Positions 1 through 42,998 of a DNA stretch of 42,998 bases are shown here, piece by piece. Position 1 is the stretch's first letter. Every line of letters begins with the position of its first letter. The notes below the pieces were generated by a model, which searched no databases, was not told the origin of the DNA, and was given only the letters and a program-made list of their open reading frames with translations. Position numbers and translations under genes: made by a program. Origin of the DNA: Candidatus Kapaibacterium sp. (GTDB lineage: Bacteria > Bacteroidota > Ignavibacteria > Kapaibacteriales > UBA2268); the NCBI GenBank assembly GCA_026390675.1, contig JAPLFM010000175.1:1-42998 (forward strand). The letters are read 5' to 3'.

Positions 1-225
1 TATAATTTGAGGGTTTGTATTAACAATAATAACGTCACCACTTACTATGGTAACATTATCTGCTGAGGTAGGAACTACAGCACCCGCCCAAGTAGTAGTA
101 GAGTTCCAAGAACCTCCACCTGTACCGTTGGAGCTAATATTAGCTGCCCATACATCAATATTCGCAAACCCAAGCATTGCTGCCATGAATAAGGCGAATA
201 TCAGTATTCGGTTTTTAGCTTTCAT
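1..225 (-). CDS. 5' part of a secreted protein (signal peptide plus G8-like/beta-rich N-terminus); runs off the window edge
   Basis: Manual translation MKAKNRILIFALFMAAMLGFANIDVWAANISSNGTGGGSWNSTTTWAGAVVPTSADNVTIVSGDVIIVNTNPQII, open to base 1; AGGA RBS upstream; the GxWxxxxTW..VP..D.V.I pattern is typical of FCB secreted proteins. Not in the ORF track. Confidence 0.85.
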   Translation of the reverse strand, partial: MKAKNRILIFALFMAAMLGFANIDVWAANISSNGTGGGSWNSTTTWAGAVVPTSADNVTIVSGDVIIVNTNPQII

Positions 226-654
226 AATTTATCCTATAAGATATTATTAAAAATTTATTGAAAAAAGTTTTTTTATTGATTTAGTTCTGTTTTGCTTTAC
301 CGTTTTTTTTGTAGTGGTTTTCTAATCAATAATCCGGAACTTAAAGTAGCCTGGAGATCTAATCTCCGGCATTCTCAAATCGTTCATGAATCCTCCATAA
401 TTTGATTGATAATTATTCCACATCCTGTGTGTTTATTTATTGACTGTGGGATTTTTTTAAAGTTTAAATATTTCATTTTCATACATATATCGTCAAGAAT
501 AGCACAAACTTTAGTAAATTTGTGCAAAACTCTATTTAATTTTGATTTATAAGCACTTATGGCTGTTGCTATTAGCCATAAATTTCTAAATTGTATATTA
601 TTAACCATTTTTGCTGACATTTTTATGTTTTTATAAGCATTATATACTTACTAT

Positions 655-670
655 TTCAATCAAAATGCCA
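655..670 (-). promoter_or_regulatory. possible sigma54 (-24/-12) promoter
   Basis: Minus strand TGGCAT-TTTGA-TTGAA has the TGGCAC-N5-TTGC spacing but an imperfect -12; faces the CDS at 225. Confidence 0.35.
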
Positions 671-916
671 AAGTATTTTTTTCTATTTTCTACCCTACTA
701 TCACTCGCCTACCAATTCAGTCTGTATCTATCTGTAAAGCTATTTAAATTTTTATTTTATGAGGATTGAAACTTTAAAAAATTTCAATATTTCTTGCCTT
801 TTAAGTATAATCTATTAATACGGGTACTATCCGTTGATTTTATAATCGGTTATTCTTTACAATAACTTTAATATTATTTTAAAATAAAGTTATAATTAAG
901 TAAAAATACCGAGAAA

Positions 917-958
917 TTGAATTATGAGTTAATAATTATGAATTATGAATTATGAATT
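917..958 (+). repeat. heptamer tandem array (ATGARTT), about 6 units
   Basis: ttgaatt atgagtt aataatt atgaatt atgaatt atgaatt. Confidence 0.85.
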
Positions 959-973
959 TAGGAAACTTTGTAT

Positions 974-1010
974 AAAAAAAATGTCTGAAACAATTTCGTT
1001 TCAGACATTT
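974..1010 (-). terminator. Rho-independent terminator of the arsR-arsM-four-helix-bundle transcript
   Basis: Stem AAATGTCTGAAAC / GTTTCAGACATTT with a T-run following on the minus strand. Confidence 0.8.
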
Positions 1011-1024
1011 ATATTAGATTCAGG

Positions 1025-1059
1025 ATTAAGTATTAATTATGAATTATGAATTATTAATT
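1025..1059 (+). repeat. degenerate heptamer array (ATGAATT/ATTAATT), about 5 units
   Basis: attaagt attaatt atgaatt atgaatt attaatt, just beyond the stop codon at 1068. Confidence 0.7.
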
Positions 1060-1067
1060 GAATAGTA

Positions 1068-1421
1068 TTATATGATATTTTTTGAGGTTTTGATTATGCT
1101 AGTTATTATTTTCTTAAGCTCAATGGCATCAACTATTATACTATCAAATTGAGTTTGGCTTACATAATCTGTGTTATATAATAGCTCCAGCCAATAAATT
1201 GTTTCATTTATTTCTTTTTGTGCAATGGAAAGTTTATGAATAAAATCAGCTTTACTTTCAGCATTTTCTGATTCTCTTACTAAAGCACCAACCGAAGTTC
1301 CACTTCTTAAAACTTGCTTTGACAATACAAATTCTCTTTTGTCATTAATAAGATACTGGCTAAATTTTACAATTCTAATAGCAAAAGAAAAGCTTTTCTC
1401 TTTAATTATATTTTTTTTCAT
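1068..1421 (-). CDS. four helix bundle protein (TIGR02436 / 23S rRNA IVP / Avd-like)
   Basis: KSFSFAIRIV...LSKQVLRSGTSVGALVRE...SKADFIHKLSIAQKEINETIYWLELL family signature. Confidence 0.93.
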   Translation of the reverse strand: MKKNIIKEKSFSFAIRIVKFSQYLINDKREFVLSKQVLRSGTSVGALVRESENAESKADFIHKLSIAQKEINETIYWLELLYNTDYVSQTQFDSIIVDAIELKKIITSIIKTSKNII

Positions 1422-1446
1422 ACTATTTCTTTAAGCTTATAACAAA

Positions 1447-1551
1447 AACTCATAATTCATAACTCATAACTCATAACTCATAACTCATAATTCATAACTC
1501 ATAATTCTTAATTCATAATTCATAACTCATAATTCATAACTCATAATTCTT
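1447..1551 (+). repeat. heptamer tandem array (AAYTCWT) x15, reverse complement of the 917-1059 arrays
   Basis: 15 consecutive aactcat/aattcat/aattctt units between the arsM stop and the four-helix-bundle start. Confidence 0.95.
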
Positions 1552-1557
1552 AATTAT

Positions 1558-2391
1558 CTAACAGCATCCAGGTTCGCAACAAGATTCTTTCTTTTCACCA
1601 TAAACAGTAATACTTGCAATTGCATTACCACTTAATTTGTATTCAGATAGTTCATCTTTGGAAAGATACTGTAACATTATATCATCAGGTATTTCAATAT
1701 TTTTTTCTTTCTGCACTTTAATATTAGTAAATCCAGCATCAGCCAATCCTTTTAAATAATCTTCTATTTGCATAGCTCCTGAAACACAACCTGCATACAT
1801 CTCACTTGCCTCTTTTACGCCTTTTGGCAGGTTACCTTTTAGTACCACATCGGACACACTAAAATGCCCATTTGGTTTAATGATTCTAAACATTTCAGAA
1901 AATGCTTTTGGTTTATTGGGAACTAAATTGAGCACACAATTAGAAACAACAACATCAACTCTATTTGAAGCAATTGGAATTTTTTCAATTTCGCCAAATC
2001 TAAATTCAACATTATTAAACCCAAGCTTTTCCGAATTTTCTCTAGCTTTGTCAATCATTGCTTCAGTCATATCTATTCCAATTACTTTTCCTGTTTCACC
2101 AGTAATTGCTCTAGCCACAAAACAATCATTACCTGCTCCTGAGCCAAGATCAACAACTGTATCACCTTCTTTGATTAGTGCAAATTCAGTAGGCAAGCCA
2201 CAGCCCAATCCTAAATCAGCATCAGCATTATATCCATCGAGTTTTGAATAATTTTCACTAAAGATAGTATAATCTACAGTTGCACAACCTCCCACACCAC
2301 AGCAAGATGTTTCATTTTCTGTTTTACTCTGCAATGCTATTAGTGAGTATTTTTCTTTCACCATTTCTTTTATTTGAATATCTGTTTCCAT
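1558..2391 (-). CDS. arsM: arsenite S-adenosylmethionine methyltransferase
   Basis: LGLGCGLP, VVDLGSGAGND, SNCVLNL and YAGCVSGA motifs; N- and C-terminal CC pairs; adjacent arsR. Confidence 0.93.
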   Translation of the reverse strand: METDIQIKEMVKEKYSLIALQSKTENETSCCGVGGCATVDYTIFSENYSKLDGYNADADLGLGCGLPTEFALIKEGDTVVDLGSGAGNDCFVARAITGETGKVIGIDMTEAMIDKARENSEKLGFNNVEFRFGEIEKIPIASNRVDVVVSNCVLNLVPNKPKAFSEMFRIIKPNGHFSVSDVVLKGNLPKGVKEASEMYAGCVSGAMQIEDYLKGLADAGFTNIKVQKEKNIEIPDDIMLQYLSKDELSEYKLSGNAIASITVYGEKKESCCEPGCC

Positions 2392-2402
2392 ATTTTCTCC
2401 AT

Positions 2403-2735
2403 TTAGCAGTTACAAGCTGCCAAATCTATACTTTTATTTAAAAATTTATCAATTAGTTTTTTTATATTTAAAAGAGCATCATTATTTATACAATAGCAAA
2501 CGTTTTTACCATTTATTTCACCTTTGATTATACCAGCCTCTTTTAGCTCATTCAAATGCTGGGTAACAGTTGTTCTACTTAATGGTAGTTCTAAAGCGAT
2601 ATTACCCGAAAAGCAAATATTCTTTTCAGCCAAATAGATAATAATAGCTAATCTTGCTGGATGAGAAAGTGCTTTATTTATTCTTGCCAAGTCCTGCAGT
2701 TCTTGACTAAAATTTTCGGCTTTTGATGTTGACAT
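2403..2735 (-). CDS. arsR: ArsR/SmtB family repressor
   Basis: KALSHPARLAII...TVTQHLNELKEAGII...VCYCIN winged HTH; Cys-rich C-terminus. Confidence 0.9.
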   Translation of the reverse strand: MSTSKAENFSQELQDLARINKALSHPARLAIIIYLAEKNICFSGNIALELPLSRTTVTQHLNELKEAGIIKGEINGKNVCYCINNDALLNIKKLIDKFLNKSIDLAACNC

Positions 2736-2773
2736 ATAGTATTATATATAAATGTTTTTAAATATTTGTTATT

Positions 2774-2794
2774 TCGTATGACGTAAACATACGA
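2774..2794. promoter_or_regulatory. probable ArsR operator
   Basis: Inverted repeat TCGTATG-N7-CATACGA about 40 bp upstream of the arsR start. Confidence 0.6.
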
Positions 2795-2899
2795 CATATT
2801 ATTTTAATATTAAAATAAAATTTTAAAATAATTAGTTTATTTGATAAATTAATATTAATTTAATATTATTAAATATTATTAATTTCACTTTTCTTAAAA

Positions 2900-5617
2900 A
2901 TGAACTATCCTTACAATAGCGATAATACACTTAATAAATTAATAAATTCAAATTCTTATTGCATTTTTGTAGTTGATTTGGACTATAACTATACCTATTG
3001 TAATGAAACATTACTCAACAAGCTAGATTTTACATCTGATTATCTATTATCATTAAAAATTGATTCCCTTATCCACCAAGAAGATTTCAATGCTTTTTCA
3101 AATGTATTTAAAAATTGCATTGAAGATTCAACATTAAATTTAGAAATAAACATAAGACTTAGAACAAAAAACAACTCTTATTTAGACACTCAGTTAGATC
3201 TTTCATCAATTATTAATGATAATGGTCAAGTTGGTGGTGTTTTATGCTTAGGGACAATAAAAAGACAATATAATATTGAAAACGAATTATTAGACAACAA
3301 AATTTTATTTTCAGAGGGTCATGCAGTTATTTTCAAATGGTCATCTGATAGAGAAGTAATTAAAACTCTTTACGTATCTGAAAATTGTAAATTGTTTGGA
3401 TATAAAAGTGAAGACTTAATAGGTAAATCATTTTTAGATTTTATTCATCCTGATGATTTTTCAAAAAGTAGAGAATCTTATAATAGGGCATTTGAAAATA
3501 TCAAGAACAATGACAAAGATTCTCAAAAATATTTAGAATTGACTTATAGATTTTTATGCAAAGACGGACAATATAAATGGGTGCAAGATTATAGCTATCC
3601 AATTTTCGAAGATTTCGAAATTAGATATGTTTATGGATACATAATAGATGTAAATGAACTTGTACTAGCTCGTGAAATGATTTCGGAAAGTGAAACTAGA
3701 TTTAAAGATATGGCTAATTCCGTACCTGTTATAATTTGGAAAGAAGATGCTGATAGCAATTGTACTTACGTAAACAATGCTTGGACTGAATTTACAGGAG
3801 AAAGTTTTGAAAAATCTCTAGGTAAAGGCTGGTCTGCTTTAGTTCACAAAGATGATAAAAGTATTTTAGATAGATTAAATAGAAAAGACTTGATTGAATT
3901 CAAACCATTTGAAGTGGAATATAGATTAAAGTCAGCAAATGGTGAATATAGATGGGTAATGGATAAAGGTATTCCAAGATTTGATTCTAATAATAAATTT
4001 ATAGGGTATATAGGTAGTTGTGTTGATTTAACTGATCAAAAAAATGCTGCACACGAAATAATTGAAAAAAACAAAAACTTAGAAAGAGCTTTGATTGAAG
4101 CTGAAAGATTAAGCATGATTGTAAATAAAACTACTAATGTAGTTATTTTAGCAGATGCTAATGGCAAAATTGCTTGGGTTAATAAAGCATTTACCGATCA
4201 TACTGGTTATAGTTTTGAAGATGCACTAAACCAAATACCTGAAGATTTAATACAAGGTCCATTAACTGATTTTAAAACCAAGATGGCTATAAAAAAAGCT
4301 ATGACTGATAGAAAATCAATTAGAACAGAAATATTAAATTATACAAAGGATAAAAATACTTTTTGGGTGGAGTTATCTATTGATCCTCTTTATAATAACT
4401 ATGGAATTTTTGAAGGTTATATTGGTATTTTGAATGATATTTCAGAAAGAAGAGATATTGAAGATAAGATAGTTGAACAAAACCTCCAATTAAGTTATTT
4501 TCAAAAAGCATTAAACTCTTCTACTTACATCACAATAATTGACCAAAATTGTCTTATAACTGAAATTAATCAAAAATTTGAAACTATTTCCGGTTTTCCA
4601 AAACAAAAATTAATTGGCACTAAACCAAATATATTTATTGAAGGATTTTTAGAAGAAAGTCAATTTATTGAATTAAATAAAATCTCAGAAAATAAAAGCT
4701 ATTGGAGAGGCGAAGTTGTTGAACTTAAATCCGATGGAAGTCAATTTTGGTTAGATACTACTGTAATACCATTATATAATGTAATAAATGAGCATATTGG
4801 ATTTATTTCAGTTGGTATAAATATTACCAACAGATTAGAATATCAACAAAAATTAAAAGACTTCAATACAATCCTTGAACAAAAAATTACTGAAAGAACT
4901 ACTATACTTCAAAATATTAATGAAGAAAAAGATCATCTATTAGCAATAGTTAGCCACGATTTAAAGAATCCTCTTGCTGGGCTAATGTTGAATATCGAGT
5001 TATTAGAAAATTTAGCGATTAAAAATAATGACTCTATTTTGCTAAATAGAGCTAAGAATATTTCTAAAGCTACTAAACACATGCAAGACATTATTTCAAA
5101 AATACTGGATGCTTATAGGATGGAAACAGGTAATTTAAGTCCAAAACCTGCTACTTTTCTTCTATGGGATTTACTTAAAGTTTGTATTGATGAAATTTCA
5201 GTACAAGCTAATAATAAGAATCTTAATATAAGTGTTAAAGGTAATACTCATATTCAAATGAATAATGACTATCTATTTGTTTATCAAATTGTAGATAATC
5301 TAATTTCTAATGCAATTAAATATTCTAAAATTGATGGTGAAATTCAACTTGATGTTTCTACCAAAAAAGGAGATTTGATTTTTAAAGTTATTGATTGTGG
5401 TGTAGGAATTCCAGAAGACGAAATTCATTTAATTTTTGATAAATTTTCAAAAGTATCATCTTGGCCAACTGCTGGTGAAGTAAAAACAGGAATTGGTTTA
5501 TCAACAGTGAAAAAACTTTCTGAACTTCTTAATGGTACGATTACTTGCAAAAGCAAAATTGATTCAGGCTCAGTTTTCTGTTTAACAATTCCATTAGATT
5601 ATATACAAATTATTTAA
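2900..5617 (+). CDS. multi-PAS sensor histidine kinase
   Basis: Several PAS/PAC repeats (IHPDD, VHKDD), H-box SHDLKNPL, N-box NLISNAIKYS, G-boxes DCGVGI and TGIGLS. Confidence 0.93.
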   Translation: MNYPYNSDNTLNKLINSNSYCIFVVDLDYNYTYCNETLLNKLDFTSDYLLSLKIDSLIHQEDFNAFSNVFKNCIEDSTLNLEINIRLRTKNNSYLDTQLDLSSIINDNGQVGGVLCLGTIKRQYNIENELLDNKILFSEGHAVIFKWSSDREVIKTLYVSENCKLFGYKSEDLIGKSFLDFIHPDDFSKSRESYNRAFENIKNNDKDSQKYLELTYRFLCKDGQYKWVQDYSYPIFEDFEIRYVYGYIIDVNELVLAREMISESETRFKDMANSVPVIIWKEDADSNCTYVNNAWTEFTGESFEKSLGKGWSALVHKDDKSILDRLNRKDLIEFKPFEVEYRLKSANGEYRWVMDKGIPRFDSNNKFIGYIGSCVDLTDQKNAAHEIIEKNKNLERALIEAERLSMIVNKTTNVVILADANGKIAWVNKAFTDHTGYSFEDALNQIPEDLIQGPLTDFKTKMAIKKAMTDRKSIRTEILNYTKDKNTFWVELSIDPLYNNYGIFEGYIGILNDISERRDIEDKIVEQNLQLSYFQKALNSSTYITIIDQNCLITEINQKFETISGFPKQKLIGTKPNIFIEGFLEESQFIELNKISENKSYWRGEVVELKSDGSQFWLDTTVIPLYNVINEHIGFISVGINITNRLEYQQKLKDFNTILEQKITERTTILQNINEEKDHLLAIVSHDLKNPLAGLMLNIELLENLAIKNNDSILLNRAKNISKATKHMQDIISKILDAYRMETGNLSPKPATFLLWDLLKVCIDEISVQANNKNLNISVKGNTHIQMNNDYLFVYQIVDNLISNAIKYSKIDGEIQLDVSTKKGDLIFKVIDCGVGIPEDEIHLIFDKFSKVSSWPTAGEVKTGIGLSTVKKLSELLNGTITCKSKIDSGSVFCLTIPLDYIQII

Positions 5618-5745
5618 AGCAAGGTCTAAAACAATTTTAAAGTTTACTTATCATTCTATACTTACTTAAATGGTTATTTTTTAAATAGTATAGAATGGAT
5701 AAATAAATAATTTGAAAGACTTGATTTTTAAAACTCTAAGAGATA

Positions 5746-8214
5746 CTACTTCTGAATAACAAATGGCTTGTCAATAACTTTGTCAAATTGTTTGAGTTCT
5801 ATAAAATAAATACCACTAGACAATTCTAAAAATGGGATTTCTAACTCAAATTCTCCTGCATTTTTAAAACCTTTAAATAAGTTAATTAAGGTTTGTCCAT
5901 TTGAATTTAATATATTAATCTCAATTTTTGAATCATTAGAAATTACATATTTTGCTTTAGTCCCTGCATTTGTAATTGGATTTGGGCTAATGTCAAATAT
6001 CTTTGTTGTTAAGGCTTCACTATCATTTACTGGGTTTGTGCTTTGAAGAGTTGCTGACACATCTAAAATATATTTAACAGAACATTCATCTTCAATTCCT
6101 ATCATATCAACAACTGATGATGAATTGGAAGAACCTAGACTAGGGTTGAATGAAATTTTCACTAATATTGAATCTCCAATATTAAAAGCTTTAGTTTTAT
6201 CCCATTCAACTGCTTCAATTTTAAATCCTACATTGTTTTTTTGTAATTTAATATCTTTAATTTTAATATTTTTCTTACTTTCATTTTTAAGTATTATTTC
6301 TTTATTCATTGAATTAGAATTTTGTTTAAATATACCAAATTTTCTTTCACTTGCAGAAGTAATCCTAGTTGCAATATTTTCAATTGAAATAATAGTATCA
6401 TTTCCAGCCTTATCTTTAAAAACTATAACTGCTTTTGAATCAGAAAATGGATTTATAGGAGTTAAATTCCAAGTCGCTTTCCCAGTATTACCAGAAATAA
6501 TATTTGAAACTTTAAATCTATAATTATATGAAAAACTGGAATCTAAAAACATATATGCATCTGCAAGTTTTGAACTTGCGTTACTATTTATAATATCTGT
6601 AACATCTGCAATTGTATTTATTCCAACAGATCCATCACAGTCTATAGTATATTTAGGAATTGGTTTTGCGAAATCTTGAGTTTCAATTTGAGCCATAGCT
6701 GTAGAAGTTGGATAACCATAAGAATCATTCATATCACTTCCATAAGAATAACAAGCAAATTTATATCCAGAGAGGCTTCTTACTCTTAAAACTCCTGATG
6801 AAGGTACATTAATAGTTTTACTAGTAAAACGTTTGTCTTTGATTAATATATTTTTGAATTTTCTTTCTTTCCCTTCTAAAGTGTTCAGCTTTTCATAATT
6901 CCATTGATTTCCATTCCAAGTTCCAAGCTCAATATCATCAGGTAAATTACCATTTTGATCTAATTCACACACAATGCTCATATAATTATTTTTCATAATG
7001 AAACCACCTGCAGCATTTATAGCTGCAAACATAATATCACTTTGAAATTGTTCTAAAGGTGTCAAATTCATTTGAAATGGGTCTGATTCGTTAGATGTAG
7101 CATCGTCATTTGAACCTGGATTGTAATATACTATTGAGAAAGGTTTATCGGCTGAATAAATTACAGGGTAAATTGAATTTGAATCATATTGATTAGTTGC
7201 TCTATCTTCATACCAACCTTGTTCAATTTTACCACCAGCTGTTCTAATTGTTTTATAAAACTTTCCGTCTTTGTAAATTTTAGTATCAGGATATTTAGCA
7301 AATACTCTAATAATACCAGGTTTTTTTCTATTTTCACATACTGGAATTAATATATTCTGCCCCCAAGTATCAGTTGGAAGCTCCATTTCGGCATTGTAAT
7401 CACAAGCATTAACATCAAGTGGTATATTAGCACAAAGAACCCCAGAAGTTACGGCAACTGGATAATTTGATGTTATTTTGGAACCAGACATTTCCATTAA
7501 TGGTGATTTAGTGCCTAAAACATAAACATCACCTTTTTGAAGATTAAAGTTTACAGATTTGCCAAATGTGAGGACTGAATCAGAAGTTTCAATTTGCGAA
7601 ATCCCATCACCACCCATTGTGAATTTTACTTCTGTATTGTCATAAGCCGCTGTTATTAAAGTCCAAGCTGGAGAACCACTCCAATATGAAGCTGTATAAG
7701 GGGAAACAATATATTCATTGCCTAAAGCATTATTAGGTAGTGCAAGAAATCCATCAGATGAGAATTTAAATCTTATTATTACATAAACTACAATAGGATT
7801 TTCACTTTTAATATGAATTCCTCTTTGCTGATAAACTTTTGCTTTTGGAGTTAAAGTCATTAAAAAATGTCTGAATGGCTGTCCTTCAGAAGCATCCAAA
7901 TCAAATACAGCCAAGCCACCTGCTTGAATCTCTTTTGTTTGATTATATCCAATACCTTCTATTTCGCAATTAACAAAATTTCTATTAGGGCTAACACAAT
8001 AAATTCTAAAAAAACTTTTATCCGAATTTTCATCTTCATAACAAGGTGGTATAGAAAACCAATATTCTCTTCCTGCACTTGTTGTTCCAGCTATAATAGG
8101 TAACTTTTTCATTATTTCAGTTTCATCAAACTTTTCCCCTGCTTTTAAGCTCATCGATAAAGCTCCAGCAAAAAGTAAAGTGATCAATAGAAACTTTTGT
8201 AAAAACTTAGTCAT
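5746..8214 (-). CDS. IgGFc-binding-domain secreted protein with one Ig-like domain and a T9SS-type CTD
   Basis: Signal peptide, GREYW, SSDGFLALP..ALGNEY, DSYGYP motifs; C-terminal ISPNP...LSSGIYFI. Confidence 0.8.
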   Translation of the reverse strand: MTKFLQKFLLITLLFAGALSMSLKAGEKFDETEIMKKLPIIAGTTSAGREYWFSIPPCYEDENSDKSFFRIYCVSPNRNFVNCEIEGIGYNQTKEIQAGGLAVFDLDASEGQPFRHFLMTLTPKAKVYQQRGIHIKSENPIVVYVIIRFKFSSDGFLALPNNALGNEYIVSPYTASYWSGSPAWTLITAAYDNTEVKFTMGGDGISQIETSDSVLTFGKSVNFNLQKGDVYVLGTKSPLMEMSGSKITSNYPVAVTSGVLCANIPLDVNACDYNAEMELPTDTWGQNILIPVCENRKKPGIIRVFAKYPDTKIYKDGKFYKTIRTAGGKIEQGWYEDRATNQYDSNSIYPVIYSADKPFSIVYYNPGSNDDATSNESDPFQMNLTPLEQFQSDIMFAAINAAGGFIMKNNYMSIVCELDQNGNLPDDIELGTWNGNQWNYEKLNTLEGKERKFKNILIKDKRFTSKTINVPSSGVLRVRSLSGYKFACYSYGSDMNDSYGYPTSTAMAQIETQDFAKPIPKYTIDCDGSVGINTIADVTDIINSNASSKLADAYMFLDSSFSYNYRFKVSNIISGNTGKATWNLTPINPFSDSKAVIVFKDKAGNDTIISIENIATRITSASERKFGIFKQNSNSMNKEIILKNESKKNIKIKDIKLQKNNVGFKIEAVEWDKTKAFNIGDSILVKISFNPSLGSSNSSSVVDMIGIEDECSVKYILDVSATLQSTNPVNDSEALTTKIFDISPNPITNAGTKAKYVISNDSKIEINILNSNGQTLINLFKGFKNAGEFELEIPFLELSSGIYFIELKQFDKVIDKPFVIQK

Positions 8215-8308
8215 ACATTGTACTCCAAATAGTTTTATAATAGTATTTTATTTAATTTTATTTTCAAGTTTTACAATATATCTAATTTTTTGTACATATA
8301 CTTAAATT

Positions 8309-8338
8309 TATTAACAGTTAACTGAAGGTTTTGTTACA
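8309..8338 (-). promoter_or_regulatory. ECF-sigma-like promoter, copy 1
   Basis: TGTAAC-N16-TGTTAATA; identical boxes and spacing at 13127-13156. Confidence 0.55.
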
Positions 8339-8385
8339 CAATTTTTGAAAATAGTTTGTTTTATTTTGTTTACGAATATTATTAC

Positions 8386-8423
8386 AAAAAAAAGCCCTCA
8401 AACACATTTGTTTGAGGGCTTTT
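8386..8423 (-). terminator. Rho-independent terminator
   Basis: AAAAGCCCTCAAAC / GTTTGAGGGCTTTT stem with a T-run on the minus strand, just after the stop at 8446. Confidence 0.85.
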
Positions 8424-8445
8424 AATTTATAAGATTGTGGTAGAA

Positions 8446-11400
8446 TTATTTTTGTATTATTAACTGTTTGGTATCTGTAAAGAAACCAGAACGGTAAACA
8501 ATATTATAAGTTCCACTACCTAAATCTTGAATTGGAATTGCAACTTCATATTCACCTTCTTTCATTACACTGCTTACAGGTACTGAAATTGATTGTCCTG
8601 CTGAATTAATGATACTCAATTCAGTTGCTCCTTCTGTAGCTACTCTAAATTTAATTAATCCACCTGCACTTGTTACTGGGTTTGGATTTACTTCTTGTAA
8701 AGCATATCCACCACTTGCTCCAACTACTATTGGTCTAATATCTGAGGCACATACTGGATCTAAAGTAATAGAAATAGGCACTCTTGCTTGGAAATTAAAG
8801 CATAAGTTATTGCCATCTCCTAGATTATGAGTAATCTCTGATTTATAAACTACTTTACCATTTGCATCTCTCGGCAAATCTTCACCTGCAGTTGTACTTG
8901 TATATGATGGTAAGAATGAGTTAAATCTTAAAGTAACCAATTCTCCACTTCCATCAAATACATTAGCACCTATCGCAACTATTTTGAATGAAATAATGTG
9001 ATCTTGGGTTGTTGGGTTTGAAACTTCACTTACTGAGTTAGGATCTATTTGGAATTTACCAGCATAATCTTTACCTATTGCTAATGAATATTTGTTCAAA
9101 TCTGACATAGCTGTTTTATCTAAAATAGCTTTTAAGAATTTGCCTGGATAAGTTATTGATGCATCCATATAAGTTACTTTAGCTTTTGCCATAGCACCTG
9201 TACTATTAAAAGTAATCTTATAACCTACTTGATCTTGTACTTTGATACTTGCTGTTGCATCCAAAAATGCATTAGCTGATACTCTGTGCATTGAACTTGT
9301 AGAGCCACCTGTGAAGCTATAACCCTCTACTGTAAAATCAATACTTTGTTTTTCTTTACCTAGTATATCAGTATCATATGTTAATTGGATTGTACTTGTA
9401 GCTATATCTGCCATTGGAGCAAATAAAACTGTTATTGTCTTTGAAGCTCCTACTGTTAATACTTCTGTAGTTGGTGTTGTTTCAAAACTTAAAGCATTAG
9501 TACTGCTTAATGCAAAGTTTGATACTCTAAAGAAAGTTCCAACATTTAAAACACCAGTGTTTGTTATTACAAAATTTAATTTAACTGGTGTACCAACACA
9601 AGTTGAGGCATCTTCTTTTGTTGTTGCAAAAGATTGTGTCAACCCAGAACCAAGCCATTTTGAATTTATAAATGAATTACCTGCATCTGCATCACATACC
9701 AAATCCATATCTGATGATACTGATGGTTGAGCTTGTGCTACAAATTCAGCTTGCAAAATTTGTAATGAATCACCTGGGGCCAATCTATATGGTTTCAAAG
9801 CTGTAATTTTAACTTTGTTACCCATATCATCTATTAAACTGTTACCATCATATCTAAATCCCGCTGTTCCATAAGTTGTCATATCACTTGATATGTCAGC
9901 ATTTGTTTTTATAGCTGTTATTGTTACTGTATCTCCATAAATCCAATCGCCTGGTGCATTTGTCTTAGCTGGATTGTAGATAACTATATCTCTTTTTTGT
10001 GGTTTTGAACCATCTTTTATCAAAGTTTTGCCAAAATCTACTACTGGAGTTATATTTATTCTTGGTACTAAACCAACACCTTTAACTGTACTTACTACAC
10101 CACTAATATTCGCTTGATTATTAAATGTTATTTTTACTTCGTGAGGTCCTGTTGTTTTTGGAGAAAAATAAATTTGTTTAGTTATATTTTTACCTGCTGG
10201 CACTACTATTGAATTATAAGTTGTACCAATTTTGTCCAATGTTGTTACTTTGTCTTCTAGTAAAAATTCTGTTGCATCACCTGGTGTTGCTTCTGCAATA
10301 GTAATATTCTCTACTATTACATCTTTACTTCCATCATTAGTTAAAGTGAATACATATTCACCATTTACATCTTTACCATTTGTTTCAGTAATAGGGAATG
10401 CTGCTCTATTTATTCGTTTTTCACCCCAATCATAGCTATTTACTTTTAATTCTGATTTAATGCCTTCACCTTCCAAAATACACAAACTATCTGTTATTCT
10501 TGCATCTGAGCTAAATACTATTGTGTCTTTGAACTTATTTGGAGTGTTTGGTTTGAATGATGCTGTGAATTCTTTATACTTACCTGCTGCTACTATTAAA
10601 GGATTAGCTTTTGATAAGTTTGGATACAAAGCTTTCAAATCTGTTGTAAATTGTGTTAAATGTAATGCTGTAAATCCTGTAATTGCCAAATCCGCTGCTT
10701 TTGAATTATTAGTTATACGAATTACTTTGGTTTGTGCATTAGCATCTGCTACATTCACTTGACCAAAATCATAATCATCTACTAATATTTCTGGCTCGCC
10801 TATACCTGCTCGTACTTCTACTTTATAACCAAATGTACACTCGTCTCCAACACCTAATGAATCTAAGAACGAAGTTGCTCCTGAGTTCAATAATGTCAAA
10901 TCTGGTGTAAAGGTTACTTTAATTGGAAGTGAATCTCCTATAGCTAAAACTTTAGGTAATACCCAGCTTAATGGCTCTATGGTAAATCCTACATTCTTTT
11001 TAAGCAATTGTAATTTTGTTACAGTTACAACTTTTTTACTCTCATTTTTAAGCCAAAAATCTTTAGTTACTGCCAAGTCTCCTGGTTTGAAATTACCATA
11101 AGCTTGATCTTTGTAGATTTTTAGTTTAGTTGCATAATTTTCTATTGTAACCATAGTATCATTACCAGCTCTATCTTTGAATACTAATACTGCTCTTGAA
11201 TCTGCAAATACATCAATTGGTGTTAATGACCAATTAGCAGTAACAGTTTCTCCAGAAATAATTTCACCAACTTTAAAGATGTAGTTGTAAGATGAATCTG
11301 GATCTTCAATCATATAAACATCAGATAAATTAGATCTTGTTGCTTCATCATCTGGTTTATCTGTAACAGTTGCTGTTGATGAAACACCTACACTACCATC

Positions 11401-13002
11401 ACAATCTTTTATATATATTGGTAATGGTTTTACCGAATCTTTTATTTCCAAAGCTGCAAGTGCTGTTGAAGTAGGAAAACCATAAGAATCGTAAGAGTCA
11501 AAACCATAAGAGTAACAACCGAACTTGTATCCTTTTGCACTTCTTACTCTAAAAACTCCATTACCAGGTACAATAATATTTTTCATACCATAAAACATTC
11601 TTTGTGTTGTATCACCATCTCTAAAAATTGGAACATTTTTGTTATAAGGAATTTCTGCACCATCCATACCTTGCAGTTTTTTATAAACCCAAATTGATCC
11701 GTTCCAAGTACCAAACTCCAAATCGTCTGGCATAAAACCAAATTTATTCATTTCAAAAACAATATTCATAAAATTGTTACCAATTTTAGCTCCACCTGCT
11801 GCATTTACTGCTGCAAACATTATATCACTTTGAAATTGTTCTACTGGTGTTAAAACCATTTGAAAAGGGTCTGTATTTACTTGTACTGGATCATCTGTTG
11901 TTCCAGGATTATAGTACATAATAGAAAATGGTTTGTCAGCTGTATAAATTACTGGAAATGGAGAGCGAGGATCACTCATTGGTGTTGCTCTTTCTTCAAT
12001 ATAGCCAGAACCAATTTGTCCACCACTTGTTTTAATATTTGTTAAAAAGTTTCCTTCTCTATAAACTTTTGTATTTGGATATTTTGCAAATATTCTAATC
12101 AATCCCGGTTTTTTTCTATTCATACAAACAGGTACTAAAATCGCTTTACCCCATGTTTCAGTAGGTAATTCCATTTCGCCATTATAATCGCAAGCATAAA
12201 CATCAGTAGGAATATTAGCACAGTGAATACCAGAGGTTACTGCTACTGGTTTATTAGCTAAAATTTTAGAACCTGCAATATCCATTAGAGATTGCTTAGC
12301 ACCAACAACATAAACATCACCTTTTTGAAGATTAAAGTTTACTGATTTACCAATTGTTAAAATACCTTTTGTTTCAGTTTCAACTTGCGATACTCCATCA
12401 CCACCTAGGGTGTAAGTTACTTTCGTATTATCATAAGCTGCAGTTACCAATGTCCAAGCAATTAGTCCGCTCCAAAATGAAGAAGTATATGGACCAGCAA
12501 TATATTCCTTACCTAAACCATTAGTTGGTAAAGCTAAAAAACCATCTGTAGTGTACATAAATCTAACTATTACATATACTACCATTGGATTATCTGAATA
12601 AACGTGAATACCTCTACCAATGTATGTTCGTGCCGGTGGTGTTGCTTCCCCAAAATCATGCATAAAAGGCTGACCGATACCTGGATTTAAATCAAATACT
12701 GTCAAGCCACCTGCTGCTACTTTCGTTGTTTTGAAATAGCCCGGTCCATCAATTGCACATGATATTTTGTTTTTACCAGGACTTACACAAAATACTCTAA
12801 TAAAATTTGCACCTGTTACTTCTTCGTAACATGGTGGAATTGCAAACCAATAATCTCTACCAGAACTGGTAGCTCCTGCCATTAAAGGCATCTTCCTTGC
12901 TATTTCATCTTCATCAAACTTTTCGCCTGCTTTCAAACTCATTGATAGAGCTCCAACAAAAAGTAGAGTGATTAATAGAAACTTTTGTAAAAACTTTGTC
13001 AT
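8446..13002 (-). CDS. large IgGFc-binding-domain secreted protein with multiple Ig-like (ASH/choice-of-anchor D-like) domains and a T9SS-type CTD
   Basis: Paralog of 5746..8214 over the N-terminal ~720 aa; repeated DFG...I.N Ig modules; C-terminal VNPNP...LGSGTYNI. Confidence 0.82.
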   Translation of the reverse strand: MTKFLQKFLLITLLFVGALSMSLKAGEKFDEDEIARKMPLMAGATSSGRDYWFAIPPCYEEVTGANFIRVFCVSPGKNKISCAIDGPGYFKTTKVAAGGLTVFDLNPGIGQPFMHDFGEATPPARTYIGRGIHVYSDNPMVVYVIVRFMYTTDGFLALPTNGLGKEYIAGPYTSSFWSGLIAWTLVTAAYDNTKVTYTLGGDGVSQVETETKGILTIGKSVNFNLQKGDVYVVGAKQSLMDIAGSKILANKPVAVTSGIHCANIPTDVYACDYNGEMELPTETWGKAILVPVCMNRKKPGLIRIFAKYPNTKVYREGNFLTNIKTSGGQIGSGYIEERATPMSDPRSPFPVIYTADKPFSIMYYNPGTTDDPVQVNTDPFQMVLTPVEQFQSDIMFAAVNAAGGAKIGNNFMNIVFEMNKFGFMPDDLEFGTWNGSIWVYKKLQGMDGAEIPYNKNVPIFRDGDTTQRMFYGMKNIIVPGNGVFRVRSAKGYKFGCYSYGFDSYDSYGFPTSTALAALEIKDSVKPLPIYIKDCDGSVGVSSTATVTDKPDDEATRSNLSDVYMIEDPDSSYNYIFKVGEIISGETVTANWSLTPIDVFADSRAVLVFKDRAGNDTMVTIENYATKLKIYKDQAYGNFKPGDLAVTKDFWLKNESKKVVTVTKLQLLKKNVGFTIEPLSWVLPKVLAIGDSLPIKVTFTPDLTLLNSGATSFLDSLGVGDECTFGYKVEVRAGIGEPEILVDDYDFGQVNVADANAQTKVIRITNNSKAADLAITGFTALHLTQFTTDLKALYPNLSKANPLIVAAGKYKEFTASFKPNTPNKFKDTIVFSSDARITDSLCILEGEGIKSELKVNSYDWGEKRINRAAFPITETNGKDVNGEYVFTLTNDGSKDVIVENITIAEATPGDATEFLLEDKVTTLDKIGTTYNSIVVPAGKNITKQIYFSPKTTGPHEVKITFNNQANISGVVSTVKGVGLVPRINITPVVDFGKTLIKDGSKPQKRDIVIYNPAKTNAPGDWIYGDTVTITAIKTNADISSDMTTYGTAGFRYDGNSLIDDMGNKVKITALKPYRLAPGDSLQILQAEFVAQAQPSVSSDMDLVCDADAGNSFINSKWLGSGLTQSFATTKEDASTCVGTPVKLNFVITNTGVLNVGTFFRVSNFALSSTNALSFETTPTTEVLTVGASKTITVLFAPMADIATSTIQLTYDTDILGKEKQSIDFTVEGYSFTGGSTSSMHRVSANAFLDATASIKVQDQVGYKITFNSTGAMAKAKVTYMDASITYPGKFLKAILDKTAMSDLNKYSLAIGKDYAGKFQIDPNSVSEVSNPTTQDHIISFKIVAIGANVFDGSGELVTLRFNSFLPSYTSTTAGEDLPRDANGKVVYKSEITHNLGDGNNLCFNFQARVPISITLDPVCASDIRPIVVGASGGYALQEVNPNPVTSAGGLIKFRVATEGATELSIINSAGQSISVPVSSVMKEGEYEVAIPIQDLGSGTYNIVYRSGFFTDTKQLIIQK

Positions 13003-13126
13003 ACTTTGTACTCCGGATAGTTTTATAATAATATTTTAATAAATTTCATTTTCAATATTTATAAATTATTTAATTTTTTGTTAACAAAAAACAAATATTT
13101 TCTTTTTTTGTAAATATCTTTAAACT

Positions 13127-13156
13127 TATTAACAATTAATTGTGGATTTTGTTACA
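13127..13156 (-). promoter_or_regulatory. ECF-sigma-like promoter, copy 2
   Basis: TGTAAC-N16-TGTTAATA. Confidence 0.55.
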
Positions 13157-13237
13157 CACTTTTTGAAAATAATTTAAAATTTATTGAATATTTATTTTTT
13201 TTGCAAACTATTTTCAAATAGAATATTCCTAATTACG

Positions 13238-13245
13238 TAAATTTG
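13238..13245 (+). promoter_or_regulatory. Bacteroidota-type housekeeping -7 box (TAnnTTTG)
   Basis: TAAATTTG 27 bp before the PBP1A start; the same motif precedes rsmI (23630-23637, -), the lipoprotein (36234-36241, +) and rpsD (38124-38131, -). Confidence 0.55.
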
Positions 13246-13271
13246 TAAGCTAATAATCAAACAAAACAAAA

Positions 13272-15533
13272 ATGAATCCAAGAAGATTAATAATTATACT
13301 TGCCTCTACTACTATTTTTACTTTTGCGGCAGTAAGTACTTTAGTTTATTTTACAGTAAAGGGTAATTTGCCTTCACTAGAGCAATTAGAAAATCCACCT
13401 GTTAACCAAGCTACCCAAATTCTTAGTGAAAATGGTGATTTGCTAGATCACTTTTTTATTGAAAAAAGAGTGAATCTAAGCTTTAATCAAATTCCAAAAG
13501 ATTTTATTAATGCATTAGTTGCTACCGAAGATAGAAAATTCTATAGTCATTGGGGAGTAGATATTGATAGAATTATTAAGGCTGGTCTAAAAAATATAGC
13601 GGCTAGACACGCTAAAGAAGGTGCTTCCACTCTTACTCAACAGCTTGCAAGAAATTTATTTCTTGACCAATCTCCTACTTTTGGTAGAAAAATTAAAGAA
13701 GCAGCAACTGCTGTACAAATCGAAGATACTTATACCAAAGAAGAAATTTTAGAAATGTATGCAAATACTGTTGGATTTGGCAGAGGTGCTTATGGGATTA
13801 ATGTTGCTGCAAAAACTTATTTTAACAAAAAAGCAAATGAAATGTCACTTGCTGAATGTGCTTTTTTAGTTGGCTTACTAAAAGCACCATCAAGATATGA
13901 TGCTAGAGCAAATTATGATAGAGCATTAAATAGAAGAAATTTAGTTTTGAACTTAATGTCTGATCAGGGGTTCATAACAAAAGAACAATTTTGGGGAGCC
14001 TCTGAAGAACCAATCAATATTAACTTAGGTAAAAGAAAAAGAGTTGATGCTGATATTGCACCTCATTTTGTTGAAAATATTAGACAACAATTAAATAATG
14101 ATTCCAAATTAGAACAATATGATTTGTATAGAGATGGATTAATTATAAATACTACACTTAATTCTACAATTCAAAAATATGCAAATGAATCAATTGAACA
14201 ACATTTAAAAGAGTTTCAAAAAACTTTTGATGCATCTTGGAAATGGAGTAATAATCAAAAATTATTAAACTCTGTAATTGCTGATGGAATTCGAAAAAAT
14301 AACGAATACAAATCTGCTTCAAAAGAAAACAAACCTGATATTGAAGCTAAATTACGTAAAAATTTAAAATTCATTGATTCAGTTAAAAATGTTGCCTCAA
14401 CTATTCAAGTTGGTTTGATTGCTTTAGATGCTCATACTGGTGCCATAATTGCAATGGTTGGGGCTTCTCCAAAATTTATGGATGAAAATCCTGAGTACAA
14501 ATATTCCCTTAACCATACTACACAAATCAGAAGGCAACCTGGTTCGTCATTTAAACCATTTGTTTATGCCATGGCATTAAAGCAAGGTATGAAACCTGAA
14601 GATATGATTGAATGTGGTCCTTATTCATACAGAGATCCCGGTTCTGGACTTATTTGGTCGCCAAGTGTAACCGAGGATGATTGTCAAGATGCTGGCTCTA
14701 GACTGCCACTTAGTGAAGCTTTGAGAAAGTCTATTAATTCTGTTGCTGCAAGATTAATCACCCAAGTTACTAACCCTACTGATGTAAAAAACTTAATAGA
14801 ACAAGCTGGTGTAAAGTCCAAATTGCTTGCTGTTCCTGCTTTAGCTTTAGGTGCAGGTGGAGAGGTTAGTCCATTGGAATTAACTTCTGCATATAGTATT
14901 TTTGCAAATGAAGGTATTCACGTTGAACCATATTTGATAAAATCTATTTTAGACAAAAATGGGAATACTATTTTTGAAAGAAGAGGTGGAAATGTTACTA
15001 CTGAAGTTTTGGATAAAGAAATTGCTAAAACTATGACTAAAATGCTTAGGCAAGTTGTTGATGCTGGTACTGCTGCTAGAATTAGACAGGTATTTAAAGG
15101 TATAGAAGCTGCTGGTAAAACTGGTACTACCAACGACAATGCAGATGCTTGGTTTGTAGGATATACACCTCAATTAATTTGTGGAATATGGGTAGGTTTT
15201 GATGATCAAAGAATTAATTTTGATGTGATTGGTAGGCAAGGACAAGGTGGTAGAGCGGCTGCTCCTATTTGGGCTTTGCTAATGAACAAAATCTATAATG
15301 ACCCAAACCTACCATATAAACAAAAAACATTTGGATATGATGTTGTTGATTCATTGAATTTGAACGAATCGCTTATAGCTCCTCAAGTGCAAGCTACTCA
15401 GACCAAAGCTCCTACTAACCAAAGAGCTGAAATTACTACAACCAAAAAAAATGAGCCAAAGCCAGAAGCAAAAAAAGAAAACCCAGTTACTACACAAGGC
15501 AATAGCACTTTACCAAAGTTACCTAAGAAATGA
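13272..15533 (+). CDS. mrcA: class A penicillin-binding protein 1A
   Basis: Transglycosylase EDRKFYSHWG and GASTLTQQLARN; transpeptidase SSFK, SIN, KTGT. Confidence 0.93.
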   Translation: MNPRRLIIILASTTIFTFAAVSTLVYFTVKGNLPSLEQLENPPVNQATQILSENGDLLDHFFIEKRVNLSFNQIPKDFINALVATEDRKFYSHWGVDIDRIIKAGLKNIAARHAKEGASTLTQQLARNLFLDQSPTFGRKIKEAATAVQIEDTYTKEEILEMYANTVGFGRGAYGINVAAKTYFNKKANEMSLAECAFLVGLLKAPSRYDARANYDRALNRRNLVLNLMSDQGFITKEQFWGASEEPININLGKRKRVDADIAPHFVENIRQQLNNDSKLEQYDLYRDGLIINTTLNSTIQKYANESIEQHLKEFQKTFDASWKWSNNQKLLNSVIADGIRKNNEYKSASKENKPDIEAKLRKNLKFIDSVKNVASTIQVGLIALDAHTGAIIAMVGASPKFMDENPEYKYSLNHTTQIRRQPGSSFKPFVYAMALKQGMKPEDMIECGPYSYRDPGSGLIWSPSVTEDDCQDAGSRLPLSEALRKSINSVAARLITQVTNPTDVKNLIEQAGVKSKLLAVPALALGAGGEVSPLELTSAYSIFANEGIHVEPYLIKSILDKNGNTIFERRGGNVTTEVLDKEIAKTMTKMLRQVVDAGTAARIRQVFKGIEAAGKTGTTNDNADAWFVGYTPQLICGIWVGFDDQRINFDVIGRQGQGGRAAAPIWALLMNKIYNDPNLPYKQKTFGYDVVDSLNLNESLIAPQVQATQTKAPTNQRAEITTTKKNEPKPEAKKENPVTTQGNSTLPKLPKK

Positions 15534-15737
15534 ACCGAAAATGAGTAATAAAAATGATTAATGTAGAAGTTCAGCAAATAAAATCAAAATAGCGTCTTTT
15601 AGACCACTTAGAAGTATTCACATCTATTCGATAAATACTGAATTTTTAACAAATAAAGACTAAATGTTTAATAGAATAGAACTAAAAAAAGACTTTATAT
15701 ATAATTTGATACACCCAATGGAAAAATAAAAATAAAG

Positions 15738-16751
15738 ATGATTAAAAGCGAAATAATTTTATATCAAAACCAAGATGGCTCTATAAAATTAGATGTACAT
15801 CTTGAAGAAGAAACTGTTTGGCTTAATCAAGCTCAAATTGCTGAATTATTTGGTAAAAGTCGAACAACTATTACAGAACACATAAAAAACATTTTTTCAG
15901 AAGGTGAATTGATTGAAATTTTGGTATGTCGGAATTTCCGACACACCATTCAACATGGTGCTATTAATGATAAAACACAAAGCAAAGAAGTAAAATACTA
16001 TAACCTTGATGTTATCATTTCAGTTGGCTATAGAGTTAAATCTTTACAAGGAACTCAATTTAGAATTTGGGCTACTCAACGTTTAAAAGATTATATAGTA
16101 AAAGGCTTTGCATTAAATGACGACAGGTTTAAGTCTGGTAATTCTATGAATTACTTTAATGAACTTCAAAACCGAATTCGTGAAATACGTTTATCTGAAC
16201 GTTTTTTTTATCAAAAGATTAAAGATATTTACATCACAAGTATTGATTATAACCCAAAAGATGAAAAAACAATTGAGTTTTTCAAAATTGTTCAGAACAA
16301 ACTATTATGGGCTATTAGTCAGCAAACAGCAGCAGAATTAGTTTATCGTAGAGTAGATGCAAGTTTGCCCTTGCTTGGTATGCTATCAATTGATAAATCA
16401 AATACAGATAAAATTAATATTAAAGATGTCAGTATTGCTAAAAATTATTTAAATGAAGATGAAATTAAGTTGTTAGGACTTTTGGTTGAGCAATATTTAG
16501 CTTTTGCTGAAACTATGGCTCAACAACAAACACCAATGTATATGAAAGACTGGATAAACAGGTTAGATAGTATTTTACAACTAAATGGTAGAGAATTATT
16601 AAATCATGCCGGAAAAATAAGTCATGAATCTGCTCTTGATAAATCCAAAGAAGAGTATGAGAAATATAAATTTGCTCAAAATGAATTGGAAAAAGAGCAT
16701 AGTTTAAAAGAAATTGAAGCTGATATTAATATGTTAAAAATAATTAATTAG
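15738..16751 (+). CDS. rhuM: RhuM family (virulence RhuM-like DNA-binding) protein
   Basis: ETVWLNQAQIAELF, YNLDVIISVGYRVKS..GTQFRIWAT, RIREIRLSERFFYQKIKDIY, VQNKLLWA. Confidence 0.9.
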   Translation: MIKSEIILYQNQDGSIKLDVHLEEETVWLNQAQIAELFGKSRTTITEHIKNIFSEGELIEILVCRNFRHTIQHGAINDKTQSKEVKYYNLDVIISVGYRVKSLQGTQFRIWATQRLKDYIVKGFALNDDRFKSGNSMNYFNELQNRIREIRLSERFFYQKIKDIYITSIDYNPKDEKTIEFFKIVQNKLLWAISQQTAAELVYRRVDASLPLLGMLSIDKSNTDKINIKDVSIAKNYLNEDEIKLLGLLVEQYLAFAETMAQQQTPMYMKDWINRLDSILQLNGRELLNHAGKISHESALDKSKEEYEKYKFAQNELEKEHSLKEIEADINMLKIIN

Positions 16752-16839
16752 AACTTTTTACTAATTTGTACAATGTTATTCAAATTTCCTGTTAGACCAA
16801 ATTCAAAACATACTATTTATTCAAACGAATTAATAAAAG

Positions 16840-16944
16840 CCTACCTTACAAACAAAAATATTTAGATATTAGGTTTTTGATTCTGACAATTAGTAAGCCA
16901 AAGCTAGAAGCAAAAAAAAGAAAACCAAGTTACCTAAGAAATGA
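16840..16944 (+). repeat. degenerate, internally deleted direct copy of the mrcA 3' end
   Basis: 16840-16883 resembles 15308-15352; 16896-16933 resembles 15454-15490; ends AAGTTACCTAAGAAATGA exactly as 15516-15533. Confidence 0.8.
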
Positions 16945-16974
16945 TGTTTCATTAATAATTATCTAAATTTAATT

Positions 16975-18795
16975 TTACCTCTTTACAACTAATTTCTTTA
17001 CATAATTTTTACTACCTAAATTTAGTACTATAAAGTATATTCCTTCTGTAAGATTTGCTGTATCAAAATCATATCTATACATTCCTATTTCTTCCAATTT
17101 ATTATCAATAATTGTAGAAACTTTTTGACCAAAAATATCAATTATTTCCAAACTTACATTTGTTTCACTTTCATTAAAATATTCAAGCATTATATGATTT
17201 GCAGATGGATTTGGAAAAGTATTAAACTTTTCATTTCTTGATTTTTGGATTTTTTCTTCAATTCCAGAAGCAATCTGATTTTTACAAGGCAGATTCCAAT
17301 TTGCAAAAAATGTTTCATAAGCTGAATTCAAAGTATCGGCATCTCCGTATAACTTATAACTCCATCTGAAAAAATTAGTTCTTTGAATTTTTACGTTTTC
17401 ATTATTAGTTGCATTTGAGTAAGTAATATATGGTGCAGCAACTAAATCTTTTACAGCAAAATCAACAGAATGAATATAATCTGGTGGGTTTACATAGTAG
17501 TTATATATATCTGTAAATGGTGGGTTTATCTCTGTTGTAAAAATATTACCCATTAGTTTATTAATATATCTATACCCTGCCCAATATGGAATATCTCCAG
17601 TTTCGTCAATTGTATAAATTCTACCTAACTTTATACCTTTTGCTGCATATTTTGACAATGAGAAAGTGTCAAGTGTATTTTGAACATTCTTAATAAGCAA
17701 AGTATCATAAAGTCCTTTATGTAAATCTTGGCTTAATTTTGTCTCAATTTTAATCCAATCTATTGCAATTGAAGTTGTATCTAAATAAACTACTTCTATA
17801 TTTAAGCTGTCGATGGGACTATAAGCATCTCCTGTAACACCCGGCTTAAAATGTGGATTTACATCAACACCATTGCAAATAAATTTAGCAGAAATAGTAA
17901 TATCTCTATCACTTCCATTTGGAAGCATATTTTTTGTAATATATAAAGTATTTGTAGGGTAAACACTTTGCAAATTTTGATATTTACCTCTATTATAAGT
18001 TTGTATTATAGTATCATTTGCTGTTGGGCTTGGTAATTCACTAAATTTAATATATCCACTTGAGCTATCAAGTGTAACATAAGGCATCCTAATTGCAAGA
18101 ACTTTTGTAGTATCTTGTACACCACTTGCATAAAGCCTCCGTAAGTTAATTGTAAAATACATTTCATAACAATTATAATCTCGATAATATACTCTTGGAC
18201 TAGCATGAGGAATAGTATCCAAATCACTTGACTTTATATACTCAAATTGATTACATACCCAAGGTTTTGATAAAACAGTATCTCCTATACTTGCATAAGT
18301 AGGCATAACAACTAACCTATTATAATTTTCATTCGTCGAATTTGTATCAATATATCCTTTATAAGATTTAAACCCAAATATTGCATTTGAGCTGTCATTT
18401 GGTCTTGTATTTTTTCCAATATTATCGATTATTAAAGTAGGCTCATATTTAATACTTCTGCCATATAAAGGACTAAAAACTGCCCAATTAAACCAATTAC
18501 TTATGCTTGGAACATTTACTAATAAATTTATATTTTCAGCCAAATCAGCAGTATCTGCTTTTATACCAGCACCTATATTTACATGACCTTGATTCATATC
18601 AAGAGCTTTAGTCATTGATTTTCCAGAACACCAGTGCCAGCCTAATAAGAAGTTGTCTTGCTTAAAATCTGCACTATCTGCACTTAGATATTTTGATGTT
18701 CCATTTACATTAAATTGATGTTGTGCAGGTTCAGTATTTTGTGAGTATATGCTAAAATAATTTAGAATAAATATAATTAAAAGTAATTTTTTCAT
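16975..18795 (-). CDS. secreted protein with T9SS type A sorting domain, function unknown
   Basis: Signal peptide; C-terminal FPNPSA...LTEGIYFI...VKKLVVKR. Confidence 0.82.
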   Translation of the reverse strand: MKKLLLIIFILNYFSIYSQNTEPAQHQFNVNGTSKYLSADSADFKQDNFLLGWHWCSGKSMTKALDMNQGHVNIGAGIKADTADLAENINLLVNVPSISNWFNWAVFSPLYGRSIKYEPTLIIDNIGKNTRPNDSSNAIFGFKSYKGYIDTNSTNENYNRLVVMPTYASIGDTVLSKPWVCNQFEYIKSSDLDTIPHASPRVYYRDYNCYEMYFTINLRRLYASGVQDTTKVLAIRMPYVTLDSSSGYIKFSELPSPTANDTIIQTYNRGKYQNLQSVYPTNTLYITKNMLPNGSDRDITISAKFICNGVDVNPHFKPGVTGDAYSPIDSLNIEVVYLDTTSIAIDWIKIETKLSQDLHKGLYDTLLIKNVQNTLDTFSLSKYAAKGIKLGRIYTIDETGDIPYWAGYRYINKLMGNIFTTEINPPFTDIYNYYVNPPDYIHSVDFAVKDLVAAPYITYSNATNNENVKIQRTNFFRWSYKLYGDADTLNSAYETFFANWNLPCKNQIASGIEEKIQKSRNEKFNTFPNPSANHIMLEYFNESETNVSLEIIDIFGQKVSTIIDNKLEEIGMYRYDFDTANLTEGIYFIVLNLGSKNYVKKLVVKR

Positions 18796-20129
18796 TATTT
18801 ACTCACAATTATTTTAGTAGAAAGATTTACATTTTTCCCTGTTACTTTGCAAACATAAACTCCATTTGGAATTAATTGAGTATTCCAATAATAAATATGT
18901 TCTCCAACTTCTAAGTTACCAGAGAATAAATTGTTAATCAATTTTCCAGTATTATCAAAAATTGAAATATTGAAATAATTAGGAGTTGAATTTTTAAGAG
19001 TAATTAATGAGTTCCCATTTATTGGATTGGGACTTATTGTTATGGTATTTGTTAAATTAGAAATATCTTTTACTTCAGTTAAGGCATTATTAAAATTATA
19101 TAGGGTTAATAACCAAGCAGTTGCACCTGCAATATATTTTTTATTTTTATCCATCTCTAAAGCGTTTCCACCATCAGGTAAAATATCTGACTTAGTAAAG
19201 GTATAGATTAATTTTTCAGCATCAATATTAAATACTCTAATGGTCCCGCCACCCAAAATTATATATTTTACATCTTCAGAAATACAAATTTGTTTTAAAG
19301 CCCCACTTAATTTAGGTATTATTTTTATTTTCTTAAAGTCTTTAGTATCAAATATTCTTACTTGCCCTCCAAACGCTGAACATAAATAGCTATTATCTGA
19401 TGAAAATTTAATTGAACTAATATTGAGCGTATCAGTTTCAATTTCTTTAACAACTTTAAAAGTATTTTCATCCCAAAGTAATAATTTTTTTGTTTTATCT
19501 TTGGACATAAATATTCCATTTTCCCAATCAGTAACAAAATACTTCCCATCAGAAGATGCAGCTACATGGTTCATAGCACCGGGGTAATCAATGTATTCAT
19601 CTACTTCCATAGTTTCAGTATTTATCTTCATCAAACTATAATTTGGATTATTAAATGAATTACCAGGGGCACCAACGCTTAATATAAATTTATTATCAGC
19701 AGTTAAGGTTAAATCATGATATTGATAACCAATATATTTCAAATTTTTTAATGAATCTAATATTTGAAATGTTGTTGCATCTAATTTTTTATATTTGGAA
19801 GTATATATGAACTTATTATCACTCGACATAACTTTAAAACCACCTACTCCTGAAATGGTTCTAATACTATCACCTGTTAAAGAGTTTATTATCCAAACAC
19901 GGTTATAAATTGTTTCCACTCCATTAATACTACCAATATACATAGTAGAAACATAAACTTGAGAGCCATCTTGTGAAAACATAACCCCAACTACCTCTTC
20001 GGGCCAAATATTCTTTGTCCAAACAGTATCAGGCAAATCCTCTTTTTGGTTTGGTGTTGGCTCATCGACTTGTGCAAAGAGAGAAAAGTTGCAAATTACA
20101 AACGCAACAAAAACAAAAAACTTCTTCAT
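18795..20129 (-). CDS. WD40/beta-propeller secreted protein with T9SS type A sorting domain
   Basis: Signal peptide; FSQDG, SSDGKY, FSSDNSY, LLLWD blades; ISPNP...PNGVYVC CTD. Confidence 0.85.
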   Translation of the reverse strand: MKKFFVFVAFVICNFSLFAQVDEPTPNQKEDLPDTVWTKNIWPEEVVGVMFSQDGSQVYVSTMYIGSINGVETIYNRVWIINSLTGDSIRTISGVGGFKVMSSDNKFIYTSKYKKLDATTFQILDSLKNLKYIGYQYHDLTLTADNKFILSVGAPGNSFNNPNYSLMKINTETMEVDEYIDYPGAMNHVAASSDGKYFVTDWENGIFMSKDKTKKLLLWDENTFKVVKEIETDTLNISSIKFSSDNSYLCSAFGGQVRIFDTKDFKKIKIIPKLSGALKQICISEDVKYIILGGGTIRVFNIDAEKLIYTFTKSDILPDGGNALEMDKNKKYIAGATAWLLTLYNFNNALTEVKDISNLTNTITISPNPINGNSLITLKNSTPNYFNISIFDNTGKLINNLFSGNLEVGEHIYYWNTQLIPNGVYVCKVTGKNVNLSTKIIVSK

Positions 20130-20572
20130 AAATGCTCCTAAAAAATAAAATTCTATGTTTTCTATGGCTTTAAAATTGGTGGTTTTAATGAAAGAACAGA
20201 AACAAAAACTATATGTACTACTTAAAAATTTACTTTATATTTTTTCCGATTTTATTATATTATTGGCTATTTGATTATCTGAAATTAAGTAAATAAAATC
20301 AAAGCACAAAATGAAATCTGCAAATACTCGTCTTTAGTTACTGTTTTGTCTCTTTGCTCTTTGATATTAAATTATCATTAGAAAAACAAAATCTACAAAA
20401 TATGAACATTTGTTAATAAAACTTTCTCAAAAAAGGCTTTTTTTGTGCAATTTGTGCAAAAATAGGGCTTAACTTATTGAAATATAATGAGATAAGCTAC
20501 TGCAAAACGTAAGTTGTTGATATATAGATAGTTAATGTTATTTCTTCATTGATTTTGATTTTTTGCACCAAA

Positions 20573-20968
20573 CTACCTCAAGCAAGAAGCTTTTTGAGTA
20601 AACCAAGGGTAAATTTCATAAATTAATCTTCCAGATTTTATAGCCATATCTGTAGATAAATTACTTTTTACTTCATCTTCATTTTTACAGTTAAATATAA
20701 ATATACCAATTATATCTCTTTTGGCGGCTATTGGTCCAGCCATATCTAACAACTTTGCCTCATAAAGTCTATTTATGTTCGCAATATGAGCTTTTTGGAT
20801 GTTTGCAGCCTCTAGGCTATCTTGATTTCTATTTGGTCCAGCTTTTAGCAATACCAAGTAATAAACTTTCATATTACTCATGTCTGGTATAGAATCATTT
20901 TTTACTTTTTGACCAAACAATTCTTGAGTCAATGCAAAAATTACAATTATCAATACAATCTTTATCAT
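20573..20968 (-). CDS. YciI-like protein with signal peptide
   Basis: YYLVLLKAGP...IQKAHIANI..L.....AGP...GIFIF...DMAIKSGRL. Confidence 0.75.
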   Translation of the reverse strand: MIKIVLIIVIFALTQELFGQKVKNDSIPDMSNMKVYYLVLLKAGPNRNQDSLEAANIQKAHIANINRLYEAKLLDMAGPIAAKRDIIGIFIFNCKNEDEVKSNLSTDMAIKSGRLIYEIYPWFTQKASCLR

Positions 20969-21024
20969 AAGTTACTCGTATTATAAATTTTAGAATTATC
21001 AAAATTAAATACATATTACTTAAA

Positions 21025-21669
21025 ATGCAATCAAAATATTTATTTCAAGATATTGTTCCAAAATTAGAATTAAGACTGCAATCAGATTTGCCTGGATTTG
21101 AATCTCATTTAAAAATGGCTCCTATATTTAAAGGAACAAAATTCAGGAATTTCAATCCTACTGCTGATGCTAGAAATAGTGCTGTTTTAATTTTACTAAT
21201 GCCTTTGGAAAATAGCTTTGAAATATTATTTACTTTAAGAAGCGAAAAATTAAATAGTCATAGTGGTCAAATTTCATTTCCAGGTGGTAGGCAAGACAAA
21301 GGCGAAAGTTTTGTAGAAACTGCACTCCGAGAAACTAAAGAAGAAGTAGGTATTCATCCTGATAAGATTAAAGTATTAGGCAGTCTTTCACAATTATTTG
21401 TGCCACCATCCAATTCTGTAATTACACCTATAGTTGGAATTGCTGATAAAATCGATAATTATACTTTAAGTGAAAATGAAGTACAAGAAGTTTTTACAGT
21501 CGATTACAATAAATTTGTTACCGATGATTTTTTTGCAAAAGAAATTAGAAATATGAATGGATTAGATGTTGAAGTTCCATATTGGAATGTTCATTCAAAA
21601 ACAAAATTATGGGGAGCCACTGCTATTATTTTGCAGGAATTCATTGATATAATTGAAGAATTAGTATAA
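21025..21669 (+). CDS. Nudix hydrolase, CoA pyrophosphatase (NudL/PCD1-like)
   Basis: HSGQISFPGG...TALRETKEEVG Nudix box; LWGATA. Confidence 0.9.
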   Translation: MQSKYLFQDIVPKLELRLQSDLPGFESHLKMAPIFKGTKFRNFNPTADARNSAVLILLMPLENSFEILFTLRSEKLNSHSGQISFPGGRQDKGESFVETALRETKEEVGIHPDKIKVLGSLSQLFVPPSNSVITPIVGIADKIDNYTLSENEVQEVFTVDYNKFVTDDFFAKEIRNMNGLDVEVPYWNVHSKTKLWGATAIILQEFIDIIEELV

Positions 21670-21739
21670 ATATTTTACAAAAAAAAAGAATCCAAAATTA
21701 ATTGAATTCTTCTTTTTATTTAATTCTAAATCGTAAATT

Positions 21740-22096
21740 CTAAACTCCAGTACTACCAAAGCCTCCAGTACCTCTATCTGTATCACTTAATGTTTCTTTT
21801 TCATTCCAAGTAATATGCTCATACTTAGCAATTACAAGTTGTGCAATTCTATCACCAGACTTTACAACAAAAGTATCCTTCCCAAAATTTGCTAAGATTA
21901 CTTTTATCTCTCCTCTATAATCAGAATCAATAGTACCGGGTGAATTCAAACAAAATAGTCCACTCTTGGCTGCTAGCCCACTGCGAGAACGAACTTGACA
22001 TTCATATCCAGATTGCAATGCAATTGATAAATTAGTAGGTATCATAGCCACCTTCCCAGCCGAAATTGCAATTTCTTCATCCATTGCAGCATACAC
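21740..22096 (-). pseudogene. dut: dUTP diphosphatase, apparently 5'-truncated (motif 1 missing); first usable ATG at 22084
   Basis: RSGLA, GTIDSDYRGEI, GDRIAQL and RGTGGFGSTG are present; homology starts at VYAAMDEEI with no AGxD motif; the upstream in-frame sequence is the off-frame rsmI tail. Confidence 0.7.
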
Positions 22097-23597
22097 CACT
22101 AAACTTACCACCTTTCTTAATACCGCCACTTCTTCTTGGTCTAGAATCGCCCTCTGGCTTTTCGAATTTTTTAGCTCTACTCTCTCTATCAGATGAGTCC
22201 CATCTCTTTTTCTTATCATCAGATCCAGAAGCAGTCCTATCTGTACCGGGAGTATATTCCCTCTTAGGTCCATCTACTCTTGTCGAAGAGTAAATTCTCT
22301 TTGGTCTGTCTTCACTACTACGTGGAGTATATTCTCGCTTTGGTCTATCTTCACTACTGCGTGGTGTATATTCTCGCTTTGGTCTATCTTCACTACTGCG
22401 TGATGAATATTCTCGCTTAGGTCTATCTTCACTACTGCGTGATGAATATTCTCGCTTAGGTCTATCTTCACTACTGCGTGATGAATATTCTCGCTTAGGT
22501 CTATCTTCACTACTGCGTGGTGTATATTCTCGCTTAGGTCTATCTTCACTACTGCGTGGTGTATATTCTCGCTTAGGTCTGTCTTCACTACTAGAACTAT
22601 AAGCTCTTTTTGGTCTTTCACCATCACCTATACTTTCTCTTCTTGGAGGTCTATCTCCAGCGTCCATATCTCCATCAGGTCTTGGTGGTCTTTCTTCTCT
22701 ACCAAATCCTCTAAATCTATCTTTCTTAAAATCGCCTTCTTTTCTTTTTTTGTCTTTTCCGCCTCTATATCCAAACTCTTTATCATCATTGTCATCAATA
22801 GTTCTAGTAGGTTTAAATTTATTTCTATCTTCTCTAAATGGAACCACAGCAACTGGTACATTATTCTCTCTACCTTCAAAACAAATCACAACCTCAGCAC
22901 GCACCGATAATGTTTCAAATTTCTTCTTTAGTTCTTCAAAAGTACCATAATGATGTGTTTCAAATAGTGTTGTCAAATTCATACCAATATAAGCTCTACG
23001 TTCTGGCATTACTTCGCAAGCTGCATCAAGAAATGGGCGAAGTCTGTAAGGAGTTTCCAAAAGTACAACTGTATGTGGCTGTCTTTCCAATGCTTTTAAT
23101 GCTTCTATTCTTAGCTCAGTTTTTTGAGATACAAATCCTGCATAATAGAATTTGTCAATTGGCAAACCGCTACGTACTAAGGCAGCCATAATTGATGTTA
23201 CTCCGGGAGCAACTTCAATTTCAATTCCAGCAGCAAGTGCTGCACTTACCAAATTTGCACCCGGATCTGCAAATACAGGAGTTCCACAATCAGAAATCAA
23301 TCCAATTCTAGTTCCTTCTTTCATCTTTTTTATATATTCAGCTACACGTTGGGTTTCATTTTGTTCATTTAGATTATCTAAATCTTTGCGTATATTATGT
23401 GTTTTTAATAGCTGTGCCCCAACTCTAAACTCTTCACAAACAATTAAGTCCGATAATTTTAGTAGTCTTATTGCTCTTTGAGTAATATCTTCTTCGTTTC
23501 CAATTGGGGTAGATATAATATAAAGTTTACCAACTTTTGGCTCTTCTATTTCTATCTTTTTACGCATAGAAAGATCTTCATTTTCAAATTTTCTCAT
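22077..23597 (-). CDS. rsmI: 16S rRNA (C1402-2'-O) methyltransferase with a long charged repeat tail
   Basis: LYIISTPIGNEEDITQRA, LISDCGTPVFADPG, ETPYRL; ~250 aa R/D/E/S-rich extension. Confidence 0.9.
   Translation of the reverse strand: MRKFENEDLSMRKKIEIEEPKVGKLYIISTPIGNEEDITQRAIRLLKLSDLIVCEEFRVGAQLLKTHNIRKDLDNLNEQNETQRVAEYIKKMKEGTRIGLISDCGTPVFADPGANLVSAALAAGIEIEVAPGVTSIMAALVRSGLPIDKFYYAGFVSQKTELRIEALKALERQPHTVVLLETPYRLRPFLDAACEVMPERRAYIGMNLTTLFETHHYGTFEELKKKFETLSVRAEVVICFEGRENNVPVAVVPFREDRNKFKPTRTIDDNDDKEFGYRGGKDKKRKEGDFKKDRFRGFGREERPPRPDGDMDAGDRPPRRESIGDGERPKRAYSSSSEDRPKREYTPRSSEDRPKREYTPRSSEDRPKREYSSRSSEDRPKREYSSRSSEDRPKREYSSRSSEDRPKREYTPRSSEDRPKREYTPRSSEDRPKRIYSSTRVDGPKREYTPGTDRTASGSDDKKKRWDSSDRESRAKKFEKPEGDSRPRRSGGIKKGGKFSGVCCNG
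22282..22593 (-). repeat. 39-bp coding tandem repeat x8 (SSEDRPKREY[TP/SS]R)
   Basis: Eight near-identical units visible in both DNA and protein. Confidence 0.92.
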
Positions 23598-23814
23598 TTA
23601 TTCTTATAGATTTGTTAAAATAATTTTTACAAACATACCTATAAATGCCCTATTTTCATAGTAACATTATGATATTAAAGAAAATAGATTGTAAATAGCA
23701 GAATTAAACTTAAGTATATAACTTTGATATGCAGATAATTTTATATAAATACTCATATTATCATCTTCATCAAACAAAAAAATAGGCACTTTTTTAGACA
23801 GCATTCAATTCAAA

Positions 23815-23947
23815 GTTCCGTAGGAACGACCAGATTGTAGTAAATAAAACAAATATTATATTATTAATTCCCTAGATGTAACATTGGAGCTCCTTTGGTG
23901 CTTAAAAGAAATTAATTTGCTACAAATATTGAACTCCTTTGGAGTTC
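23815..23947. repeat. REP-like short palindrome cluster
   Basis: GTTCC-GTA-GGAAC (23815-23827), degenerate GCTCC-TTT-GGTGC (23889-23901), GAACTCC-TTT-GGAGTTC (23931-23947), with internal TGTAG...CTACA. Confidence 0.55.
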
Positions 23948-23991
23948 TAAAAGAATATAAAATAAAATTAGATAAAAAGTGATTTGTAATA

Positions 23992-24546
23992 TTACTCATT
24001 TACAATACACGAATTAGGTATCATATAACCTTCTACAATTTGGTTATTTGTAAAAAACCAAAGGCGTCCTTCAGCAGAATCAATTCTACTATGGCTACCA
24101 AAAGCAATTGTAAACTTATCACTTTGCGAATGTGGTAAATACCAGTATCCATAGCCCCAATTATATCCTATTTTTTTGTCTCTCTCTCTTTCTATTGAGT
24201 CACACGTTGGTTTGTGGAACATTTACCATAAGTCAATTTGATAAATTTTGTTGATCTTAATTTTACTTCGCTCTAAATTATCATATAATTTGTTTTTATA
24301 GTACATTATATAAATTGTATCTTTAAACTGATTGATAGCCTGAATACTCTCATAGCAATATTCATTTGAAGTATCTTCTAATACTTGTGAATTCCCTAAA
24401 AGTATTATATTTGTGTCAATAACTCTAATTTTCATTTTATAAATATTATCATTTGGCTTAATCAAATTTTGATTTGAGTTTAATTCAAATGAAACTAAAA
24501 ACAAAATAATATATAATATGCAATTAATTTTCACTTTTTTATCCAA
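23992..24546 (-). pseudogene. secreted hypothetical (candidate orphan immunity) gene split by an in-frame TAA at 24223-24225
   Basis: ORFs 24223..24546 and 23992..24222 share a frame and join as TGG TAA ATG; N-terminal signal-like segment. Confidence 0.55.
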
Positions 24547-24604
24547 TACTTTTATAAATTTAGATAATGATTGATTGTAAATAAATTAGCAAAATTAATA
24601 AAAC

Positions 24605-24648
24605 CTAAACTTACTTAGGAGCTTTACCTACTTTAGAGCATTACCGAA
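24605..24648 (-). repeat. conserved post-stop motif, copy 1 (with a 17-nt internal duplication)
   Basis: Minus strand TTCGGTAATGCTC-TAAAGTAGGTAAAGCTC-CTAAGTAAGTTTAG; matches 27882-27908. Confidence 0.7.
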
Positions 24649-25152
24649 TTAATTATTTTTTTTACGACGAACAGGTTTTATAATTTCCATTTTGCAATAA
24701 TAAACTTCTTTTACAGTACACATTAAATCTTCTCTTATACAATTTTTTTGAAGTTCAATGTTAGCTGCAGTATTTGGGTAAATTATTGTTTTGTATCGTT
24801 CATCCCAATTGAATGGAGTTAACTTTACCTTACTCCCAGCTTTAATTTGACCTTTAAAGTTAGCATCAACAAAACCTAAAGTATCATTTTCATTTGTAAT
24901 AGCAATTAAAAAACTTGACCAAAAAACCATATCATAATGCAAAACAGGTGCAAACATTAATACTTTAGCTTCTTTCTCTTCTAATAAGTCTTTGTAAACC
25001 CATTGTTTCTTACACTCAGATGCAATTGATGATTTTATCTTTGCATTATGCTTGCTCTTATGTTTGCTTTGTTGTACGTCAGGCTTTGTCTCAGCAAAGC
25101 ATGCAATTACAAATAAGAAAGAAAGTATTGTATTTAAAGCTTTATTTTTCAT
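24649..25152 (-). CDS. exported hypothetical protein, candidate immunity protein
   Basis: Signal-peptide-like N-terminus; begins 7 bp after the Rhs-derived ORF 25159..25380. Confidence 0.6.
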   Translation of the reverse strand: MKNKALNTILSFLFVIACFAETKPDVQQSKHKSKHNAKIKSSIASECKKQWVYKDLLEEKEAKVLMFAPVLHYDMVFWSSFLIAITNENDTLGFVDANFKGQIKAGSKVKLTPFNWDERYKTIIYPNTAANIELQKNCIREDLMCTVKEVYYCKMEIIKPVRRKKNN

Positions 25153-25158
25153 AACTAT

Positions 25159-25380
25159 CTACTTTTTATCTACAGGTTTGTGAGATTCTTTATCTGGATA
25201 TCCTTCATATAAATGATAATCTTTTTTATCTTTATCCTTAACGATTAAATTGCGAAGAAATTCAATATTTACATCTTTGATTGAAGTAACTTTAATTTTT
25301 GGTTCCGTTCTAAGATTTATAACTGATGTAGGATCAAAATAATATTGTCTTTTGTCCATTATACGGAAGGAATTTTTCAT
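25159..25380 (-). pseudogene. internally deleted Rhs tip (core fragment fused to a short unique C-terminus)
   Basis: KNSFRIMDKRQY matches KNFFRILDKKQY of the Rhs ORF 28462..29643, then diverges. Confidence 0.65.
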
Positions 25381-25619
25381 ATTGGTTACTCCCTCCCCGA
25401 TTTTAACTTGTTAAAATCTTTGGTGGAGGGTTGGGGTGGGGTTCTTAGCGTATTTCCAGCTAAGAAAAACACATCTAATAATATATTTGTTTTAGTTTTC
25501 ATTTATAACTTAAATTCAATTTCATTCTTGCAATTTAACAACTTTTTGTGGTAAAACAGCATTTTTTTTAAGAACCCACCTCATTCCTGCCCCAAGGGGA
25601 GGAAGTAACCAACTTCTGA
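25381..25619. mobile_element. ~240-bp non-autonomous inverted-repeat element (REPIN/MITE-like), copy A
   Basis: Terminal IRs TTGGTTACTCCCTCCCC (25382-25398) / GGGGAGGAAGTAACCAA (25596-25612), 16/17 match; inner IR GGTGGG(G)TTCTTA / TAAGAACCCACC; perfect hairpin GATTTTAAC-TT-GTTAAAATC; second copy at 29644-29883. Confidence 0.75.
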
Positions 25620-25690
25620 GTTAAGTTTATTCAATATAATAATTTATTTCGTTTTTCGTGTAATTGTAAAAAGAAAATAGTAAAAATAAA

Positions 25691-26167
25691 TTGAATAAAC
25701 AAAAAGTATATATAGAGACTAGTGTAATAAGCTATTTGACTTCAAGACCAAGTAGAGATATAATAGTTTCAAGCCACCAACAAATTACAAACCAATGGTG
25801 GAAGAAGTCTAAAAGTAAATTTAATAATTATATCTCAGAATTTGTAATTGATGAAATATCAAAAGGAGATAAATCTGCTTCAGAAATTAGACTTGCTTCA
25901 GTAAAAAATATTCAATTGCTTGAATATGATGATGATATTGTTGAAATTGCAATTAATTATGCTAATTTATTATCAATTCCAGAAAAAGCTAGACTTGATG
26001 CATTTCATTTAGCTATTTCTGTATATTATGAAATAGACTTTTTACTTTCTTGGAATTGCAAACATATTGCAAATGCTGTGGTTATGAGTAAATTAAGAGA
26101 TTATAATAAAACTAAAAATTTATTTACACCGATATTATGTACACCATTAGAATTATTAGAGGTTTAA
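25691..26167 (+). CDS. PIN-domain (VapC-like) toxin
   Basis: KVYIETSVISYLTSRPSRD...DAFHLAIS...DFLLSWNCKHIAN...PILCTPLEL. Confidence 0.85.
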   Translation: MNKQKVYIETSVISYLTSRPSRDIIVSSHQQITNQWWKKSKSKFNNYISEFVIDEISKGDKSASEIRLASVKNIQLLEYDDDIVEIAINYANLLSIPEKARLDAFHLAISVYYEIDFLLSWNCKHIANAVVMSKLRDYNKTKNLFTPILCTPLELLEV

Positions 26168-26168
26168 T

Positions 26169-26321
26169 ATGTTCAAAGATAAAATAGTAGATGAAGTTAG
26201 GAAAAATCGTGAAAAGATTTTTGCAGATTTTGATTATGATATGAAAAAATATTCCAAATATATTATTGAAATGCAAAAAAATGAGACTAGACATTTGGTA
26301 AATAAAGATTCAATTACTTAA
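26169..26321 (+). CDS. 50-aa putative antitoxin partner of the PIN protein
   Basis: Manual translation MFKDKIVDEVRKNREKIFADFDYDMKKYSKYIIEMQKNETRHLVNKDSIT; GAGG RBS; D.IV.EVRK.R proteins typically follow this PIN family. Below the ORF-track cutoff. Confidence 0.7.
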   Translation: MFKDKIVDEVRKNREKIFADFDYDMKKYSKYIIEMQKNETRHLVNKDSIT

Positions 26322-26325
26322 ATAC

Positions 26326-26425
26326 TATAATCACACACACTTTTCTCATCTACTACAAAGCTATTACCACTTGGTGTCTTCATATCTCCTATAGCTACAC
26401 GCACACTTCCTAAGTGGTCTTTAAG
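26326..26425 (-). pseudogene. Rhs core remnant
   Basis: Translates LKDHLGSVRVAIGDMKTPSGNSFVVDEKSVCDY vs LKDHLGNVRVAIGDMKIP...FVVDEKAVNDY in 28462..29643. Confidence 0.85.
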
Positions 26426-26523
26426 ATTGTCCCAAACTGCTTTCGGCACTTCGGGAGCCCTTTCTTATTGTTTTTGTCAATACCATTTGAAAATGTATTA
26501 AGGAGTATTTAAAGAAAATAAGA

Positions 26524-26750
26524 TCAAATAACTTTGTTGAAATCATCTATACTTATATCTGCTTGTTCTAATATAACTTTTAATGTTATTTTTTTTATAG
26601 GATTATGAACTGGAATTGTAATTTTATAAGTTTTATTTATACTAAGTTTATGTAGTCTAATGTGGCTTACTTTTGTCTAACTACCACAAAACCAAGTCTT
26701 TGAAGCCCATTAATGACTTCTTTATATGATAATAATGGAATTGGAGTCAT
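26524..26750 (-). pseudogene. hicA: HicA mRNA interferase toxin, 1-nt frameshift near 26669
   Basis: MTPIPLLSYKEVINGLQRLGFVVVRQK* then shifted frame SHIRLHKLSINKTYKITIPVHNPIKKITLKVILEQADISIDDFNKVI*; 227 nt; ATGA overlap with the hicB stop. Confidence 0.82.
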
Positions 26751-26950
26751 ATTGAAATTTCATCATAAATTCTATTATTTATTTGAATCATTTCATCTTC
26801 AATCGGCTCAAGGTATAGTTCTATTGCTTCCTTTATGTTTAAAAGAGCTTCATCTCTTGAGTCACCTTGACTTATACACCCCTGCAAAGAAGGAACATAA
26901 ACCACGAAACCACCCTCTTCAGCTTTTTCTAAAACTACTTTAATATTCAT
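26747..26950 (-). CDS. hicB: HicB family antitoxin (short form)
   Basis: EEGGFVVYVPSLQGCISQGDSRDEALLNIKEAIELYLE. Confidence 0.9.
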   Translation of the reverse strand: MNIKVVLEKAEEGGFVVYVPSLQGCISQGDSRDEALLNIKEAIELYLEPIEDEMIQINNRIYDEISI

Positions 26951-27052
26951 TTTTAATCTCTAATTATTTTATTTGAAGTCGTTTCATTTTAAATATTATT
27001 TTACTTGACTTAGTTCAAACAACTTCAGAAGACAAATTGCTCTTACAATTTT

Positions 27053-27080
27053 CCAAGGGGAGGAAGTAACCAACTTCTGA
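27053..27080. mobile_element. isolated right end of the inverted-repeat element (copy B, partial)
   Basis: CCAAGGGGAGGAAGTAACCAACTTCTGA, identical to 25592-25619 and 29856-29883. Confidence 0.8.
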
Positions 27081-27134
27081 AAATCTTCCTTGTTGTTCAT
27101 TACCGTATATATGCCATTCATAGAGTTTGGGCAT
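27081..27134 (-). pseudogene. Rhs core remnant
   Basis: Translates MPKLYEWHIYGNEQQGRF vs MKPKLSEWHIYGNEQQGRF at the start of 28462..29643. Confidence 0.85.
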
Positions 27135-27231
27135 TTTGGAAATGTTTGCTATATTTGAGTTAGGTTTATTCAATATAATAATTTATTTCGTTTTTCGTGT
27201 ATTTGTAAAATATCAAAATCACAGAAATTAA

Positions 27232-27840
27232 ATGCAAGAAAAAACACTAACTTATGAGCAATTAATCAATCTTTTTAGTGAATTAAGAGATTCTCAAGCT
27301 AAAACTGATGCTCAATTAAAAGAATCACAAGCTAAAACTGATGCTCAATTAGCCAAAACTGATGCTCAATTAGCTGAAACGAATAGATATATCAAAGAAT
27401 TAGGAATTCAAATAGGTGGAGTAAATAGAAGTTTTGGAAAATTTACTGAAGAATTATTTATGAGCTCACTTGAAATAATGATGAAATCAAACTTTGGTAT
27501 TCAATCATTTGATCCAAATCCTTCACGTAAGTTAGAATCTGATAGTATTGAAATAGATGCTATGGGAATTATTAATGGCAGTATTAACAAAGTTTATATT
27601 GCTGAAATTAAATCTACTTATAGCAAAAAAGCAGTAAAGCAGTTAAGTAAAATAATGGCTAAATTCAACTCTTTTTATCCAGAATTAAGTGATAAAAAGA
27701 AATTTGGAATTATTGCTGTACCATTTTTGAAAGAAGAACAAATAAAAGAAATTTCAAATGCAGGATTTTATCCAGCTGTTTTCAAAAATGAAATGTTAGT
27801 TATTCAATCTCCTGATAATTTCAAAGCAAAAGCTTTTTAA
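27232..27840 (+). CDS. coiled-coil plus PD-(D/E)xK nuclease-like protein (DUF3782-like)
   Basis: AKTDAQL heptad repeats; FGKFTEE...IEIDA...IAEIKS putative E-D-ExK triad. Confidence 0.75.
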   Translation: MQEKTLTYEQLINLFSELRDSQAKTDAQLKESQAKTDAQLAKTDAQLAETNRYIKELGIQIGGVNRSFGKFTEELFMSSLEIMMKSNFGIQSFDPNPSRKLESDSIEIDAMGIINGSINKVYIAEIKSTYSKKAVKQLSKIMAKFNSFYPELSDKKKFGIIAVPFLKEEQIKEISNAGFYPAVFKNEMLVIQSPDNFKAKAF

Positions 27841-27881
27841 TTACTAATTGATTTCAAAGAACTTATACATATTTCAATCTT

Positions 27882-27908
27882 CTAAACTTACTCAGGAGCA
27901 TTACCCAA
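27882..27908 (-). repeat. conserved post-stop motif, copy 2
   Basis: Minus strand TTGGGTAATGCTCCTGAGTAAGTTTAG begins at the first base after the stop of 27909..28427. Confidence 0.7.
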
Positions 27909-28427
27909 TTACCACATACTAAATGTAGTTTTATCGCCAATATTATACTCTGGGAAATTAATTTTTAATATTTCAATTAATTCAAGCGAATTTTTATGAA
28001 TATACAATACTTCATTATCATGACCAACTTGAATTTCTATTAAAATAAATCCGCCTGCTAAATTCACAATGTTTAACTTTCTATATTTCCATTTATTCAT
28101 TTTAAGTTCTTTTTGAAAATATTTTGTATATCTAAACCCTTTTATATTGAGTAATCCTTCTGAATTCAAAGAAACATGTGTTAAAGTATATCTATCTAAT
28201 TTGAAATATCTTAATTCCAATAATATAAATAGAAATTCAAAAATCATAAAAACAATAAAGAATGAAATATTTGTAGTTAAAATTAAAAACACATTAATGC
28301 AGGTATAAATAATGAAACCATTGAAAATAATAAATATTAAAATATTTATAGTAAAATATAGTTTTATAAAAAAATTATATTTCTTTTTCTCATAATAATA
28401 TAAGTTTTGATTGTAGGAATCTTCCAT
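27909..28427 (-). CDS. two-TM membrane protein, candidate immunity protein for the adjacent Rhs tip
   Basis: Two N-terminal hydrophobic helices; extremely AT-rich; 35 bp downstream of the Rhs ORF. Confidence 0.6.
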   Translation of the reverse strand: MEDSYNQNLYYYEKKKYNFFIKLYFTINILIFIIFNGFIIYTCINVFLILTTNISFFIVFMIFEFLFILLELRYFKLDRYTLTHVSLNSEGLLNIKGFRYTKYFQKELKMNKWKYRKLNIVNLAGGFILIEIQVGHDNEVLYIHKNSLELIEILKINFPEYNIGDKTTFSMW

Positions 28428-28461
28428 ATTAAATAAAATTTTGTGAACAAATACTTTTACA

Positions 28462-29643
28462 TTATTTTTTAGGTTTAACTTTTGGTATTAATGGTATCTC
28501 AATAGAATTTTTAGTTTCATTCACATTATTTATAGCACTTATTGTACTATTAACTTTTTGTAACATTAATGGAGCTTCTCTAATTTCTTTAATATCTTTT
28601 CTTAAATTTAATATATTCCCTATAATTTCGCCAATATTCCCAGCATTTTCAGTACCAAATTTTTCATCAATTTTATTTCCAATTGTTCTTCCAATCAATG
28701 GTGCGATACTAGTAGGAGAAGCAGGTTGGTTACGATTTATTGCATTTTGTGATGTTGAAAACAAATTATATACAAAGTCAATTGCCAAAATTGTAGTAGC
28801 AACTGGAGTTGCAACCGTTGCAGTAGCAACAATTGCAGTAAAAGTAATTGGAGCTGTAATACTTAATAATATTAAATCATTTCCTCGAGATTGTTGGTCT
28901 TTAAAATATTCTCCTGGTTTGCCTGGTATATCAAATAGACTACTATATGGTTTTCCTTTATACTCATACGAATTTACATCTGAATTTGGACCAAGATATT
29001 TGTGGTCGTCATAAATAGGTCTATAACCATTAGGACCACTAAAACATTTTGGATGTTCTACAACCTGAAAAGTCCCATTTGATTGTTCTTCAACTTTCCA
29101 CATAAAGACTGTATGTTTTGATTTACCATCTTTATCAATAGAATTTATCGGACTATCACCTGCATACACATAAGAACTCTGAAATGCAAACTTATCTTTC
29201 AATTTATCAGGTGTAGGGAATCTTATTATTCTTGGATCAAATACTCTTTCACCAAAGTCCAAGCTATTACCAGTTCCTTTCAGCTCATTATCATTTTCTT
29301 TACCATTATATCCATACCTACTACTTCCACTGCTCCAGCTTCTGTCACATATAAGCATGCCATAAGGGTAATAGTCGTTTACTGCTTTCTCATCCACAAC
29401 AAAAGGTGCTACCCCTCTCACAGCAGTAGGTATCTTCATATCTCCTATAGCTACTCTTACATTGCCTAAATGGTCTTTTAGTTCATATTGTTTTTTATCA
29501 AGTATTCTAAAGAAATTCTTATTTGTTACATCACTTGTCAAAACATCAAGGTAATACAAAGGTTCTGCATCTGGCTTTCTTACTGTAAATCTTCCTTGTT
29601 GTTCATTTCCGTATATGTGCCATTCAGATAGTTTTGGTTTCAT
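28462..29643 (-). CDS. orphan Rhs-associated core plus C-terminal putative toxin
   Basis: YELKDHLGNVR, DYYPYGM, RYGYNGKEND, DFGERVFDPRI.RF, SSYVYAGDSPINSIDKDG; unique tip with a hydrophobic segment; no N-terminal Rhs body or signal peptide. Confidence 0.88.
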   Translation of the reverse strand: MKPKLSEWHIYGNEQQGRFTVRKPDAEPLYYLDVLTSDVTNKNFFRILDKKQYELKDHLGNVRVAIGDMKIPTAVRGVAPFVVDEKAVNDYYPYGMLICDRSWSSGSSRYGYNGKENDNELKGTGNSLDFGERVFDPRIIRFPTPDKLKDKFAFQSSYVYAGDSPINSIDKDGKSKHTVFMWKVEEQSNGTFQVVEHPKCFSGPNGYRPIYDDHKYLGPNSDVNSYEYKGKPYSSLFDIPGKPGEYFKDQQSRGNDLILLSITAPITFTAIVATATVATPVATTILAIDFVYNLFSTSQNAINRNQPASPTSIAPLIGRTIGNKIDEKFGTENAGNIGEIIGNILNLRKDIKEIREAPLMLQKVNSTISAINNVNETKNSIEIPLIPKVKPKK

Positions 29644-29883
29644 ATTGGCTTCTCCCTCCCCGATTTTAACTTGTTAAAATCTTTGGCGGAGGGCTGGGGT
29701 GGGGTTCTTAGCATATTACCAACTAAGCTAATCACTTCCAATAATATTTTATTTTTAACTTTCATTTATAACTTAAATTCAATTTCATTTGTTGCAATTT
29801 AACAACTTTTTGTGTAAAATCAGCATTTTTTTAAGAACCCCACCTCATTCCTGCCCCAAGGGGAGGAAGTAACCAACTTCTGA
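29644..29883. mobile_element. ~240-bp non-autonomous inverted-repeat element (REPIN/MITE-like), copy C
   Basis: Colinear with 25381-25619; ends nearly identical, central core diverged. Confidence 0.75.
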
Positions 29884-29954
29884 AATAAATTGCCATTATA
29901 ATAATTTATTTCGTTTTTCGTGTATTTGTAAAATAACAAAATCACAGAAATTAA

Positions 29955-30509
29955 ATGCAAGAAAAAACATTAACTTATGAGCAATTGATAAATCTTTTTC
30001 AAGAAGATAGAAAACAATTTCAAGAAATTAAAGAAGCTCAATTAAAAACTGATAAACAAATCAAAGAGCTAGGTATTCAAATCGGAGGTTTAGGTAATAG
30101 GTTTGGTCAATTTACTGAAGATTTGTTTTACAATTCTCTCTCTAAAATTATGAAAGAGAAATTTGGAGTTCAATTTTTTGAACCAAATAGATCGAGAGAA
30201 AAAGGTGATGCTTCAATAGAAATTGATGCCATGGGCATTGTTAATGGTAGTATAAATGCTGTATATTTAACTGAAATTAAATCAAAATATAACAAAAAAG
30301 CAATTGAACAACTTACTGTAATAATTAAAAAGTTTGATTCATTTTATCCAGAATTAAGTGATAAAAAGAAATTTGGAATAATTGCTGTGCCTCACTTAAA
30401 TGAAAATCAAGCTAATGAAATACTTAAGGCTGGTTTTTACCCAGCAACATTAAAAAATGATTTGGTTGTGATAGATACTCCTAAAAATTTCAAACCTAAA
30501 GAGTTTTAG
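29955..30509 (+). CDS. coiled-coil plus PD-(D/E)xK nuclease-like protein (DUF3782-like), paralog of 27232..27840
   Basis: Same MQEKTLTYEQLINLF start, IEIDAMGI.NGSIN, EIKS, FYPELSDKKKFGIIAVP. Confidence 0.75.
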   Translation: MQEKTLTYEQLINLFQEDRKQFQEIKEAQLKTDKQIKELGIQIGGLGNRFGQFTEDLFYNSLSKIMKEKFGVQFFEPNRSREKGDASIEIDAMGIVNGSINAVYLTEIKSKYNKKAIEQLTVIIKKFDSFYPELSDKKKFGIIAVPHLNENQANEILKAGFYPATLKNDLVVIDTPKNFKPKEF

Positions 30510-30742
30510 TAATTTTATTTAAATGAACTAAATCCAAATAATTATACATTTTAAAGAACTCGATGCAGATGATTTGGAGATCAAAAAGAAGCTTAAAAAA
30601 AATCGACGTAATTTGACAAAAAACGCACTTTGGAAAACTTATTTGGAAAATTTTTCCAAATTTTCTAAATGTACTCACATATACTCTAATTCCTTTTGAA
30701 AATATTTGTGATTCTAAAATCAATTTACCTCAGATCACTCTT

Positions 30743-30758
30743 TGGCATAAATCTTGTA
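30743..30758 (+). promoter_or_regulatory. sigma54-like promoter of the hook operon
   Basis: TGGCAT-AAATC-TTGTA, correct -24/-12 spacing, 33 bp before the ATG at 30791. Confidence 0.6.
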
Positions 30759-30790
30759 AACTATATGATAAATTTACAAATTAAAAGTCA

Positions 30791-31492
30791 ATGAACGGTA
30801 AACAATTACTTACAATAATATTACTTGCATCTTTATCAATTACATTGATATTTAGTATGCTTGCTGGTATTTATAAATATAAACCAGACTGGTTAGGTTA
30901 TCCACCATTGCCTGGTGATACTGTAAAAGTGGTTAAAAAAGACACTGTCTATTTAGAGCCAACTGTACAAATTACTGAGAAGAGATTGGCTGAATTAAAT
31001 AGAGATGTTGCACAAAAACAGATTTTTCAAACTGAAAAAGATTCGCTTTATGCAAAAAACAAAAGAATAGTTGATTCCCTTAATATTTACAAGAACAAAA
31101 TTGCATTTTATTTAGATTCAATCTCAAGAGTTCAAAAAGTTTTAGGCAACACCAAAGGATTTGGAAACAATTTGCAAGACTCTATAAAAAAACTTGTTTC
31201 TAAATTTAAAGACGCTCAAGATAAGTTAAAGATAGCTGAACAAAGAGCAAGTGATCAAGAAAAGTTTATTTCAACTAAACAAGATACACTTGAGAAAAAA
31301 AGTTTTCAAGATTTTGCAAAGATATATAATAACGCTAATCCAAAAGATGTAGCGAAGATATTAGAACAATTAGATGAAAGAGATGCCGCTCACATTTTGA
31401 AGTTGATGTCAAAGAAAAAAGCTGGCAAGATTATTGAAAGTATGAAACCACAGAAGGCTGCTGCAATTCTTTTGCTAGGCGATTCTGAATAA
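30791..31492 (+). CDS. flagellar MotE/FlbB-like protein (TM, coiled coil, MgtE_N-like domain)
   Basis: FAKIYNNANPKDVAKILEQLDERDAAHILKLMSKKKAGKIIESMKPQKAA; position upstream of fliK. Confidence 0.75.
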   Translation: MNGKQLLTIILLASLSITLIFSMLAGIYKYKPDWLGYPPLPGDTVKVVKKDTVYLEPTVQITEKRLAELNRDVAQKQIFQTEKDSLYAKNKRIVDSLNIYKNKIAFYLDSISRVQKVLGNTKGFGNNLQDSIKKLVSKFKDAQDKLKIAEQRASDQEKFISTKQDTLEKKSFQDFAKIYNNANPKDVAKILEQLDERDAAHILKLMSKKKAGKIIESMKPQKAAAILLLGDSE

Positions 31493-31527
31493 AAAAATGG
31501 ACAGGATGTCCCATAAATATATAATAT

Positions 31528-33486
31528 GTGCAGGAAGCACCAAATATGATAGATTTAGCCAAAAATAAAGCTTCTCAATCAAAAGATGTTTTTGAAAGTT
31601 TAAATAAATTCAATAATATCCAAAAAGATACAGGAAGTAAAAACAAAGATGATTACTCGTTTTCCTCTTTAATTACGTTATCTGATAAGAACTTACAGAA
31701 GCTTAAAGGTAAATTTAAAGAAGAAAATGTTAGTATCAATTCGCCATTCGAAGAAGTTCCTTTTGAAAACTTCAAATCATTTATTAATGGTTTGCTTTCA
31801 GCTGGCGACTTAGATAATACAAACTTTGATACTGCTTTTAATACAAGTAATAATAGTACTCAATTTGGTTTTTTAGCAAACGATATGGCTAAAAATATTG
31901 ACCAATTGGAGAATATTAAACAAAAAATTAGTGAATTTGGATCTGGTCAAATCATTTCATTTGATGATTTATCAATTGGAGATTTAAAAACTTTAGAAGC
32001 AAATAATATAACACTTAATTTGAAACCTAAGACAAATGGGTTAGAAAAAGCAGATTTAAATTTAGATAATCTTAATATTAAAGATTTACTTATTAAGTCA
32101 AATGAAGGAAATAATTTATTAAGCAAAGAAGATATAAACCTTCTAAAGAATGTTTCTGACAAACTTAATCTTTCTGAAAAACTTAGTATTAAAGATTTAA
32201 TTGTAAAATCAAATGAATTAAGTGATTTAATCAGTAAAGAAGATATAAACTTTCTAAAAAAAGTATCTGACAAACTTAATCTTGAAGAATCAAACTTTGA
32301 TGATTTAACATTGGACAGCTCTAAAATGGGTGATACTTTAATTTTGGAAAATCAAACTTTAGGATTAAACAATAATGTATCTTCAACAATAAATATTTTA
32401 GATAATTTGTCAAAAGTTGATTTTAATAAAATTGAAATTAACCTTACAAATTCAAACACTATATCAGATTTAAAAGGAAACAAAGTAACTTTATCTGACA
32501 AAACAATTAGTGCTATTGATAGTTTGGATGAATTTGTGAACGAAGAAACAGCAAGTAACAAATCTGTTGGATTTAATAATAGTAGTTCAGATAATAGCAT
32601 CAAGCCAATTACAAATACTAAAACTAATAAACTTTCAGACATAGTAATGTTTAAAGATGCATATATTAAAATTGAAAAGAACACTAAGCACACAAATCAA
32701 GATATTCAACCTCAACAGATTTATACGAATGACGGTTTAAAACTTAACAACTTTTTGATTAATCAAAATGTTAAAATAAATGACAAAACAACAAGTGATA
32801 ACAATTTTATTTTTAATGATACAGGCAATGAAATTGTTTCACAACATTTCGAATTACAAAAAGAAACAAATTTAGAAAATGATTCCAATGGCAAGAGTAA
32901 TAACTTCTTTGACTTCTCTAAAAAGGAAACATTGGTTGAAGATAATATATTAAAAACTCAAGTAGATTTAGTAGGACAATCAAAATTTAAAACTGAGTTT
33001 TTCAAAGCAGAAATGAAAGAAATTCCTGCTCGCTCATTTTCAAATGTTAATCCTAATGAGATTAATGCTCCAATTTTGAAAACCATCAACGATATGCATG
33101 GTGATGGCTCAACAGTTGCAAATTTAATACTCAACCCAGCCAATCTTGGTATGATAAGAGTAGAAATAGCAATAAAAGATAATGTAGCTAAAATTAAAAT
33201 TAATGCAGAAAGCGCTGATGTAGCAAAAACAATAGAAGCTCAACTTCCAGCATTAAAAGATAAATTAGCAGAAAGTGGTATTAAAACAGACAATTTAGAT
33301 TTGAATTACAACAAAAAAGAAAGTGAAAGTAGTGATCACTTTGCACAAAATCAGCAAAATGCAAAACAAGAGGAAGGCGAAGTTAGGAAAAAATATTTAG
33401 AATTTATGAAGCGCTTAGGGGAATTAGAAAAAGGCTTTAGCGAAAAATTCGGATATGATCCTGAACCGTCGAAAATAAAAGTATGA
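31528..33486 (+). CDS. fliK: flagellar hook-length control protein
   Basis: Low-complexity N-terminus; C-terminal LILNPANLGMIRVEI...QLPALKDKLAESGI domain; upstream of flgD. Confidence 0.85.
   Translation: MQEAPNMIDLAKNKASQSKDVFESLNKFNNIQKDTGSKNKDDYSFSSLITLSDKNLQKLKGKFKEENVSINSPFEEVPFENFKSFINGLLSAGDLDNTNFDTAFNTSNNSTQFGFLANDMAKNIDQLENIKQKISEFGSGQIISFDDLSIGDLKTLEANNITLNLKPKTNGLEKADLNLDNLNIKDLLIKSNEGNNLLSKEDINLLKNVSDKLNLSEKLSIKDLIVKSNELSDLISKEDINFLKKVSDKLNLEESNFDDLTLDSSKMGDTLILENQTLGLNNNVSSTINILDNLSKVDFNKIEINLTNSNTISDLKGNKVTLSDKTISAIDSLDEFVNEETASNKSVGFNNSSSDNSIKPITNTKTNKLSDIVMFKDAYIKIEKNTKHTNQDIQPQQIYTNDGLKLNNFLINQNVKINDKTTSDNNFIFNDTGNEIVSQHFELQKETNLENDSNGKSNNFFDFSKKETLVEDNILKTQVDLVGQSKFKTEFFKAEMKEIPARSFSNVNPNEINAPILKTINDMHGDGSTVANLILNPANLGMIRVEIAIKDNVAKIKINAESADVAKTIEAQLPALKDKLAESGIKTDNLDLNYNKKESESSDHFAQNQQNAKQEEGEVRKKYLEFMKRLGELEKGFSEKFGYDPEPSKIKV
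32071..32292 (+). repeat. 111-bp (37-aa) tandem duplication inside fliK
   Basis: LNIKDLLIKSNEGNNLLSKEDINLLKNVSDKLNLSEK / LSIKDLIVKSNELSDLISKEDINFLKKVSDKLNLEES. Confidence 0.85.
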
Positions 33487-33520
33487 TTTTTTTAAACAAA
33501 TTAATTTGGGGGGTAGCTAT

Positions 33521-34237
33521 ATGTCAAGTGTAGTGCCAAATAGTTTAGGGAGCATTGCAAATGCAACCACAGATTCAACCACTTCAACAGGAAGTGGTAA
33601 AAAAGCGCAAACAGCTCAAGAACAGAAGAATCAGTTCTTGATATTGCTTACGCAACAGTTGAAGTCACAAGATCCATTAAAACCTTATGACAATCAACAA
33701 TTCGCTGCTCAATTAGCGCAGTTTTCTCAACTAGAGCAACTTTCGGGTATTCGTACTTTGCTAGAAACTCAAGGGCAATCGAATTTATCGTTATCTAATA
33801 CGATAACAAATACAGCATTGCCAGGTATGCTTGGTAAAATTGCGAAAGCATATACTGAAAATATCAACTATGCTGGTGATGGTTCCAACCTTCAATTAGG
33901 TTTTTCAATTGATAAACCCGGAGAAGCTGGACTAATGTCGATTTATAATGGAGATGGTCAAGTAATTAGACATTTAAAAGTTGCTAAATCCGAATTAAGT
34001 TCCGGTGATCATAATGTTAATTGGGATGGTAAAGATGACTTTGGTAGAAATGTTCCAAAAGGTACATATACATATTTTACTGATTACCAAGACAAAAATG
34101 GTGATACTTTTAAAGGTAAAACTTTTAATTATGGTACTATAGAAGCAGTAAGATTTAAAAGTGATGGTACAATGCTTGTAATTGGAGGTTTAGAAGTACC
34201 TTTAGGCAATGTAACTGATATTTCAACTAGAAATTAA
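33521..34237 (+). CDS. flgD: flagellar hook capping protein
   Basis: FLILLTQQLKSQDPLKPYDNQQFAAQLAQFSQLEQL; WDGKDDFG..VPKGTY Ig domain; ATG at 33521 preferred over the TTG at 33506. Confidence 0.93.
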   Translation: MSSVVPNSLGSIANATTDSTTSTGSGKKAQTAQEQKNQFLILLTQQLKSQDPLKPYDNQQFAAQLAQFSQLEQLSGIRTLLETQGQSNLSLSNTITNTALPGMLGKIAKAYTENINYAGDGSNLQLGFSIDKPGEAGLMSIYNGDGQVIRHLKVAKSELSSGDHNVNWDGKDDFGRNVPKGTYTYFTDYQDKNGDTFKGKTFNYGTIEAVRFKSDGTMLVIGGLEVPLGNVTDISTRN

Positions 34238-34263
34238 TTGTTCTTATAAATTGAGAGGTAAAT

Positions 34264-34650
34264 ATGCCGGAAATTAATGGGCTAAGTGTTCCTTTTCTAC
34301 CGGCAGGTGGAGCCTCAGGATTGCAACATCGTTCAGCTTTTATTAATCAAAATCGTCAAAGTACAAAATTTGGAGATTTATTTAATCAAGAGCTGAATAA
34401 GTTAAAATTCTCAGGTCATGCTCAAAGTAGAATTGATAGCAGAGATGTTTCTATATCACCACAAGATATGGTAAGATTGGAATCAGCTGTACTTAGAGCA
34501 AAAGAAAAGGGATCAAATGAATCGCTTGTACTCATGGATGAAAAAGCATTTATTGTCAATATCCCAAATAAAACTGTTGTTACAGTTTTTAACAGGCAAA
34601 ATATGGAATCGAATGTTGTAACTAAAATAGATTCGGCTGTATTTGCGTAA
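34264..34650 (+). CDS. flagellar operon protein, TIGR02530 family
   Basis: LKFSGHAQSRIDSR...AKEKGSNESLVLMD..AFIVNIPNKTVVT....NVVTKIDSAV; located between flgD and flgE. Confidence 0.88.
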   Translation: MPEINGLSVPFLPAGGASGLQHRSAFINQNRQSTKFGDLFNQELNKLKFSGHAQSRIDSRDVSISPQDMVRLESAVLRAKEKGSNESLVLMDEKAFIVNIPNKTVVTVFNRQNMESNVVTKIDSAVFA

Positions 34651-34660
34651 TTTAATTAAC

Positions 34661-34724
34661 GGGTTGGACTCTTGTCTAGGATGGATAAGAGAGACCCAAG
34701 CATACTGAACGATTGATGTATGCT
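34661..34724 (+). ncRNA. candidate cis-regulatory two-hairpin RNA upstream of flgE
   Basis: Hairpin 1 GGGT..CTCTTGTCT / GGATAAGAG..ACCC with a purine-rich internal loop; hairpin 2 AGCATAC-TGA-ACGAT-TGAT-GTATGCT (K-loop-like); GC-rich in AT-rich context. Confidence 0.55.
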
Positions 34725-34769
34725 ATTTTATAAATAACCTATTTCTTAATTAACCAAGGAAGGTTCAAA

Positions 34770-36101
34770 ATGGGTCTTATTAGATCTCTTACAGTTGGTG
34801 CCAGCTCAATGATAGCTCACCAAAGAAAATTTGATGTAATTTCAAATAATTTGGCAAACGCTAGTACTATTGGATACAAATCCAATAGAGCAACATTTGT
34901 TGATCAGCTAAGTCAAACATATAGAACGGGTTCAACACCAAGTACAGATACCGAAAAAGGTAGTGGTGGTGTTGATCCTATGCAATTTGGGATGGGGGTA
35001 AAAATAGGTTCAGTGCAAATGAATATGAATCAAGGTATTATCGAAAATACAGATAGACCTTTGGATATGGCATTGAATGGGGATGGATTTTTTGTTTACA
35101 AACAAAACGGCGTGCAGAAATTCTCTCGAGCTGGAGCAGTTTCGAAAGATAAAGAGGGTTACTTAGTTGATGCCAATTCAGGTTCTTTTTTGCAAGGTTA
35201 TAATGTTTTACCTGATGCAAATGGAAAACCTTCTAAAGGTAGTAACGATGAAATCAAACTAGATAGAAAAATTGCAAATTTGAGAATTGCTCCTAGTACA
35301 ATATCTCATGCGAAACAAACCACAATTGTGTCTGTAAATGGTAATCTTGATTCTGGTACAAAAGAATCTGATGGTTTAAAACCTACTTCTATTCAAATAT
35401 TTGATAATACTGGTATTGGTAGAAATATCGAAGTAAATTTTAAGAAAACCGCCAATATAAATGAATATGAGTTGAGCGCAAATCTTGATGGAAAGAGTTT
35501 ACCTATATCAGAAACCATAATTACTTTCAATGCAGATGGAACTTTGAAATCTCCTTTTAATGTTAAAATAACTGCTGCAAATCTGAATACATCTGTTGGT
35601 GGTGGTAATGTGTTTGATGCTGTTACTCCACAAGATCTTACTATTATTTTAGGTAGTTCAAATAATTCGACAAGTGATAGTATAACTCAGTTTTCTGGTG
35701 CATCTTCAGCTTCTTTAAGTACTCAAGATGGTTACAAAGCTGGTACTCTTCAAAGTTACGAAGTTGACACTAAAGGTAAAGTATTAGGATCTTTTTCTAA
35801 TGGTAGAACTGAAACTTTAGGTCAGGTTGTACTTGCAAGGTTTACGAATTCAGAAGCTTTACAGAAGCAAGGTAACAACTTTTATATTCCTTCGCCAGAT
35901 AGTGGTATTCCAAACTTTGGTACAGCTACTGAAAATTTTGCTTCAACAACTGTAATTGGTAGGTCTTTAGAGCAGTCAAATGTTGATTTGACTGAACAAT
36001 TTACTGATATGATTTCTACTCAAAGAGCTTTTGAAGCTGCTTCAAGAACTATTACTGTTAGTGATCAATTACTTACAGAAATTAATTCTATAAAGAGATA
36101 A
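34770..36101 (+). CDS. flgE: flagellar hook protein
   Basis: DVISNNLANASTIGYKS, DMALNGDGFF, LEQSNVDLTEQFTDMISTQRAFEAASRTI. Confidence 0.93.
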   Translation: MGLIRSLTVGASSMIAHQRKFDVISNNLANASTIGYKSNRATFVDQLSQTYRTGSTPSTDTEKGSGGVDPMQFGMGVKIGSVQMNMNQGIIENTDRPLDMALNGDGFFVYKQNGVQKFSRAGAVSKDKEGYLVDANSGSFLQGYNVLPDANGKPSKGSNDEIKLDRKIANLRIAPSTISHAKQTTIVSVNGNLDSGTKESDGLKPTSIQIFDNTGIGRNIEVNFKKTANINEYELSANLDGKSLPISETIITFNADGTLKSPFNVKITAANLNTSVGGGNVFDAVTPQDLTIILGSSNNSTSDSITQFSGASSASLSTQDGYKAGTLQSYEVDTKGKVLGSFSNGRTETLGQVVLARFTNSEALQKQGNNFYIPSPDSGIPNFGTATENFASTTVIGRSLEQSNVDLTEQFTDMISTQRAFEAASRTITVSDQLLTEINSIKR

Positions 36102-36134
36102 TTTAATTATATTATTTTCTTCTTACTCCTAAAT

Positions 36135-36168
36135 AGGGCGATATTCTTTTTTAAGAAATCGCCTTTTT
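36135..36168 (+). terminator. Rho-independent terminator after flgE
   Basis: AGGGCGAT.TTCTT / AAGAAATCGCCTT stem plus T-run. Confidence 0.7.
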
Positions 36169-36272
36169 ATGTTCAAAGTATATATTTTTTAGGTTAAATA
36201 AAAACACTTCTTTTTTATATTTTGATATAGAATTATATTTGTAATTATATAAATAACATTTTAGGATAAAAA

Positions 36273-37292
36273 ATGAAAATAAAATTAAGTTTTATCTTCA
36301 CACTTGCATTAGCACTTGTAATATTGTCTGCTTGTAATCAAGGACCCAAACCAATTGAAATCTCAAGCCTTGATAAAATTGTTGAGCCAAATTACAAATA
36401 CGAAATTAGTATTCCTAGTAATTGGCAAAATTCAAAGAGTTCAAAAAGAGTAGCCTCTTTTTCTAACAAAGAAACGTCAGAAAGATTTAGAAAATATGAT
36501 GCAACTGGATTTCCGGGAGCTAAAGTAGATTTAGAAATAGCAACTATTGACTCATCTGGTTTAGAAGGTTTGATAGCTAAAAAGAAAGCTTTCTCTGGCG
36601 AAGCTTATTCAGCACCTATACAAGTTACTATTGATGGGATTCAAGTAACAAAACTTGCTTATTCTTTCCCACTCGATGATGGTGATTTTGATGGTGAAAT
36701 GTATGTTGGTACTAAGGACAATAAAACTGCTACTATTATTAACTTTGGGACTTTTGCTGGAACAAAAGATAAATATAAAGACAAATTTGCTGAAATAATT
36801 AAATCTATTAAACTTGCAATTACACCTGAAAAGAAAGAGGACGATGTAGTAATTAATAATATTGAAGCTACTCCAGCATCAAAAACATTAAAATCAACTT
36901 CTGGAACAGGATTTAGTGTTAGTATTCCTGATAATTTCAAAACTGAAGCAGGTGGTGCAAAAGCACTTTTCTCAAAAAGGTATATTGGTGAAAGAAGAGG
37001 TGATTGTTACTTACAAGTAGATGTAATAGATTCAAAAAAATCAAACAATCTTAAAAATATCGCCGATGGTACTAAAACTGCTGTTAAAGGTGGCGAGCTA
37101 AAAGAAACAAAATTTGGTGGACAAACTGCATATTTCTTTTCATACAATCCTGCCAAAGAAGTAAATGGCAGAATTTACTTTGCTTTAAAAAATGACAATC
37201 TTTATAGATTCACAATTAATTGGTTTAAAGGCGAAGAAGCAGATTATTTGCCTGTATTTGAAGAAGTAATTAAATCATTCAATATAAAATAA
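36273..37292 (+). CDS. lipoprotein with two PsbP/DcrB-like domains
   Basis: Lipobox LSAC; repeated [YF].[IV]SIP.N[WF]...F.E[IV]IKS[IF] modules. Confidence 0.7.
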   Translation: MKIKLSFIFTLALALVILSACNQGPKPIEISSLDKIVEPNYKYEISIPSNWQNSKSSKRVASFSNKETSERFRKYDATGFPGAKVDLEIATIDSSGLEGLIAKKKAFSGEAYSAPIQVTIDGIQVTKLAYSFPLDDGDFDGEMYVGTKDNKTATIINFGTFAGTKDKYKDKFAEIIKSIKLAITPEKKEDDVVINNIEATPASKTLKSTSGTGFSVSIPDNFKTEAGGAKALFSKRYIGERRGDCYLQVDVIDSKKSNNLKNIADGTKTAVKGGELKETKFGGQTAYFFSYNPAKEVNGRIYFALKNDNLYRFTINWFKGEEADYLPVFEEVIKSFNIK

Positions 37293-37316
37293 ATTCTATC
37301 AAAAAACAGAAATTAT

Positions 37317-37351
37317 AAAAGAGGCTTTCTAATTTAAAGAAAGTCTTTTTT
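37317..37351 (+). terminator. Rho-independent terminator after the lipoprotein gene
   Basis: AGAGGCTTTCT / AGAAAGTCTTT stem plus T-run. Confidence 0.7.
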
Positions 37352-37394
37352 ATTTATTAGAATCTATTCAATAAATCTTTTAAGATATGATTAC

Positions 37395-37435
37395 AAAAAA
37401 AAGACTTTTTCAATAATTTGAAAAAGTCTTTTTTT
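37395..37435 (-). terminator. bidirectional-type terminator after rpsD
   Basis: AAAAAAAGACTTTTTCAA / TTGAAAAAGTCTTTTTTT. Confidence 0.8.
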
Positions 37436-37456
37436 AAAACTCAAAATATGTAATAA

Positions 37457-38059
37457 TTAACGTGAGTAGTATTCAACTACGAGTGGAATTTCTACAATTA
37501 CAGGAACTTCTTCTTTCAAAGGTACATATAAAAATTTTGCTGTAAAATCTACTTTAGATACTTCAAGATAAGCAGGAGCATTAATAGCACGAACTGATTC
37601 TTGAATAACATCCATTTTTTGACTTTTAGTTTTAATAGAAATAACATCATTAACATTTACATGATATGATGGTACATTAACTCTTTTTCCATTTACTAAT
37701 ACGTGGTTATGTCCGACAAATTGACGAGCTGCATACAAAGTACGAGCAAAACCTGCACGATATACTAAAGCATCAAGACGTGATTCTAAAATTTGAATAT
37801 ACAAATCTCCAGTATTTCCTGTCATGTGAGCTGCTTTTTTGTAATAATTAGCCATTTGACGTTCAGAGATGTTGTATTGAAATCTCAAACGTTGTTTTTC
37901 TAATAATTGTTTACCATAGTCAGATAACTTGTTTCTTCTTTTAGAAGCACCATGTTGACCAGGAGGGTAATTTTTTTTACCCATAATCTTTTTCGCTTTT
38001 GGAGTCAAATTGAGTCCAAGTTTGCGGGAGATTTTTACTTTAGGACCGTTGTAATTCAT
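37457..38059 (-). CDS. rpsD: 30S ribosomal protein S4
   Basis: YPPGQHG, SDYGKQLLEKQRLRFQY, LESRLDALVYRAGFA, ARQFVGHNHVLVNGKRVNVPSY, VVEYYSR. Confidence 0.97.
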   Translation of the reverse strand: MNYNGPKVKISRKLGLNLTPKAKKIMGKKNYPPGQHGASKRRNKLSDYGKQLLEKQRLRFQYNISERQMANYYKKAAHMTGNTGDLYIQILESRLDALVYRAGFARTLYAARQFVGHNHVLVNGKRVNVPSYHVNVNDVISIKTKSQKMDVIQESVRAINAPAYLEVSKVDFTAKFLYVPLKEEVPVIVEIPLVVEYYSR

Positions 38060-38288
38060 TGTTCCTCAATAACAAATATATATATTTTAAATTCAATTCT
38101 AGTATTCGCAAAGAATAGGATTACAAATATAATGCAAATATTGTTTTCCACAAAAGTTTTATTGAAAATATTTAATATTTATTTCATTTTTCGTATTTTT
38201 CAAAATATAATTTCCATAAATACTAAAATTGTAATATATTATAATATTCATTTTTCTAAAATTAATTTAAGTTTTAATATTGTTAAAT

Positions 38289-39770
38289 ATGAAGAACAAC
38301 AAGTTCAAATTATTATTTTTTTACGCTTTTGTAATTTCAGTCTTTTCTACTGGAACCTTTCTTGTTTTAAGGTTTGGAAAGATATTAGAGATTCATAAAT
38401 TTAGTACTGAAGTAATTGGCAATACTCTTTCTTCCTTTAAAAGTGAATTAAATCCACATAATACTCTTACTGCCTTTGATATTTTTTATAATGATGTTTT
38501 CTTAAATTTACACAGTCCATTAACTATTCTGTTTTTGCAAATAATTTCAATAATTGTATTGTCAAGAATATTAGGATATCTTTGCAATAAGATAGGTCAA
38601 CCTTCAGTAATTGGCGAAATTATAGCGGGAATAATATTAGGACCTTCTATTTTAGGTTACTACTTTCCTTCAATTTCATCTTATCTTTTTCCACTTAAGT
38701 CTCTAGCAAACCTACAATTTTTAAGTCAAATAGGTTTAATTTTATTCATGTTTGTAGTCGGAATGGAATTAGATTTAAAGCTGTTAAAAAATAGAGCTCA
38801 AGAAGCTGTAATAATTAGCCATTCAAGTATTGTAACTCCTTTTTTTATGGGTGTAACTTTATCATATTTTTTATATGATAAATTTGCTCCTATAAATGCA
38901 TCTTTTATTGAGTTTGCATTATTTATTGGAACAGCTATGAGTATAACTGCTTTTCCAGTGCTTGCAAGAATAATTCAAGAAAAGGGACTTTCTAATACAT
39001 ATTTAGGAAGTATGGCTATTACTTGTGCTGCAGCCGATGATGTATCTGCTTGGTGCATTTTAGCTGCAGTAATTGCTATTATCAAAGCAGGTACTTTTTT
39101 AAACGCCTTCTTTAATATTGCAGCAATCACTTCGTTTGTTTTATTTATGATTTATTATTTTAAACCTTTAATTAGAAATCTTGGTTCTCTTTATATTGAT
39201 AAGCCTCACAACAATAAAACAATTATGGCTTTTGTATTTGTTATTTTGCTTACTTCTTCTTTTGTAACAGAATCATTAGGACTTCAGGCTTTATTTGGAG
39301 CTTTTTTGGCTGGAGTTATTATGCCTGATAATCTACATTTTAAAAAATTGCTTATTAAGAAAGTTGAAGATATTAGTTTAGTGCTTCTTTTACCTTTATT
39401 TTTTGTTTTTACTGGGCTTAGAACTCAGATAGGATTAGTTTCAAGTGGCGAACTTTGGTTCTATGCTATTATAGTATTAATAACCGCTGTTATGGGAAAG
39501 TTTTTTGGTAGTACTCTAAGTGCAAGGTTTGTTGGTATGTCATGGAAAGACTCTTTTTTACTTGGTACATTGATGAACACAAGAGGACTAATGGAGTTAA
39601 TAGTTTTAAATATTGGTTATGATTTAGGAATCTTAAAACCCGAAATTTTTACAATTTTAGTATTAATGGCTCTTACAACAACATTTATGACATCACCAAT
39701 TTTATCAATAATAAACTTTATTTTTAAAGAAAAAAATGAAACTGAAGTGAAAATAATTGATACTATTTAA
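38289..39770 (+). CDS. cation:proton antiporter (CPA2 family)
   Basis: GQPSVIGEIIAGIILGPS, SITAFPVLARII, AAADDVSAW, LMNTRGLMELIVLNIG; ATG at 38289 preferred. Confidence 0.92.
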   Translation: MKNNKFKLLFFYAFVISVFSTGTFLVLRFGKILEIHKFSTEVIGNTLSSFKSELNPHNTLTAFDIFYNDVFLNLHSPLTILFLQIISIIVLSRILGYLCNKIGQPSVIGEIIAGIILGPSILGYYFPSISSYLFPLKSLANLQFLSQIGLILFMFVVGMELDLKLLKNRAQEAVIISHSSIVTPFFMGVTLSYFLYDKFAPINASFIEFALFIGTAMSITAFPVLARIIQEKGLSNTYLGSMAITCAAADDVSAWCILAAVIAIIKAGTFLNAFFNIAAITSFVLFMIYYFKPLIRNLGSLYIDKPHNNKTIMAFVFVILLTSSFVTESLGLQALFGAFLAGVIMPDNLHFKKLLIKKVEDISLVLLLPLFFVFTGLRTQIGLVSSGELWFYAIIVLITAVMGKFFGSTLSARFVGMSWKDSFLLGTLMNTRGLMELIVLNIGYDLGILKPEIFTILVLMALTTTFMTSPILSIINFIFKEKNETEVKIIDTI

Positions 39771-39802
39771 AGGACATTGAATTTTAATTATAACTAACTT
39801 TA

Positions 39803-41500
39803 TTAGGTAATTAAATTAGCTTCTGCTTGGATAATAGGAATTTTAATCATAACTTTAGTGCCAATATTTAGTTGAGATTTTATATGCAATTCACCACCTA
39901 TAATTTTTAGAATTTGTTTTACAAGTGCTAAACCCATACCTACCCCAGGTATATTCCCAACATTTTCTCCTCTATAAAATATTTCAGTTACTCTTGATAT
40001 ATCTGTCTCTGGAATTCCAATTCCCTTATCTTCTATTGATAAAATATGAAAATTTCCAACTTTTTCACAAGTGATCTTTGCATAAACAACATCTTTTGAA
40101 TAACGTAAAACATTGTCTAATATATTTTCTACTATTGGAGCAATTGATTCTATACTATACTGAAGTATCAAGCTTTCAGGTATATTTAAATCAAAATTTA
40201 AAGGTTTATCAACAAAACTATTATAAGATGATATCTTGTTTCTAAACACATCAATTAATTTTATACCTGCTGCCGATGTTACCTTAACCTCATTTACTTG
40301 TTCATATTTATTAATATTTAACAAAACCATTGATAAATAATCAATGACAAGTAAATTTCTTGAAGTAAGTTTGTTTATTTCAGCTTTTTCAAGTCTGTCA
40401 TAATGATTTTTTAATATTTCTGAATTGTTTCTAACTATTGTAAGTGGTGTTCTAAATTCGTGAGAAACCATTAGTAAGAATTTTGTTTTTAGTTCTGAAT
40501 ATTTCTTTTCACTTTCTGCTGTAAATTCTGCTTTTTTTCTCAAACTAATTTGACTTTCAAGTTCATTAATAGTATATTCCAAATCAGATGTTCTCATTTT
40601 AATCAGAGATTCTAATTCGTCTTTTGAGCGTTCCAAAACTTTTTGAGCTACTTTTTGGTCTGTTATATCAATAAATGATTCAACTAAATATTCAGCACCA
40701 AAAATTGTAGTAACAATGTTTTTTCTCAATACATCAATACTTTTACCATTTATATCTTTAAGTTTTGATTCAAAATGATTATTTGCAATGTTGTTTTCTT
40801 GTTTTAAAAAGTTACTTATTGGTTTATTGGTTAATTCTGTATGGGTTGTACCAATTAGTTTGTTAGCCATTGGGTTACTTTTTAGTATAGCGCCGGTTTC
40901 TTTAAATGCTATTATTACACCTGCTTGAATTGCATTTAGAATTGTATTAATATCATCTTGACTTTCGTATGTTTCTACTACTTGTCCATGTTTTAAATTT
41001 CCAATCTCTGATTTAAGATTTTGATTTTCTTTAGAAAAAAAAGTATTATCTAATGCATAAGTTAAAAAATCAGATTGAAGTTCACAGAATTTTATACAAG
41101 ATTCTTTATCTTCCATCCAATGCTCATCAAGTACAAGTAAAATTAAGTATTCTGTTCCAAAACTACAAGATAATGGTATTAATACATAATAAGTTTTGTT
41201 TTCTCTAGATAGTAATTCAGGATAAAATATTACACCTCCTGAATTTAACGATTGACCTACAATTCCTTTGCTTGAAAGATTTTCAAATTCTTTTATAGAT
41301 AATTCTTGAAACTCTTCTTTGATAGTGGAATGATGTTCAAACATAAATGTTTCTTTATCTAAATTGTATAATGAAACAAATTTGATATTAGGAAGAATCG
41401 TGAAATTATTGAGAGTGGACACAACAATATCGCTATCTAATGCAATTTTTTTTGAAAGAGATAGTGAACTTAAATTTTGTAATAGTATAATTGATTCCAT
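39803..41500 (-). CDS. GAF-like/PAS sensor histidine kinase
   Basis: VSHEFRTPLT, NILDNVLRYS, DKGIGIP, FYRG, GVGMGLA. Confidence 0.9.
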   Translation of the reverse strand: MESIILLQNLSSLSLSKKIALDSDIVVSTLNNFTILPNIKFVSLYNLDKETFMFEHHSTIKEEFQELSIKEFENLSSKGIVGQSLNSGGVIFYPELLSRENKTYYVLIPLSCSFGTEYLILLVLDEHWMEDKESCIKFCELQSDFLTYALDNTFFSKENQNLKSEIGNLKHGQVVETYESQDDINTILNAIQAGVIIAFKETGAILKSNPMANKLIGTTHTELTNKPISNFLKQENNIANNHFESKLKDINGKSIDVLRKNIVTTIFGAEYLVESFIDITDQKVAQKVLERSKDELESLIKMRTSDLEYTINELESQISLRKKAEFTAESEKKYSELKTKFLLMVSHEFRTPLTIVRNNSEILKNHYDRLEKAEINKLTSRNLLVIDYLSMVLLNINKYEQVNEVKVTSAAGIKLIDVFRNKISSYNSFVDKPLNFDLNIPESLILQYSIESIAPIVENILDNVLRYSKDVVYAKITCEKVGNFHILSIEDKGIGIPETDISRVTEIFYRGENVGNIPGVGMGLALVKQILKIIGGELHIKSQLNIGTKVMIKIPIIQAEANLIT

Positions 41501-41522
41501 AATATTAACTATTTAACTTTGG

Positions 41523-42392
41523 TTAACCACCAAGTAATTCCCTCATTTCAATTACTTCTCTTTTAAAAACAGGCAGATTTTTTGTAAAGAACTGTTTGTC
41601 AATATCAATATGTTTCCATATATCTTTGTTTAAAGTAGGTACTAAATCAGTTCCAGAATCTCCTATTCTCAACATTGAAGAAGCTACCATTGCCAAATGA
41701 ACTATAGTTGCATGTGAATGAAATTTACCATCAACTAAACCAGAGTATTGATTTTCAAACATTGTACTTATATCTTTAGGTAATTTCCATTTTTCTGAAA
41801 GTAATTGTGCAATCAAAGAGTGAGTAATTCCCAAAACAGCTTTTTCAACATCTCTTAATTTCATTTTTTTAGCTTTGCCTGCTCCCACAACTTTTGAATA
41901 AAGTTCAGGTACACCAATTAAAAAAAACAGTTTGCCAATACCATGTATAATTCCAGCTACAAAAAGATCTTCAGGATTTGGCAACCTTAGTTCTTTAGCC
42001 AAATTTCTGCTAATTGAACCCACAGCAAATGAATATTCCCACAAGTCTATTGGACGCAAGCCATCTGTCTCTTTTGCTCCAGAAAAAAGCTTCATAATAG
42101 CTAATGCTAATACAATTGCTTTAATTTCCTTTGTTCCAATTATAAATACAGCATCTTGAATTGAAGTTACTTTTCTTAAATTACCGTAAATTGCTGAATT
42201 TGATACTTTAAGTACTTTGACTGCTGATGACTGATCTTGTGAAATAACATTCGCAATATCTGTAGCACTACACATAGGGTTAGCCATAGCTGTAGTTAAA
42301 GCTGTGTAAATAGTTGGCAAAGTTGGAAAATCATTCAACTTTGACATTATATTTTTAAGGATATTATCCCTGTTCTGTTCTGCTATGCTCAT
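41523..42392 (-). CDS. HDOD domain protein
   Basis: FPTLP, DQSSAVKVLKVSNSAIYG, AGIIHGIGKL, EKAVLGITH, KWKLP. Confidence 0.9.
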   Translation of the reverse strand: MSIAEQNRDNILKNIMSKLNDFPTLPTIYTALTTAMANPMCSATDIANVISQDQSSAVKVLKVSNSAIYGNLRKVTSIQDAVFIIGTKEIKAIVLALAIMKLFSGAKETDGLRPIDLWEYSFAVGSISRNLAKELRLPNPEDLFVAGIIHGIGKLFFLIGVPELYSKVVGAGKAKKMKLRDVEKAVLGITHSLIAQLLSEKWKLPKDISTMFENQYSGLVDGKFHSHATIVHLAMVASSMLRIGDSGTDLVPTLNKDIWKHIDIDKQFFTKNLPVFKREVIEMRELLGG

Positions 42393-42693
42393 TATTTGCT
42401 ATGTTAATTACAGCTGCGTTAAACAAATCTATTTCTATAGGTAAAGAACATTCAAAATCCATAAGTGCCTCTAATATTGCTTTTGCGGCTGACAACTCTT
42501 CTGGTGAAATATCTACTGAATCTTCTAAACCTTCTACCAATACACCTGGAATGCTCCAAGTAACAAAAATCTTTTTATGCCTTTCACCAAGTTCAACTCC
42601 CTTAGCCAACATCAAATAGCCTTGTCTATTTTTGATGTCTTCGGCTAAAATCATTCCTTCTTTGATTTCTTCTATTTTAACGTAGCTTGCCAT
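42364..42693 (-). CDS. small protein resembling the N-terminal module of HD-GYP/HDOD-associated proteins
   Basis: IEEIKEGMILAEDIKNRQGYLMLAKGVEL motif; overlaps the HDOD start. Confidence 0.75.
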   Translation of the reverse strand: MASYVKIEEIKEGMILAEDIKNRQGYLMLAKGVELGERHKKIFVTWSIPGVLVEGLEDSVDISPEELSAAKAILEALMDFECSLPIEIDLFNAAVINIANNEHSRTEQG

Positions 42694-42998
42694 TTCATTT
42701 AAATTAAGTTAACTTTATACAAAACATAAAAGACAAATTTAATAAAAAAATTACTTTAAATATTAAACTAATCATAGAAATTAAAAAAAAAACTAATTTA
42801 AGAGTAAATATCTTTATAAACAACATTTAAAATCTACTTTATGGATATAGAAATTAAAATCTTTCTTAATTGAAAAATGAATTGTAAATCCTATGTCCAT
42901 AATTTGCAAAATTTGAAAAGTATCCTGTATACCATTGGCATAACGACGCTCCACTTGATAATGAATCATCAAAATCACTTTTAAACTCTATACCACCA

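Follow-up and report, generated by a model that had tools for sequence, protein, structure and literature searches.

The window, a stretch of 42,998 nucleotides (positions 1 to 42,998 of contig JAPLFM010000175.1, from a Candidatus Kapaibacterium genome), carries on its minus strand a small gene belonging to a family named "23S rRNA intervening sequence protein" (IVP) and enclosed by arrays of tandem heptamers. Read along that strand, the order is arsR, arsM, 15 ATGARTT units, a 117-aa IVP gene, about five inverted units, a terminator, and about six more inverted units (Table 1). The TAG stop codon of arsM lies 2 nt ahead of the 5′ array. No terminator lies between arsM and the IVP gene, the first one coming after the inner 3′ arm. 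No further ars gene follows the cassette; beyond it come a 78-aa ORF that matches nothing in Pfam and then a secreted-looking fragment. Neither the locus nor any of three other array loci matched an Rfam family at E values up to 0.1. The architecture proposed in a first-pass annotation of this DNA, an IVP-family gene between mutually inverted heptamer arrays with a terminator amid the two 3′ arrays, was confirmed by Tandem Repeats Finder, by the profile scores, and by the hairpin at 1010..979. All three arrays are present in the span that it gave (917..1551), but the 5′ array extends to 1555. Its placement of the cassette inside an ars operon likewise needs correcting: arsR and arsM lie directly upstream, and the cassette sits at the 3′ end of this two-gene unit, before its terminator.

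Table 1. Features of the arsR-arsM-IVP locus on contig JAPLFM010000175.1
Feature	Position	Strand	Basis
arsR-type metalloregulator gene, first of the host transcription unit	2403..2735	-	NF033788, 59.1 bits (cut-off 55); HTH_20, HTH_5
arsM, arsenite methyltransferase gene	1558..2391	-	NF008823, 345.4 bits (cut-off 263); Methyltransf_31
5′ arm, 15 tandem heptamers, ATGARTT (ATGAGTT and ATGAATT mixed)	1450..1555	-	Tandem Repeats Finder: period 7, 15.1 copies, 88% matches, score 149; pairs with both 3′ arrays
Leader, 28 nt, from 5′ arm to IVP start codon	1422..1449	-	Read from sequence
IVP gene, 117 aa, putative four-helix bundle, 23S rRNA intervening sequence protein family	1068..1421	-	PF05635, 92 bits (cut-off 33.8); TIGR02436, 101.9 bits (cut-off 24); PDB 2RLD, E = 2.2e-40
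Inner 3′ arm, ca. 5 inverted heptamers (AATTCAT-like on the minus strand), 5′ of terminator	1025..1059	-	Tandem Repeats Finder: 5.0 copies, 89%; inverted pairs I11-I25
Intrinsic-terminator-like hairpin and T run, likely end of the arsR-arsM-IVP transcript	979..1010	-	14-pair stem with 4 G-C pairs, then TTTTT
Outer 3′ arm, ca. 6 inverted heptamers, 3′ of terminator	918..958	-	Tandem Repeats Finder: 5.9 copies, 82%; best inverted pair 43 nt, 91% complementary to 1507-1549

The IVP belongs to both PF05635 and TIGR02436, covering positions 1-105 of 106 and 1-109 of 109 of the respective profiles, and its gene is the only TIGR02436 copy in the genome, so that the collection of all such genes proposed at first pass yields this one alone. 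Residues 1-115 match PDB 2RLD, and a profile built from 20 IVPs also finds PDB 2GSC (XCC0516) at E = 2.4e-31; it is from these sequence matches that we assign a four-helix-bundle fold. Q36, S43, E50, and E73 are invariant in 20 aligned IVP sequences. When the family motif GxxRxxxSxxxNxxE (PMC3936711) is laid over the window's IVP, R39, S43, and E50 fit and the N position is occupied by L47. Both 2RLD and 2GSC were deposited with five chains each, and XCC0516 is described in PMC4990558 as a homopentameric toroid. By homology, the IVP would be a nucleic-acid-binding pentamer of toroid shape, related to Avd, and the repeat arrays themselves appear to be its most plausible ligands. The links to rRNA intervening sequences (IVSs) and to Avd that the first-pass annotation drew are both in print (PMC4990558, PMC10053308). 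Avd, from diversity-generating retroelements, represents a related fold family, and PF05635 is likened to it in PMC10053308 (PDB 4DWL versus 2GSC); our profile of 20 IVPs, run against the PDB, did not reach Avd by sequence. A link of the locus to a diversity-generating retroelement was rejected, there being no RVT_1 match anywhere in the genome (94% complete) and no template or variable repeats.

The 5′ and 3′ arrays are reverse complements of each other, much as had been claimed at first pass; there are at least 10 such registers, of about 40 nt and with 83-91% complementarity. The imperfection of this complementarity is a point against reading the arms as an RNA stem. In the predicted fold of the 671-nt minus-strand RNA (-169.9 kcal/mol; shuffled controls, -113.6 ± 5.5; z = -10.3), the IVP ORF is looped out between the arrays, so that complementary flanks form an ORF-enclosing stem, as in an IVS. 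The genome also encodes RNase III. The interpretation that we favor, tentatively and with a little less than even confidence, is that of an IVS-like, stem-looped IVP cassette that was acquired at the 3′ end of arsR-arsM and is cotranscribed with these genes. The cassette would combine a small gene for a four-helix-bundle protein with two inverted 7-nt arrays of its own, and the host transcript (arsR-arsM-IVP, ending past the inner 3′ arm) would serve for IVP expression. We infer that in vivo the 5′ and inner 3′ arms pair in many registers, looping out the ORF on a long, imperfect stem, and that RNase III cleaves this stem, which resembles the substrate cut by that enzyme in rRNA IVSs; the cut would yield separate messages for the IVP and for arsRM.

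The architecture is general among homologues of the cassette. We collected 101 homologous cassettes, 92 of which had full flanks and were analyzed; since the locus search used a seven-sequence alignment, its 80 loci are biased toward the window's own protein clade. Period-7 arrays were found in 96 of the 184 proximal flanks of the 92 homologues, compared with 2/174 distal segments and 1/184 shuffles, and an array was present on at least one side of 67 of the 92 cassettes. Inverted complementarity reached a score of at least 30 between a cassette's own arms in 59/92 cases, against 15/92 when an arm was matched with the flank of another locus and 0/82 for distal pairs. Counting against generality are the 25 of 92 homologues without a clear period-7 array on either side and the 33 of 92 whose inverted complementarity score falls below 30. 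The median spacer between array and ATG is 33 nt among the 92 homologues.

Each gene is, moreover, inherited together with its own arms. Repeat units agree at 6.31 of 7 positions between the two arms of one cassette, compared with 4.59 of 7 when the arms come from different cassettes, and a unit identity score of at least 6 was reached by 25/29 own pairs, versus 5/29. The distance between repeat units tracks the distance between proteins (Mantel r = 0.32, p = 0.0005); no tracking was seen with flank GC (r = 0.085, p = 0.085). The units GGGTAWT, CATTGWT, and ATCGAMC are essentially confined to the one genome carrying the respective cassette, apart from one stray CATTGWT match in genome G012. 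The earlier suggestion of a unit made of a protein plus its cognate repeats is supported both by the agreement of a cassette's own arms and by the way the unit follows the protein tree.

The cassettes also obey a rule of position and orientation. Measured from where the upstream reading frame ends, the IVP start codon is a median of 48 nt away, in agreement with the gene-end location noted at first pass. The upstream neighbor is co-oriented with the IVP gene in 80/84 cases and the downstream neighbor in 75/82, and in 75 of 86 homologues the IVP gene lies between co-oriented genes. We take this co-orientation as support for a cassette that depends on transcription of its host unit.

If the helix were selected in the sense RNA, mismatches between the arms should favor G·U over A·C. 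Across the 59 cassettes, however, we counted 78 G·U-type and 73 A·C-type mismatches (binomial p = 0.74), a strand-symmetric spectrum, and the balance per cassette was equally flat (G·U prevailed in 19, A·C in 20, and neither in 20); pairing at the RNA level is therefore not demonstrated by this test. The outer 3′ array (918-958), which is the longer and better matching of the two, lies beyond the terminator and so is possibly outside the transcript, which also counts against a stem in RNA. Both observations fit the alternative that the arms act in DNA. In that case the cassette would be a foldback-type element whose hairpins or cruciforms drive insertion, loss, and arm homogenization, and the RNA stem would be a by-product. 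We consider this explanation rather unlikely: the cassette encodes no recombinase or transposase, and a symmetric DNA element would by itself leave the upstream co-orientation in 80 of 84 cases unexplained. In its favor, genome G012 contains inverted ATGARTT pairs around noncoding cargo, and proteins that are 77-85% identical, with the same AATGGTT arms, occur in records labeled as different families and phyla. Of the overall interpretation given in the first-pass annotation, then, the unit of gene and repeats and the gene-end position stand, as does the absence of the cassette from the arsM loci of relatives (below), whereas the G·U test for an RNA helix came out flat.

A syntenic site in Flavobacterium bears on the same choice. 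This site is filled in 7 genomes, empty in 50/101, and partial in 2 to 3, an empty site being defined as two flank pieces less than 240 nt apart and the numbers being counts of listed rows. All seven filled loci keep AATT-type heptamer arms (read by eye). The empty genomes, at 88-89% flank identity, are as near to the query as the filled genome G058 (88-90%) and nearer than the other filled ones (75-81%). One empty site (G065) retains about two units of the 3′ arm, and in G054 a complete foldback of plus and minus arms stands on each side of the IVP gene. This polymorphism, the remnant, and the double foldback would all be at home in an element whose arms act in DNA. On the other hand, no target-site duplication could be defined at the filled and empty Flavobacterium sites, and cassette and flanks have diverged together, at dS of at least 0.9, which argues for long vertical residence with repeated loss rather than for frequent jumping. 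In six orthologous Flavobacterium cassettes, dN/dS was 0.03-0.13 at dS of at least 0.9. The IVP gene is accordingly under purifying selection, and such ratios point to a functional protein.

The relation of the cassette to arsenic resistance was examined in a set of 41 genomes that includes the genome of the window (G000). arsM is present in 19 of the 41, G000 included, and none of the 20 arsM loci outside G000 has an IVP gene within the fetched flank; the comparison of arsM loci proposed at first pass thus finds the cassette absent from those of relatives. No array follows arsM in the same-genus genome G001 (86% ArsM identity), where a terminator and a convergent gene come next. Gene order past arsM differs in every relative inspected, and since synteny ends at arsM, a precise empty site is not definable for the window's locus. 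IVP homologues adjoin unrelated genes. The cassette is a discrete, acquired unit at the 3′ end of arsRM; it is not an ars component and has no part in arsenic resistance.

The heptamer of the cassette is also widespread in the window's genome without the gene. At 28.6% GC, this genome holds 45 arrays of the cassette's unit, all outside crude ORF calls (45 of 52 detected arrays were kept, and 7 with scores of 15 or less and poor unit matches were dropped); it is therefore a genome with many intergenic arrays of one 7-nt unit. The pattern (AATTATG)3, with up to one mismatch, has 78 matches in G000, and the reversed control pattern has none in all 41 genomes, which excludes chance as the source of the arrays. 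One might still suppose that in so ATGAATT-rich a genome a gene simply came to lie by chance amid three arrays, and an excess of heptamer repeats in bacteria is indeed in print (PMC4692102). Against such a coincidence, an inverted partner (score 55) occurs at just 1 of the 43 array loci, namely, that of the sole IVP gene; none of the 42 further arrays has one (score at most 23). Homologues elsewhere have different arms of their own that are again mutually complementary, and the same-genus genomes G001 and G002 lack ATGAATT-type arrays. These observations largely refute a coincidence, and we regard it as highly improbable.

The 42 solo arrays raise a further alternative, namely, that the IVP recognizes the arrays as its binding sites, the arms being autoregulatory and the solo arrays trans targets, either in RNA 3′ of stop codons or in DNA. 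Seventeen of the 42 start no more than 4 nt from the stop codon of a same-strand ORF (18/45 when the cassette's 5′ arm is counted), and only one array abuts a stop codon in antisense orientation. Many of these post-stop arrays follow genes for secreted proteins (type IX secretion system [T9SS] cargo). Other genomes repeat the pattern with unit variants of their own: G013 has an IVP cassette with AATTACG arms and AATTACG on 10 further contigs (G000 has no AATTACG match), and G020 has AGTTATR arms and five matching loci. The units of the window's protein clade share the consensus AATKRTK, with a mean identity of 4.92 against 4.39 ± 0.10 for shuffled units, and the five-chain structures and toroid of the family would suit a protein that reads repeats. 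We nevertheless judge this alternative improbable. Genome G011 (96% complete) carries AATTACG arrays at six contigs and has no TIGR02436 match, and the many ATGARTT arrays of G012 are an exact match to none of its six IVP cassettes. Three other cassettes have few or no solo arrays of their unit, and the correlation between unit and protein is explicable by shared descent. In addition, the contexts of the solo arrays recur (an 11-nt GGTTTGCAAAC array precedes 19 of them, and 13 come after paralogous gene ends of two families), so that independent events are far fewer than 42. Arrays that persist in relatives lacking the gene had been named at first pass as evidence against a unit of protein and repeats; G011, together with the 42 solo arrays of the window's genome, bears this out in part.

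Two other explanations of the solo arrays and their unit were set aside. A tblastn search with 20 IVPs (E up to 5) was used to look for the remains of decayed cassettes, and among the 29 places that it returned, only the true gene and one chance match inside a coding gene lay near an array; clean excision, it should be said, would leave nothing. A mini-ORF or reinitiation role for (AUGARUU)n, which offers AUG and UGA in every frame, was dropped because most other cassettes' units lack ATG.

ORF-bearing IVSs of 23S rRNA were reportedly described by Ralph and McClelland in 1993. Since that year, to our knowledge, no function has been assigned to the IVP (S23p) family, despite solved structures and thousands of copies. 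The ORF-bearing IVSs of Leptospira and Coxiella burnetii resemble the cassette in having an IVP-family protein inside and complementary flanks that enclose the ORF in a stem. In Coxiella, the S23p ORF is immediately preceded by tandem heptamers (GACAGAT, in variable number), the first of which is where RNase III cuts, as described in PMC4990558. The cassette differs in that it follows a protein-coding gene rather than lying within a 23S or 16S rRNA helix, in that its arms are long arrays of a 7-nt unit where the IVS has a unique 28-bp stem, and in that its ORF is under purifying selection, whereas PMC4990558 describes the Coxiella ORF as decaying. In the open-access papers searched, we found no account of an IVP gene standing between heptamer arrays at a site other than rRNA.

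As in the window's genome, a single 7-nt unit forms numerous intergenic arrays in the genomes of Xanthomonas (GGGAATC) and Nostoc [GGGGA(C/T)T], as described in PMC4692102. According to that paper, the Xanthomonas arrays are single or form convergent inverted pairs (70-75 pairs), the arrays of both genera are mostly transcribed, and the heptamers are explained as G-quadruplex formers. Judging from its composition, ATGAATT cannot form a G-quadruplex, and so this explanation cannot be general. The main text of PMC4692102 is silent on the IVP family: none of the terms "23S," "intervening," "S23," and "four-helix" occurs in it. [quoted passage not shown] The cassette shares with them the inverted arms of tandem units, small cargo, and patchy presence; it differs in lacking a transposase or an identified target-site duplication and in having as cargo a conserved, nonenzymatic protein of the putative four-helix-bundle type.

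For annotation, the lesson is not to count a cassette of this type as part of the operon where it sits. The window's genome provides an AT-rich case beyond the reach of the G-quadruplex explanation, with one paired locus that holds the gene and 42 unpaired ones. The arrays may also account for the listing of IVP among "CRISPR-array-associated" proteins in PMC10910872. One further, and doubtful, possibility is that the IVP pentamer is a reader or maintainer of 7-nt arrays, perhaps taking one unit per protomer, with the arms carrying its own sites and the post-stop solo arrays serving as trans targets. If true, this would amount to a previously unrecognized protein-repeat system, and it would explain both the 30-year-old puzzle of the IVS protein and the excess of intergenic heptamers, such as GGGAATC in Xanthomonas and those of cyanobacteria. 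Should the IVP gene prove to be generally packaged between cassette-specific inverted heptamer arrays, the rRNA IVS would turn out to be one special form of a far more widespread element, the IVP would gain an obvious candidate ligand, and the excess of 7-nt repeats in bacterial intergenic DNA would gain a candidate cause.

The window's 23S rRNA intervening sequence protein (IVP) gene is a full-length member of both PF05635 (92 bits) and TIGR02436 (101.9 bits) in profile searches, and the solved structure 2RLD matches its product (E = 2.2e-40). The layout given by the first-pass annotation (arsM stop, array, ORF, and inverted arrays around a terminator) was correct save for its position: the cassette (the IVP gene with its flanking heptamer arrays, or arms) lies at the 3′ end of a unit of just two genes, arsR and arsM, and not inside a longer operon. 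Both 3′ arrays are reverse complementary to the 5′ array in at least 10 registers, at 83-91% over ca. 40 nt, and the outer one lies beyond the terminator. The 671-nt RNA of the locus has a predicted fold of -169.9 kcal/mol versus -113.6 +/- 5.5 kcal/mol for shuffled sequences (z = -10.3), and this fold loops out the IVP ORF and the terminator. Elsewhere in the window are a 39-nt tandem repeat (22299-22592; 7.5 copies, 96% matches), probably within a coding region, a 111-nt repeat (32071-32283; 1.9 copies), and 33/21-nt repeats (27281-27380).

Features of the IVP cassette and the adjoining ars genes
Feature	Position	Strand
arsR	2735..2403	minus
arsM (arsenite methyltransferase gene)	2391..1558	minus
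5′ array, 15 tandem heptamers ATGARTT	1555..1450	minus
Leader, 28 nt, between 5′ array and IVP ORF		minus
IVP ORF, 117 aa	1421..1068	minus
Inner 3′ array, ~5 inverted heptamers	1059..1025	minus
Terminator hairpin, 14 pairs + T run	1010..979	minus
Outer 3′ array, ~6 more inverted heptamers	958..918	minus

The cassette is no part of the ars system. Among the window's genome (G000) and 40 relatives, arsM was detected in 19 of 41 genomes, G000 included, and the fetched flanks of the 20 arsM loci in the relatives contained no IVP gene. In G001, a genome of the same genus with an 86% identical ArsM, a terminator hairpin and then a convergent regulator gene come after arsM, and no array is present; the gene 3′ of arsM in G002 reads from the sequence as one for arsenite efflux. 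Since gene order 3′ of arsM varies from genome to genome, no precise empty site can be delimited.

The gene-plus-arms design extends well beyond this locus. TIGR02436 gave 39 matches across 22 of the 41 genomes, and in the flanks of most strong hits a period-7 array lies 5′ and its complement 3′, with a heptamer unit that differs in nearly every cassette (e.g., ATCGAAC, GGGTAWT, TTCTGAA, AATGAAA, CAATGAT, and GTGAGTT). Five weak hits (<55 bits) had no arrays in their flanks; two of them read as lying 5′ of a flagellar hook-associated gene. A scan of a species-genome collection yielded 603 confirmed relatives, the best 80 of which were retained (57-73% identical to the window protein); these best 80 are labelled Bacteroidota, Cyanobacteria, Proteobacteria, Chlorobiota, and others, although labels of metagenome-assembled genomes may be wrong. 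Flank statistics were computed for the 92 of 101 cassettes that had a normal-length ORF and full flanks. The best tandem repeat was a period-7 array in 96 of 184 proximal flanks, compared with 2 of 174 segments taken 450-650 nt away and 1 of 184 shuffled flanks. Arrays were present on at least one side in 67/92 cassettes and, at a laxer threshold, on both sides in 48/92. The 5′ flank matched the reverse complement of its own 3′ flank (score of ≥30) in 59/92 cassettes, versus 15/92 with another locus's flank, 19/92 in direct orientation, and 0/82 with distal segments; at the thresholds used, the feature was not evident in 25-33 of the 92. Two GC-rich cassettes, L026 and L032 (genomes G026 and G028), apparently sit inside one long reading frame, with flanks resembling parts of a single large enzyme gene and GCGAGCG-type arms within coding-looking sequence. 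At L033 (G009:C38), a cassette with CAATGAT-type arms lies between apparent tRNA genes, as judged by eye.

The IVP gene and its arms are one unit, a view that had been put forward as "protein plus cognate repeats" and that is borne out here. Among the 29 cassettes with arrays on both sides, the units of the two arms agree at 6.31 of 7 positions, versus 4.59 of 7 across cassettes. Across the window's clade (61 cassettes), the more two proteins diverge, the more their units do (Mantel r = 0.32, p = 0.0005), with no such tie to the difference in flank GC (r = 0.085, p = 0.085). AATGGTT arms are identical among 77-85% identical proteins whose records carry the names of different orders and phyla. 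Three other cassette units were confined, among the 41 genomes searched, to the carrier genome, save for one stray CATTGWT hit in G012, and two of the three occur in the carrier at the cassette alone.

The first-pass annotation proposed looking for inverted 7-mer flanks at all TIGR02436 genes of G000 (3.66 Mb, 330 contigs, 28.6% GC); a single such gene was found, the one in the window, which has them. The cassette's unit itself recurs in 45 arrays (retained from 52 detected, with 7 weak rows dropped), all of them outside crude ORF calls, and a reversed control pattern occurred 0 times across the 41 genomes. An inverted partner within 900 nt was seen at the IVP locus alone (score of 55); the other 42 arrays, which are solo, score at most 23. 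Eighteen of the 45 start within 4 nt of a same-strand ORF stop, usually at a T/AATTATG junction that gives a TAA stop; 17 of them are solo arrays (of 42 in all), and the remaining one is the cassette arm that follows arsM. A single array lies in antisense against the end of a gene, and several are followed by a terminator hairpin. The 42 solo arrays are not 42 independent events: 19 of the 45 arrays lie directly 3′ of an 11-nt palindromic tandem array, (GGTTTGCAAAC)n, as part of larger mosaics of repeats, and 13 come after gene ends that belong to two paralogous families. The type IX secretion (T9SS) sorting domain Por_Secre_tail was present in 5 of 16 scanned proteins upstream of arrays, and no IVP remnant was found adjoining solo arrays in G000. 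Such mosaics occur in G000, for example, at C29:4890-4925 and on C133, C214, C276, and C40, and at locus L158:4890-5020; the palindromic and heptamer arrays are followed by ~70-nt repeated modules, and the mosaics are often no more than a few hundred bases from contig ends.

Among the 41 genomes, (AATTATG)3 is patchy, being present in seven, all with a TIGR02436 match, and absent from both same-genus genomes. In G013 the arms of an IVP cassette are AATTACG, a unit that also lies on 10 further contigs of that genome and is absent from G000; in G020 the arms are AGTTATR, and five loci match them. Two genomes argue against a strict array-gene link. In G011 (96% complete), AATTACG arrays lie on 6 contigs, and the genome gave no IVP match; in G012, none of the six IVP cassettes exactly matches the ATGARTT arrays, which occupy at least 18 loci. 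At three of these loci (L131:640-1010, L132:650-810, and L137:640-875), inverted ATGARTT pairs surround 90-300 nt of non-coding cargo that consists of small palindromic repeats and includes no IVP gene. At L137, the unit of the partner array differs by one base (ATTCAGA) and is the one from which the arms of another IVP cassette in G012 are built. Solo arrays of ~25-35 units beginning at a stop codon were seen at L144 (G013:C75:8960-9190) and L142 (G020:C41), the latter followed by a second tandem array with a period of ~15.

A syntenic site in Flavobacterium carries the cassette in seven genomes, and by hand count among the matches listed the site is empty (two flank pieces <240 nt apart) in 50 of 101 and partial in 2-3. 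Empty genomes at 88-89% flank identity are as near the query as the filled G058, and other filled genomes are farther (75-81%); such a distribution implies that the cassette was lost, or gained, more than once. The IVP gene is kept by selection, with dN/dS of 0.03-0.13 at dS of ≥0.9 across six intact orthologues; the seventh copy (G058) has a premature stop. AATT-type arms are retained in all seven despite saturated synonymous divergence, and the empty site of G065 keeps about two units of the 3′ arm. In G054 (L168), a complete but cargo-less foldback of a forward and an inverted arm lies on both sides of the IVP gene between the flank anchors. In G061 (C1:25728-26169), the syntenic site is empty and a 75%-identical cassette copy lies beyond the downstream gene. 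This filled/empty polymorphism, the double foldback in G054, and the window's outer arm beyond its terminator speak for events at the DNA level; a DNA foldback element is a reading that we consider less likely than the preferred one, a co-transcribed cassette. In 86 cassettes with 600-nt flanks, the upstream neighbor is co-oriented with the IVP gene in 80/84 cases and the downstream neighbor in 75/82. Because neighbors are co-oriented and the median gap from the upstream frame to the IVP start is 48 nt, the gene evidently relies on read-through transcription.

A sense-transcript helix under selection should bias transition mismatches toward G·U. The best arm alignments of 59 cassettes comprised 1999 Watson-Crick pairs, 78 G·U-type, 73 A·C-type, and 216 other mismatches; since G·U and A·C types are nearly equal (p = 0.74, in a test uncalibrated on known IVS stems), the arm mismatches carry no RNA-strand signature. 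The first-pass interpretation is upheld in part, for the unity of gene and repeats and for the absence of the cassette from arsM loci of relatives. The abundance of transversions suggests that entire unit variants were replaced, instead of single bases changing under a constraint to pair. RNA pairing is compatible with the flat result, which yet removes its one sequence-level argument. G000 has an RNase III gene. PF05635 has been linked to Avd, the accessory protein of diversity-generating retroelements (excerpts of PMC10053308); such a role is excluded for the window's IVP, because no reverse transcriptase was found in G000, which is 94% complete.

Searches of open-access papers turned up no account of the general IVP gene and heptamer-arm design. 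PMC4692102 reports ~186 GGGAATC arrays in Xanthomonas, among them 70-75 inverted pairs, and reads them as G-quadruplex formers; its main text nowhere mentions the IVP family. IVP genes wedged between cas genes appear in excerpts of PMC3936711, and a figure legend of PMC10910872 lists the family among CRISPR-array-associated proteins; going by that legend alone, the flanking arrays might be called as CRISPR-like arrays. A close likeness is the Coxiella IVS, where, according to excerpts of PMC4990558, variable tandem heptamers lie upstream of the S23p ORF and RNase III cuts at the first heptamer; like the window's cassette, it places tandem heptamers 5′ of an IVP-family ORF. This cut, the orientation rule, and the sense arrays abutting stop codons speak for RNA. 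We tentatively prefer as the best mechanism a cassette that would be co-transcribed with its upstream gene, whose arms would pair in the transcript to form a stem-loop, probably processed by RNase III, and which would encode a functional protein. A system in which the IVP protein recognizes the heptamer arrays is a candidate too, though less likely than the DNA foldback. The co-transcribed stem-loop, the DNA foldback, and protein-repeat recognition are not mutually exclusive, and the feature in the window is an IVS-type cassette outside rRNA.

Follow-up and report, generated by a model that had tools for sequence, protein, structure and literature searches.

A 6.8-kb strain-variable islet of Rhs-tip, nuclease and toxin-antitoxin genes in an uncultured freshwater bacterium

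Three look-alike units of Rhs-derived, nuclease and toxin-antitoxin (TA) genes follow one another in a 6.8-kb strain-variable islet of an uncultured freshwater bacterium, which raises the question of what arranged them. The initial annotation of the window (the whole stretch of 42,998 nt analysed here) had made a palindromic element their organiser; its units A, B and C were confirmed at the positions it gave. We established the anatomy of the islet (Table 1), the copy numbers of its parts and the distinction between filled and empty insertion sites. In the reading that we consider probable, this strain-variable islet serves competition or defence and was built on an array, now decayed, of orphan Rhs tip-immunity cassettes, small self-contained modules having been inserted into and between the cassettes and parts recombined.

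Table 1. Features of the islet, with positions in the window, strand and basis of assignment.
Feature	Position	Strand	Basis
Variable islet	23953..30740	.	Between rsmI (22077-23597, -) and motE-like/fliK flagellar genes (30791 onward, +)
Two small ORFs, 76 aa and 107 aa; second with hydrophobic N-terminus	23992..24546	-	ORF calls
Cassette-end motif, two overlapping copies (GGTAATGCTC..AAGTARGT), directly 3' of the 167-aa ORF stop	24609..24651	-	Motif scan
167-aa ORF, signal-peptide-like start; candidate immunity/partner protein of unit A, by position only	24649..25152	-	ORF call
73-aa ORF; codons 1 to 12-14 resemble Rhs 'KNFFRILDKKQY', remainder unrelated; without Rhs core	25159..25380	-	ORF call, tblastn
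Element A: R hairpin 25566-25619, 5' leader, last ~16 codons, L hairpin 25381-25452; ends at ATG of 73-aa ORF	25378..25619	-	Sequence comparison
PD-type 38-nt upstream box before PIN-like gene, 2 mismatches	25635..25672	+	Box scan of genome
PIN-like gene (158 aa) and, 3' of it, 50-aa partner ORF	25691..26321	+	Pfam, paralogs
Rhs remnant B1 (= RhsC aa 55-91)	26318..26449	-	68% over 37 aa, E 3e-7 (26321-26449)
hicB (26747-26950), then hicA pseudogene (~26525-26750)	26525..26950	-	PF15919; three-frame reading
Hairpin-repeat fragment with R-type tail at its end (..GGGGAGGAAGTAACCAACTTCTGA)	27030..27082	+	Repeat comparison
Rhs remnant B2 (= codons 1-19 of common orphan start, MPKLYEWHIYGNEQQGRF)	27078..27136	-	89% over 18 aa (27078-27131)
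'Empty' divergent spacer (27137-27173) and PD box (27174-27211); no element between Rhs start and PD gene	27137..27211	.	Site alignment
PD_B: DUF3782-type coiled coil and PD-(D/E)xK nuclease domain, 202 aa	27232..27840	+	Profile match, paralogs
Cassette-end motif between convergent PD_B gene and immunity ORF	27841..27911	-	Motif scan
172-aa polytopic membrane ORF; candidate immunity protein of RhsC, by position only	27909..28427	-	ORF call
RhsC: orphan Rhs tip, 393 aa	28462..29643	-	TIGR03696 core
Element C: same deletion derivative as element A	29641..29890	-	Sequence comparison
PD box, 0 mismatches vs copy at 27174	29897..29934	+	Box scan
PD_C: paralog of PD_B, 184 aa	29955..30509	+	PF12644, E 1.6e-9
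Mosaic intergenic repeat, the genome's commonest (TTTGGAAAATTTTTCCAAAT type)	30510..30740	.	Contig depth

Homology to the sister species (G001) ends at 23698 and returns from 30739. In sequencing run X3, which represents a related population (rsmI ~96% identical; depth ~290), a contig of 2419 nt tracks rsmI as far as 23952 and then carries other sequence, in the order 23952, 26 other letters, 27837-27905 and 26357 onward. The content adjoining rsmI thus differs between populations, as the initial annotation had led us to expect, and the joints at 27837, 27905 and 26357 suggest gain or loss at Rhs-core, PD-box or cassette-end motifs, regardless of the element. A tandem of two PD genes separated by 71 nt is also present in X3. 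At the flagellar border, the mosaic repeat has a summed contig depth of ~50x that of the flanks in four of four runs. The 76-aa and 107-aa ORFs at the other border had no family in Pfam, NCBIfam or PADLOC and no paralog in the genome. A Pfam scan of the 38 window ORFs returned no transposase, integrase or full-length rhs, bearing out the reported absence of the first and last from the window.

The base layer would be the decayed array of orphan Rhs tip-immunity cassettes. In the assembly (94% complete, 330 contigs), the Rhs core was matched 15 times, 12 of them above cut-off, and 12 ORFs of 289-511 aa are Rhs tips. When full-length Rhs proteins from relatives (2900 and 2609 aa) were compared with this genome, only the portions beginning at aa 2316 and 2198, respectively, had a counterpart, bar one 1.6-kb fragment on contig C34. 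Searches of the 94%-complete assembly gave neither a full-length rhs nor a T6SS sheath or PAAR. In the longer copies on C18, C13 and C51, 'MPKLSEW' has its Met in an internal position. RhsC consists of the last shell repeats and the core in aa 1-175 (TIGR03696 at aa 91-173, E 3e-11, above cut-off), followed by a C-terminal domain of aa 176-393 with a long hydrophobic stretch, for which no match to a known toxin family was found. The adjacent 172-aa membrane ORF had no family match in Pfam, NCBIfam or PADLOC and no paralog in the genome; throughout the islet, toxin and immunity functions were assigned solely by position. Remnant B1 has a paralogous remnant on C112. Four Rhs core pieces had been counted previously, of which three are solid; the fourth, in unit A, we regard as marginal because the likeness of the 73-aa ORF to Rhs is limited to ~12-14 codons (MKNSFRIMDKRQY) and tblastn with this ORF (25159-25380) returned the self-match only. 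Its junction type was seen again, once on C65 and twice on C256. The 167-aa ORF beside it matched no family in Pfam, NCBIfam or PADLOC.

The first inserted module would be the multicopy DUF3782-type PD-(D/E)xK gene, present here twice, each time behind its own conserved 38-nt box. PD_B and PD_C share 60% amino acid identity and keep the invariant residues E55, E89-I-D91 and E107-x-K109; the predicted structure of PD_C (mean pLDDT 85) has NucS/EndoMS as its top PDB match (E 3e-5), followed by Card1/Can2 and XisH. The box occurs 16 times in the genome, 14 times before PD genes, once before the PIN-like gene of the window and once before a BrnT gene elsewhere (PF04365, E 3e-25). Between the PD_B and PD_C loci, identity is 95% across the box and the first 45 nt, but just 71-73% in the gene body, and C51 and C265 have one spacer/box variant in common, with different PD types. 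In the sister species, too, PD genes and Rhs starts diverge from each other (G001 contigs C187, C424 and C35). The 26-nt cassette-end motif has 11 genome matches, ten of them credible, 3' of immunity-type ORFs or PD genes.

Nucleases could themselves have driven turnover, if the PD-(D/E)xK and/or DUF559 genes were selfish homing-like endonucleases targeting the 5' part of Rhs tips, with their cuts leading to uniform truncations and cassette recombination. Two unrelated nuclease-gene units do lie at the 5' edge of Rhs tips, Rhs-start sequence is found upstream in 10 of 14 PD loci by our reading, and the element or hairpin joins at Rhs codons 1, ~16, 19 and ~42 all fall within 130 nt. PD genes are, moreover, multicopy in few genomes (17, 11 and 15 matches in G000, G001 and G025; 0-2 in the other 28), and the Vsr/DUF559 group of the PD-(D/E)xK superfamily is described as containing a group I intron homing endonuclease (PMC3424549). 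We nevertheless consider this course of events unlikely: the PD paralogs are old (29-82% identical), at odds with recent homing; at seven loci examined in G025, G005 and G016, plus G001 C213, the PD gene is on its own, surrounded by housekeeping genes and without Rhs close by; and one spacer is common to all PD-adjacent Rhs starts, consistent with one ancestral insertion and later copying.

On the preferred reading of inserted modules, the second would be the hicB/broken hicA pair of unit B. HicB matches PF15919 (E 1e-10), and hicA carries a stop and a frameshift that disrupt it, according to a three-frame reading against the intact pair on C112. In unit A, a third copy of the box now stands ahead of a PIN-type TA pair. 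The window copy of the PIN-like gene, taken alone, is a weak match to PF01850 (E 0.008, under the cut-off), yet four of four paralogs match, with E values down to 1.5e-6, and conservation extends to the acidic residues. No family match was found for the 50-aa partner.

The third module would be the 240-bp DUF559 derivative, with two copies and one fragment. Both annotated elements (25381-25619 and 29644-29883) and the solo right end (27053-27080) were recovered; the copies are 90% identical over 247 nt (25375-25625 vs 29638-29883), and the right end measures 28-30 nt (27053-27082). The inverted arms of 28 nt are 82% complementary, and the single-stranded DNA fold of -32.5 kcal/mol (z = -4.1) was equalled by none of 200 shuffles. 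The element derives, by internal deletion, from a DUF559 (Vsr-like) endonuclease gene flanked by inverted GC-rich hairpins, which supports its description as non-autonomous and palindromic: a longer copy on C256 retains a DUF559 pseudogene with PF04480 matches inside, elements A and C and both copies on C70 have one identical ~245-nt internal deletion relative to it, and inverted GC-rich hairpins also bracket other DUF559 genes (C289, C161). The hairpin family is genus-specific, with ~75 copies (79 matches to the core motif) mostly within unrelated mosaic repeats unlinked to Rhs, and has 32 matches, none full-length, in the sister species. The proposed link to Rhs and TA genes accordingly fails for the hairpin family and holds for the element subfamily, whose neighbours, in our own reading of the flanks, are almost only Rhs pieces, PD genes or TA genes.

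Rather than organising the array, the element has been inserted into it: Rhs and nuclease genes stand back to back in the same way where the element is absent, in unit B and at no fewer than five further loci (C252, C51, C60, C265 and C40). An alignment of six sites without and two with the element places the insertion point inside the Rhs-PD spacer, and the empty sites have a spacer of ~35 nt in the element's place; the unit 27055-27912 was found with identical ends on C40, C265, C112 and C60. That the element is itself a hub, a recombination site for two-sided capture and expression of toxin, TA and nuclease cassettes in integron fashion, seems to us quite improbable. It would account for L-type ends being joined, always at the identical base, to five different kinds of sequence downstream (Rhs codon 1, Rhs codon ~42, a lipoprotein-like ORF and two short ORFs), for all 13 R-type ends with a CTTCT tail lying next to a PD box or PD stop or to an inverted Rhs start (flanks read by eye), and for the differing content beside rsmI in X3. 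However, the two-sided architecture exists at the six sites without the element, and the PD/TA side depends on the PD gene's own box, which at 11 loci has no adjoining element-type hairpin. The window has no recombinase, its cassette genes run in both directions, and the element ends are, by inspection, unlike attC-type core sites. The element is a gutted gene and not itself a dedicated site, and one deletion common to four copies points to a derivative that was copied rather than to recurrent capture at a specific site.

The three units would instead look alike because the same few junction sequences recur genome-wide and recombine, namely the hairpins, the cassette-end motif, the box-bearing divergent spacer between Rhs and PD genes, and the conserved 5' portion of Rhs tips. 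The join of an R-type tail to Rhs codon 19, as in unit B, is also present on C154, C204, C70 (twice), C252 and C40. The recurrent frame consists of truncated Rhs tips, the cassette-end motif and the DUF3782-type PD gene with its box. That the islet is a chimera of paralogous repeat-bounded pieces from several loci or strains, created by short-read assembly or binning, is very unlikely: although the genome is in 330 contigs, with N runs in several scaffolds, and public contigs break at each repeat (25145/25633, 27193/27295, 29326/30012 and 30371/30635) with none crossing the whole islet, the unique islet segments and both flanks have equal depth (4.8-7.3 in run X1, likewise in run X2), an X2 contig (24132-25418) crosses the RhsA/L-hairpin junction, an X1 contig (25633-27193) extends from the PIN gene through to the unit B spacer, and the module joins were found again on independent contigs. 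As no public contig spans the islet, the module order is that given by the original assembly.

The element has the orientation of the Rhs ORFs and ends in the DUF559 stop codon, which overlaps an ATG, and so could hand an orphan tip a promoter, leader ORF, Shine-Dalgarno (SD) sequence and start codon. In element C, a 41-aa leader ORF (29640-29765) has its TGA overlapping the RhsC ATG, and the L hairpin has the SD (GGGGAGGGAG) in its 3' arm. In eight of eight L-type copies, an ORF begins at the ATG that overlaps the DUF559 stop, with a strong SD ahead of it; these ORFs are 393, 371, 161, 73, 49, 33, 31 and 12 aa long, and only two are intact Rhs tips. The element is joined to Rhs in five cases, four of them with a common junction, and these four may all go back to one event that was copied. 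Of 1711 long ORFs, 14% have an SD-like motif upstream, vs 2-3% at control positions; therefore, the genome uses SD sequences. In the predicted mRNA, the SD is part of a stable hairpin (-18 kcal/mol), which could block, not aid, translation, and a scan for sigma-70-type promoters gave 38 sites vs 44.5 expected from shuffled sequence, hence no excess. From the arrangement we infer that the element may drive expression of the downstream ORF; its promoter, SD and start roles are conjectural.

RhsC and its membrane partner would act inside the cell, in the manner of a toxin-antitoxin pair, and not as a delivered toxin. In Salmonella, orphan Rhs toxin/immunity pairs are described as internally expressed type II TA modules (PMC7043789), and provide a precedent for RhsC and its partner as an internal, TA-like pair.

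The two ~240-bp hairpin-bracketed elements A and C lie in the islet between rsmI and the motE-like and fliK genes, in two of its three look-alike groupings of Rhs, nuclease and toxin-antitoxin (TA) genes (units A, B and C). They are 90% identical across 247 nt, and a copy of the right end alone (28-30 nt) is found in unit B. Each has one hairpin module on the left and one on the right with an AT-rich middle between them, the left module being of the right type in inverted orientation; the 28-nt arms are 82% complementary, and as a single strand the element is predicted to form a long hairpin (fold z = -4.1). On contig C256 of the same genome, two hairpins enclose a 545-nt version, the interior of which matches DUF559 (PF04480) at 1386-1529 (E 7e-8, one stop) and 1285-1383 and is broken by the stop and an internal loss. 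In the alignment, an identical ~245-nt deletion relative to this long copy is found in both window elements and in two copies on contig C70; all four retain the leader plus the first few and the final ~16 codons of the DUF559 gene, the C-terminal tail of which crosses the left hairpin and terminates at a TGA. PF04480 is matched by the long C256 copy only, and the window copies are tied to DUF559 via the alignment. On the basis of this alignment and the common loss, the element is MITE-like and derives by deletion from a small Vsr-like endonuclease gene located between inverted hairpins. The leader ORFs within the elements (see table) were set aside as genuine proteins, as many residues were seen on reading to differ between the two copies, and no constraint was visible.

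Positions of islet features in the window
Feature	Position	Strand	Remark
Islet	23953-30740
Element A	25378-25619	-	hairpin-bracketed
Leader ORF, element A	about 25389-25503	-	38 aa, DUF559 remnant; TAA 8 nt before ATG
Solo right end, unit B	27053-27082
PD unit of unit B	27055-27912
PD_B	27232-27840		nuclease gene
Candidate immunity ORF	27909-28427	-	172 aa
RhsC	28462-29643	-	393 aa, orphan Rhs tip
Leader ORF, element C	29640-29765	-	41 aa, DUF559 remnant; TGA overlaps RhsC ATG (ATGA)
Element C	29641-29890	-	hairpin-bracketed
PD_C	29955-30509		nuclease gene

Intact DUF559 genes were located at C289:20432-20746 (L083) and C161:2347-2664 (L085), each between inverted GC-rich hairpins of their own sequence types, distinct from those of the element, which suggests a general hairpin-bracketed DUF559 unit. 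In the literature searched, no description of such a gene with derivatives of this kind was found, nor any paper with DUF559 in its title or abstract; in a survey of the PD-(D/E)xK superfamily, a group I intron homing endonuclease shares one group with Vsr and DUF559 (PMC3424549).

PD_B and PD_C are DUF3782-type PD-(D/E)xK nuclease genes (PD) and paralogs of 60% identity. E55, D91 and E107-x-K109 are invariant across 27 aligned sequences, and among solved structures the predicted model (pLDDT 85) matches NucS/EndoMS best (E 3e-5), then Card1/Can2 and XisH; these catalytic-type residues and the restriction-endonuclease-like fold of the model argue for membership in the PD-(D/E)xK superfamily, the PF12644 match corresponding to the N-terminal coil. 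PD matches number 17 in this genome, 11 in its sister species (G001) and 15 in a genome from a different family, with 0-2 in each of the other 28 relatives searched; a search of a genome contig collection with PD_C returned six loci in other phyla.

A 38-nt box (≤7 mismatches) occurs in 16 genome copies, 14 of them before PD genes, one before the PIN pair of the window and one before a BrnT gene on C154. At 10 of the 14 PD loci, by reading, an opposite-strand Rhs tip start lies beyond the box across a conserved spacer of ~35 nt, which is unbroken in unit B and at five other loci and holds the element in units A and C. Contigs C40, C265, C112 and C60 carry same-ended copies of unit B's PD unit. 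A 26-nt motif (11 genome matches, 10 credible) forms the far end of this unit and also follows the two window ORFs of immunity type, as well as several others elsewhere. Divergent PD/Rhs pairs recur on three G001 contigs, and PD is solitary amid housekeeping genes at the examined loci of three other relatives (G025, G005 and G016). The initial annotation had placed the palindromic element at the organising hub of the islet; since the Rhs/PD arrangement stands unbroken where the element is missing, this role has to be given up, and it is the Rhs/PD junction modules that determine the repeated two-sided architecture. At C211:8250-8392, C223:34030-34165 (upstream of two PD genes) and C252:~1000-1500, we also noted sequence translating to ..SWRVNNLGDWVKSYKVFDHLGSLRV.., which may represent the beginning of a second Rhs tip class.

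The hairpin core AAGAACCCCACC (≤1 mismatch) has 79 genome matches, of which about four, located inside genes, were judged by reading to be chance; the majority sit within mosaic intergenic repeats with no Rhs connection. G001 has 32 matches, each limited to a single hairpin, and relatives more distant than G001 have at most a few weak ones, while a degenerate 41-nt pattern of the left end gave 0 matches in a metagenome contig collection. A scripted count placed an Rhs or PD match within ≤600 bp of 6/18 subfamily copies vs 3/61 other copies; because the loose pattern misfiled 5 copies and the tblastn features overlook short remnants, association was judged from reading of the flanks and p-values were not used. 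The commonest mosaic repeat of the genome, of TTTGGAAAATTTTTCCAAAT type, has a copy at window 30510-30740, where public contigs stop; its summed contig depth is ~50x that of the flanks in 4/4 runs compared.

The Rhs core of RhsC (TIGR03696, aa 91-173) scores 43.7 bits against a cut-off of 32.5 (E 3e-11), and aa 3-173 align with aa 2317-2506 of a 2900-aa ORF in G009 and aa 2198-2365 of a 2609-aa ORF in G026, both relatives; with core and pre-core homology to the end of full-length shells, RhsC has the sequence hallmarks of an orphan tip. At the place where the core-end cleavage motif PxxxxDPxGL is expected, it reads ..GDSPINSIDKDGK.., i.e. DKDG vs DPxG. Beyond the core, nothing was found in Pfam or NCBIfam, and aa 176-393 gave no score ≥0.9 against a protein atlas. 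The candidate immunity ORF, a membrane protein with no family match, begins 35 nt past the RhsC stop. In PD-adjacent Rhs copies, homology stops some 10-14 codons upstream of the Met of 'MPKLSEW'; as the reading frame of longer copies (C18, C13, C51) continues through this motif, the Met is internal in the native protein.

Genome-wide, the core model has 15 matches, 12 above cut-off, and there are 12 Rhs tip ORFs of 289-511 aa, none of them a full-length rhs gene. Matches to two full-length Rhs queries from relatives are limited to their last 200-400 residues, except on C34, a 1.6-kb contig with some more YD repeats that is cut off upstream. PF05593 has 0 matches in the genome and likewise misses the long Rhs of G009 and of another relative, G030. 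Neither a full-length deliverable Rhs, with long YD shell and N-terminal delivery part, nor any match to T6SS sheath or PAAR was found in the assembly, which as a 94%-complete draft does not prove their absence from the organism. An orphan array at C65:1-7390 comprises Rhs tip, ORF, Rhs tip, ORF, Rhs remnant and PIN-like gene, with a left-hairpin module at its head and an IS3-type transposase (rve, E 5e-24) 1.5 kb away; a 272-aa gene of C65 with no family has a second copy adjoining the same left-hairpin module on C265.

The initial annotation holds for what it listed: the two similar elements, the right end, the RhsC core, the PD paralogs and hicB are all present, and the 38 window ORFs scanned with Pfam contain no recombinase, transposase or long Rhs. 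Of the proposed hicBA pair, hicB stands (PF15919, E 1e-10); a stop and a frameshift interrupt the hicA that follows, so that the pair is not an intact HicAB. In unit A, the PIN toxin gains support from its paralogs, 4/4 of which match PF01850 (best E 1.5e-6; the window protein by itself is weak), and the 'Rhs-derived ORF' shrinks to about a dozen Rhs-like codons. Among the PIN acidic residues, E55, D103 and D116 are invariant and position 9 is D or E (E in the window copy); together with the adjacent small partner (50 aa, downstream rather than upstream, with no family match), they suggest a PIN/VapC-like pair. The PIN protein had no match among PDB sequences, either as a single protein or as a profile. 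Further PIN-like paralogs lie outside the window at C72:44485-44952 and, with Rhs core remnants and a 155-aa ORF, in a second cluster at C72:57245-59564.

The islet belongs to a 59,747-base contig (C72), of which the window covers bases 1 to 42,998, in a draft genome of 3.66 Mb in 330 contigs (28.6% G+C, 94% complete). According to profile searches, its neighbours are ordinary genes (two-component kinase, T9SS-sorted surface proteins, PBP, dUTPase, rsmI), with a flagellar block (motE/fliK/flgD/flgE) also flanking it. One islet gene has its nearest named homologues in Kapaibacteriota and Ignavibacteriota MAGs, and the runs containing the stretch are labelled as freshwater or lake metagenomes (12 runs listed, none of them RNA). 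Rfam models gave no match over 23000-31500 at E ≤ 1, PADLOC none for 10 ORFs, and the motE-like protein found no relative in the metagenome contig collection. Seven tandem 39-nt units with 72-100% identity to a reference copy lie at window 22246-22631, in the C-terminal half of rsmI, and encode SSEDRPKREY(T/S)PR-type repeats; a similar tail is seen in G001. Amid housekeeping genes, the window further contains genes for a 23S rRNA-intervening-sequence (four-helix-bundle) protein (1071-1421) and a RhuM-family protein (15738-16748); both families are frequent as stray inserts.

As rsmI and motE are on separate contigs in G001 (where rsmI adjoins nuoG) and in a further relative, G002, and are separated by 45 kb in G005, the flanks lack synteny and a comparison of the interval between species is not possible. 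A public run from another study (X3) contains a population ~96% identical in rsmI, within the species complex. Its 2419-nt contig departs from the window order at 23952, continues with 26 other letters, then 27837-27905, then 26357 onward; the joints coincide with module borders (PD stop, cassette-end motif, Rhs remnant) and not with element ends. X3 also contains a PD gene with a further PD start 71 nt after it. Contigs of two other runs (X1, X2) agree piecewise with the window at even depth and end at every repeat. PD_B and PD_C are 95% identical in the box and first codons vs 71-73% in the body, and C51 and C265 have a common spacer/box variant before different PD types, both of which we read as signs of recombination between modules within the genome. 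Orphan Rhs cassettes form a decayed array here that recombines, and the element is among the several selfish inserts it contains.

The element is oriented like the Rhs ORFs. In 8/8 copies of the left-module subfamily, an ORF starts at an ATG that overlaps the DUF559 stop or comes directly after it; two of these ORFs are intact Rhs tips of 393 and 371 aa, a third is lipoprotein-like (161 aa) and the other five are short. GGGGAGGGAG is positioned 8 nt upstream of this ATG. SD-type motifs precede 14% of 1711 long ORFs vs 2-3% at control positions, from which we conclude that the genome uses them. The DUF559 remnant could accordingly be pictured as an expression adaptor that would supply promoter, leader ORF, SD and start codon to Rhs tips. 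This we infer only, as GGGGAGGGAG is paired within a -18 kcal/mol hairpin in the predicted RNA and 4/5 Rhs joins have the same junction (MKNFFRILDKK) and may trace to a single event. A scan for sigma-70 promoters and terminators was no better than chance (38 promoter-like sites vs 44.5 in shuffles). The idea is reasonable in light of Salmonella, where orphan Rhs pairs are reported to be internally expressed and act as type II TA modules (PMC7043789).

A broader reading would have two unrelated small nuclease-gene units, PD and the hairpin-bracketed DUF559 gene with its 240-bp derivative, parasitise the conserved 5' part of Rhs tips. By inserting and cutting, they would shorten rhs genes at set positions and reshuffle the tip/immunity cassettes; orphan tips would become self-expressed, TA-like modules once the DUF559 remnant donates promoter, leader, SD and start; and the lineage would have lost its Rhs delivery scaffold. 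We regard this complete scenario as improbable. If it were true, the islet would represent a nuclease-driven cassette system with no need for a dedicated recombinase. Orphan Rhs tips usually count as a silent reserve located behind a full-length rhs; this genome retains at least 12 of them, with no full-length rhs, T6SS sheath or PAAR detected. Should the element start be used, this would be a second, natural case of orphan Rhs pairs as internal TA modules, and a decayed selfish gene re-used as expression adaptor. To our knowledge, DUF559 and DUF3782 genes have no known role; they gain a testable context as units that lie between hairpins, multiply and give rise to MITE-like derivatives. Arrays of orphan Rhs tips are already known, as are islets rich in TA genes and MITE-like repeats; what is new, on entirely computational evidence from a fragmented draft genome, is that they occur in this combination and that the repeat stems from a DUF559 gene.

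Among the known systems close to the islet are the orphan Rhs arrays of Salmonella, E. coli and Serratia (rhs C-terminal displacement), with which it shares truncated tips with core followed by a small, putatively cognate ORF, several tips per locus and a conserved 5' homology that enables recombination (PMC3967940). It differs in that no full-length rhs is found upstream or elsewhere in the assembly, nor T6SS sheath or PAAR, and in that its tips are interleaved with opposite-strand nuclease and TA genes, a conserved cassette-end motif is present, and for some tips the remnant of a foreign gene apparently provides SD and start codon.

Among short-repeat systems (MITEs, REPINs, and modular intergenic repeats such as Correia/NEMIS, BOX and REP/RAYT), the element finds its likeness in its short, non-coding form with inverted-repeat ends and long hairpin fold, in its many copies with modularly mixed sub-elements, and in the internal deletion of a gene-bearing unit. 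Judged by sequence features, it resembles a MITE in terminal inverted repeats, small size, lack of an ORF and several copies, and appears to lack a target-site duplication (none seen at filled sites) and a transposase-encoding autonomous partner: unlike in MITEs, the parent is a DUF559/Vsr-like endonuclease gene, a pseudogene in the long copy, and not a transposase. The full 240-bp form is rare, with four copies sharing the deletion, plus fragments. A REPIN/RAYT reading was rejected, as the Y1_Tnp gene at C177:18335-18673 (L077, E 1e-26) is flanked by other palindromes and none of the hairpin motifs searched for was found within 1.6 kb of it. This RAYT-like gene, the only clear one in the genome, has CTTGGGGTTTCACCCCAAG- and GGCTTACAGCCTAAG-type palindromes on both sides and a partial duplication downstream.

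Integrons and CALINs (attC clusters with no integrase) are cassette arrays with attC ends of the form RYYYAAC/GTTRRRY. The islet resembles them as a TA-rich array of small, promoterless-looking cassettes separated by imperfect palindromes at a strain-variable chromosomal site; unlike them, it has genes in both orientations, some cargo with its own conserved upstream box, and no IntI-type integrase nearby. The integron-like hotspot of the initial annotation was rejected, since PF00589 has no match among the window ORFs (eight elsewhere in the genome) and the ends of the element palindromes, read by eye, hold no attC-type motifs. With type II TA islands (PIN/VapC, HicAB, BrnTA), the islet shares a PIN gene with small partner, hicB with a hicA remnant and the clustering of conflict genes; unlike in such islands, the PIN pair and BrnT stand behind an upstream box otherwise used by PD, which implies that the coding part has been swapped behind a shared regulatory module.
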